Positions 1 to 64,000 of a DNA stretch of 64,000 bases are shown piece by piece; position 1 is the stretch's first letter; each line of letters opens with the position of its first letter. Source of the DNA: Camelus dromedarius (Eukaryota); the NCBI RefSeq assembly GCF_036321535.1, contig NC_087436.1, positions 45,758,001 through 45,822,000 on the forward strand, read 5' to 3'. Under the pieces are notes generated by a model. It saw nothing but the letters and a program-made list of their open reading frames with translations. It was not told where the DNA came from and ran no database searches. The position numbers and the translations under genes were made by a program.

Positions 1-1547
1 ATTTTGCTCCAAAAGCCCATAAACACAAACCACTGACACCTACATGGAGATCATGGTGACAGTCTTATTATTGGAGGTGCAGTAAATCTCAGCATACAAG
101 ATGCCCACGTGAAGGTTGATTAACAAACAATGACTGGATTCAAGACAAAAAGAGGCTTCATGCTTCCTTCTATACTTGGGAGACACCCAAACAAAGAACT
201 AGATCCACAAAGAGATTGAGTTTGCGGGAGACCACAAGCTGCCTCGGTAGTCATCCACACAGCCACAGAACAGACAAGTAAACCTGTCCTCTGTCCCAGC
301 CGGGGTGTGCACATCACACGAGACCAGATGCCACAGAAAACATCTGGTCCCAACCAATTCACGAGGTGGGCAGTGGGGGAGGGCGGGTCTCCGGTTTGTG
401 AGGACGCTACCTGGGACCAGGGCCAATTGATGCCTGACTTTCACCAGTCACATTAGTAGCTCCTCTTTCTTTGAAGAAAAGGCTTGAAGAAGGGGAGAGG
501 AAAAAATAGAAAAAAACAAACACAAACAAACACCAAAAGGGTTCACCATAATACCTCCTTGCATTAAAATATCAAGATGGGAAAATAGACTCCCCCTCTT
601 GAGAAGGATACAATGATTTAAATTGTGAAGAATTTAAATCAAATAAAATGTTTAAAATAAAATCCTTTTAACAGATTGCTACTGTTGTATTGGCTTTACA
701 ACTTGAAAGTTATTAAGAATATTTAGCTAATTTATATGAGCCCATTATTAATTTTTACTTTAGTATACATTAATTTTCCTTTATAGAAGTAATACAAAAT
801 TATGCCAGAAAATTTGGGAAATTGAAAAAACAAAACAAAACAGCAAGAGGGAAAAAATTATTGCCCAAAGTCCCTACCATCTGAAGGCAACAACTTATAA
901 TGAATGCATTCTTCCTACTTTTTTTATAGGGCTGTGGTCATATAAATGGTAAATTTTAACTTAAAAAATAACACGTGTGTTTTCTGATGATAAAAGTAAT
1001 GTGTATTCATTGTAAAAAAAATTCTTGACAAATACGGAAAATAAAAATCACTCTAAAATCCACAATTAGTACACTATTACTTTATAGAAAGGAAAATGAA
1101 AAATGGCCACACCTGTGCTAAAGTTTTGCTTTACAAAGCTCTTAAAAAAGTCTCTGATTTTGAGTCTGCAAAGAAATCATAGTAGAAAGTTAAACTTCTA
1201 ACATAAGCTTCTATAGTTATACCTCTAAGATAAATTTACAACTTCTAAGGTAAATTCCCTCCCTTGTGGGAAATTATTCTGAAAACTTTTTAGCACATCA
1301 CTTTCTCAAATTTCTTAAACCCATTGTTTACACAATAGACCTAGAAGGAAGTGAAGATTATATTCAACCCAATGCCAAGTCCTAGTGGCTTCTCTGGGCT
1401 GTAATCTGAATTGATTATATAATCTAAACTGATTATAGCCCAGAGATGGGAAGGCTTTAAAACCAAAATTTAGAGACAACTTTATTTGAATCATGGCTAA
1501 GCTTTTAGCAAATCATATCAGTGAGGCATCATTAAAAGGCTGTAAGA

Positions 1548-1712
1548 CAGTGGTCTCATCCTCAGCTGTGCATTATGTAATCACCTGGGGAGCTTTTAAA
1601 ATCCCAGACAGGTAGGCCCAGACCAGTGAAATCAAAATCTCTGGGGGCTGGCATCAGCATATTTAAAAGCAGGTGATTCCAATGTACACTCAAGGTTGAG
1701 AATTCTGCTCTA
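1548..1712. mobile_element. MER5A-like hAT-Charlie element
   Basis: cagtggtctca...aatcacctggggagctttt...aatcaaaatctctggggg...aggttgagaa. Confidence 0.75.
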
Positions 1713-3699
1713 GGGAAAAATCATCGCACTCCCACCCCCAATAATACTCAGAATGTATAGAATGTCTTTCACCTAAATGGCCAACACATCTGTCATACAC
1801 TTGTCCCATGGTGTAGATTTGCAATAACCAGAGACAAAGTACATTTTTTGTCTTCCAATTGTATAATTTTTTCCAATTCTTAGTATAAATGTATTATATT
1901 TCAAACATATATAGTCTTATCCTTTTATTGTAAAGTTCCAAGAAATATTTTTAAATTCTCAAAAAATAATTATTATTCTAATAATTAATAATAAATAATT
2001 CTAATTCACTGAAATTTTGTATTCTGTGCTCCACTTCACATCATACGTACCATACATTAAAACTGCATATAAATTAAAAAATTTAAAGTAAAATACTGCT
2101 ATAATAAGTACAGAATATCTGGAGAATATATATGCAATTTGGGGATGGGGAGGCCTTTTTAAGCACAGTAATAAGGCTAGAAATAGTGTGAATATGGACT
2201 GATTTAACTACACAACAATGTAAAAGCTAAAAAAGACATTTAAAAAACAACGGAGGAAATTTTGTGATATATATATAGCAGATTACAGTCACTATCCTTA
2301 GTATTTAAATATTTTTACAAATTAAGCAGGCAAAGACCACCAATCCAACAGAAAGTTCCAAAAATAAGCCATTCACTGAAGAACCATAAACAAACAAAAT
2401 ATATGAGCAGATATTCAATCTCAGCAAGAAAAATCAATCAACATTGAAATAATAAAGATATGTTTGGCCACTTATAGTGGTCTCCACTATAAGAAGACCT
2501 TGGTGGGGAAATAACTCCAAAATATCCTTTATCCAGATTCACCAGTTGTTAACATTTTGCCACACGTGCATCATTAATCTCTTGCTCTCTCCAAATATAC
2601 ACTGAAGAAGAGGTCGCACACATCAGAATACATCATGTCCCTTTACACCTCAGTACCACATGTGCATCTTTTATTATCCTTTGTACAGATTTTGTTTACT
2701 GCCATTGAGTAAAAAGATAATAACCTAGCTCAGACTTGTTAGATACATTAGTGGATATCAAAACCATGAAACTATTCTCCAAAAGAATTTCCTTGGTCAT
2801 CATAACATTTATTAAACATCTGGCAAATTGGCAGACGTGGTTGCTTCCTTCTGAGAGTTTGGCTTCTAAAGCTTGACCACAGTGAAGAAACTTGTAGCCA
2901 TAAATCAAGAACTTTATTTGAATTCCAAGAGGGTACGAGAGGGCCACTTTATCCATGAGCAGGCTGTAATGCACACACATAAGCACGAACACACAGATGC
3001 ACACGCATATTTAAAGAAGCCAAGAAGCTGGGATACACCCCTTGAGCAATGCTTTGAAAATTAAAACCCTAGGTGTCCAATTTTACAAATGTGCAAATTG
3101 CTAAAGTGAAATAAGATTCTGCTAAGGGTAAAAGGATATCAGGATTGGCAGCAGAATGTGGGCAGGGAGGTGAAAGAGTCCCAAGGAAAGAGAATTTAAT
3201 GAATGTTGAGTTTGTAAGTATTTTCCTGGGATAAGGAAACTACTCCATTTGTTCAGAAGAAAGAGAATCAGCTGCTTTGTTTGGACCCTGGCTATAGAAG
3301 TGGTGTGTTTGGACATATGGCATAGATCATCTTTAAACAAATACCAAAAATGCCTGCCTAAAGCAGTAATAGTCTAATAATATACACACACCACTGAATT
3401 CTATCTAGAGATGCACCTTAATTGCATTCATACCAAAATCAATTTTCACTACTTCTCCTTAAATGTTGGTCTGTCCTTAACAAGCTGAGGAACCTGATAT
3501 AATCACTTAACATTTATTAACGTTCTGGCGTCTTTTTCAGTGTAAGTTAAACATATGAAAAATGATGATAATCATAAGCTCTGACAACCTGAAGAAAATA
3601 GTTTCATAACAGATTTCTATCTATAATTCAGAAGTGAGGCTTTAGCTGAGTTTCTATTTCCTACCTTCATTCTAATCTTTGATCTACTAGCTTATGTTT

Positions 3700-5400
3700 C
3701 TTTTCCTTTTTTTGCCTTTTTTAATTTGAAACAATTTCAAACTCACAAAAATGTTGCAAGTGAAATCTAAAATGTCCTTTATCCAGATTCACCAGCTGTT
3801 GACATTTTGCCACATTTGCATCATCAATCTCTTGCTCTCTCCAAATATATATTGAAGTTTGGGTTGCACACGTCATAATACATCACACCCCTTTACTCTG
3901 CAGCAGTACATATGCATCTCCTAAGAGCACAAATACTGATTTTTTTCTCTTATATCACCTCAGTACAGCTACTAAGGTTAAGAAATTTAGTATTAGTGTA
4001 ATACTTTACCTAATCAATCATCCTTATCCCAACTTTATAAATTACCTCAATAATGTCCTTTATACTTTTTTTCTCTTCAGAGTCCAGGCTAACATATTGC
4101 ATTTAGCTGTTTTTTAGTCTTTGTTCTTCCTTTATCTGGAACAATTCCTGCTGTCTTTAATGACATACTTTTAAAGAATACAGGCCAATTATTTTCAAGA
4201 ATGTTCCTCAGTTTGGGTTTATCTGCTCTTTTCTCATGATTTGATTCAGTCTACTGCATCCTCAGCCAGAATTACCACGTAAGTGATACTGTGTCCTTCT
4301 CAGGAAATTGAATATAGAGGCAGGTTATGTCTGTTGTCCCCCATCAGTGATGTTCATTTTGCTATCCTGTCAAAGGATTGTTCTGGTCATCCACTGTATA
4401 GTAGCTTTTTTTTGTCCCATTGCAACAATGAACAATCTGTGGGAAGATATAGAGAACCATGCAAATATCCTGATCCTCCTCAAATGGTTCCCCTGGGTTT
4501 ATCATCTATTGATGATTCTCACCCAAACCAATCTATCCTACGATGATTACGAAATGGGACTCCTGATTTATCATTCAGCTTTCTGCTGTAAGGAAGAGCT
4601 CCCACTTCTCATCTGTCTGTCTGTCTGTCTATCTATCTATCCATCTACCTACCTACCTACCAACCTACCTACTGCTGTCTACTTATATTATCAGTAATGA
4701 CTCATGGATTTCTACTTTATTCAGTGAATTACAAACTATTACTGTCTTTAGTTTTATGCTTAAATTTTCCCAGATTTAGTCAGGAGGAGAACCTTCAAGC
4801 TAGACTCAAGGGAGCTTTTGACATTGCCCTATCACTTTTCTGAGCACTTCCTTATATTCTGGCACAAGATGTTAAGGTTCAAATCTTGCCTTCCCTACCA
4901 GTCTTGAAGTTGGCTATTTCTCTTTCTCCAAGGAACTCTGGTTCCTCTTAGTGTGGTATAGTATTTAGAAGGCAAGATTTGGGATAGGTGTGCTCATTAC
5001 TATTGGAGTGCAGTTGCTTCTAGCTGTTCAGAAGGGAGAACTAAGTGGGGGCAGGGGTCACATATGTACATAGATGAGATAGACAGAGATAGAGAGCTAT
5101 AGAGATATGGATATGAAATAATCAGTTCATACCTTCAATTCCACATTCCAATCCACCCCACAAGGCTTTTCTTTGCCTTTCCCTATTCCATGTTTGTATC
5201 TTCCTGCATAGCAATCATCCTGCTTTCCAAGAATATCAACTCATTCACTCATGTACTTATTCCCACAGTGCATAAGAAATAATTTTAGAATTGCTACATC
5301 TATAATACTCTAAAAAGCAAACCAAAAAAAAAAAAAAAAAGAGTTCAAGATTCATTTGGGCGTTGTTCTTTCCCCTTAGTCTGAGAGTATATAGTAAAAG
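3700..5400 (-). mobile_element. Ancient L1M (L1MC-like) 3' region, degenerate
   Basis: Recalled L1MC-type 3' UTR motifs in antisense (atccagattcaccagctgttgacattttgccacatttg); boundaries approximate. Confidence 0.55.
4612..4672. repeat. (TCTG)(TCTA)(CCTA) compound tetranucleotide repeat
   Basis: Direct reading. Confidence 0.85.
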
Positions 5401-5416
5401 GACTGTATTCAAAGAT

Positions 5417-5718
5417 ATTTGGAGTTTGCAGATACTAACTACTATATATAAAATAGATTAACAACAAGGTGGTACTGTAGAGCACAGGGAACTATATTCA
5501 GTATCTTATAATAGCCTATAATGAAAAAGAATATGAAAAGGTGTATTTTTATACTTTTGATGATGTTAGAACATCCTAACCATGATTAAGGGCACAGGGA
5601 ACTATATTCAATATCTTGTAATAACCTATAATGAAAAAGAATATATACACATATAACTGAATCACTTTGCTGAACACCAGGAACAATGCTGTGAATCAGC
5701 TATACTTCAGTTTAAAAG
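5417..5718 (+). mobile_element. L1 3' UTR terminal fragment
   Basis: gcacagggaactatattcaatatcttgtaataacctata...ataactgaatcactttgctg, shared with the L1 tails at 19.4, 40.3 and 50.0 kb. Confidence 0.8.
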
Positions 5719-5954
5719 AAGACTAAGGGTTGTCTTTCTCTTTGTTCAAATTTAGTTTGATATCTTTCAGGAGTAATTTTCCCTCATACAGATTTTGAAT
5801 ATTTCACATTTCACTTATTTCTAAATATTTTAGATTTCTTGCTTTTGTAAGCAGTTTTCTTTTCCAAAATATCTATATTGGTTATTATTTGCATATACAA
5901 AAGTTATTACTTTTGGTGTGTTAATTTTATTAACCTTGCCATCTTGCCGATTTC

Positions 5955-6732
5955 TTTTTTTTTTATTTTTTATTGAAGTGTTGATTTACAATGTTATTTT
6001 CAGGTATACAGCAAAGTGATTCAGTTATACAGCAAAGTGATTCAGTTATAAATATACCTATGTATTTTTTTTTCTTTTCAGATTCTTTTCCATTATATGT
6101 CATTACAAGAAATTAAATATAGTTCCCTGTGGTATACATTAGGTCCTTCCTTGTTGTTTATCTATTTTATATATAGTAATGCATGCCTGTTAATTCCCAA
6201 CCCCTAATTTACCCCTCCCCACCCTTTCTCCTCTAGTAACCATAGTTTGTTTTCTATGTCTGTGAGTTTGTTTTGGGTTTGTAAATAGAATCTGTATCAT
6301 TTTTTTTAGATTCCACATATAAGTGATATCATATGACATTTGTCTTTCTCTGTCTGACTTACTTCACTCAATATGATGATCTCCAAGTCCATCCATGTTA
6401 CTGCAAATGGCATTATTTCATTCTTTTTTATGGCTGAGTAATATTCCATTCCATATATGTACCACATCTTCTTTATACATTATCTGTGGACAACATTTAG
6501 GTTGCTTCCATGTCTTGGCTATTGTAAACAGTGCTGCTATAAACATTGGGGTGCATGTGTCTTTTTGAATTACAATTTTCTCCAGATACATGCCCAGGAA
6601 TGGGATTGCTGGATCATAAGGTAAATCTGTTTTCAGTTTTTTAAGGAACCTCCATATTGTCCTCCATAGTGGCTGCACCAACTTACATTCCCACCAACAG
6701 TGTAGGAGGGTTCCTTTTTCTCCACATTCTCT
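5955..6732 (-). mobile_element. 5'-truncated L1 (ORF2 C-terminus + 3' UTR)
   Basis: ORF 6418..6681 encodes the L1 ORF2 end ([29 protein letters not shown]); poly(T) at left; TSD ccatc(t/a)tgc(c/t)gatttc at 5939-5954 and 6733-6748. Confidence 0.92.
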
Positions 6733-6749
6733 CCATCATGCTGATTTCT

Positions 6750-8060
6750 TTTATTGTTTGAGTTGTTTTTATTACTAATTCTTTAGGTTTTCTAGCATTA
6801 CTATCCTGTCATCTACAAATAGAGATAACTGTACTTCTTTTTCTGTTTCAATTTTTATATCTTTGTTTTCTCATGTCTAATTGAGTTGGTTAATATCTCC
6901 AGTACTATCTTAAGTAACAGTGGAGATAGTAGGCATTCTTTTGTTGTTCCTGACATTGATGGGTGCACCTCTGTATTCTCATATTATGTAAAATGTTGGC
7001 TTTATATATGAATGTGTGTGAATATATACATGTATATATACACACACACATATACATGTGTATATATACATCAAATGTATGTATGTCTACCCTAATCATA
7101 TCAATGGTGTTTCACATTTCCCAATCAATGATCTATGAGATGTGAGTATCATGTATAAAGCAAGTATCCACCCATTTTTACTTTCTTCAGAGCTTTTATT
7201 AGGAATGAGTGTTCAATTTTTTCAAAGGCTTTTTCAGAACTATTAATGTATTAATGATAGTAGTTTATATTAATAGATTTTCTAACATTGAATTATCCTC
7301 ATATTTCTTTATAAACCCTTCTGGGTCATGATGTTTTCTTAATGTAGTGTTGAAATTCGTTAACTCAAATTTTATCTTGGATTTTTTGCATCAATATTTT
7401 CACATATGGGAGTGGGTATAGCTCAGTGGTAGAGTGCATGCCTAGCATGCTTGAGGTCTTGGGTTCAATCCCCAGTACCTCCACTGAAAAAAAAGGCCCA
7501 CCTTTGGGTACCTAAGGAATAAAAATTCTTACATGATATATTTACCTGAAATTTTCTTCTTTTTAAACTACCTCTATCATATTTAGATATTAGTGTTATA
7601 CTCACTTTGTAAAAAGAATTTGGAAGTTTTCCTTCATTTTCTCTGAAGCAATTTAAGTAGCACTAAGACTATCAGGTCTCTTTCTGCAGGATTCCCCTGT
7701 CTTATCTGGGCCTAGTGACCTCTATGGGATCACTTCTTAATAACTTTTTAAAATTTTATTATAACTGCTCTTCTTAAGCTTTCTATCAACACTTGGGTCC
7801 ATTTGGTAAATTGTATTTCCTATGAAATGATACATGTTATCTAGGTTTTCTAAATTTTTTACATATAGTTATGCAAAGTAGTATTTTATGGCTTTATGTA
7901 CGTGTCACATGAATTTTTTGCTGATCACTGCTTTAAAAGTATCTCAATTTTTATTTGTAGATTTTAAAATTCTCAATGTTTTTCAGAAATTCTGAAATTT
8001 CTGCTTAGATTTTAGCTTTGACTCAAGCGTTAATAGTGGACGATCTTTTAAAAGTTTCTT
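6750..8060 (-). mobile_element. Ancient L1M ORF2 remnant, interrupted by SINE and microsatellite
   Basis: T-rich degenerate antisense L1 (tcctgtcatctacaaatagagataac; cattcttttgttgttcctga). Confidence 0.55.
7408..7530 (+). mobile_element. tRNA-Ala-derived SINE (camelid vic-1-like)
   Basis: gggtatagctcagtggtagagtgcatgcctagcatgcttgaggtcttgggttcaatccccagtacctcc: pol III A and B boxes followed by an A-rich tail. Confidence 0.85.
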
Positions 8061-8074
8061 AGTGGGAGGTTCTA

Positions 8075-8520
8075 CTTGGTGGATTGCAGATGGTCATACA
8101 TTTTTTACACATCTCCACTGAGAGGTGGGGTCTATTTACTTCCCCACTTGATTCTGGACTGTATTGTGACTTTTTAGATCAATAGAATTTATAGAACAGA
8201 ATACACTGTTATGGATGTATCTTATAATAGGACTATCAGTTGCTGCGTTGGTCTGTTGAATCCCTGTACCACCACATAGCAGTCTGACAACTCAGCTAGA
8301 GAGACCATGGGCAGAGCCCCGAAACTACAGAGAAGGAGAGGGACCCAGCTAAACCCAGGTTCCCACTGTATTAGAAGCATATCGTTCAACTCAAGCCACC
8401 CCAGCTGACACCAGAGGATCAGAAATGAACTACCCAGTAGAGCTTCTTGCAAATTCCTCACCCACAAAATCATGTGCAAAATATAGTGTTTTATACACTA
8501 CAACACTACATTTCAAGCCC
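8075..8520 (+). mobile_element. MaLR LTR (MLT1-like)
   Basis: gagaggtggggtcta...gatcaatagaat...caaattcctcacccacaaaatcatg, typical of MLT1 LTRs. Confidence 0.65.
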
Positions 8521-8529
8521 TAAGTTTAA

Positions 8530-9690
8530 ACCTCTTAGGATAAAGGGAAAATAGCTTTTTATCTTTCATAGCCTTAAAGCCCTGCATAACTGTGTAGAAG
8601 ATTCTTGGCTTGCATTTTCTTGCTCTGATTTTTCTGAAAATGCAGCTCTTCTGTATGTGGCTTTTTAGAAGTCTGATAGCAGCCTAATTTCCTTAACTTT
8701 ATAACTAATTTGATCTTTTTGCCTGGAGGCCATGAAGCTGCTTTTCTTTGTCTTTAAAGATGAATAGTTTTCATCTTTCTCTATTTGGTGCCTTGTGTCT
8801 TGCTTCCCCTACCCCCTTAATTCCCCTTGGGTTTTAGGAAGGCATGCATTTTGTTATTGTTGTTTTAAAGGGTCTTTTAAAATGCCTTTGAATCTCTTTT
8901 CCTACTTAACATTTTACTATCTGGTCTGTAATTCTTAAATGGTATCCTTTGACTCCCACATATTATTTATATAGCAGGCAGTTATCTTTCCTACTCCCCT
9001 ATTTCTCTCTTCCTTCTCCTCCCATTTCTTAGTTGCATTCTTTCTACTCTGTCAGGACGTACAATGCTCACATACTATCCTTCCACCCATATACCTATTT
9101 TTGTTTCAGTCTTTGTTTTACAGTTAAATGTATGAAATGATTGATGTCAGTGCATTTGCCTTAATCTGCAACTCTCGCCCGGACTTCTTTCCTTTCTCTT
9201 TTTGCCGTGTCTCTGAAGGGTACCACACTTCTTTAACTCCTTCTCCCCTAGAAACAACGCTTTTCCCAGGCTTCCAACTCTGATTCCACTCACTTTCAAG
9301 CCCCTTTCCTGTAGCTCGTGCTGTGAACTACCAAGTCCCAGACCTGAGGTCAGTATATTTGCATGTGTCTGTCTTTCATTTTCTGGGTGTGATTTTTGTC
9401 TTGGCTTCAGCTGTACTCTCAGCTCTCCTCTTTCTTGCAGTCTCTTAAGCCTTCCCTCTCTTGCTCTCTGTAACCCCTAAGTTTGCAGCAATGGGAGGAC
9501 ATCTGTTGGAATTTGATGTTTATTTCTCTTACAGGCAATCTGAAGTTCATGGTATTCTCTATCTCCTACTGATGCTAAAAATATGGTCATGTATGTTTTT
9601 ATTTGCATTTTTTGTTAAACTAATAGGCTCTTCTGGGAGGGAAGGATGCATGGAGGTAATAGGATTCAGGTGGTCACCATTTTCCTTCAG
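8530..9690 (-). mobile_element. HAL1/L1ME-like 5' region, degenerate
   Basis: Pyrimidine-rich antisense sequence ending ...ttcaggtggtcaccattttcc; family assignment tentative. Confidence 0.4.
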
Positions 9691-10547
9691 ACTTGCTATC
9701 TTGCTTTTTGAGATGTTTTCTCTCAAAATTCTTCTGTACTCCTAACCCTTCTTTCTTTGCTCATAGGAATCACAGAGAATGTGATAAGGAGCACAACATC
9801 AATGGAAATTTATGTAATTACTTCAAGAATTTAACTCCTTGCTACTGTCACAATGTTAAACACTTGGGAAATTCCATAAGATAAAAACAACTAGCAACTT
9901 AATAAATGATATATTAAAATAATGGCAATGATAGGAAAATTGCTGCTTTTCTGTAAGTACTTAACTACGTTGATAAATTATATCAAAATAATACATTAAA
10001 ACATTTTTCCTGAATAGTTAAGGAATGAGTCATCAGTGTTATATCCTACACCAAGGAGAAGAAAAATTACAATGACTCTCTCATCCAACCACTTAGTTGA
10101 AATTAACTGCATGAAAAGAGGACAACACAAACCTATCCATTGTGCATAGCCTAATTTTTCCACTGTTTAAGCAAATCAACAGTCAGGTATTTGCATACAA
10201 TATCAATTTTTTATAAATTAAACAAAAAGAGACCCCTTTTTCAATACAAATATTAGTGTTCTCATTCCACTGAAACTAACGAATACACTTTTATTTATTT
10301 TCCTTTCTTTCTGCTATAGCCCAGATCATTGACCTTTTAGTCTGCAATGTCCTTCAGTGTGCCTTCTGCATCATTCCTGACTTCTGGAATGCCCAGGAAT
10401 GTCCTGAGTAAATTTATGACAATATGGCTTACTCCACTGTTTTCTGACTCTGGTTGTTAGCCAGAAAAAATTGTTGTTTGTTTGTTTTTAATGTGGAGCC
10501 ATCCTCCTTTGTAATCCCAAAATTGCTTCTATATCCATTGCAAAGAA

Positions 10548-10700
10548 CAGTGTTTCTCAAAGTCATTACATCACCTGCATCATTCCCATGGGTTGAGTGT
10601 CAAAATGCAGTTTCCAAGGCCCCAGGCTGCTGATGGAATTTCTACCTGTAGAACCCAGGAGCCTCCATTTTAACAACCTACCCAGATGCTCCATAGCATA
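10548..10700. mobile_element. MER5-like element
   Basis: cagtgtttctcaaagt...aaaatgcagtttccaaggcccca...cattttaacaa. Confidence 0.55.
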
Positions 10701-10749
10701 GGCCTCCAGCACTAAGCTCCTAGGTCTCCCCACAGTCTGTGCTCCAGGT

Positions 10750-12588
10750 CCTTAACCCTTTCCTGCATGATAAAGTTTCCAGATGCCTGGTGATCTTAGT
10801 TGCCTTTCTATAGATAGTCCACAGTTGTTACCAGGGTCCTTCTTGATCTCGCACCCCAAATTAAACCTGATCCTGTAGAAATGGCCTATTAAGGCAGAGT
10901 ACAGAGGGCCTCTTACCTTCCTTGATCTAAATATTACTTAGCGTAACTTAATGCTAGCATTTTTAGCAACTACCATACATAACTCTGTTGTTTCATAGAA
11001 TGACTATTCAACTAAAGTCACAGATTTTTTTTTACTTGAACACCCGTATTTATGCTAATCCAAACTCAAAATTTTACATTTATCCCTGTTAACTTTAATA
11101 TGCCATCTTCTTAAGATAATTTTGAAGATTTGGTTTCTTCGTCTATCATATAAATGTGTTCCCTGATGGCTTCACACCGCATGAAATTGTCTCTAGTAGA
11201 AATCCACAGGTCTCTGTCCTTTACCCTATTCTATGTGGAGCTTTTATAATCTACCTGGGTGAAAATAAGGAGAGCACCTCTGGGTACTCTGCACCAAGAT
11301 GTTCAAAGGCACAGAAATGCCAGGCTTTCCTAAAGAAATGAGAGGGAATTATTTTATATTTTTTTAAATGATGGCGTAGAACGCAAATTCACATGGTTTT
11401 TAATCAAGACAGAGTAATTCAGAGAAATATCTCTTTTCCAGCAGCCACTTAGGACAGTTGCCCTGGTTTCTCCAGATGTACATGTTTACTTTCCCTTTCC
11501 ATTAGGAATATTCCAAAAAAAAGTTTGACATGCACCAACATAAGGTGCTCTGTTTATTTTGTTCTCTGCAGAGTTGAGAAGTCTATTTACAAAAATGCTG
11601 AATTGAGTAGAGTAAGGGCACTCCACTACAGAATTTTTCATAATATATAAAGCCATTTCTAGACATTTTTGAGAGGAGGCAACCCGTATGACTCCAACAA
11701 GTCAAGACAAACACTGGTAACTAGCTGCTATTCAATTTTCAAGCAGCCCTTTGATCTATCTGCCTAGTAACCTTATAAAAAATAAACCATATTAACTTAT
11801 CAAATTTTGTCCTAGGTTGACATTTGTTGGCTCCTAGTGACCATAGCATTCATTTCTGCATGCTCAAAAACAAGCCTTTAATGATCTGTTGTAAAATCTG
11901 CAAACATGAATCAAGTTGTCTATAATTTCCAGAATCCACTCTGGTCCTTTAAAAATAAAGAAGAAAGTTACCCATCTGTGGTCTTGCATTATCTCTCCTA
12001 TTTGTCATGACTTTTTGAAGACTACCAAACAGCAGCTCTGAGATTATAGCTGAAAATTCTGTTACCACCCTGGTACATAATTTATCTGGCCTCATTTTAA
12101 ACATCTTGGAGTTAGTTCACTATTCCTTAATCTACGTTGGGCTAAGATTCTCACTTTTTGTAATTTGCTCTCCATATTCAGTTTAAAAACCAAAGGGAAG
12201 GAAAGAAGGAAAGAAAGGGAAGGGAAAGAGAGAAGGAAAAATAGGAGTTAAATGATGCTGCTACTTCTCTCATATACTTTCCTTTATCATCTCTAAGCAT
12301 CAGACTTATTATTTCCTTGTTATTTTTGACCAAAAAAAAAAGCCTTACGTTTCCTTCTGGTCAGCTTTACCATTTTTTTTTTTTGATCCTTAATTTATTT
12401 GGGGCCTTAATTTATGACACTTTTATAATAGATTTACTAATTTCTACATTCATCCTTGGCTACTCTCCTTTCTTTATATCTTTTGTACATCTCATTTGAA
12501 ATTTGAGATTACTAAACAGCCATTCAACTTTCCTGAGCTTTCTCCCATTTTATTAGAATCATTTCATAATTATTCAGCAGAAGTTTGC

Positions 12589-12637
<49 letters not shown>

Positions 12638-13550
12638 AATCTCCCTTTGTTAGCCATAATCCCTTTTTGAGACTCAAGTCCCTGGGTCAAAATTTTGTTC
12701 TTTGAACTTTTTGTAAAAGTTTCCCCAGGCACCTGTCTAGCTCTATTCAGGGTTTGCCTTTCTGACCATTATAAACTATTAGCCTGGAGTTCTCAACATT
12801 TTTTATGTCATAGCACATCACAGATAACAGCCTCACATGTGACACACCCTCGCCACATATCCCAAGTTTTACAAACCTTAAATATATTTTGTCTGAAAGT
12901 AAAATAACGTAATCATATTTACTTACCACATCTATTGCTACATATCATTTATGACTGCTCATCACAGTGCATACAGTGATGTCAATAAATGGGCTGTGGC
13001 TTCTGTGGAATTCCATGCTGTTTGCTATAATGTCAAGTCTTTCTCTCCCACTCAAGGAAGCATACTGGTAAGAACATAAAAGCAATGATATCATCAAGAT
13101 AACCTTGACCACGCTCCAATTTTTTAGAAGTACATGATTTACAATTTAATTTCTTCTACTCTGTGTAACAAATTACTTGCAACTCACCTCATCTGCCAAG
13201 TCTAAGCTGAGGGTGACCGAGGTACTTTCTTTTGCCGTTAGCATTTCTCCACACCAACAATTAGCTTTTCCTCCTTGGGCAAAATTAAGTCCAGGCTTCA
13301 CTTGATTTTGATTCTGAGAGCAGTCAGTAATTTATCTCATCAGGATGGTGTGAGTCTCCTTTCTTGACCAATAACTTGCCTTTGTACAATCTGGGCATCT
13401 TTTGGCTCAGTAGTCTGTAACATTCTCCCACAATTATTTCTAATGTGGTCATATTTTGGCAGTCTGTTTATATGAGCCTTTTAAACATGGCAGTGAAATT
13501 CCATGATGTCTTTAGAATAGAGAAATGTACATTTTTGCAATCTTTCAATT
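10750..13550 (-). mobile_element. CR1/L3 LINE remnant, fragmented
   Basis: Recalled antisense CR1 motifs (ttttacatttatccctgttaactt; accctggtacataatttatctggcc; ttgttggctcctagtgacca); boundaries approximate. Confidence 0.5.
12592..12634. repeat. (TG)n microsatellite
   Basis: Perfect TG run of about 21 units. Confidence 0.97.
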
Positions 13551-14230
13551 TAAAATAAATGATCTAACATAAATTGAAGCTTAACACAAAACTGCCTGCA
13601 AAAGGTATTTTTCTCAAAAATTCTAACAATGAATACTGTACTTAAAACCGTCAGATCACTGGACAATGCACATAGTGAAGAAAGCACCAACGACAGAGAG
13701 GCTGGAAAGGAAAGCAAAGAACACAAGCAAGGGAGATTTTGGAGTTCTGCGCAGGCCATCCAGCCACGCTGGTCTTCTCTAAATACACAGATTGTGGCTA
13801 AGCTAGAATTCTCTTTTTCTTTTTAATTAAAAGCCATTTGGAATGAGCAGTTTTTCATTCTCAGGCTGCTTGTATTATAATTTCCACAATGTGTTACATT
13901 AAAACCAATTTGTTTCTTACACAAAATACAGTATTTTCTTAGAACTTATTTCTCAGCATATTTCAGGACTCCTGACATACCTTTATAAATTTGTTCTATA
14001 TTCCGAAATCTTCAATGGAAAGGGAATATAATCTTTAGCAAATATGGTGAAAAACTTCTTCAAAAAAACTCTAAATGTTATTTATGAAGCCACTTTCCTA
14101 GATAATCATATGACCCAATCCAATTCAATTTCCCTCATGTTTTCAACCTAGAGCTTGACTAAAGAAATCCACTGAATCTGCTCTTTCAAAATCCTAAAAC
14201 ATCCTTTTTAGATCTAAAAAAGACTTTTGA

Positions 14231-14410
14231 AGGGAAGGGTATATAGCTCAGTGGTAGAGTGCATGCCTAACATGCACAAGGTCCTGGGTTCAATCCCCAG
14301 TACCTCCATTAAAAAAAGTCTAGTCACCCCCACCTTCCAAAAAAAAAAAGAAAAAAGAAAGAAGTTTAAAAAAAAAAAAGAGCAGGTCACAAAAAATAAA
14401 ATAAAAATAA
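14231..14410 (+). mobile_element. tRNA-Ala-derived SINE (vic-1-like)
   Basis: Same head as the 7408 copy, long A-rich tail, TSD aaaaagacttt at about 14217 and 14410. Confidence 0.9.
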
Positions 14411-15372
14411 AAAAGACTTTCAAAGTTCTTCCCTTGATCCAGGTATAACAAAACATAACATGGCAAAAGACAAACAGTTTAGCGGTGACCCTTTGGCTAC
14501 TTGAATATCTTCTGTAAAAAAAAGAAGTGATGGAAGTAAGGGAGAGGGACAGAAGAAAAGAGGGAAGGAGGAAAGAAGAGTAAATATCAAAATATTAAAG
14601 ATTACTTTTAAATGAGCACATTTTTTAAAAGACTCATTCAGTCTGTCAGCAGATAGATAGGAATGTAACAGTTATTGTTCTTTCAAAGTGGTCTCACCAT
14701 CATGATTCTCTTTTTAAACTTATTTTTGCTAATACCTGTATTTCCAAGAACAAGGGAAATTTTTTTCTTACTTGCAGTATGAATACCACTACACAGTATT
14801 GTAATGCATCAGGTACCAAGAGCGGAGCCCTCCCTGTCCAGGGGCTGCATTTAACCTTAGTGAGAGCAAAAGTCTGTATGATCCCACTTCCACCTGCTAG
14901 GAAGTGCAGCAAGTGTGCACAGCAAATGCCAAAAAGCACTTTGAACAGGAATGAACGTCAAGGCTTGGCTGGTTATCCTCATCTTTCTTCACTGTCTCCA
15001 AAACTATCTTTTTAAAATTCAGAGTCCACTTTTTCACATGAATTAATTTTTCAGAACTAAAACATTATCCTAAATTGTATTATTAATTTAGCACTACCCT
15101 AAGAATTATTTCTCTGAACATATTCTACACAACAAAAATCAAGATTATTTGTTTTTCCAGTTCAGAACTTTCATGATTTTTTTTAAAAAAACACGCTTAA
15201 AAACACTCCATTTGTGATTTTCATGAAGGATATGAAAGTGTCCAAAGGTCATCCAAACAGAGGGTCAACTATACCTTTAGATCCTTAATTTTGTGGAAGA
15301 AATGTTGTGGAGCTCACATGGGCCTGAGCTGTAAGACTTTAGCAGTAAGACTCTGGTCCAGAACCCTCACTT

Positions 15373-16496
15373 TTAAAAGTCCCGAGATTCCACACTTGAC
15401 CTAGAACAAAGCAGCAATTTTTCTGAATTGTCTCTGTGCCTTCGCGTCCAAAATTCCCCTACACTTTGAGACCTGGGGGACAGAGTCTCAAATTGGATGT
15501 AAGTCTCTTTTGCCAAATCATCTTCCCAGAAGGATTCTGATGCACACTGCAATTTGCAAACTTTGTACAACAAGAAAAAAATCAATGGCAAGATAATGAC
15601 ACAGGCAGCACCACTCACCACCATAAGGAAAAACCCTTGAGAATCACCTTCTTCTTCAACTCTGTCAGTAGAAAAGGTGATACACTGGTCTTTCTGGGGA
15701 GGCATTCCTTTTGGACAGACACATGCTATATATTGCCGACCAGGCAACAAGCCATTTATGGTGACCTGGTTCTTGCTGGAGTCTGCATTAAGCAGCAGCA
15801 GGTCCTTCTCACCATACTTGGAATACAACACGGTCACTTCTGAGTTCTGTGTGGTGTTAATGGTGTTCCACGTCAAAATCACACTCTCTTTGGTCTCACT
15901 GACCACCTGGAGGTTTTCTATTGTGGCATTCGTCTCCATAGGCAGGGCTCGATCCAGCAATGCCAACTCTTCTCTTTTACTTGCACTAGCTAGGGGAAGC
16001 TTACCGCCACCTATCTCCACCTTTAAATTTCTTTTTCCATTTGGGCGGAATGACTGCCACCTGGCCATGGTGGTGCTTGTGGAAATTCTAGTTCTTAGAG
16101 TTGTGGTTGAAGAAACAGGGGAGGAGAAGAAAGGAGATAAGGAGAAAGAAGCGGTGGAGGGAAGAGACGAACTAGAAGTAGGAAGAAAAGTAGAAGAAGC
16201 CGGGGAGGAAGGAGAGGAGGAGTAAGGCCACGGAGAGGATGATGAATCAGGCAGAGATGTAGATCTTCTAGATCCTGGCTGGACCTCTTCCTCCAGGTGA
16301 TCCTCAGTTCTTCTTTCAGAACTGTCTGATGATATAGCCGTTGTGACGACACCAACCACTGTCACAGTAACCACAGCTTCTGACATCCCAGCCAAATTTT
16401 TGGCCTTACATTTGTAATCCCCAGCATCCATGTAAGAAATGCCTGTCAAGCTTATTATGGACCATCTGACTCCCTCCCCTGGAGATTCCTGAATTA
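15373..16496 (-). CDS. LRIT3: LRIT3 exon 4 (Ig end, S/T stalk, FN3, TM, tail)
   Basis: Acceptor (t)nccAG|TA ATT CAG GAA; matches ORF 15373..16449; stop TAA at 15373-15375. Confidence 0.95.
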
Positions 16497-19400
16497 CTGG
16501 AAAAAAAAAAAAAGCACACTCTATGAGAAGAAAGAAAGAAAAGACTCAAGCAACATGTTGACTGAAAAGGAAGCAATATTTGGTTCTATATGCGTACTTC
16601 TCACAAAAGCCAAGAGGGAAATGACCCACTGTAAGTCTCTGATAGCAGGCGATGGTTCTGTAAATTGTTTATGTGAAAGTCTAGGACATGCTGGGTGCCA
16701 TGAAGTCTGTATGGGAAGTGGTATTTTAAAAAGACACAGGCTGAGAATTAAGGAACTTCTGCCTTGGTAAACTTTTGTTCACTAAGTAGTATGTGATTCT
16801 AGATAAGTCGATTAGTGTCCTTAGGCCTCTGTTTCTACATTTTTTAAATAAGAGGATAAGACAAAGATCAGAGATCTCTTCCAATTCTAGCTCACTGTGA
16901 TTCTGCAGATGTTTATCACAAGACTTTACTTAAATATGTCTCAAAATATTTTTTCATCGTAGTAGAATGCCATTTATCCACACAGTCAGAAAGTACAGCA
17001 GATCATTTTCTGGCATGGAGGAGTCATAATTTGTATTCTTAGTAATCTTCCACTGCATATTTAATTTAGATAAACTAGTAAACCATGGGGTTTTTAAATT
17101 TGTATAATAATATACAGTTTTTGCAAAATTGGGATTTTACTTTCCTAAACACTAAAATCTGAACATATTTCCATTCTGTCTTGATTTCTGAAGCTTTCTG
17201 AAAAATAATAACATACCGAGTGATATCTCAGTAGCCAGAATTTAACTCAGTACCGTAAACTGTGGGCTATTCACTCTATCTATTTGTAACAATATTAGGC
17301 CTTGACTTTTTTTTTTTTAACTCAATCAGATTTCATTATTTCAACCTCAATTTAAATTTAATTTGGAAGAGTTTTAAACTATATTCCTTTAATCATCAGA
17401 CTACCACTGTTGAAACTAAGGCCAAAGCACTGATTTGGTCACAGTAGGATCTAAAAAGTCTAGGTAATCAACATTTCTAAAAATTATACTTTTGCCTCAT
17501 AATAAGGTTTCTATGTAATTTATTATTTAAATAATCATTCAAAAATAAGAAATTTGTATGAAATTCCCTTAAAGAAATCATCATGGTTATACATTTTAAA
17601 ATGAGCAGTATCCAAGATGATGGAGCAAAGATAAAGACAAAGGTCTTATCTGCAACCATCCATCCATAGCATCATGTTGTTCTCCATTTAAGAAAAAATC
17701 AGATTGTCTAAACTCATCTATGGAGGTAATTAAGTAAACTGAGGAAAATATTAACCAATAAAGTGTTCCTTTCAAATTTCCTTCATCCAACAATCTTGGC
17801 ATATCTTAGGAATTCAATTTTCATTAATTTTGTTTGTTTTGGGGGGGAGATAGTTAAGTTTATTTATGTATTTATTTACTTTAATTTTTTTTAAATGGAG
17901 ATACTGGGGATTGAACCCATGACCTTGTTCATACTAAGCACGTACTCTACCATTGACCTATACCCTCATCCCATTCTTGGCATATTTTAGTAGAAACAAC
18001 CAGCCAATTTCAAATCTTACAAAAACTTGAGATTAAGTTCAGTCATTTGTAAACTCCTTGTTTCAAAAGCGTGAATTAAGAGGATACCTGTATAATTAAC
18101 TGGCGAGCTTTCTGGTCTGCTCCACGTGAGCTGTGGGGTGGGGTAGCCAGTGGCATCACACCGCAGCAGAACATTACTGCCCAGAGCAGATGTGATCTGG
18201 GTGGCCGAGGTCATCACCGATGGCTTTAGACACTGCTCCAACTCAGCCCGCTGGAACAAAATCCCTGCGAGGCGTTCAGGTTCACTGCAAATCATCAGTG
18301 GATCAAGAAGTACTACTGCAGGGTCAGCAATTTTTGACAATGCCATTATTTTGGAAATGTGACAGTCACAGAGCCATGGGTTGTCCTGCAGACCTAAACC
18401 AAAAGGGAGGAAAAGGTTGATAAAGGTTCTCCTGATAACTTACATTTACATCGCAGCCTTGTGGGATAGCATTTCTGCACTGTGTCCCTAAAAACATAAA
18501 TGTTTTGAGGGATCAAAGAGAGTCATCTCTCTGTCAGTTTTGCCCTGCACTCCAGCCACATAAATGAATGTAACCTGTCAGTTCAGATCATTAATGATCG
18601 TAGCTAACAATGAGCATTTACTCTGTCCTAGGCTCTGTTCTAAGCACTTACCTGTATTACCTCATTTAATCTCAACAATCCTATGAGGAGGTGAATATTA
18701 TTTCCCCATTTTAAAGATGAAGAAGCTAACAATATCACTAATTATCAGAGAAATGCTAATCAAACTACAATGAGGTATCACCTCACACCAATCAGAATGG
18801 CCATCATTAAAATGTCTACAAACGATAAATGCTGGAGTGGATGCGGAGAAAAGGGAACCCTCCTACCTTTGGTGGGAATGTAGTTTGGTGCAGCCATTAT
18901 GGAAAACAGTATGGAGATTCCTCAAAAAACTAAAAATAGACTTACCATATGATCCAGCAATCCCACTCCTGGGCATATATCTGGAGGGAACTCTAATTCC
19001 AAAAAATATATGCACTCCAATGTTCATAGCAGCACTATATACAATAGCCAAGACAAGGAAACAACCTAAATGTCCATCAAGAGATGAATGGATAAAGAAG
19101 ATGTGGTATATTTATACAATGGAATACTATTCAGCCATAAAAAATAATAAAATAATGCCATTTATAGCAACATGGATGGACCTGGAGATCATCATTCTAA
19201 GTGAAATAAGCCAGAAAGAGATAAAAAAAAATACCATATGACATCACTCATATGTGGAATCTTAAAAAAGAAAAAAGAAGATACTAATGAACTCACCTAT
19301 AAAACAGAAACAGACTCGCAGACATAGTAAACAATCTTATGGTTACCAGGGGAAAAGGGGTGGGAAGGGATATATTTGGGAGTGTAAGATTTGCAAATAT

Positions 19401-22400
19401 TAAATTCTATGTATAAAAATAATAAAAACAAATTTCTTCTGTATGGCACAGGGAACTCTATTCAATATCTTGTAATAACCTTGAATGAAAAGGAATATGA
19501 AAAGAAATATATGTATGTATATGTATGACTGGGACATTATGCTGTACACCAGAAATTGACACATTGAAACTGACTATACTTCAATTTAAAAAAAAAAAAA
19601 AAGATGAAGCTAAGACACAAGAGAAACCAAATAATCTGACCAAGATCATGTAGCTAATCAGTGTCAGAGTCAAAATTTGACTCTGAGAATCCAAGTACCT
19701 TAGAATGTCATAAATACAATGATAGAGAGGTTTCTAGGGTATCATGAAAGCATTTATATTATTACAAGGATTACAGGGTACTGAGAGGCACCTAACTCAG
19801 CCTGCAATATATTACGATTTTGTGTGATTTTAAAGTATACTGAGGTAGTACAAGTTCTATGTTGCAAAAGGATAGAGTGAGATGCAGACAATGTCAGGAG
19901 ATAAGACTGGAAAGACTGGTAGAGGCTAGAACATGGCTTGGCATGAATGTCATAGGAGGTGGCCATGGAGGTGCATGGCTCAAATTCCCCTTCAGAGAGA
20001 ATCAGCAGCAGGGAATACAGCTAGCTGACGGCCTCCAATTACAAGTCCCTTCAGGGTCTGCCTCAGCTTTCAGAACTGCCAGCCAAAGTGTTGTGGCCTT
20101 CAAAGAGGCTGGCAGCAAAAGCTTAAAGAAAAGTGGGGAAAACGTTATGAGAAACTAGAGGTAAGAGGAGCCTTGTTATAGAGTGGTAGACAGTTCAGCA
20201 ACACTGTCACCTGTGGCTAACACAGACAGTAGAATATGTACTCAACAAAATGAATGTTCTAGCTAAGGATATCTGCACAGTGTTGAAACTGCTGCCTGGT
20301 GCCTTTTGCTGCTCATAGTAAAATGTAAAGAAGAAACAACAGGTAAAGGAAGGACTGTTAAATGTAAAGGAGCTAAAACTCACTGGATTCTATAATTAAA
20401 CTGTTTCTTATACCCAACCTCTCCAAAATTCTCAATTTAAGAAAGGGCTTCAGAGCAAAAATCAAATCCAGGGTAGGTGGTTCTGTGAAGTTAGGTGCTC
20501 AGATCTCAGAAGGATCAATGATGGTGCTTCAGAGCCTTCAGTCAGACAAAAGTCTCTCAAAGGATATTAAGGATGATGTCCCAGCAGCCTTACATAAAGT
20601 CCAAGGTTGGAAAGGGTTTATTTCAAAAAGATTTGTGGTTGTGGAGTGAATTATATATTGATTCTTAAAGAGAAAAGACAAAACTGAAAGTCAAAAAAAA
20701 TCCAACCATGGTGAAAGATTTAGTTGTTCATTCATAAATTCTAGATTTCTATTTATGCCTACTTTTATTGTAATAGCACTTTGTGACTGATTCATGGTTC
20801 TCTGCCAATGTTGGTACAGTTTGCTGTTTTTCATTATCTTCTACACTGGAAATTTCTTTTCTTTCATGGGTAAATTACCTTGACCTTCCTCCTCTTACAT
20901 TTAGCCCTGTGAATCTACGATCACTTCTCCAATACTGATTTAAATTCTACTCAGCCTAACAACAAACATCAAATTCATTCTGTCACATAATAATTAATAT
21001 ATGTAGGATACTTCATACTTTTAAAACACTTTGACCTGGGATTCCAGATTTTTTCTTTATAAAATAGTAACAACACAAGTTGACAGTTATTGATTGCTTC
21101 CTATGTGGCAAATACTGCACTCATCAAGAATTGTAAAAGATCTATGTTTTACCCTGCTTTAAGGTGACAGGCTCATTCCAGTTTGCCATAGTTTTATGGG
21201 TGTTGGCAGAAGACACAAGACTCCTAGTCAAAGATGAGGAACAGTTTATGATTTGCAGTTCTGGAAGGAGACATAATTTTTATTATACTGGGTAGTAAGC
21301 ATTTTTATCCTTTGTTCTGGAGGGAGACATATCCCTACCTTCCAAAGTGGCTCTCTACTCAAACATGCTTGATAGTTCAGAACAAAAGGCAGTCAGTATC
21401 TGCCTCTGCTCACAAATCATTATTTTAAGAATGAGAAAATGCTCAGGGAGGTTAAGGGATCTGCCCAAGGTCACACAATCGGATACAGTTAGGATTTAAA
21501 CCTTGATATCTTGATCTTAAAGCTCCCATTCTCAACAACCGTGTATATGTCTTCTATGGACCTCAGGAAGCTAGTATGATTCTTCTAATTTCACAGTAGA
21601 AGATATTAATGCACAAAGAAATTACTGCCTTGAGTTAGTAGATAGCTTAAAGTCCTGACTAAGTCCCAGGTGTTCAAGGCTCCTGGTCTCACACTTCTTC
21701 CACAAGAACCCATCTCTTTGTCACCTAAAAACATCTAGAGCCATGGGTGGCAGCTATAAGTGCTGTTGTCTCCAAACAACAGATGTTAAAGCAGTGATAT
21801 TTGGAGCATAAATGTCCGCATAGGGAGACATCCAAGAGCTATAACATCAACAGTTTCATTTATGCTTTGAAACTGTTATAAAAATGTATTAATGGTGACA
21901 CAAAATTCTTTTAAAAAGTTAATCTAACTGGTTATATCTAAAAATCATGTAAACCTGGAGTAAATATTTTTAAATCCTTCAAAAATAAAGTATTTGTTTG
22001 AGCTATGAAACATCTAAGGTCAAGAGTATAACATTTAAAACCTGAATAATAATACTGGTCTGAGGGCAGGTCACCTTCAAATGTTTTTTCTTCTGGGGAC
22101 AAAGGTACAAGAACTCTCTAAAGTTAAACTATTACTTGTACTGCATTCCTTCAAGTCAATGCATCAACCACAGTTGGCAATTTGCATTAATTAATTTATT
22201 TTATATAAGTATTCCTGGATAGGGGCAAATGAACTTTGCCTTACTCCTTTTCTAAAAGGATAGTTTTTCATGCATCACAGTAGTTGGATTAAACGTGCTA
22301 TGCTTTATGAAACATCAGCAATAAGTTCTAGTCCAAAAGCTAATCTGCAGACTCAGCTCTTAAAAGGCAACGACCATGCCTCAGTCAGCTCTGTGGAGGC

Positions 22401-25400
22401 AGCTGCATTTAACAATTCAAGGGGGTGCCAGAGCAATTGGACATCTGTTTGGGAACAAATAAACTTCAATTCCTACCTCACATTACACTCGAAAACTATT
22501 TTAAGATGGGTCATAATCATAAGCATAAAAGCTAAAAATTAATACAAAAGTTAAAATGATAAAGAAAGAATATCTTTGTGATCTGCACGTAGGCAAGTAT
22601 TTCTTAGATGGGACACAGAACTCACTAACCAAAAAAAAAAAAAAATGATAAATCAGGTGTCATCAAAATTTTAAACTTTCTTACTAAAGGCACAACAAAG
22701 AAAATGAATAGAAAAGTCACAGACTTGAGAAAATATTCATAATGCATGTAACTGGTAAAAGACTTGTATTCAATAATAAAAAGACAAACAACCTTAAAAA
22801 TTATACAGAAATATACCAATGGTCAATAAGCAAATGTAAATGGTCAATTCCATTACTTGTCAGGGAAATTCAAACTAAAACAACAATGTGATACCACTCC
22901 CTGACATATCCACAACAAAGAATGACTGAAATGAGAAAGACTGACTACCTCAAGTGTTGGTGAGGATACAGAGCAGGTAGATTATGCCAGTATGAGTGTA
23001 AAACAGTACAAACTCTTTGGAAAACTGGCAGTTTCTTAAAAAGTTACATAAATATAGCCATCCTATGACCTAGCAATTTCAATCCTAGGAATTTATCCAA
23101 GAGAAATGAAAACATGCTACATAAAGCTTTGCACAAGAATGTTAATAAGCAGCTTAATTAATAATGCTAAAAACTGGAAACAGCCCAGGTGTCCAACAAC
23201 AGGAGAAAAGATGAACAATTGGTACATTCATGCAAATGAGTATGACTCAGCAGTAAGAGACTACCAGTACATCCAACAACATGGATGAACATATAGCCGA
23301 GTGAAAGAAGCCAGGCACAAGAGTGCTTCTTAAATGATTGCATTTACATGAAAAATCTAGGGTAGGAAAATTAACCTATGGTAATAAAAGCAAAAAGAGT
23401 AGTTCCCTGGGCTGGGGGGAGATGGACTGAGAAAGGGCACAGGGGAAATTTCTGGCATTATGAAAATATTCGTATCTTGATGAGGGTGTGGTTTTGTGCA
23501 GATACATGTTTATCATCATTTGCCAAATTGTACACTAAAGATCTACTGCATCATACCTCAATACCCAAATTTTAAAAAAGTTTAAAAAATGAAAGTGATG
23601 TCTTTGGAGATGAGCTGTGAATTTGAAGCCTGACTCTGCCTCTTAACCAGCTGGATAAAGAAGGTGATGACACCAGTGTCAAGTGGAGTAATACATGAAG
23701 CTACGAGAGGCTTGCGTAGGGCAAAATGGATCCAAAGGTTCTAGAGCAATAAAAGATGATGGGATTGGGACTGACAACCAAAATCTGTGGGAGTTAGAAG
23801 GTGGGAAGAGAAATGATGGTCACAAAATTTGAAATCTGAAAACAATGCATGCTTGGATTGGGCATATTTATAGATCTAGCACAGTGGCTTCATATAGTTC
23901 CTCCTGAAGCATGTGCTTACAGTGGTTCTGATATATCTAAACAACAAGCTGATAATTTATGAAAGGGGTTAAGAAGATCAAAAAAAGAGAGAAAGTGATG
24001 ACAATTACAGACCCACCTCTTGGTTTGTCCTAAAGGCTGAGATACTGCTAGGCAGTCCTCAGAAGAGTGGCTGGCAAGGAGTAAGCCTTAACTGTGTGGA
24101 TTTGTCTCCTCTACGTCTAGAAAAGAGTGGGCACATCACAGGGACTGAGGAGTGTTTGCCGAACTACATTAATGCCATTTTATAAAATTCTACAGTAATA
24201 TTCATGGCCACCACTGACCTTCTGGCAAATTCCGTTCTGAATAGAAGAGCCCATTACAATTGAACAAATGTGGGTACCAGTAAAAAGCACTCAAAAAAGT
24301 ATCTTATACTCTCTCCCACTGCAGGTTTTTTCCTCCAAGATAAACAGTGTTGGGCCTTAATGGAGTCTGCCTATGTAAATATTTTCTTATTCTTGAGAAA
24401 GAGGCCATGGAAATTTACCTGTATTACAAATCAATAATGTAGTTTCATGTTAATTTAAATGTTTACTTGCAGGACTCTAGTTTATGTTTTATGGATACAT
24501 TAAAGGACAATTTTATTAAGTTGATATTTCTATTCATGCAGAAGAAAGGAGGAGTAACTGAAAAGCATCTCCCTAAATTCTTTTTTATTAAATAAATAAT
24601 GTGATTTAAAGAGATCAGTAAAATAATACATATATGAGGAAAATAAATCTGGTAATTTTACATTTGTATTAGAGTGGGGAAGGAGTGGGGAAGAACAAGG
24701 GGTCTAGACTCAAAAGGCAACCAAACCCCAGCTTCATCACTATGTGTGTGGTAAGTGAATTTGGGCAAGTGTTTTAACTTGGGCTTCACTTCTTCATCTA
24801 TAAAATGGGGATTAAATGGTACTTACCATGGAGTTAATGTGAGTCTAGAATAACTTATATCCATAAAATAAAAGAACTAGGCTTAGCCCTGAGTAAGCAT
24901 CCCATCAATATTAGCTATTACTGTTACTATTTCAAATAGAACCTGTTAGCAACAATAAACATAAGGCAATAAAAATGAAATGAAAATGAAATGTGTCCCA
25001 CTATTGTAGTACAGAGGTAAATTCTACAGGGCACCTGGAAAGATATGATTGCTACAGTTAGACACTGACTTCTACCAAATCTAGAGCCAGTTCTCATCAC
25101 CATATTTTAATGATGAAATTGGAAGATTCAAATATAGTTAAAATATCAAAACAATCAAACTAGAGAAGTCTTTCTTTATAAGACACTTGCATCTCAGTCA
25201 TAGCTGCTATGGATTATTGTTGCACTAAAATCATAGCCCCAGACATTGTCTACCTCATAATCTAAAGAGCCATCACATAAACTTAACATTCTCATTGCAC
25301 TCCTGTTAGCAAGATGGAGTAAGTCCCATCATCTCCATTTTCCAGATGAGAAAACTGAATTTTCTGTGTGTGATTCATAAACATGAACTAGTCTTCTTTT

Positions 25401-28252
25401 GAGAGGGTAGCACTTCTTTACCCGCTTTGTTACATAGCAGTCATGGCTTTGCTAAGGTCAGCTGCCACACATGGCTGGACATATTTCAAAATATCTTTTG
25501 TGATTTGTTATCATGATTATAAAAGTAATGCATGCTCATTGCAGAACATTCTGAAAATATAGAAAAGCAGTAAGATGTCAGAGAATAGTTAACCAGTAAA
25601 TGTAACTTTTTAGTGTTTTTCTTTGAAAATGTTACAATATTTATGATCATGCTTTATGCACAATTATATATTCTACTTTCTAAATTTAATGTTATACTGA
25701 AAATATTTTCATGTTAGTTTTAAAAGAATCTGAACCCTTCCTCAACAAAATATTAGCAAACCAAATCTAATAATACATTAAAAGGATCATACACCATAAT
25801 CAAGTGGGATTTATTCCAGGGATGCAAGGATGGTTTAAGATCCACAAATCAATATAATATATCACATTAACAAAATGAAGGATAAAAGTCACATGATCAC
25901 TTCAATAGATGCAGAAAAGGCATTTGACAAAATTCAACGTCCATTTATGATAAAAACTCTCAACAAAATGAGAGGGGATGTACCTCAACATCATAAAAGC
26001 CATATATGACAAACCCACAGCTAACATCATATTCAGGGATGAAAAGCTGATCCTCTAAGATAAGGAACAAGACAAGAATGCCCACTCTCACCACCTTTAC
26101 TCAACATAGTATTAGAAGTCCTAGCCACAGAAATTAGGGGGAAAAAATCTAAAAAGGAAGAAGTAAATCTGTCACTGTTTGCAGGGGACATGATACTATA
26201 TATAGAAAACTCTAAAGAACCATCAAAAAAGTTAAAACTAATAAATAAATTCAATAAATCCACATGATACTAAATCTACATACAGAAATCCATGGCATTT
26301 CTGCACACTAATAACAAAATTATCAGAAAGAGAAATTAAGAAAACAATCCCATTTAAAACTGCATCAAAAAGAATAAAATATCCAGAAATAAATTTAACC
26401 AGGAAGGTGAAAGACCTATACACTGAAAACTCTAAGACACTGATGAAAGAAATTGAAGACAATACAAACAGATGGAAAGATATCTTGTGCTCATGGATTG
26501 GAAGAATTAATATTGTTAAAATGTCTGTACTATGCAAAGCTATCTACAGATTCAATGCAATCTAACCAAAATTCCAATGGCATATTTCACAGAACTACAA
26601 CAAATAATTCTAAAATTTGTATGAAACCACAAAAGATCCCAAGTAGCCAAAATAATCTTGAGAAAGAACAAAGCTTTATGATGATTCCTGATTTCAAACT
26701 ACACTACAAAGCTGTAGTAATCAAAAGAGTATAGTACTAGCACAAAAACAGGCACACAAATCAATGGAACAGAACTGAGAGCCCAGAAATAAACATACAT
26801 ATATGTTGACAATTATTTTATAACAAAGGAGTAAAGAACACACAAAGGAGAAAGGACAGTCTGTTCAATCAACAGTGTTGGGGAAAAAGCCACATGCAAA
26901 AGAATGAAACTAGATCACTATCTCATACCATACATAAAAATTAACTCAAAATGGATTAAAGACTTGAATGTAAGAATTGAAACCATAAAATTTCTAGAAG
27001 AAAACATGGGTCAGACCTTACTGACATTGGTCTAAGTGATGTTGTTGTGGATCTGACTCCAAAGGTAAGGAAAACAAAAGGAAAAATAAACAAATGGGAC
27101 TAAACTATAAAGCTTCTGCACAGCAAAAAAAGAAATCAGCATCAGAACAAAAAGGAAATCTACTAAATGGAAGAAGATATTTGCAAATCATATATCTGAT
27201 AAGGGATTGATATACAAAACACATAAGGAACTCATACAACTCAACAACAAAAACAAATAAACAACGTGATGACAAAATGAGCTGAGGATCTGAACAGGTA
27301 TTTTTCCAAAGAAGACATAGAGATGGCTAATAGGCACATGGAAAAATGTTCAACATTACTAATTATTAGTGAAATGCAAACTAAAATCACAATGACATAC
27401 CATCTCATTACTATGAGAATGTTTATTATCAAAAAGACAAGAAATAACAGATGTTAGAGAGGATATGGAGAAAAGGGAACCCTCATACACCATTGATGGG
27501 GCTGTAAATTGGTGTAGCCACTATGAAAAACAGTATGGAGATTCCTCAAAAAATTAAGAACAGAACTGCCATATGACCCAGCTATTCCACTTCTGGGTAT
27601 TTATCCAAAGAACATAAAAACACTAATTCAAAAAGATATATACACCCTGTGTTCACTGAAGCATTATTTACAATAGTCAAGATATGGGAAAAACCCAATG
27701 TCCAACAATGGATAAAGATATGGTATATACATACAATGGAACACTATTCAGCCATAACAAAGAATGAAATCCTTCCATTTTCAACAACATGTGAATGGAC
27801 CTTGACAGTATTATACTAAGTGAAATATGTCAGACAGAAACAAATACTGTATTATATCACTCATATGTGGAATTCAAAAAACAAACACTCACACCAGTCA
27901 GAATGGCCATCCTTAAAAAGTCCACAAACAATAAATGCTGGAGAGGGTGTGGAGAAAAAGGAACCCTCCTACACTGTTGATGGGAATGTAAATTGGTGCA
28001 GCCACTATTGAGGACAGTATGGATGCTCCTTAAAAAACTAAGAATAAACTTATCATATGATCCAGCAATCCCACTCCTGGGCATATATCCAGATGAAAAT
28101 ATAATTTGAAAAGACACATGCACCCCAATGTTCATAGCAGCACTATTTACAATAGCCAAGACATGGAAACAACTCAAATGTCCATTGACAGATGACTGGA
28201 TAAAGAAGATGCGGTATGCATGTATGTGTGTGTGTGTATGTGTGTATGTATA

Positions 28253-28287
<35 letters not shown>

Positions 28288-31200
28288 ATACATATATATA
28301 TATACATATACACATAATGGAACACTACTCAGCCATAAAAAAGAATAAAATAATGCCATTTGCAGCAACATGGATGGACCTGGAGATTGTTATTCTAAGT
28401 GAAGTAAGCCAGAAAGAGAAAGAAAAATACCATATAATATTGCTTATATGTAGAATCTAAAAAAAAAAAAGGACACAAATGAACTTACCTACAAAACAGA
28501 AACAGACTCACAGACATAGAGAACAAACTTATGGTTACCAGGAGGTAAAGCGGGTGGGAAGAGATAAATTGGGAATTCAAAACTTGCACCTCTTGGGGAG
28601 TGATGGAAATGTTAGCTATCTTGATTGTGGTGGTGGTTTCATTGGGGTATACATCTATCAAAATTCATCAAATTATGCATCTGAAATATGTGTAGTTAAT
28701 GTATAGGAACCATACCACAATAAAGGTGTTAAAAATTAATAAAAAGTAAAATATGAAAAAACAAACAAACAAAATAAAACAAAAACAAACTCATAGATAC
28801 AGAGATCTGATTAGTGGTTACCAGTTGCTAAGGAAACTGTTGAGGGGTTGGTGAAATGGATGAAGGGGATCATCTGTATGGTGATGGACGGTAACTAGAC
28901 TTGTGGTGGTGATTACTTTGTGGTGTATACAGATGTCAAATTATAATGCTGTACATCTGAAACATATAATTTTTTTAAAAGAATCTAAACCCTAAAACAT
29001 AAAGCTATTTATCTCCATGAACAATGAAATTTCATAACACTTATCCATTTAATACCTAAGTTCTCATTCAGATTTAACTCACAACTGAAAAATATCACTA
29101 TTCTAGAAATTATTTCCTCATAGTAACATTAGGAACTAATCATTAGAGAGCTATTAATACCAATTTAGTAATATGATTTTATTTTCTACTATATATCGCC
29201 ATAGGGTAATTTTATTAGAACCAAGAATTGCTTCCAAAGAAACTTTAAAAAAATACACAGAGAAATAAAATCTCAATGTTAGTTAAGACAATTTCCACCC
29301 GTTAGCTTTGCTCATAAGGATCAAATTAGTGACTAGAATGAAGTAAATAAATACTACAGTATGGGTTTGCATGGTTCCTATCAGAGTGTTTACTTGAAGG
29401 ACCCTACAACTACTGTTAAATTCAACTAATTTTTTCCATAACCCATCCCACAATACTTCTTTTATTTTTTAATTAAAAACATTCGAAGGACTAGATAAGT
29501 AGTGGGCAAAAGATGAAATAACTATATGAGAGATATTTTTGTCACTTTTTCTCTATTTGGCTAATACTCATATTTTAAGTCTCATAAGCATCATAATGCA
29601 TATACATTTCAAAGAAAGTAATACTAAAGCCATTTAGTGTTGTCACAGTACTTTTTTCCCAGTTTAAAAGTTTTTGTTGAAGTATAGCTGATGTGTGATA
29701 TTGTATGTTACAGGTATACAATACAGTGATTCATAAGTTTTAAAGGTATACTCCATTTATGGCTATTATAAAATATACAATACTTTCTTCTTTATAAAAA
29801 AAAACTCAAATTTATCTTTTGTTTTATTTACAATTTACTTCACTTCAGCAGATGCTTGGCAGGCAGTATTGGTCAGGAGGAATTTCTGGCACAATTTCTT
29901 AACATCTAGTTGCTTCTCATTCCAAAAGTCTTATAAGTCTTTCACTGGCCAGACACTCAGAATTTCTTTCATCCTTTTGAGAACTACAACTTCTGTAGTC
30001 ATATGGACATAATTTGTGAAATGAGAACACAGCCTTATTGAGTGAACAAAATTTTAGCAAATCAAACTGGTCAAAGCCTCAGGCTTGTGTCTCATACAAA
30101 AGTGGAAGAGGCCTCACTGCCCTCAGATACCACTGAGAAGGGTCTCAGGTCACTGATTTCAATCAGGCAACCACATTTACTGGGCATTCATCATGTGCAG
30201 AGTACCCTGAAAGCACTGTGAGAAGATACAAGAAAAGAGAGGGGCTCCCTGGAAGGAGCTGACATGTTAAAGACCCAAGAAAATATCCATAGACCCTAAA
30301 CAAAGCCAGGATCTAAATATACAAAGCTGCACTGAGAGACCAAGTCCATTAGGACACTCATCTGGGGCCAGTAAAATAACTGGTGTCTCCACTATTTCTT
30401 TTTAGATTAAGAAAATTTGGAAGCTATTCTTCCTAATTAAACCACTGCTACCTCATAAAGATGCTGATGCCTTACTCCCACACCTGATGAACCTCATCAA
30501 GAGCTGAAAAGAAACCAGGGCAGAAGGTTGGCCATGGCAGAGTAGGAAGCACGTATGTGCTCACAAGAATCAGTACCGGTTGGTAGATTTTGTCACTCTT
30601 CTTCAGGCTCTCTAAGAACAACGTTAGTCACTCAGTTTATGAGGCCAACTCCCTTCCCTGCCCCAACACACACACATACACTGCTGCCCTCACTCCACAC
30701 ATGTGCATGCTCATGCACACGCACACACACACACACCCCCACACAGAGCCATTACACCTTACACAGGGCAGACTGGTAAACTGACCTAGGTCAAATGGTA
30801 GAGTACTATTCCATTGAAAATGCAAGTACAGAGTAAAACTCCAAATTCAATGGACATGAAAATATTGAATAAATGAAGGTACACAGAGCAAATTATCTGG
30901 ACCTGAGAAGCCCAGAGGCTCTGAACTTACCGAGAATAATTCTTCTTGGTGAAAGGTCCAGGCTTCTGGACGATATTGTAACTAAGTGGGACCAGCTTTC
31001 CAGGAAATCTGGTGGAAGTGTGGTTAATCTGTTGCTTGATAAATCCAAGTAGGCGAGGTTCTTCAGGTACCTGACCGCCTCATTTGGCACACTGGTTATT
31101 CTGTTATTGTGCAAATCCAGGGTCCTTAGACGGGGCATGTCCCTCAGAGATGTCCAAGGAAAAGCAGCCAGAGAGTTTCCATCCAAGCGCAACTCATGCA

Positions 31201-32166
31201 GCTGCTTCAGGTTGTAAAAGCTGCTGGCGTCAAGGCTGACCACAGAATTATAAGTCAACCAGAGGTACTGGAGCTCCACCAGGTAGTAGAAGGCCTCGGC
31301 GGGGATTCTACGGACAACGGTCTTCTCTATGCGAAGCTTCACAGTGTCCACAGGGAAGTTCGTAGGTACCTCATTCATATCCAGGTCATTACATAGCACC
31401 GACCTAGTGTCACAGAGCGGAAGGAAACCTGCTTTCTGAAACTCATTTGAAGAAATAATACTTATTTGAAACATGCATCAATTTTTCATCCCCTACTCGT
31501 TTTTTGAAAAAATCTCTTCAGCCTGGCTAACCTGTTCATTAATGATTCGTCATTATCATCATCTTCTAGGTTGAACCATATGAAATGGTCATTTGAGGTG
31601 GTTAAAAAATCGATCAAGTATCAGCAACTTCATGGGATTCAGCCTGATTGATGGAGCTCTTTATGTGTCGGGCCTGTGCATTGAGGATCACATCCATTCC
31701 CAAATTTAATCATCACAATAGCCCAATGAGCTAGATATTGGGTAGTAGTTGTAAAGGCACCATCTCTAGAGTCAGGCTGACCTTGGTTCAAGTCAGCTGC
31801 CTCCTTTGTGGCCATGGAAAGCCACTTCACCAATCACTTAACTCATTTTCCCATATGGTACTATTATTGAAACGGATGGAAATTTTTACATCTTCCTGGC
31901 ACATAATAAGCACTCAATGGGTGTTTGCTACTTTTATCATCAATCTCACTTTTACAAATAAAATAACTGAGGCCCACCAATATTAGGTAACTTCCCAAGG
32001 TCACAGAGCTAGTGGTTACACAACTACCTTTCAAACCCATATCTGTCCAACTCCAAAGTGCACACTCTTAATCTTTTTAGGAAACAGACCATTTTAAAGG
32101 AATCCCTCTTGAAGTTATAAATTGATCCTTTTAAAGATCATACAAGAAGGAAAGAGAAAGAGCAAG

Positions 32167-32228
<62 letters not shown>

Positions 32229-34319
32229 GGCAAATGTTCATACTAGATGTTTAAAGTGAAGCTCTATTTTAACAATGTGACCTGTGTGTTGCTTTCAGCC
32301 TAGAGAATAAACCAGAAACTACAAGTTTATTTATTTTTTACCACTCACTAACTTAAGTAACCTTGAGCAAGTCACATTGTGCTCTTGTTTATTGGCACAT
32401 GTAAAACAGGCATAGAAAAACAAGCCTGCCCCATGTATGGGTGTAAGGTATGAAGGATCAGAGAATTTAGATTCATTTTAACCTGAAAAAGAAAAGATTT
32501 ATCTCTCATTATATATTAATCCTCACTGGATTGCTGAAATTGAACAATAAGAAGTGTTGCAAACCATCTAAATTATAATGCATCACATAGTTAGTTATAG
32601 TACATAACAATAAAATGGCCATTCAGTAAAACACATCACATTAAATCAGTGAATTCTGAAAGCCAGCCTATAATGTAAAGAGGGAAACAGCAGAAGCCAT
32701 GAGGTACTGATATGCTGGTCATGTTGTCTCCTCTCTTTAACTTTAGGAGAAGAGCCTACGGAATCCTGGGATTCTCCAGATACACCTGTTACTCTTCACC
32801 TCTATTCTGAATCACACATTTCAGTGCTGCTTTATACCAGAATGATCCAGTTTCTCCTCACTCAGTCAGCATTCCAGTACACTGGGATGGGAGGAAGCCT
32901 GGACTGGAAGCTAAAAGACCCAGCATCTTTATCAGCCAGTCACTGCAGCAACTCAACACTGTGACCTCAGACAAGTCATTTAGTCTCTATGTGGTTTAGT
33001 TTATTCATTTAGAAAATGACAGTGGTCGAACTAGATTATTTCTGGAGTTCTTCTCAGGCATAATATGCTATGAATTTTATAAAATCCACCAATAGTGGGG
33101 ACACCATGGAGAAGGAAACATTTCTGTGATTGTTTTCCCAAAAGTAGCCTGGCCTGCGTCATTAACTGTTGCCTATCTTCTGCTAAGTAGGTCTTTAATT
33201 TGTTATATTATTCTCACTGTGTTTAGCCACCTAGTGAATATCTCGGAGATACCAAGAGTTAGTAAGGTAAATTTTATACCGTATCAAAACAAACTACTCA
33301 AAAACATGTGTTAATTGTTATTTATTTGTATAAATTTGTAAGACATAAATTGAGCAATTCTTTTAACAAATTAAGAGGCTCACTGTTCACTTTAACCGAG
33401 TGACAAAAAAATCTGATTTTGTTATTAAATATCTTCTCAAAAAAAAAAAAATCGAGGTCTACCATGTTTAGCTAACAAGAGTTTTTTTGCTTTGCATTTA
33501 ACTTCTATTTAAAAGGACTCATGCACATTATGAATAAGTATTTATTCTCACTTCACTTTTTTTTTAAAAAAAAAAAAAGTAGATATTAAAGTAACGCAGA
33601 GGTTAAGTAATTTCTGTAAGGTCCCACAGTGTCTGCAACACAGAGTTGACACGTTTCTTTCAAACTTCTCTTCTTTGTAAACTCCAATATCTTAAAATGA
33701 GAAATTCTGATTAGAAACCTCTCTAATTTCTCTTATGTGTTCTCCTTCCTACTTCCTAAGCTCTATCCAGTTGGCATGAATAATCCTCAAAATGAAATGG
33801 AAAACCCTGGAAGCAAATGATCTGGGCATGTCACACACCTTCTGATCGGCCCTGCCCTCATGTGCTTTCTATAATCAGGCTGAGCTGGCCACACGCATTT
33901 CAGTGGTTTGACCTCCTGCAAGGTTCGTTTTGTGAATATGAGTGCCATGAATATTCTTGTAACACAGAAAGCGTCTGAGAGTCTCAAAGAATTTGAGGGG
34001 CTTTGAAGGAACTAAACTGCTCTAAATGAAAACAGTGGCGGAGTAGGCAACCAGGATTAACACAATTAAATTAAAGCTTATCTACATTAAACCTTCTCTC
34101 CTCTGATTTCTGATCAACAGTTTGCTTTCAAATTAAGGCCATCTGGTTTGAGTCCTTTTCCTCGCAATCATTAGAACACTTAATAGCAAGGAGAGAAGCG
34201 TACCTTGATCCCATGCCGTCATTTCTGCCGTGATTGTCACAGGTGCACTGTGAGGGACACGAACAGCTCACTCTTTCCAAAAAGCTAAGCGCAATGCACA
34301 GACTTGCAAAGAGACGCAT
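15373..34319 (-). CDS. LRIT3: Leucine-rich repeat, Ig-like and transmembrane domains 3; join(complement) 34204-34319, 30931-31403, 18088-18393, 15373-16496; 2019 nt = 672 aa + stop (C-terminus frameshifted, see findings)
   Basis: Signal peptide + LRRNT (CPSQCTC), LRRs, LRRCT (NPWLCDC), Ig (CDATG...DAGDYKC), Ser/Thr-rich stalk, FN3, TM segment, cytoplasmic tail; syntenic with RRH. Confidence 0.97.
17810..17972 (-). mobile_element. tRNA-Ala-derived SINE (vic-1-like), LRIT3 intron 3
   Basis: Reverse-complement head; TSD tcttggcatat(c/t)ttag at 17794 and 17975. Confidence 0.9.
18088..18393 (-). CDS. LRIT3: LRIT3 exon 3 (LRRCT, start of Ig domain)
   Basis: [10 protein letters not shown]...[16 protein letters not shown]...NYT; tttAG / G|GTATCC; 306 nt. 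Confidence 0.97.
18731..19602 (+). mobile_element. 5'-truncated young L1 inserted into a MIR (LRIT3 intron 2)
   Basis: ORF 18837..19241 is an uninterrupted ORF2 C-terminal segment; 3' UTR and poly(A) follow; TSD aaagatgaa(gaa)gctaa; MIR halves flank it (about 18590-18720 and 19605-19700). Confidence 0.92.
19950..20660 (+). mobile_element. LTR16-like LTR fragment followed by MaLR-internal-like fragment
   Basis: ctcaaattccccttcagagagaa...agctagctgacggcctcca, then gaggagccttgttatagagtggtaga...; names from recall. Confidence 0.45.
21132..21415. mobile_element. Old ERV LTR fragment (MER90/MER74-like) inside a MIR
   Basis: tgccatagttttatgggtgttggcagaagacacaagactcct motif; MIR sequence on both sides. 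Confidence 0.4.
22400..23590 (+). mobile_element. Old L1 (L1MB/MC-like) 3' portion
   Basis: Degenerate ORF2 end (ORF 23106..23288 ...NWKQPRCP) plus 3' UTR. Confidence 0.75.
27885..28785 (+). mobile_element. Nested younger L1 3' fragment with internal (TG/TA)n expansion
   Basis: Repeats the ORF2 C-terminus already present at 27400-27850; flanked by aaaaacaaac(a)ctca on both sides. Confidence 0.85.
28216..28315. repeat. (TG)/(TA) compound microsatellite inside L1
   Basis: Direct reading; replaces the short tatata tract seen at this position in the other L1 copies. Confidence 0.9.
29670..29776 (-). mobile_element. Very short L1 3' end
   Basis: ttgttgaagtatagctga...acagtgattca; TSD-like aca(g/a)tacttt at 29645 and 29777. 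Confidence 0.6.
30931..31403 (-). CDS. LRIT3: LRIT3 exon 2 (LRR repeats)
   Basis: [13 protein letters not shown]...LDLHNNRIT...LDLSSNRLT...RRIIL; acactAG / G|GTAAGT; 473 nt. Confidence 0.97.
31720..32070. mobile_element. Two MIR fragments in opposite orientation
   Basis: ttcctggcacataataagcactcaat (sense) then ttttacaaataaaataactgaggccca...ccaaggtcacagagctagt (antisense). Confidence 0.65.
32168..32227. repeat. (GAAA)n microsatellite
   Basis: Perfect run of about 15 units in LRIT3 intron 1. Confidence 0.97.
34204..34319 (-). CDS. LRIT3: LRIT3 exon 1 (signal peptide, LRRNT)
   Basis: [38 protein letters not shown]; donor AG|GTACGC; 116 nt. Confidence 0.95.
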
Positions 34320-34500
34320 GGCTCCTTTCAGAGGTTATTTGGACAAAAGTTAAAAACCAAATCCTAAGCATTCAGAAACTGGTGTGCTAGCAACACAAAC
34401 GGCCATTTAGCAACAGCAGATTACACAGGATTAGCTGAGATCTGTAGTTACTTAACCTTCAAGTGTATCTTGCAGCGGATCAATCCACCTAGCCTTTGAA
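34320..34500 (-). promoter_or_regulatory. LRIT3 proximal promoter with OTX2/CRX-type K50 homeodomain sites
   Basis: GGATTA at 34428-34433 and AGATTA just upstream on the plus strand, within about 120 nt of the ATG; another GGATTA at 34054-34059 in intron 1. Confidence 0.45.
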
Positions 34501-35529
34501 TCTGGTTTCGCGGTGAGTTCAGAAGTAACATATTTTAAGGGAAATGAACATCAAACATGTGTCAGGAAAATTACCATAGTTGCCCATACCTAGATTTTCA
34601 AAGAAATGCCTATTATATCTCTTTCCTATGGATATAATTGCTACGATACCTTGAAGATACACATAATGTTCAAAATAATTCAATGTCTTAGCAGATGTTA
34701 GAAAATGCTGTAGATTATTTGCATGTTATAACATGATAAACTTTACTTTTTGCTTTTTACTGTCATGCATAATATTCAGTTTTATGAAATTTAGCTTTAA
34801 AGATAGAAACATGACAAAATTGATTTAGAGTAATTTATATTGCCACATACTGGCTAGCCCCAACAGCAAACTAAGCAAAGTCTAATACCTAGATGTTTTT
34901 AGGCAAGATGCCTCAATCCACCACTGAATTGGCAGCACTAAGACTCTAGTGAGAGTTCATCCTGCATTTCTCCCAGGTCATCTCTGTGCAGTGCAGGTTC
35001 ATCCCAATATATCTGTTTTTTAATGAAGGCCATTATCTCTGTTCAAGAATGTATTTTATTCCAAGCTAGTTGCCTAAGTTATAGGCAATCAAACCCAAAG
35101 CTCAACTCTCATGTCAGGCTCTATCAGAAAATAAAAATTAAATTAAATATTTTAAAAACTACCTCCATACACATAGCATAGAGAATCCACAAGAACAGTC
35201 AAGGATTAAGTTTATAAATATATAAGGTATTTAATCTTCTTTGGGGGTAGTTCTATTCATCATCTTTAAACCAAAAACTTTTTTCTAAAGAAAATTAATT
35301 CTATAAAGAGAAGAATATTATGGGAAATACTACTTAAAACAAATAGGATGCATATAGAAACAACAGAATCAAAAGAATTTTCTCAAAATAAAATCCTGTG
35401 GATTTTCAGGTTCTGAATAATTCATTTGATCATCAAATACTTACTGAGCAAATACTCTGTGCAAAGCACTGAACTAAGTCCTAGGGATACAAAGGTACCA
35501 CATGTGTGACTGGGCCTCTGATTAAAAAT

Positions 35530-36280
35530 AATGATAACTAGAAAACTTGAAACAATTGACCAAATACATAGTTCTGTAAGAGCAAGATTGCAGTAGTGTA
35601 ACTTTAGACATGGGAAGAAGCAACAAGCAGGAACCAGTCCCCGGACCATAGCAGACTAGTAAGACAAGCGGACCAGAGGCTTTTGGCTACCGTTAACAGA
35701 GCCTAGTCCAGTAATAGCTCACCAAGGAGCCTATCAACCAAATTGTCACCCAACCTGGGAGTAAGCATTCTTAGCACCCTGGGACAAATTGGTCACGAAA
35801 TGCCTCTCAAACTTTGGTCAAAATTGTAATCAAAAGAGAGGGGATTATAAAATAAAGAAAGTTGCCCATTATCGTATTCTAACAAGAATCAAGTCATTAC
35901 CCACTGCTGTCACTGACGTACAACAAACCCCGAAAAGAATCCAGGGTGAAGATCAGAATGAGACACTTCGTGTTCTGGGAAAACAGGCAGAACTGGCCCT
36001 CAGACAGGTATTTTCAGGAGAAAATTTTATGAACCCAGTTTCTTGCATGTTTCCATACTTAGAAAAGCACTAAAAGTATTAACTATCAGTTCCTCATGTA
36101 GCCTTCAACCAAGATGTGTGCTGGATTGCACATAAATAGTGGCCTCCCTGCTTTCCTCTCTGGAACAGTCCCCAGAGCTTTCTGAAAGACTGTCTCCTGG
36201 GTTGTAATCTTCAGGTTGGCTTGAACAAAATTTTCCGTCTATTTCTTACATTGACTATTGATTAATTGCTCATTAATAAA
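35530..36280 (+). mobile_element. Solo ERV LTR between RRH and LRIT3 (boundaries approximate)
   Basis: About 700-bp GC-richer block interrupting L2-like sequence; TATA-like cacataaata near 36130; degenerate polyA/U5 end ...cttcaggttggcttgaacaaaattttcc...gattaatt. No clean TSD found. Confidence 0.6.
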
Positions 36281-36476
36281 ACAAAAAAAAGGGAAAAAAA
36301 GAACAAACATATAAAAACTCCCACTCTGATTAAACTTAATTCTAGTGCCAAATATATGGAAATACATATACATAAAAATGGTAATTAAAATGCAGAGTAC
36401 ATAATCGTATGCAGATTATATTGCTATATAAAATATGTATGTGCATTGACTGACATGTGATTTAAAAGCAATAGTG

Positions 36477-36482
36477 TTTAAT
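36477..36482 (-). terminator. RRH: Candidate RRH polyadenylation signal ATTAAA
   Basis: Plus-strand tttaat about 220 nt after the stop codon. Confidence 0.4.
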
Positions 36483-36701
36483 ATTCATTCAATTATTTTT
36501 GTTAAATAGTATGTTAATAATTGCCAATGCACAAACAGAATAACTATAAACTACATCTGAGGAAGTTTTAGTCTATTAGGACAATACTCTATGTCTGCAT
36601 TTGATCAAAATTGGCTCATATTTAAAATGAAATTAAACCATTGCAAAAAAAAAAAAAAAAAGGAAAGAAAATGTTTTGATAATGTGTGCTTTCCTCTTAT
36701 T

Positions 36702-36816
36702 TCAGAGTCTTCCAGGAGTCAACGGGTTTTGAGGTACATCCATTGGTAAAATACTTGTCATGGGCATTGCTTGGTGAGTCTGACATTTGAACATGGCAAG
36801 CATCGCCCTCCGAAAC
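36702..36816 (-). CDS. RRH: RRH exon 7 (helix 8 and C-terminus)
   Basis: FRRAMLAMFKCQTHQAMPMTSILPMDVPQNPLTPGRL*; TGA at 36702-36704. Confidence 0.95.
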
Positions 36817-39800
36817 CTACAATAAAAAAGGGAATATCTGGCATTATCTCATATTGACTTGGAACTTTTGAAGTAGTTACAAATATGGCTAAGGTGCCAC
36901 TACTGCCAATTGGCATCTCCAAATAAATTTCTGCCTCCAACTTGAACATCTCCTATTGAGACCTTTTATAAACGTGTAAAGTATATGGTACAGTTAAAGA
37001 CCAATTTTGCACCACTGATTATAAACATTGAAGACATTTTTAAAAATATTTTATTTATTTTTTGAAATCTTTTGGTGGGAGGAAGTAATTAGGTTTAGTT
37101 ACCTATTTATCTTAATGGAGGGACTAAGGATTGAACCTAGGACCTCGTGCATGCTAAGCATGTGCTCTACCACTGAACTATATCCTCCCCCTAAACGTTG
37201 AAGACATTCAATAAACATCATTAATTATATCTGTTTAGGATGGTGCTTCTAATGTCAATTGCAAGGAGTTATTTATTTGAATTAAGGATATGTATTTCAA
37301 GCATTTGTTCTGAGCAAAAGCCTAGTTTAAATTAAGGCTTAAGAATAACTGACCTTTCCAAAAGAATTACCAATAGACTCTGAATTTTAAATGTGTTCTT
37401 TATTCTTCTTATGTGGTCTGTTTGGTATTAAAAGTTTTTATGTTTCTGCATGTACCTGTAGCTAAAGCTGCTTTCCCAAACATGTACATAAATACACAAG
37501 TTTAATAGAAGCAGCATGGCATTCCCAGATCAAATTACTTCACCTCTACTGAGACTTCAGGTCAAATATTTAAGCGCAGTAGATTGGTTCATTCCATCTT
37601 TAAAAAGCAACAGGAAATGAAGTAGTCTAAGCTTCACTGAGAAGGCAGGAAAGAAATTCTTGCTGAGAGTCTCCACAAAGGTGGAAGGGGAAGAATCTCG
37701 AATATTCTGAATGACTACATACTCCTGAAGCCCTTTATGTTAGCACTGAATTTCTCTCTTGGATTCGAATGATATGTCTTCCTTCTAGTAAATATACAGC
37801 TATGCTATCAACTTAGGGAGTCCCACATTGCCTCGCCTTGTCCATTTTCCAGTAATGGAACCACTCTTCTTTGTAAAACCGACTCCCTCTGTTTCGAATG
37901 GGGTAAACATATGAACCAAGCCGAGCTCACCAACAACCTTCCAGGGTCTTTTCTGCCAGAGAGCCCCCTGAGATGAAAGCATCTGGGGATGCTTAGCTGG
38001 CAGAACTTGGGTCGTAAGTTACCCGTGATCATCTTGCCTCCACGTGGGAAAAGCCTGTCACAGAACTGGAGCCCTAGACATGTAAGATCCTAAATGCTGC
38101 TTTAGTTTCATGAACCAAATAACTTCTACATTAGTTTGAAGTGAGCTTCTGTTATTTACCTCCCTAAAACTTTTAGAACATTATCTGTTGCCTTCTTAAC
38201 ATTCTTTCTGTATATATAATATATATATATATTTTTTTTTTAAATTGAGAAGCATTTTAGACCTGACTTACTTTTTATTAGCAATCACATAAATACAGGG
38301 ATTGTAGAAGGTAGAAGATTTTGCAAACAGTGGAGCTATGATGGCCATGGAGGGAGGAATCTTCTTTGGGTCACCAAAGGAAGCCCATAAGCACACGATG
38401 GAATAAGGGGACCACGCCAGCAGAAACATGAGTATCATTATCACAGACATCTGTAAAAGAAATCAATATTTGCCAAGCCCAATACCTAAAATATCAAAAT
38501 AGCTACTATATCTAAAGCTGCGTGAAAAAGTATCTAGATTGGACCTTACGTGTATGTCATTGAAGACATAAAGGAAATACTGAATTTTTCCCCTCATTGC
38601 ACTTTGCTTATGTGCCCAAAGTCATCTATGATAACAAGGACTTGTGAAATGGGTAGAATGTTACACAAATGTAAAGAATGCCCTCTTTCTTTTGGTGAGC
38701 TAGGGCAGAATGCAAAAGCTAGCTCTGGTGAGAGGCAGATGAACCCACTCCTAGCCCACTTCCAGTAATTGCGGACTACTGGTATTGTGCTTTTTTTCTC
38801 ACTGTCATCTGTTAATCTAAAAAATAACTTTCTAAACTCAATCTGGGAAAAAAAAGTCCTATACTGAGTTCAGTGAATTCTAATACAGGCCATTTGAGCT
38901 CAATATATAATAAATGATATATAATACATACAGTGCAGATAGTTTTGTAAATGAGCTCTCCCTTTGCATTTTGTTTAAATGAAAAATTGTAATTTTACAT
39001 TGTTCCCTTCTGATTGCCCACTAAAATGATAGAAAAGGTATAAAAAGACACAAATCCATAACATCTGAGAATCACAGATTAGACAAAAGCTTTCTAAGAA
39101 TTAAAACCAAATAACCATTGGACAAGTGGCACATTCCTTATCAGACATGAATGATTTAAAAACAAATTTAAAAAAAATTTCCCAGGAATGAGGGAAAATC
39201 AGAGACAAGCTAATCTATTCCTCAGAACTACAGAAGTCTCAGGAATTGGAGTCGACAGCTCTGAATGCGGGGCTACATATGGAATCTAAAACATAAAAAT
39301 TCATTGAAATCTGCAAAAAGCAGCAATTAGACTTCTGAATCCCCTCCCTATTCAGCCAAGGAACTGCCCCTTCTCCCCTGAAGAACCCCAGAGGGTCAGT
39401 AAGAGAGGGCAAAGCAAGGAAACTCAGGCTGGGGGACACTGGACTGGGCTGAGAGCTGGAGTACTGTTCTGAAAAGAGGGGTGCTGCATGCTGCCCCTTC
39501 CTGGCACTGAACCGTGAGAATGTGGGTGGATATACTTGTACCTCCCACCCAGGAAGGTGAATCTTCTTGTAAACTGACCAGCCCAGAAGAAAATACCCAG
39601 ACACAGATCATCAGAAATCCCCCCACTCACAAGACATATCCCAGCAAAAGAGCACATCCAGAACTTACAATCAGCTTTTTAGTGCATCAGTCTTAAATAT
39701 GCAGGGACAGTCATTAATGACCAGATATTGAGGAAACATACAAACTGACATGTAGAGACCAAAAGGTTCAGGAACTCAGGGGAAACAAAAAATTTGTGAT

Positions 39801-42800
39801 GAACAGAAGGAAAATAAATATATACACAATATCATCACAGAAATGAGAGATGACACACATGCATTAAACAAGAAGAGGCTATCAAAAAGAAGTACAGTAT
39901 ATAAAATAATGCTCTAATTTGAAGATACATGCACCCCAGTGTTCACAGTAGCACAATTTACAATAGCCAAGACATGCAAACAACCTAAATGTCCATCAAT
40001 GGATGAATGGATAAAGAAGATGTGGTATATATACACAATGGAATATTACTCAGCCATAAAAAGGAATGAAATAATGCCATTTGCAGCAACATGGATGGAC
40101 CTAGAGATTATCATACTAAGTGAAGTAAGTCAGACAGAGAAATGCAAATATCATATAATATCACTTATATGTGGAATCATTTAAAAAAGTATACAAATTA
40201 ACTTATTTACAAAACTGAAATAGTCTCATAGACATAGAAAATAAACTTATGGTTACCAAAGGGGAAAGGGTGGAGTAGGATAAATTAGGAGTTTGGGATT
40301 AACATATATAACATAGATAACCAACAAGGTCCTACTGTATAGCACAGGAAACTATATTCAATATCTTGTAATAACCTATGATGGAAAAGTATCTAAAAAA
40401 GAATAATTTATATACATATGTATAACTGAATCACTTTGCTGTATACCTGAAACTGTAAATCAACTATATTTCAATTTAAAAAAGAAAAAAATTTTTTAAA
40501 TAAAATAATGCTTTTTATCTTACCTATAAAAGTGAAAGCAGAATTTTTAAAATGCAACGGGAAGGTTGAAATGCATGGTCAGCCAGGCTTTAGGGTGAGG
40601 TAAATGAGGCCAATTGTGTGAGTGCAGAGTCATAGCCTGTCGTTATGTAATATTTTATATTTTGTTCAATATAGATCTTTTACATAAATTTTGATTTTTA
40701 AAAAATACTGCATTAACTACTGTTTTTCTTTAGTTTTTTGGTGCCTGCTTAAATTTTGCACCCCAGGCTTGAGCCTCAGTCTTCTCAATCCCAGACATGG
40801 ACATGGTTGAGGAAATCTCTCAGAAAGCAGAAACAAAAACAAACAAAACCAGAAACAGGGATAATGTAGTACAGAATATTTAAGAAAATTAGAAGATAAA
40901 TCCAGGAGATTAAATACCCAAATAAAAGGAGTTCCAGGAAAAGAGAACAGAAAAAGACAAAATAGGAGGTGAAACTCACCAGAGAAATAATACAAGGAAG
41001 CTCCCAGAAGGGAAGATCTAGTCTCTACATGGAAAGCACTCACCCAGTACCCAGCACATGGGTGAATAAAAAGCAACACCAAAACACATCAGCATGAAAT
41101 TTCAGAAAATTAGAGACACAGAGAAAAATCACAAGCTTCCAGAGGGAACGCAGATGACCAGCATGCTATCAGCCTTTTCAACAGTGACACCAGAAGCCAG
41201 GAGACGATAGAGTAATGCCTTCAAAATTCTTTGAACATCATTTTTATACTTAGAATTCCACACCAAGCAAACAATCAGTCAAATACGATAGAATTAAGAC
41301 ATTTTCAGAGGTGTGAAATCTTAAAAACTTTATTTTCCTACAATTTTCTCAGGACTCTACTCCAGAATGTATTCTACCAAATGTGAGGGAGTAAGCCAAG
41401 AAAAAGGAAGCCATGCAATCCAGAAAACAGGCGATCTGACCAAGGAGACAGTCCCAGCTGCTGGTAAAGGAGATGTGAGGATTCCTGGGTAGTTGTCTTA
41501 AAGAACAGCCAATGAGAGCAAGAGATCTGGGGGTCTCAAGAGGCTAGCTTCAAGGAAAGGATAAAGTCAGTCTAGTCCCTGATGCATTTGAAAATACTAA
41601 GAGGAGACTGGTGGAGAGTTTAGATGTGAATTAGTGACAGGTACACGGAACAGCCAGCAAACAAAGCTCAGAGGAGGGGAGAGAGACGGAGGGAAGAAGA
41701 GAAAGAAAGAGAAAAGGAATGAATTATTAACTCCAAGGGGAGAAAAGTTATATATAAAAAGAAATATAAATCATAGAGCCCTACAGAGATCTGTAATAAA
41801 TAAAATCTAGATAATCACAATAATGTAAAGACTCTTGATCTAATCAAATACTAACATTTCACTGACAAGATGAGAAAGAAAGGTTGGTGGTATAAGAGAA
41901 ATTCCCTTTGTCTATCTACAGAAATCAAGAAATAACAGAAAAAAAAAAAACCCAAAACATCAGATAAGCACATCATTATGAAAGATGATGGCAAATACCA
42001 GACAAAAGGGCCAGAGAGTAAGAATCGAGGGTTGGGAAGGTGACTGCTGGGGCCAAGGAACCACGTTCGTGGAAAAGCTTGAGCACAAATATTTTTTAAG
42101 GATTTGAATGTCTTACCTTTGTTACATCTACCTGATCTGACCAATCTCTGTTGAGGTACTCAGTGCAGTTACTAGTTGCACGACATTTAATGGATCGAGT
42201 GACATGGTAATAGCAGTAAAACATCACTATCAAGGGCACAATAAAATTGATTGCAACCACCATCATGGTATAAGAAACAAAAGATCTGAAAATTTAAAAA
42301 GGGAGTAATTAAATCACTACTCGTTCAATGTACTAAATAAATAGAGGAAGGGAAACAGAATAATTATCAGAAATTATACTGGCACTGCCCAGCAGTCATT
42401 ATATTATTAAACAGCTTAGAAAGTACATTTGACTTTTAGTTCATTTGGACTAGGGGTTGGCAAACTCTAGCCTGTGGGCCAAATCCAGCTTGTGGCCTCT
42501 CTTTGTGAAGAACAGTTTATTGGAACCACATTCATTTATATACTGCCTATGGCTGGTTTCACAGGCAGAGGTGAAGAGCTGCAGTGTAGATAGTCTTGCC
42601 TGTAAAGCCTAAAATGCTTATTTTTCGACTCTGCACAGAAAAAGTTTAAGATTTAGATTTAGTGCGAGAGTTAGAAATTTTTTATTTGTTTCTCTGAGTC
42701 ATCTTTCATTTCCTTTAATGAACTAAATTATTCCCCTTTCCCTGGTAAACACGGAAGAGCATCACTAATAAGCAAGCAAATCTTTGCAGTGACAGTGCTT

Positions 42801-45800
42801 TTCTTGCATAATTCTCGGAAGATGCTTTATCACCAGAGCATCTAGTGATCTGGGCTTTCTGTACACTGTCTAGCTCCACTAACACTCTTTTTACCCCTCA
42901 GGTTCTACCTCTAAGGTGCAGACATCAGAAGGATGCTCTGCACCCCCTTCTCTGCAAGAGGGGAGAGAGGAAGGAACAGAGCAGGGGGACAAGGGGAGCT
43001 GGATGACCTTTCCTTGCAAACAAGCATAATTTACTTTTCTCAACTCATCTTTGGCTAGAATCACATCGTCTGTACCAAGGAAGCCGTTTGCCACGTTCTG
43101 CATAAGAAACAATTGATCTGAGTTTTAATTTGAAATGGTGAGAAATGTCTACATTACAAACATTTGATTAAAAAAGTGTAAACATGTCTCTTACACATCA
43201 TTTTGCCGCCAGTTTATGGTGCAGGTGGCCCCAGTAGGATCTGGGGCGTAACCAGCCCACCCAATGATAGGCATTGAAGCCCAAAAGAGGCCATTGATCC
43301 AGGCCCCCAGAATCATGCTGATGTAAGTGTTTGTGGTCATTCTTCTTCCTATGAACAAACATGGAATTTTAGAGTCATTTCCCAATGATGAGATTCATAT
43401 CTTCATTTTGTTTTAACTGATGATTCAAAGTTGTTATCAAGTAGATTCTTTGCAGAGCACTCTAATTCACACAAAGCCTATCTACATGAATTCACATTCT
43501 GGAAAAAAAAAAAAGACCTTTAAGCTGAAACCTGAATTATAAAAAAGATCAGCCAGAGGACTGGCTAGGAGAAGAACTTTCCAGGCCTAGGGAAATAGCA
43601 TCTACAAACACCCCAAAGTGAGAGGATCCTAGACCATGCTGGAAAGGCAGCCAGGGGCCCGGTCATGTGGTGCCTTGGAGGCTGTGTCATAAAATTTAAA
43701 TTTTATTCTAGGTTTAATAGGTATCATTGAAACTTCCAATCAAGGATTATCAGAGACTGATCATGGCTGTAAGCCATCACATTTACATTTAAAGTGAATG
43801 TGTGTTGAGTGGTACCTGGACAAGAAATGGGTTCACTAAGAAAACTAAGGGAAAGCTAAGAGAAGTGCTGTACCTGCATCAGGACGGCAAATGGTCAGGT
43901 ATCGATCCATGGCCACAACAGTGAGCAATCCAATACTTGCCATTCCAAAAAAGATATTCAAGCCAGCATAAATCTGAAAATCAAAATTGGAAAGAATCCA
44001 CCATTCTGCACACCCTCCCCCAAAAAATTTACACTTTTATCCCATTGCTAGAATATATTTAAAATACACTGAATTTTTTTTTTTTTACTGATTTAAAAAT
44101 ATAACATCTATTGTTAAATGTTAAGTTGTTCAATAAAGGGATTTATAAAAAATACTTTGGGACTTCACTAATCAAACTTTTTAGAAAATATCAAGACTTA
44201 AAGTAAAACTTCTATACATACTCTATAAGAGTGCAAAAACAAGCCATAAATTAGGTGCAGTACATATCCAACAAAAGACTAGTGTTCACAAGATAGACAA
44301 TTCAACAGGGGGAAAAGACAAACAGAAAAACAGGCTATTCATACAAGAGGAAATCTGAATGTTTATGATATAAGATGTACAACCACATTAAATATTCAAA
44401 ACATGCAAATTATAAGATACTATTTTACTACAGACTTAAAAGTCTGACAATCCCAAGCACTGGGGATAATGTAGAGTAACACAAGTTCTCATAATTGGCA
44501 TAATTATTTTGGAGAGCAATTTGGTCATATTTGATAAAGGTCAAGATGAACATTATCTACAAACCAAACCATCCCTTCCTAGTAATGTACCTAAAGAAAC
44601 TCTCACATATTGCAGAAAGAGACATACATAAGAACATTTATTGAAAACTTGTTTGTGATTTAAAAAATGGGAACAATGATCAATATTAGGAAAATGAATA
44701 AATACATGTGTATGTTCATAAAATGGAATATGTGTAGCAGTTAAAATGAGTGAGTTACAGCTATGTCCATCAACATGCATATACTTCAAAAACATAAGAT
44801 TGGATAATAGAAGAATAGCATAATAATATAATATATAATATAATATAATATAACATAATATAATAGCATAATGCAAACAATATGATATTATTTATACAAA
44901 ATTCAAAACATTCAGACAGTGTCAAGTTTATGAACATATAATATGTAGTAAGATAGAAAAACATTCATGAGAGAGAAAGGAGTAAGATTGTGGATGGTAT
45001 GCAACAGACTTCAACAGTATCTGTAAAACTTTATACTATTAAAAAAAAGCAACCTGAAGCACATATTGCAAAACATTAAGATTTGACAAAACTGGCTGGT
45101 GCACACATGGGCATTCATTATTTTCTCGTTCTCTCATCTTACCCTCTATATATAGCTTAAAATGGCAAACTGTTAAAAAAAAAAAAGGCCAAGTCATTAA
45201 TGCAACTTAACATTAATTTATTTTCTTATCAGTAAAACTCATGGATATATTTAATAGGCATTCTCATGGAGAAACTTCCATGGGAAAAAGTCAGCAAATC
45301 GTAGTTTAACTACATTACTTATACATTATGATATAGTCATTAAATATTATTTCAAATGAAAGCAGGGTATTTCTTTTTGAATTTGCAACACACAAGTTTT
45401 TATTTGAATATGCGTATGTTCACTTTTCTTCTCTAGGTGAATGCTTATTTTTTGTTAGTTTAGTTTTTTTCCTTTGGATTGGGGAAATTTTGAAACTATT
45501 ATGGCTAGTGATTTCATTTCTCTTGTTAAAGAATGTATTTCCGAGTTACCCTGGAAATTTGCAGAGGACACCGTATCTGTTATCCTACGTGATCTTATTT
45601 GATTGAAACTCTTGGAATTTTTTGAAGACACAAATTACATCTTTTTAATCTACTTTATTTTGCTTTGATTCTTAAGATCCCCAATACCTGACATCCTGCA
45701 TATCCAAATTTCCAACTTCCATACAGATCTGAAGCAGCAGACATGGGATAGCCAATGCTACTGACCCCTATATCAGTAACAGCCAGGTTAATGATAATTG

Positions 45801-48800
45801 CATTTGTGGGTGTCCGAAGCTCCTTGTACTTAACGAAGATGCCCAAAACTATTATGTTGCTGAGAATACTTATCACACCTGAGAATACAAACAAACAAAC
45901 AAAAATCACACACTTTGTTAATTTGAATTTGTAAAAGTATTTTTTCACAAATATTTAAGCTCCTTCAAAAACACAGCAAATCCATTTTGGTTTACTTATT
46001 TGAAGAGCTCCAGCTGTTTGTAAAACTAGTTGTAGTATCTTCACAGCTCTTTTGTGAAATAGAAATATAAAAATTAAAACACAAAGAATCTGCTGATTTT
46101 TAGGATACGTTTTTAGGATGTATGTATGATCATACAATCTCCTTTGGCAGCTTAATTCCCTCCTCCTCCTTCCTGATGCCTGAGGCTCTTCTTTCTCTAT
46201 AGTTTTTCAAGCCTCAGCTGTCCTAACAGCTCTTTGTCACTTTCTAGCCCTGATCCATGCTCCTATCCCACATCCCTTTTCATACAACTTATTGCCATTA
46301 AACGTTTATTGAGCATCTATGATATGTAAGATCATACGATGTTCTAAACTTGAAACTCAACATGTTCAAATCGAATTCTTCATCTCACACACACACATAC
46401 ACACACTCCTCTATAGAAGAACGCACACTGCAAGGTTTGGTCCAGAGAGGAAGTCAAAGCTGGCTTTCAAGTCCACTGAGAAGCCTCACAGGTGATATCA
46501 CCCTAGTCAAGTCTTCACAACCTGGGATCTGATTCTTAGCCCTGCGGGTCCAGAAACTCAATGTTGTCTGTGCCCCAGAAGTGGCTGGATTCAAGTAGAC
46601 TGATGACTGAACTTCTTAATCTGAATGCCAGTGTATTAATTTACAAAAAGAAATTGCTGAGTGGACTGGATGTGCCTGACTAATTAACCCCTATATACGA
46701 AAAAGGATGCATATGCTTCCCATAAACCAGATGTGGGCCATACTAGGTCCTAATGCTGGGGATGGGGGATGAATAGATTTGAGCTGAGAGAGGCTAGAGT
46801 CATTACCAGATTCCTATGGGCTAAAGGAGGGGTAAGCAACAAAAGGAACAGAGTTGTGTTCACCAGCATGAAGAGAACTCTAGTGGAGCAGCCCCCAACT
46901 ATTGCCGGAGAGAGGGAAGGTTTCCGAGCACTGACACACAAAGGTGTCAGCTAAGGAAGAACTTCTATTCTGTATCTTGGCACCTTGGTCAAAACTTCGG
47001 TTTAGTATCTTATTAACCTAATCTTCCAGATTTCTATTCTTTCCTCCTGTGCTGCTGGCAGAATATGCTCGCTGCAACATAAAATTAACCGAAGCTCTTT
47101 TCCTCAAAACCTCCAATACTCCCCAATGTCTGAGGAATAAAATTCCACATGTCCCAGCTTGATATTCCAATCTGTTTTCACCCTAAGCAAATTTCCACAC
47201 TTGTCAAACAAGCCCTCCACTCTAGTGATTTATCAAATACACCAGGTTTGTGGTAAATTTCAACTCCTATTTTCTCCTGCTTAGAACACCCTACTCCTTT
47301 CTTCTACTTATCCAAATGCTACTCATCTTCAAAATTCTGTTCGAGCCCAATTCTACCCCAAAGGCTTGTCCTACCACAGTGATCTCTCTTCTATAAATCC
47401 TCAAAGTACTTGTTTTCATACACTTTATCTTACATGATGCTATATTACTTAACTCTTACATATTCCTAGTCTTCCCATGTAGCTTTCAGGCTTCTAATAA
47501 CTTCCATGTTGAGTATGTGACATATAATAAATTTATTTAATAAACAGACAACAACTAAAATTCATGTTGCTTAGTATCTATTATTCTTACAAGCATAATC
47601 TGGCACAATGACAGCAAATTTGATGATTCTTTGGCTCAGTTTTTTGCATCTAATATTGTAGCTCCAAAAAGCTTAATGAATTAAAGAATCTTTCTGGGCT
47701 AGCTATAAATTTGATGATTTTAAAAATTCAAGTAAAAAACACAGTGCAGTAAATTGTTGCCTACCAACGATGCAACCAGAATAAAGTAACTGTACTTTGG
47801 GGAGGTCTTAGATATAATAGGGGGAACGAGATAAACAATTTAGCCCTTTTCTCTATTTGCTCTGCAACTGTCTCAAGCACTCTGCTTTATTTTCTAGCTG
47901 TAGGTGTTTCCTAATGAGTAAACCAGAGATCATTTATAGTTAGGTCTAAATTCAGTTAATTCCCCCTTGGCTTCTGTGGATTTCCTCCAATCTCTTTGGC
48001 AGATCCTTCATTAATCTACTTCCTGGCCTTTTTTCTTCATCTCTACCTTATTAAATACGTGCATTGCCCTAGACAAGCTTCTGCCCTAGACCTCCTTTCT
48101 TTTCACATTCAACATACACTGAGTGACTTCATACATATCCAAAGTTATATACTGATACTTTCCAGATCAATCCCATGAAATTTAAACCCACGTGTCCAGC
48201 TTTCTATGTAACTTCTCTCCAAATGAACTCAGAGGTTTTCTCTTCTGCCCCAAATCTGTTCTTCCCCAAGTGTTTTCCCATCTCGGTGAATAGCTTTACC
48301 ATCTAACCAGCAACCCAGGAAAGAAACCTAGTTGTCACCTTTGATGCTCCTTCACTTCTTCCCTAGTCTCCACATCCAGCCATCAATTCTAACTTCTAGC
48401 TCTTCAATGTGTCTACTTCTTTCTGTCTCCATTGTCACTGTTTCCTCCTCAGGAGCCTTCTTAATCACACAGTAGCCTCCTACATGGTCTCCTAGCTATG
48501 ACTACAGCACATTTCTAAAATGCAAATTGGATCATGTCATTCAGTGACCCCTATTGCCTTTACAGCTTAGGTTGTTTATTATCTGGTATGGAGTCATCCT
48601 CCCAGCCTAATCTCTCTTACCCTTCATTCTACAATTCATCCACAATAAATCTATTTCAGATCCTTAACTCACCATGCCCTCTTGGCTCCTGGCCTTAACT
48701 GAAGAAACAGAGAGTTTGGATAGTAGAAGTTTGTAAGAGCTAAAATTTAAGAGAAATATTAAATTAAAAATTAAATTTAAAATGAAAAATCTAAAACGGC

Positions 48801-51479
48801 TCTCCATAAAAGTAATAAATGAAATGAATGCTTTGACTAAATTCTTTATCTCATAGTTTTGGTTTTGATTTGGACATTTAAGTGAGCTTTGTTATATGGG
48901 GGCAGGGGGTTAAGGGACCAAAAGTACAATAAATATTTAAACAAAAACATGAAGAGGTTAGATGTGCTCCCTTCAGTTCATCTACTAAAAACACAAATAC
49001 ATACTCATGGTATTGATAAAATTGACACTTGTGGATATATGTGAGGGCTCCAGAACCAAAATATCTAAGTTCAAATTCTGGTGTAGCTACTTAGTAGATG
49101 TACATGTTGGGCAACTTATTTAAGCTCTTCATCTGTATCAACAGGGAAAACAAAACTAATTCACTAACTGAATTAGTATAAAGGTGAATTATTCCATGCA
49201 TGTAAATATTTAGAACAGTGCTTGGTATATACCAAGTATTCAAATAATAACATTAGTAGTAGCAGCAGCAGCAGTGGTGGTCTTGGTCGTAGTCGTAGTA
49301 GTAGTTGTTCTTACAGTAAGACTACAATGACTATTACAGGACTAAGAACCAGAGAGAATGTTTTCTTAACAGGAAATCTTTTTGTAACCAGATCAAAAGA
49401 GATCGCTTTTCTTGGTCCTCTACCAAAAACTAACAAAAATTAACTAAATCAAGTTTGTATACAAAATATTCCTATGTAATTGTGACATGGAGATTACCTC
49501 TTTAAGTACTTATTTTTTCTTTTGTTGCAACAGCAACAAAAAACAACCAAAATAAAACAGAATTTGTCTAGTGCTGGTATTATCATACACAGGTATTCAA
49601 CTGAAAAAGTTAGCATGTAACTGGAAGAAACCTAAACGTCCATCAACAGAGGACTAGATAAAGATGTGGTATATACATACAATGGAATACTACTCAGCCA
49701 TAAAATAGAATGAAATAATACCATTTGCAGCAACAGGGATAGAACTAGAGATTATCATACTAAGTAAGTCAGAAAAAGAAAGACAAATATTATATGGTAT
49801 CATTCATATGTGTAATCTAAAATATGATGCAGAAGAACTTATTTACAAAACAGAAATGGACTCACAGACATAGAAAACAAACTTACGGTTACCAAAGGGG
49901 AAAAGTGGTAGAGGAGGGATAAATTAGAAGTTGGGGATTAGCAGATACACACTGCTACATATAAAATAGATAATAAACAAGGTCCTACTGTATAGAACAG
50001 GGAACTGTATTCAATATCCTGTAACAAACCATAATGGAAAATAATATGAAAATATATACACATAAATATACACACACACACACACACACACACAATACTG
50101 AATCTCTTTGCTGTACACCAAAAACTAACACATTGTAAATCAACTATACTTCAATTTTTTTAAAAAGTTTGCATGTCATTAAAATTTACAAAAATTAACT
50201 GAGGAACCATAATTTCTAGCACAGACAATACTCTAATTGTGAATTACGGGAAAACTAAGCAATTATTAAAAAAAAAAAACTGGGTACAGTAGAATTTGTT
50301 ATGCTTTTACTGTACTTTTGAACATATTTGAAAATTTTCATAACTCAATAAAAAAAATAATAATAAACCCAATATAAGAGTTGCTTCTAAAACTCATTAT
50401 TGAGCATAAAGTTGAAAATGAAGTGTCTGCTCAGCATAAAATTAAGACTACAATTCAACCTATACATAAAAAAGATAATCAGAGAACTTCCACTCTCATT
50501 TTCCCCATCCCTTTTCTTCAGCAAACAGCCTTTTTCTTATTCCAGTATATGCATCATTGAGTGTGTGTAGGTGGGAAGAAACAAATATTTATCCAACATC
50601 CACTATATATATCATTCAGGTATATTTGTGCATTATTTTACTTTTCACAACAATTGTGACAGGTAGCTTATTCTTATCCTCATTTTACAGATATGAAAAT
50701 GGAAAAATAGAAAGATGAAGGAACTGGCTCACTGTTGCAAAGACACTAAAAGATTAAATACAAAGCTCAGGAGTTTTCCAATACAGCACTTGAAAATGAG
50801 CTGAATTTTCAAACCTTGTCCTGACAATACACTCGGCTCTCTCTTTTTACAATTTTAATTTCCTTTCCAGGATCTTTCAATCTTAACTAGATTCTACCAC
50901 CGAGGACAAAACTACAGAAAGTATGTGTGAGAACATGAAATGCCATAAAAATACATTTTTGCCATGGAGCACACTCTTCCCCAATAAAAATTTGACAATG
51001 TAATAACCAAATAAATGATCATAAAAATTATTCATTTTATATAAAATATTTCTCAGCCCCACTTCACTGCTGTTTATCAAAATTCAAAATAACTTGTGAC
51101 ATTAACTACCATTAACAATTCTTTCATCTATCCTCTCACCTACATTCTCTTATTCGATCTTTATAGCCAGGAAATAGAGCAAGTATTATCCTTATTCATC
51201 ACACGAACCCCAGCTCAAAAAAAGATAAGTGACTTGTCGAGTTTGGCCAACAATATAGAACTTGAAACATTATCTCTGAACCCATGCTTTTTCTACTACC
51301 TTACACTGAAAACCTCTGCTTTTCTTCACTCATTCGAAAGCAAAATGACTATTAATGGAGTAAACATCCATACCTGCTGTGATCAAGTAAGCTGCAACAA
51401 TATTGTGTTCAGCCTGTGAAAAGACCGAGCCATGTTCATTTTTAGAGTCTGAACTGTTGCCTAAATTATTCATTAGCAT
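36702..51479 (-). CDS. RRH: Peropsin (RPE-derived rhodopsin homolog); join(complement) 51374-51479, 45688-45878, 43874-43973, 43195-43348, 42117-42285, 38272-38450, 36702-36816; 1014 nt = 337 aa + stop
   Basis: Opsin-family GPCR motifs: LRTPTN (TM2), DRY (TM3), WAGYAPDPTGATCTINW (ECL2), AWSPY (TM6), FAKSSTFYNP (TM7, retinal Lys at 38319-38321). All junctions GT-AG, open frame. Confidence 0.98.
37039..37191 (-). mobile_element. tRNA-Ala-derived SINE (vic-1-like), RRH intron 6
   Basis: Reverse-complement head; 17-bp TSD taaac(a/g)ttgaagacatt at 37022-37038 and 37192-37208. Confidence 0.9.
38272..38450 (-). CDS. RRH: RRH exon 6 (TM6-TM7)
   Basis: MSVIMILMFLLAWSPYSIVCLWASFGDPKKIPPSMAIIAPLFAKSSTFYNPCIYVIANK; 179 nt. 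Confidence 0.97.
39914..40499 (+). mobile_element. 5'-truncated L1 3' end
   Basis: ORF 39939..40184 ORF2 C-terminus; TSD ataaaataatgct at 39901-39913 and 40500-40512. Confidence 0.92.
40580..40798 (-). mobile_element. hAT MITE (MER96B-like)
   Basis: tagggtgaggtaaatgaggc...ttaaattttgcaccccaggcttgagcctca; catggt at both flanks. Confidence 0.65.
42117..42285 (-). CDS. RRH: RRH exon 5
   Basis: SFVSYTMMVVAINFIVPLIVMFYCYYHVTRSIKCRATSNCTEYLNRDWSDQVDVTK; tttcAG / AAG|GTAAGA; 169 nt. Confidence 0.96.
42451..42648 (+). mobile_element. MER58A-like hAT-Charlie element
   Basis: aggggttggcaaact...gggccaaatccagc...aaagcctaaaat...acagaaaaagttt. Confidence 0.8.
43195..43348 (-). CDS. RRH: RRH exon 4
   Basis: RRMTTNTYISMILGAWINGLFWASMPIIGWAGYAPDPTGATCTINWRQND; 154 nt. 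Confidence 0.97.
43874..43973 (-). CDS. RRH: RRH exon 3 (TM3, DRY)
   Basis: IYAGLNIFFGMASIGLLTVVAMDRYLTICRPDA; tttcAG / G|GTACAG; 100 nt. Confidence 0.96.
44200..45130 (+). mobile_element. Ancient L1ME-like 3' region with (TAATA)n low-complexity insert
   Basis: Degenerate ORF2 end and 3' UTR (aaaagtctgacaatcccaagcactggggataatgtagag). Confidence 0.6.
45688..45878 (-). CDS. RRH: RRH exon 2
   Basis: GVISILSNIIVLGIFVKYKELRTPTN...YAGCQ; ttctcAG / CAG|GTATTG; 191 nt. Confidence 0.97.
47900..48700. mobile_element. L2 LINE remnant
   Basis: ttccccatctcggtgaatagctttaccatctaaccagc; aaaatgcaaattggatcatgtca. Confidence 0.7.
49619..50161 (+). mobile_element. 5'-truncated L1 3' end (RRH intron 1)
   Basis: aagatgtggtatatacatacaatggaatactactcagcc...; TSD aaaaagtt(a/t)gcatgt at 49604-49618 and 50162-50176; internal (CA)n. 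Confidence 0.92.
51374..51479 (-). CDS. RRH: RRH exon 1 (MLMNNLGNSSDSKNEHGSVFSQAEHNIVAAYLITA)
   Basis: ATG at 51479, donor G|GTATGG; 106 nt. Confidence 0.95.
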
Positions 51480-54400
51480 TTCGGAGGGGAGATATTGAGA
51501 GAGCCTTCATAATGAGCCTTCAGTATCTATGAAATGTTTTAAAAGCCACTGAGGGAAGAATTTTCAGAACCAATCATTTCCACTTAAAGACCTCAAAGAA
51601 GGGCCTTTTAATAGAGGCCCTCCCGTAACAAATTTAATTGGGCTAAAGAGGAAAGGATTTTAATTCCCAGAACAAGGGAAAAGCTTATTAGCAAAATGAA
51701 GAGAAATACCAAGCACCACATATTTTAACTAGTTTGGGAATCAGCCTTATATCTAAGGAGCTTTTCAAGTGCACACATCCCATTTAAACAATAAACAAAC
51801 TCAGAAAATCAGTGCAGGACCTCATTTAACTGATTTCTACTGGAAATCAGTTCTGATATTAAAAGCCAGCCTTAGCCCTCCAAAACTATTCAGATTAAGG
51901 TCCCTGTTTTCTGTTGACCCTTTCAAGTTTTCTATTTCGGTCCCTTCTGTTTTTTCCCATAACAATTTAAATTAGAGATAAGTAAAGAAGTTAATCGCCC
52001 CCATCCTTCCAAATCTCACTTCCCTAAAGGCTATAATATTGTCTGGTGTACATTCTTTCTGCTTTTCTTTGCTTATACAACATATATTCATATAACAGAG
52101 GTTTCCTCTACTTTCTTTTCACTTCTATTCTTTTAAAAAATGAGGAGATATGTATACATAAAATCATTCTGTAATTTGTTCTACCCTAAAGCCAAACCAT
52201 AAATTCCAGGTCAATAAACCTAAATCTAAGTAATAGCTATATATTTCAAAGCATGGATACAGCATGATCTATTTCACAATCCACCTCAGTTAATTTATCT
52301 TACACTTTGATATGCATAATTTTCTGGTAATAATCACAGCATATACCTATTGAAGTATCTAGATTCAGTCATCCACCTTGCTAGGTACAGGGCAATTCTA
52401 ATATTCTGGATTATCTTGTTATAATTCAAAAAGTGGGTTAGGTGAGTGACAATCTGGCATGGACATTTATTGTTAGAATCTCTACCACCTTTTCCCTTCA
52501 TGTTCGTTATGTCATGTAATATTAAAGAAATCTGATCCTTTTCAATAGGGAATTTCTTAAAAATCAGTAATTTAGAGAAATGCTAGATGTGCCACAGTTA
52601 ACAGTGTAAGCACATCACAGAACCACTAGAGGGCTATATTTACCCACTTAATTTAATATTATACATTTTAGAATGGCATAGCAGGAAGAGACGCAAGATA
52701 ATCTTTTTGCCTCAGTTCTCTCAGCTATATACTTGTATACACTGAAGAAGCTGAACCAGGTTGGTTGATCTGTCCCAGATCTTATAGCTACTAGTATTCA
52801 CATTTTTATAAATGTAAAGTAATTCTGAAGAGCATCTATACTAAGAAAGTGAATCTCACTAGAATTCCAATATCAAAATACTTGCATATGACCCTAAAGC
52901 AATAAACATAATCTGAGAGGAACTCTCCCTTTTAAAAACTGGGTTTTAAGTCTCTCTCTTTTTTTTTTTTTTGCATTCACTATGCAGAATAAAACAAAAA
53001 TGTTTTGAGTTTGCTCTGGATCATAGCCGCTTCCTTTTCTGTGACAGATTATGCCTAGTTGTAGCACCCACTTAAATTTTCCAGAAATAATTATTTCTAT
53101 TCATAAGAAATGAAGAAAAATAATTCCAAAGATGGACAGCTTTTTGCTGTAGATAAAAAATTTCACAGATTATGAATGTGGTAGGTGCAAAGTACTTTTT
53201 TATGCTTCCTTCATGAGTGATACAGAAAAGCGATACTGGGATGAGGCTTAGAGCACTAAGAAACACAACTATAAGCTTATCATGTTTACACAGCTCATGA
53301 TTCTTTTAATTTCATAAACTTCAACTGGCCTAAAGTCAATCCTCCTTTCATAGCTCTTCCCAAATTTTCAGGAATATTAGGAAATATTGCTTGTTGTATT
53401 CCACTAAACTTTTTTAACGCTATGGCAACAAGTGCATTTTATTTTGGCATGATGCAAGCATTCAGAAAGTTAACCACTCAAAAGATTTAATATGTGAATA
53501 ATCATCAAAATGTCTTTTACAATGGAACTTAGTGATACCACAGTACAAATGCATTAATGTTATTTAGGCTCCCTAAGCATATGAACTTGATTCAAAATCA
53601 AATGCCCCAAAGGAAACCCAGAAAGAACCACTATAAGGAAGAAAAGGGAAAAGTAAGATGTGGAAATAAAAGTTTAAAGATGGCTAATGACTAAAACATA
53701 TACCTAAAGTAAAAAGTAAAATCTCAAGTGGTTTGTCTACCAACCTGTATATTATTTCCATCATAGCCATTTTACACTTTTTTTAAATGTTTAAAAAAAA
53801 AAGCATTGGAACATGATACTATTATTTGTCCTTGGGACAATACCATTGCCACTCTAGTGCTATGTCTTTTGCAATCCAAGAGTAAAAACTCTGACCCTAA
53901 CTCTCACTGAAAATTTCAACCCAAGGATTCTAAATCAGCCTCCTTTCCCAAGCTGTAAAAGCACACTTTTTCCTGTGAAAAAATAATTTTCAACATTTGT
54001 TCATTATATATACTTTATGGCTTACATATTTATTAATCCTGCTGCAATTCCATTAATCGAAAAGGGTAAGTAAAACTCCAAATACTGACTTAGGCAATAC
54101 TATATGCTACTCAAACAAGCATCAAGGGTTAACCAAGTATTAGGTATAGCATGCTAGAAAATTTAAGAAAAGATATGGCAACATCATTCTTTCTGAGAAT
54201 GAACACATGAAGGGGGGAAATTCAATGGCAGGGAAAATTACCCTATATCACAGTATTCTAACTTGCTTTCATGGCTACATCTTGAAACTACATTAGCAAT
54301 GAGGACCAAACCAATTTCATTTGCTACGTCCCTACCCAGGAATCTGAACATGCAGCAGGGAATCAAATATTTATTTATGGTGAATAACATCTTAAACCCG

Positions 54401-54880
54401 AGTCCCTTAGAAAAGGTAAAATAAAAACATTCATTAAAGCTTTCAACATTCCAACTATGTTAAATGAGAGAAATTAAACATTTCTTCAGAAATGTCTTGG
54501 GCTTTTAGTTCTCAACTTGAATAGAGCTGTTCCAACTTTAATAGATTCATACTCAATACTGAAATTTTCTAATCAATTATTAATTGTAATTAGAGAAGCT
54601 GCTTTACTAACTTTGATTTATGTACTAACACACAAAAGGGAAAATACAATAAAGGGTACTGATGTTCTCATATGAAAAAGGCAAACATTTTGAAAGGGAG
54701 TGTTAATTTATAAATAATGTTGGAAGTACTGCTCCACCAGCCTATTTTTTTAAAAAGATCAGTTATATATGTAAACAAATCATCTTTTCTATCTTAAGTC
54801 TACTGGGTTGTTCCTTTTAACCTCAAAAATAGCTCTGGTTTAATAAACACAGCTTTAAATAACTTAAAAGAATAAGATAC

Positions 54881-54929
54881 TTTATTTTAAAAATTCAAAT
54901 ATGCTTCAAATGAAAGCGGTCCCTTTATT
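54881..54929 (-). terminator. GAR1: GAR1 candidate polyadenylation signals (AATAAA x2)
   Basis: Plus-strand tttatt at 54924-54929 and 54881-54886, about 240-280 nt after the stop. Confidence 0.7.
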
Positions 54930-55162
54930 AAACACCCACACAGTTCCAAACATTGTACAAAACATTAAAACACTTATTCATACTCTTTTAGAGCAAAATT
55001 GCCTGTTCTGCCGCGCTCATTTTTGCATGATGTTGACATCTGAGTTCCACTGTCATAAAGTGATCGGTTCTTCAGGACTGGCCCAAGAAACAAGTTTCTG
55101 ACCCACAGAAGTATATCATGGAGGCAGAAGTCAACTGGTGAAGTCTCTGTCAACTGTTACAC

Positions 55163-55176
55163 TTAATGTCCTCTTC
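55163..55176 (-). CDS. GAR1: GAR1 last coding exon (GRGH*)
   Basis: ttaatcAG|GA AGA GGA CAT TAA gives the known GAR1 C-terminus RGRGH. Confidence 0.93.
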
Positions 55177-58100
55177 CTGATTAAGAGAAAACGAAATATT
55201 AAGGGTACAGAAAAATAAATTTTTAATAACACTATTACCCAAAAAAGTTTAAAATCAGCATTAGTTCTTGTAAGGTTTATTACCCAACTTACTTTACCAA
55301 ATTTAACTGTCACTTATATTACACTTTTTTGCTTTTCAAATTAAATATATAGCAAAATAAATTAGAAGTGGGTAAAAAAATTCAAAGGGAAAAGTGATAT
55401 AAAATGAAGGTATACATTATGCTATGCAAAGAACACCATGGTGTTCTATATACTTGCTGGCAAACGGAAATAAAAATTAAAAATGGTAGGCAATACCATT
55501 TCTAGAAAGTCGGTCATTTTATGATTATTTTTCTCACTCACCTCTGAAACCACCACCCCCTCTTCCTCCTCTGAAACCTCCACCTCCACCTCTTCCTCCT
55601 CTAAAACCACCTAAAAACAAAGGAAACATTAATTAAATAACAGTAATCTACCATAATCTAATAAGTCCATCAATACAATTCTTGCAATTATAAATAGAGA
55701 CTCACATATTTTATCTTGCAGAATTTTTTAAAAGATAGTTTTATTTTTTATAGTAATTTCCCAATACAGCAGCAGGTTAAAACCCTAGGTCACAATTTTT
55801 TAAACAAGTTTTCTCTTTTAATAAGTTAGAAATGCTTGTTACTTTGAAGTTCAATTTAGTCCTATTGTTAAATATATGAGTACCTCAACTTTTGCTTCTG
55901 GTAAATACTTTTTTTTTTATTGAAATAAGACTTTTTATCTTAAGAACAAAAGAACAAAAAGTAGCAGATATGAGTGGTTTGGCTCTGGGGATACTACCAT
56001 AAATATAATGTTTAAGGTTAATTGAGCTGCATACAGACCATCACTGATGCTCACATGCTGAAGAGCCTTGAAATTAAGTTTTTAAAGCATTTTTCTATCA
56101 TCCAACACAGTTGGCTTCCTATTGCAGTCTCTATTTTTATTTTGGAAGCTAACTTTGTAAAGAATGATAAAATACAAAAAGAAATTATAAAATAAGGAAA
56201 CAAACATACTCCCAAATTACTGATATAAAAAAAAGGTTTTAAGAAAACAGACTGATAGACTTGTGAAAATTTTTTAAATGGTATACATGAGTCTGAATTC
56301 AGAATGGGAATGAGGGGATCTCCATTCATCAAATTCTCAAAGGGATGCTCCTCAAAAATATTTAAGAAAGAAATATGTTCATGTCTCTTAAGAGATTTCC
56401 TCCAAGCTATCCAGACCCAAAAAGGTACATTTGTGGAATGAAATGACAGCTGAGAGGCAAAAGTGAAAGCAGAATTCTCTCCCGCCTGATCCAGTATCAG
56501 AAGCTGTCCAACCCTAATTTGCAGCCCCTCTTCTTCACCACTTTGGCTCTGCCCATCATCCTGTCACTCACCCACCACACAAGTCACAGATCTAAGCACA
56601 CCCAATGCTGCACCCACCCTCATCCCCCACCCTGCTCATCATCCAGCTGCCCATAATGATGAAAATACCCAAACTCTGGTGAAATATATATGTATATGTG
56701 TATATATATATATAAATACTGAAATCAAAGCAGTGAATTTATTGGTAGTAGTCTCTGACATGACATCATAAGATATGAGGTTTTTTTCTGAGCTGCCAAT
56801 TATCTGATTAGGACAAATAATAAAGATATCACCTAACCTCACAAGGTTTTGCTAAATATTAAAAGAATATACTTGGATGTTAAAAGAATAAATGACCAGC
56901 TCCTGATATATAATCACCACTCAATGATGTTCTAAAAAACTAAAATTCAGTTAAGATAATCCTGGACTTTATAAAATGCTCATCAGAACATTAATAACCC
57001 AGAGAGATGAAATCCCTCAAAATAATACCTTTTTTCTTTTTCAGTAAGTTACTGAAACTAGGTATCATTACTGCGGCAATCAACCAAGATTTGAAAACAG
57101 CTTCACTAAAAAATTAAACATAAAGGAAGTTTGCCTATATACAGGATTAAATTGTACTACATAAGCTGGCTGAGACTTATTAAATGTCATTAGAAATTTT
57201 CCCCCATAGGTAACTTACCACCTCTACCACCTCGGCCACCTCCACCTCTTCCTCCTCCTCGACCACCCCTGCCACCGCCTCTTGGAGGTCCTTTCTCACC
57301 TGGAGGTCGAGGTAAAAACCTCTGCAATGGTAGCAGCTTATATGGGTCTATATAAAACTGGAAGTATAATAGAAACAATAAGCATGATGAGTTGGGGGGG
57401 TGGTACAGTACAATTATCAAGAACCTACATGCTAGACTCAACAGCCTGGGTTCAAATCCCAACCCTACTACTTACTACTGTGAAACCCTAGGCAAGGATT
57501 TAATTTCTTTGTGCCTCAGTTTTCTGATCTGTTAGATGAAGATAATAAGGAGCCTACTTCACATAGTCCTTGTGAGGATCAAGAGTAATGTATAAAAATA
57601 AAGCACTTAAACTCAGCATACAGTAAACATTAGATGAATAAAAATAAAAACCAAGACCAATTCAATCTCATTTCTCTTTAAAAATAGATAATGCCCTCCA
57701 AAAATTAACCACATTATCACTAACAGAACTGCCACAAGAAAAATGAAATTACTAAAAATGTAGCATTAAAATTCAAAATGAAGCACTGACATGCTGGGTA
57801 TTTCAAGACTTTAATAAAAGATCAAATCAGTAACTATTTACTGAACAAAGTAATGGAAGATATGTAAAAATTAACCTCCCTCCTCCGTATTTGGGGTTAA
57901 AGAGGATATTCTTCAAGATAATGAAATATAATAGGTGTATTACACAATTTTACACAAAACACACATGCTTCAAATCTGTAATGTATTACTTGTAATAAGA
58001 TGTTTAAATCCCTCTTTAGTATCACCCTACACTCTTTTGCCCTTCACAAATACATCCCTCAAAAACATTGTCTAGTTCTGCACTGTCCAATATGGCAGCC

Positions 58101-61100
58101 ACTAGCCACAAGTGCCTATTTAAACTTAAATTAACCAACACTTAAAGTTCAGTTTCTGAGTCACACTAGCCACATTTCGGGTACCCAACAGCTACAAATG
58201 GCTAGTGGCTACTGCATTGGGCAGGGATTTCCACCATTAAGAAAATTCAACTGGACAGCATCAGTCTAGAGACTAAAATAATAACCTAGGCTGATAAGGA
58301 GGGAATGAACAGTAGATCTTAAAATAAGAAAGGAAGAATGTACAATTTCGCATCTACGATAAAAAACACTAAATAACAAATGCTCAAATAGTGATGTGAG
58401 AAAAGGCAGGCATCCAGATCAAATTCAAGTGGCTATTACAGACAAATCCTTTTCTCAGGTCACCAAATGAGAAGCCTGGCTCTCGGGACCACCTGCAGCA
58501 GTGCAGTTTCCCAGTGGGTACTTCTCAGGGTTTCTACAGCCAGTAGCCATACACTAGCAACCAGGCACTGTCCCCATCTCATCTACTATTCCAACCTGGC
58601 TTATGAGCCTACCACTCCATTGGCTCCATGATCTGTTGACCTCCAAGTTGTTAAATCCAATAAATACTTTGCATTTTGCCACTTGAGCACTTCTTGGAGA
58701 CATTTTGTTCGCTTTACTTTGGTGACATCACTTTTATGAAACTCTCCCTGTTGGCCTCCTCCTTTACTGGCAATTACTGCTCAGTCTCCATTAACAGATA
58801 TAAATAAATTTAAAGGTGCCCCAAAGCTCTGTTCCTCTCTCTCTCTCTTCCTAGACTATATCATACACTGTCTATCCAATGACAACTTCCCAAATCCATC
58901 TCTAATCCAGACTCTTCCTTTGAGTTCCTAACCAATGAATATCTCACAAACGCTTCAAACTCATTATGCCCGAAACTAAATTCATTATCTTCCCCTAATT
59001 TCTTTCTTCTCTACTGTTGCCCATTTTAGTGAACTGTGTGTGATACCATCCACAAGATGTTGAAATCAGACATCTGAAAAGATGGTGATACTTTTTACTT
59101 CAACTTCAATAGCTAATCAATTACCAAGACCTATCAATTCTACTTTCTGTACCTCTCATAAATCCAACAACTTTTTCTCCATTTCCACTGTTACTACCCT
59201 AGTCTAAAATATTTCTTCCAGGACTAAAGCAGCAGTCTCCGATGTGGTCCCTTCACATAGAGTTCTGATTTCTTTCCAGGTGCTCTTTTATTTTTTCAGT
59301 GCCCTCTTTTAAATATAAATTTAACCATATACATCCTTATATTTAAAAACAAAATTAAAGTCTAAATTCTTTTCATAACCTGAAAGCCTTAATAATCTAT
59401 CCCCTGCCTACCTCTGTAACCATTAATTCACAACATTCCTCACTCCTCCTAAATGTTCTATGTCCAAGCTCTACCTCTGCCTATTTTAGATCCTTGAAGT
59501 GGCTTACTATCTGAGACTTGCCTACTTATAATGCACTTCCTCCTCCTCTTTGGCTAGTGCAGTGGTTCCCAAGTGCTAGCCTAAACTTATCAAAATCATC
59601 CAGTTTTCCTTTTTAAAACTGAATCTTTGTCCCTAGGACCCACTGGGTTTAGGAGTACATCCTAGAAATACATCCTCTAAAAAGCTCCCCCAGGTATTGT
59701 GCAACCAGGTTTGGGAGTCACTCGTAGTCAACTTGCAGGTCTCAGCTTCAAGCTCACATCCTCAGAAAGCCAATACACTAAACTTTGTCTCATTACTAAA
59801 ATTGTCATAGCAGCCTATATTTCTCCTTTACAGCATATATTATGTTACTGAAGTATCTGTAAAATCATTTAATATCTGACTTCTCCCAGATAATATAAGC
59901 TTCATAATGTAAGTTATACTTAGAACACAAGCTTTCCAATGAGTTTTATATAAGCTAAAAAAATATACTCTAGCAGTTACAGAATTTGCTAATATGACCA
60001 AGGATTACTTTCTGAAAAATTGAATTTGATAAATTTGTTTAAAGATTGGTAAGTTCAATGTCTAAAGTACAGAACATCTCAGTTTAAGAGCTTCACTAGT
60101 GACATACTGAGGGAGTAACAAGTGCCCTATGTAAAACTGTCCTAATAACTACCTTAGGTCTTTTGCTTATAAAACCAAGGATCCTACGTATCAAAGGCTT
60201 GACTCACCTTCTGTAGTTTTTTAAAGGAAGATGCCTTCATGTTTTCTGACAATTTAACTGAAAAATACTATTAACTCTATTAAGGAATAAGCAATTAAGA
60301 TTGAAGACGATAACCTTCTGAATTCATGTGCAATTTTAAAAACAACAAGTTTATAACATATGGAAGTATTTAGAAAAAGTAAGAAATGAGTTTCCAAGTA
60401 GGAATGAAGTTTTCACTTTTGTTTTAAAACTTCCAATTCCACCATATTACAGTGGCATCATCATATCCAAAGCAAAGTACCTCAACCCTGTGACACTTAT
60501 CCAGATGGCAATCATTTCTAAAACCTTCCAAAAAGGAAGTCGCACGTATAGGGCCTACCTTCTCAATATATGCGGAAACACATTCTCCTCTCTTGATTTT
60601 CCCTTATGGTCCAATGTTAGTAATACTCTGTCCAATTTAATGAAGAAACAATTTTAATTTAATCAATACATGGCTCCAGAAAAGGCAAATAATAACCTTT
60701 CAATGAGATGGCTACATCTTCCAATTAAAAAGGATACAAAATCTCTAAGTTGTCCAAATATTTCATCCACTTTTCCAATCTGTTCTTTATTTTCTAAATA
60801 AACTGGAGCATTGAAATAAGGCACCTTATTTTCATCTGTGGTACATTTACAAACTATGTCATCTTCACAGGGGTGCAGGAACTCTCCCAATACTGAAAGA
60901 GGACAAGAAAATGTTACAATATAAAACAATTTCAAGTGATACTGACCAACCTCTTCTGGAAGCTTTCTCCTTGGCTACCTGCGATTTCATCGTATCTGTT
61001 CTCCTCTGAGGCAAAAAAAGCCTTCCTGGGTTGGTCCACAACATACTAGCTATGTGACCCAGGGTAAGGTTCTTGCCTTCCCTCTGCTTCAGTGTCCTCA

Positions 61101-62597
61101 TCTTTAATGTAGGGGTAGTAACAGTACCGACACCTAACATCTAGTATTGTGAGGATTACATGCAATGATAAATGTCAAGTGCTTAGAAAGTACCTGGCAC
61201 ATTGAGAACTCAACCTATAAGTTATTTTATTATAATAACTATTAGTATGTGATTAAACTATGCTTCATTCTACTGTCTCTTCTTCGATCTCTTCATCCCT
61301 AACTCTAAGTCAGTCTCTGTTGATCTCCTGTCTTTTTTTCCCCGCTTCATAACTTCCCAGCACCACCTCTTCACCAATGACTTCAGTCTTTTCCAAGGAA
61401 GTCTAGAACCTCAAAATACTACCTTTATATCTAACTTATGGTTAACCTAAACAAAAATACTCGTCTTATTCCTACAAAACCAACTCTCCATGCCTATCAC
61501 CCCAGCTCAAAATCTAGACCCTTTTATTCTTAGTATTAACCAAGTTCTAGTGACTTTGTCTCCATTAAATATCTCTCCTATCTAACACTTCTTTTCTTTC
61601 CTCATTTCCACCATGCTCTCAAAGTGTCACGCATGGACTATTATAGGCTAGGCTTGTAGGCTAGAATCTTTGACTCTAGCTGCTAACCTCTTTAAAGCAT
61701 CTTGCATACCAATCCCACCTACTCTTTACATTAGACTCTGTTCATCCTTTTTCCTCTTTGATGTAGGCTTCTACTGTCAAATCTGTCTAACTTTCCATGA
61801 CTTTCATCCTTCCTCACTGATAATTATTCCAAAACTGCTCTAATTAGGCCCTTTTCTTGACTTTTCCGCTGTAGTTTCCCTTCCAAGCAAAATTTTTTCC
61901 TCATTTCTCTTACTGCAATTGAAAGCATGGGCTTTGGAGTCAGAAAACATGACTTGTATCTCAAATATATCATTTAAGATCACTTATCACTTGATCCTAG
62001 CAAAGAAACTTAATTCTCAATTACAGTTTTCTTATCTGCGAAATAGGTACAATAGGAGTAAGCGCATATTATCTATTTAATGTGTTCCTTTCAATCAAAG
62101 TTCAATCTCCACCATGCATTCTAAGTGTCTTTCAGCTTTCTTGAACTGCCCCTTACATACTACAGCACAGCTATTATAAGTCAGTTTACAGACCCTCCGT
62201 AGACTTGACTCCCCAACCAAGCAGCAACCTCCGTATGACAGAGAGCTGCTAGACCTATCTTTCAGCAACTGGCTTCCAGTCAAACAAAAACTCACAACCT
62301 CGGTTCCTCGACCCCGCTCCACCTCCCCCGCCTCCGCCCCCCAAGTAGACCAAGCTTTGAAACCGACATACAAACTACTTGTTCTGGAGGTCCTTGGTCT
62401 TGGCCTTTGTTAAAGCCTCCGCGGCCACCCCCTCGTCCAAATCCTCCTCTGCCGCCGCCGCCGCCGCCTCTGAAATTACCGCCGCCACCGCCTCTGAAAT
62501 TACCGCCGCCTCCACCTCGGAAGTGGTTGTTGCTGCCGCCGCGACCGAAGCCGCCACCTCGATTAAAGCCTCCACGACCTCCGCCTCGGAAAGACAT
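55163..62597 (-). CDS. GAR1: GAR1 H/ACA ribonucleoprotein complex subunit 1; join(complement) 62372-62597, 60738-60892, 60208-60267, 57219-57357, 55542-55610, 55163-55176; 663 nt = 220 aa + stop
   Basis: Spliced translation [10 protein letters not shown]...[107 protein letters not shown]...FRGRGH*. This is the Gar1/Naf1 core between two RGG domains. All junctions are GT-AG with matching phases. Confidence 0.98.
55542..55610 (-). CDS. GAR1: GAR1 coding exon 5 (C-terminal RGG repeats)
   Basis: tttttAG|GT GGT TTT AGA GGA GGA AGA...TTC AGA G|GTGAGT; 69 nt. Confidence 0.95.
57219..57357 (-). CDS. GAR1: GAR1 coding exon 4 ([28 protein letters not shown]...)
   Basis: Acceptor ttccAG, donor G|GTAAGT; 139 nt. 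Confidence 0.97.
57405..57630 (+). mobile_element. MIR
   Basis: gcctgggttcaaatcccaaccctactacttact...tgtgcctcagttttctgatctgt...ttgtgaggat. Confidence 0.8.
58078..58262. mobile_element. MER3-like hAT-Charlie element (GAR1 intron)
   Basis: cactgtccaatatggcagccactagccaca...ggctagtggctactgcattgg...ctggacagca; gtctag at both flanks. Confidence 0.8.
58540..59900. mobile_element. L2 LINE remnant
   Basis: ctccaagttgttaaatccaat; ctcaaactcattatgcccgaaactaaattcattatcttcccc; ccatttccactgttactaccctagtc. Confidence 0.7.
59560..59722. mobile_element. MER5-like element within L2
   Basis: cagtggttcccaa...aaaagctccccaggt...ccaggtttgggagtcact. Confidence 0.6.
60208..60267 (-). CDS. GAR1: GAR1 coding exon 3 ([20 protein letters not shown])
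   Basis: 60 nt, read by hand (below ORF-track cutoff); acceptor aatAG, donor AAG|GTGAGT. Confidence 0.96.
60268..60737 (-). other. GAR1: U12-type (minor spliceosome) GT-AG intron in GAR1
   Basis: 5' splice site GTATCCTTT; branch box TTCCTTAAT at 60279-60287, 12-13 nt upstream of the AG; no polypyrimidine tract. Confidence 0.92.
60738..60892 (-). CDS. GAR1: GAR1 coding exon 2 ([10 protein letters not shown]...GQLRDF)
   Basis: Acceptor tctttcAG|TA, donor TTT|GTATCCTTT; 155 nt. Confidence 0.97.
61020..61230 (+). mobile_element. MIR
   Basis: ctagctatgtgaccca...cttcagtgtcctcatctttaatgtaggggtagtaacagtacc...gtgcttagaaagtacctggcaca. Confidence 0.75.
62372..62597 (-). CDS. GAR1: GAR1 first coding exon (N-terminal GAR/RGG domain)
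   Basis: ATG at 62597, acceptor ttctcaccAG at 62610-62611, donor T|GTATGT at 62371; 226 nt coding. Confidence 0.96.
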
Positions 62598-62949
62598 GCT
62601 CGCTCCTACCTGGTGAGAAAAACAGTGCGTGCCTTTCGATCATTGTGGCCTCCTGGGTACAGCGCCGAACCCCTCTGAGCTTCGGTCGGAACACCATAAA
62701 AGGGGACATAATAATAATAGCAACCCTGCCACCTCACCCACGGCCAGGCCGCCAGTGACGAGCCCGAAGAGTGAGTGTCACCTCCCCATAGCCCTGTGAG
62801 CTCGGACCAAGCACTCACTAGCCGCGTCGCCCCCGGTTAGTATCTCCTCCCCCACCAGGCAGCAAGGTCCTCGGTCGCATTCCCTCCCGCCCTACGCTGG
62901 GTTCCGTGTCCAGCATTCTCAAATCTCCCAGCCCTCTCCCGCCACTCAC

Positions 62950-63050
62950 CGGCGCCACGTGCACCTCAGTCCCGGGTACGCACACCCACCCGCCCGGTAC
63001 TTCCGCCGCACGAGAGCCTCCTCGGCCACCGTACCGGCACAAAGCGGGGG
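62950..63050 (-). other. GAR1: GAR1 putative non-coding first exon (5' boundary approximate)
   Basis: Strong donor CCG|GTGAGT at 62949 inside the CpG island; further donor-like GTGAGT at 62818. Confidence 0.55.
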
Positions 63051-64000
63051 GTGAGGAGGGGGGGACCGACTAAACAGTCGAATAACTGGGTTACAAAACC
63101 AGCCGGCCACCGGCAGAACCAGCAACGCTGTCACTTTTCCGAAACAACGTTCAGCGCTGTAGGAGTATCAATAAGATCTAATTTCAACCGCTAACGTAAG
63201 ACAGTTACGTCTACTTGCCTACCGCGAGCAAAGGAAGTGACGTACAATAGCGGCGTCTTTTACCTTAGGGCGCTGCAGGAAGTGCCGCCGCGGGGTTGCC
63301 CTTGGAGATGGCTGGCGTCAGGGACCGCCTCTCTCCCAGCAGCCCGGCGGGGTCCTGGCAGGAGCGGATTGGCCGTGCGTTCTGGCTTCTCAGGTTGCAC
63401 TGCGGTCCCGGCGCTCGTCAGTTGGTTGCCAGCTCCTGCAGCTGTTCCGCCCGAAGCTCTGAGGAGTTTCGAGCCGCGCGCTGGCGGGAGGTGGGTCTGG
63501 TTGCGTCGGAACTCAGTGGAAGAGAATGTCTGCGTTCTTTCGAGTCGCTTGTTTCTTCCGGATCGTTTGAAGTACGCGCAATTGTGGGCTGTCCTATGCT
63601 GTCGATTTGTCCTACGGTTTCACTAAAGGGAAAAAAAAATGCGTGCGTGCATATACTTTTAAAATACTATGTTATCTGACAGAAAGCTGATTATATATTT
63701 TTATCTTTCGTACCAGATAGTTTATTCTTCTGTCAAGTACGTTTTCAGCACCGATAGGCTGTACACTGTCGATACTACAAGCCCCTCTCCCCTTCTGTCT
63801 TTAAGCCTTTAGTATCTGACTTCCGCTAAAACTTTTCTCCCAAAAAAAGCTAGCCATCTCCCATTTATTAAATTTGGTTGGTCTCTTTTCACTCGAATCT
63901 TCTGAGACCTTACTTTAATATTTAACACAGTCAACCGCTTCTTTGAAAGAGGGTGGGGATTGGTACCTTTTTCAGAGGGTTATTTTCATATTGGAAGAAC

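Follow-up and report, generated by a model that had tools for sequence, protein, structure and literature searches.

Loss of the LRIT3 C-terminal tail through an old frameshift shared by artiodactyls

LRIT3 is a protein of the night-vision synapse, and in a 64,000-nucleotide stretch of dromedary DNA (the window) its reading frame stops ahead of the tail with which the human protein ends. Is this an assembly error, a private allele of the sequenced animal or a fixed change of a lineage, and what does the protein lose with it? The account we favor, at a probability of about 80%, is a single 2-nt deletion on the artiodactyl stem that would have been nearly neutral and became fixed.

We delineated the gene in the window, where it occupies four coding exons on the minus strand: exon 1 (34204..34319, start codon at 34319; tblastn, with a GT donor in the exon search), exon 2 with the leucine-rich repeats (30931..31403; tblastn, exon search, Pfam LRR_8), exon 3 with the end of the LRR region and the start of the Ig domain (18088..18393; tblastn, exon search, Pfam), and the last coding exon with the end of the Ig domain, a Ser-rich linker, an FN3 domain, a transmembrane helix and a 64-aa cytoplasmic tail (15373..16496; sequence, exon search, Pfam). 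The exon search assembles these GT-AG exons into an intact ORF of 672 aa, whose product is identical to P0245 (XP_010979386.2), a record that perhaps has the same source as the window and was counted as non-independent. Pfam detects LRR_8, Ig_3/I-set and fn3 in P0245, as in other LRIT3 proteins, and a hydrophobic segment at residues 586-608 is its single transmembrane helix. The best matches are named LRIT3, the protein is placed within mammalian LRIT3 in the tree, and the gene follows RRH. It shares with LRIT3, a gene for complete congenital stationary night blindness (CSNB), the four coding exons, the LRR-Ig-Ser-rich-FN3-TM layout and the position downstream of RRH, and differs from the human gene in that the protein lacks the last 14 residues with the predicted PDZ-binding motif. 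The E-Y-Y/F/L-C ending of LRIT3 orthologues is missing from the C-terminus, which reads ESRDF, and a degraded version, ESYC, lies in the +1 frame. Part of the last exon matches, at 99% identity, a record named Camelus ferus. An own-genome search found a single copy, which rules out a paralogue or pseudogene as the source of the site.

The gene order in the window is GAR1-RRH-LRIT3, each on the minus strand. GAR1 exons lie at 62408-55135, and those of RRH (peropsin), upstream of LRIT3, at 45930-36700, as five matched segments plus a candidate last exon near 36848, all open without stops. Two open frames within LRIT3 introns, 18774-19241 (plus strand) and 27857-28324 (minus strand), resemble what we take to be the end of LINE-1 ORF2, and a long T run (16497-16514) immediately precedes the acceptor of the last exon. 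Four whale records (P0253, P0254, P0258 and P0259) depart from the last exon where the transmembrane segment begins (window ~15620), as does a camel fusion model, P0239; these exits suggest an internal splice donor and predicted LRIT3 isoforms without the anchor.

On the minus strand an open frame runs from 16545 to 15373; its product finishes ...SSVESRDF before a TAA at 15375-15373, the ending that a sequence-only reading of the window had claimed. Behind this stop, the +1 frame holds the old tail (15339..15380, now 3' UTR, with TAA at 15341-15339), in which 11 of the last 13 residues of human LRIT3 are matched, many more than chance would give. The ending of the human record (P0332, named Homo sapiens), ESQVTFKSEGSRPEYYC, is the one that this reading had given. 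The new C-terminus, Asp-Phe-stop, consists of the old Thr-Phe-Lys codons read out of frame (15373..15381). Specifically, 14 terminal residues of camel LRIT3 are replaced by DF, with an additional Q to R change, and the cytoplasmic tail measures 64 aa against 76 in a primate orthologue; the predicted PDZ ligand is gone and the gene is otherwise intact, which bears out the claimed exchange of about 14 residues for DF. The further proposal of a 2-nt deletion in a Val codon holds for the net 2-nt frameshift and is too exact about the codon. Among in-frame representatives caught by the pattern, the residue at the site is Met in 123, Val in 25 and another in 17; because Met is the commonest, we place the deletion only within the Gln-Met/Val codon pair, the remnant of which would be 15381..15384, a placement drawn from orthologue tails at which the exact bases are not resolvable.

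To follow the ending across species, we compared proteins from two homologue searches (the best 120 of 262 and the best 120 of 124 matches) and opened ten artiodactyl-placed clusters comprising 97 records, with 15 members listed of 46 for the whale, 56 for the bovid, 24 for the pig, 18 for the cervid and 25 for the contig cluster. All cross-species comparison was at the protein level, and no hippopotamus, giraffid, pronghorn or chevrotain was identified among the records compared. Among the matches listed, 79 of the 97 artiodactyl records end in E[S/F]-x-D-[F/Y], 10 carry the old tail and 8 stop short of the site. Camelids end in ESRDF in all seven records that reach the site, whales in ESHDF in 10 of 11 (named: Eschrichtius, Monodon, Physeter), ruminants in E[S/F]PDY in 54 of 56 (named: Rangifer, Cervus, Muntiacus, Capra, Ovis) and suines in ESQDF in 8 of 15, again among the matches listed. 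Four of the camelid records, presumably wild and domestic Bactrian camel and alpaca, differ from the window protein by 5, 5, 7 and 12 residues, and all end in ESRDF. Contig-derived fragments (Logan, ENA, JGI) have the short end in 30 of 30 cases among the matches listed (27 PDY, 2 QDF, 1 RDF). When the tail was removed before alignment, the artiodactyl rows formed one clade with a support of 99 (FastTree). A reading of the cluster representatives in which suines kept or regained the tail was dropped, since NCBI and contig records of that cluster end in ESQDF.

These records bear on whether the change is real. The deletion site adjoins a run of three Gs, which would suit an assembly error, and an allele private to this one animal had also been considered; as distinct camelid records and a contig fragment from Logan end in the same way, and pigs, whales and ruminants share the frameshift, we regard both as having next to no chance of being right. 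The option of a fixed lineage change stood, the lineage being all four sampled artiodactyl groups and not camels. Because the end is shared, occurs in distinct records and falls in one clade, we favor the single deletion. The residue before Asp is specific to each group (R, Q, H or P), so a single origin requires later substitutions, and this variation, together with the ease with which mammals lose the tail, would also suit parallel deletions at a mutation-prone spot in camelids, suines and cetruminants. Such convergence is very improbable, as the four groups share one frame, one stop and one clade, unlike the losses elsewhere in mammals, which have many different end-points. A metagenome scan for DNA of relatives gave 92 pattern matches, none of them confirmed, and 14 DNA runs (4 studies) contain all 150 sampled words of 15000-16500, all flagged as possible sources and not counted as support. 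Four further sequencing runs contain about half of these words, and two contain a share of 0.05.

Nine of the ten artiodactyl records with the old tail are UniRef-only models, namely six in the pig cluster, P0123 (presumably peccary), one Moschus and one bovid (which we take to be Bos); the tenth is the whale record P0261. The old-tail models join the tail through differing residues (QTFK, QAFK, STFK, STTK and FTIK), the pig models conflicting with one another at the junction (QTFK and QAFK), and in the pig, Moschus-like and bovid clusters the NCBI and contig records carry the short end. Because the nine models are UniRef-only, the pig junctions conflict and contig fragments are short-ended, they look frame-patched, as automatic 'frameshift introns' of 1-4 nt would make them; we assume them to be Ensembl-type projections. 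P0123 stands alone, with no second record for its species, and the musk deer model extends one residue beyond the old stop. Full or nearly full tails alongside truncated sisters or contigs were noted in P0123, P0127, P0275, P0281-P0283, P0285, P0287, P0303, P0345, P0357 and P0010, where patched annotation probably conceals genuine frameshifts or stops. P0261 (XP_059780200.1), presumably Rice's whale, is sister to another whale record in the tree and ends SRSSWNLMTFKSEGSRAEYYC; the part homologous to window 15339-15395 ends SWNLMTFKSEGSRAEYYC. Its old tail would require an extra 1-nt loss a few codons upstream, either as true compensation or as an assembly error.

The orphaned frame could still be in use. 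Shifty stops at which ribosomes move by +1 are known, among others, from antizyme and bacterial RF2, and in the window the Phe codon and stop form a UUU-UAA site resembling these, at which a +1 slip would bring back the old tail at the net cost of one residue. UUU-UAA permits perfect re-pairing of tRNA-Phe and enters the correct frame, and UUU UAA is listed among the Euplotes +1 sites in the available part of PMC5011710. Pig and whale records likewise have Phe-stop at the end of LRIT3. No stop interrupts the orphaned frame in the window or, judging by the patched models, in pig, peccary, musk deer and Bos; what suines have lost from it is two whole residues; and 14 GT-AG pairs could restore the frame with the membrane anchor kept, so that rescue might come from either recoding or a cryptic last-exon intron, with selection keeping the frame open.

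Several observations weigh against such rescue. Ruminants end in Tyr-stop, which allows no re-pairing after a +1 slip, yet keep the orphaned frame equally (codons deduced from protein); with 54 ruminant records ending in this way among the matches listed, the site is not conserved across artiodactyls, and +1 slippage is unlikely because ruminants lack it. The 93 nt after the stop, considered apart from sequence-only stimulators, show no RNA structure beyond that of shuffled sequences (z = -0.28, 70 of 200 shuffles as good), none of the 14 candidate splice donors matches more than 5 of 9 consensus positions, and in musk deer the modelled frame overshoots the old stop by one residue. The accessible text of PMC10952039 reports low +1 efficiency in human cells even with the Euplotes release factor. 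We simulated neutral drift of the 12 codons taken from the window, with assumed distances, a transition bias of 4 and 0.07 indels per substitution, and found that the frame stays open with its stop 38-78% of the time over the distances tried, and 59% at a distance of 0.1. In the camel, 2 of the last 11 residues of the orphaned tail differ from the placental consensus, that is 2 differences in 11 codons against 1.95 expected of neutral DNA (assumed d = 0.1) and 0.96 for the mean of in-frame laurasiatherian tails (n=24); the orphaned frame therefore appears to have drifted about as neutral DNA would, over a stretch of only 11 codons. For other species the frame is visible only via patched models, in which intact frames are over-represented. 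The likeness to +1 shifty-stop frameshifting in Euplotes (AAA/UUU-UAA) extends to a re-pairing codon before the stop and an open +1 frame behind it, and ends there: the LRIT3 site is not conserved in ruminants, and neither a stimulator nor a sign of second-frame selection was found. We consider rescue by slippage or splicing decidedly improbable. More doubtful still is a leaky frameshift in which a +1 slip, in camelids, pigs and whales, at the UUU-UAA produced by the deletion gives a minor LRIT3 product with the ancestral tail, selection has kept that tail since the artiodactyl ancestor, and the baleen-whale lineage of P0261 regained it through a compensating 1-nt deletion; if true, a 'saviour' slip in a gene for night blindness would have given rise to a new case of mammalian recoding.

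We then return to the single, nearly neutral deletion and to how freely the tail is lost elsewhere. Non-mammalian representatives keep it in 115 of 115 cases among the matches listed, in a set that is bird-heavy and has non-independent members. Among the 125 mammalian representatives listed, 88 keep the tail (three of these being doubtful models), 23 have other truncations, 8 have the artiodactyl end and 6 are unclassified. Tail state changes among the matches listed number 21 on the 117-row tree and 14 among the 108 rows left after nine patched, conflicting or compensated ones (P0010, P0015, P0017, P0123, P0127, P0261, P0275, P0303 and P0345) are dropped, and we read them as losses because the outgroups are full-tailed. 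About 13 of the losses are non-artiodactyl and scattered over different end-points; seven are backed by more than one record, and the others are single records, possibly errors. Vesper bats (named Eptesicus, Pipistrellus) have KSEEI-type ends, marmots and ground squirrels (named Marmota) end in S[M/V]ES, for example SMES, and the remaining multi-record ends are ESQA, ESQIT, ESQMT, KSEVS and SRPEY, which we take to belong to guinea pig, colugos, manatee, marmoset and beaver. Even in-frame tails carry the terminal Cys less often in placentals (0.79) than in non-mammals (0.99). NP_001274153.1 (P0367), presumably mouse LRIT3, ends EYYG, and the mouse, the main experimental model, may therefore itself be without a good PDZ ligand. 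Because the tail is almost invariant in birds, reptiles and amphibians and is retained by most mammals, it is not functionless in general. The extreme tail of LRIT3 nevertheless appears to be under relaxed constraint across placental mammals.

Outside the tail, artiodactyl LRIT3 is conserved like that of other laurasiatherians, and the gene is not decaying. Comparing 8 artiodactyls with 9 other laurasiatherians, each against four outgroups, we obtained identities of 0.835 and 0.842 for the LRR, 0.902 and 0.915 for the Ig, 0.632 and 0.645 for the Ser-rich, and 0.799 and 0.791 for the FN3 region, respectively. The retained cytoplasmic part gives 0.872 against 0.897, and the transmembrane segment (23 residues) is somewhat less conserved in artiodactyls (0.652 vs 0.723). 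Within the retained cytoplasmic tail are YIQF and acidic-dileucine-like stretches, which we take to be candidate sorting signals by resemblance.

The lost residues include the predicted PDZ ligand. PDZ ligands fall into class I (S/T-x-hydrophobic), class II (hydrophobic-x-hydrophobic) and class III (D/E-x-hydrophobic); the ancestral ends YYC, YFC and YLC resemble class II, and the new ends RDF, QDF, HDF and PDY match no class consensus. A C-terminal tag blocks canonical PDZ binding. In the available part of PMC3943948, the LRIT3 motif is presented as a hypothesis awaiting confirmation, by which LRIT3 would bring TRPM1 to the synapse. PDZ elements are described in LRIT1 and LRIT3 and none in LRIT2 (PMC12022667, as far as its accessible text goes), and Frmpd2 is cited as a Lrit1 partner (PMC9581579, same scope); for the LRIT3 motif, the literature searched names no binding partner, as far as its available text extends. 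According to the accessible portion of PMC13224074, the LRR and Ig domains are necessary for signalplex function in vivo and FN3 is dispensable, and the intracellular domain is sufficient for trafficking in rods, a domain within which that portion does not dissect the tail itself. Endogenous mouse LRIT3 with a C-terminal HA tag forms presynaptic puncta in rod and cone terminals (PMC12015494, accessible text), a result on localization and not on function, possibly obtained in the presence of a wild-type allele. The weight that the sequence-only reading implied for the loss is not upheld, given about 13 further placental losses, a hypothetical PDZ role and function mapped to LRR and Ig.

Selection for the new end is the alternative that would give the change a function, either with ES-x-D-F/Y as a substitute motif, such as an aromatic C-terminal signal for export or binding, or through a PDZ-ligand loss that retuned the synapse. 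All 79 short-ended records among the matches listed have the Asp and close with an aromatic residue, and there is one stop position in four groups. These records are strongly related and not independent, however, and Asp-Phe arises automatically once the old Thr-Phe codons are read in the new frame; the residue ahead of Asp-Phe/Tyr varies (R, Q, H, P), R-D-F fits no PDZ class, and the roughly 13 other mammalian losses end in unrelated residues, in animals that we believe to be of mixed day and night habit. We therefore rate selection for the new end as unlikely. Because the rest of the protein is conserved, its function has been placed in the ectodomain by published work and C-terminally tagged LRIT3 reaches the synapse, the artiodactyl change would be better read as a loss, tolerated under relaxed constraint, of a predicted PDZ ligand, and this suggests that the last 14 residues are dispensable in placental mammals.

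The history that we propose begins with a single 2-nt deletion in the Gln-Met/Val codons on the artiodactyl stem, after which the old Thr-Phe-Lys codons would have been translated out of frame as Asp-Phe-stop. Nonsense-mediated decay is not expected, because the stop is in the last exon. The product would keep the whole ectodomain, the transmembrane helix and 61 old cytoplasmic residues, minus the last 14 and the predicted class II ligand, and would still work, with its LRR and Ig domains acting across the cleft from the photoreceptor terminal and a terminal-sorting signal presumably in the retained, conserved part of the tail. Because the extreme tail appears to be under relaxed constraint across placentals, the deletion would have been close to neutral and could become fixed, with the orphaned frame then decaying as ordinary 3' UTR. 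Single origin, near-neutrality and normal function of the truncated protein are what we infer from the protein comparisons.

Disease alleles of the same gene offer a contrast. The available text of PMC3943948 gives the human CSNB alleles p.Ser384*, p.Arg440* and p.Ser513Cysfs, and that of PMC6775105 the canine truncation p.249*. Like the camel change, these are frameshifts or stops, the human ones likewise in the last exon as described there; unlike it, they also remove the transmembrane helix. The artiodactyl change, fixed throughout an order, leaves the ectodomain, the anchor and 61 cytoplasmic residues in place. Loss of ectodomain or anchor of the CSNB type is absent in camel LRIT3, with its intact 672-aa ORF, GT-AG introns and conserved domains. 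Another parallel is PDZ-ligand rewiring as presented in the accessible part of PMC3276551, where a short C-terminal motif is likewise altered by a small mutation and the gene retained; the LRIT3 case differs from such gain and loss in being loss by frameshift, about 14 times in one gene.

We found no description of the artiodactyl truncation in the literature searched, which included the first 40 of 215 papers on LRIT3 and was mostly without subscription journals; comparative-genomics supplements may tabulate the indel. The loss is of a known kind, the tolerated loss of a C-terminal linear motif, and involves no new mechanism; it is real, ancient and order-wide, and apparently undescribed. For annotation, some database models conceal the loss through frame patching, and the indel could serve as a rare genomic marker for Artiodactyla. 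Retina models in pig, sheep and cattle, as well as C-terminal antibodies and tags, begin from a different LRIT3 tail, and caution is due before human truncations in the last few codons are called pathogenic. Together with the roughly 13 other losses, the order-wide loss forms a natural deletion series for the last 14 residues of LRIT3, by which the old PDZ hypothesis becomes sharply testable.
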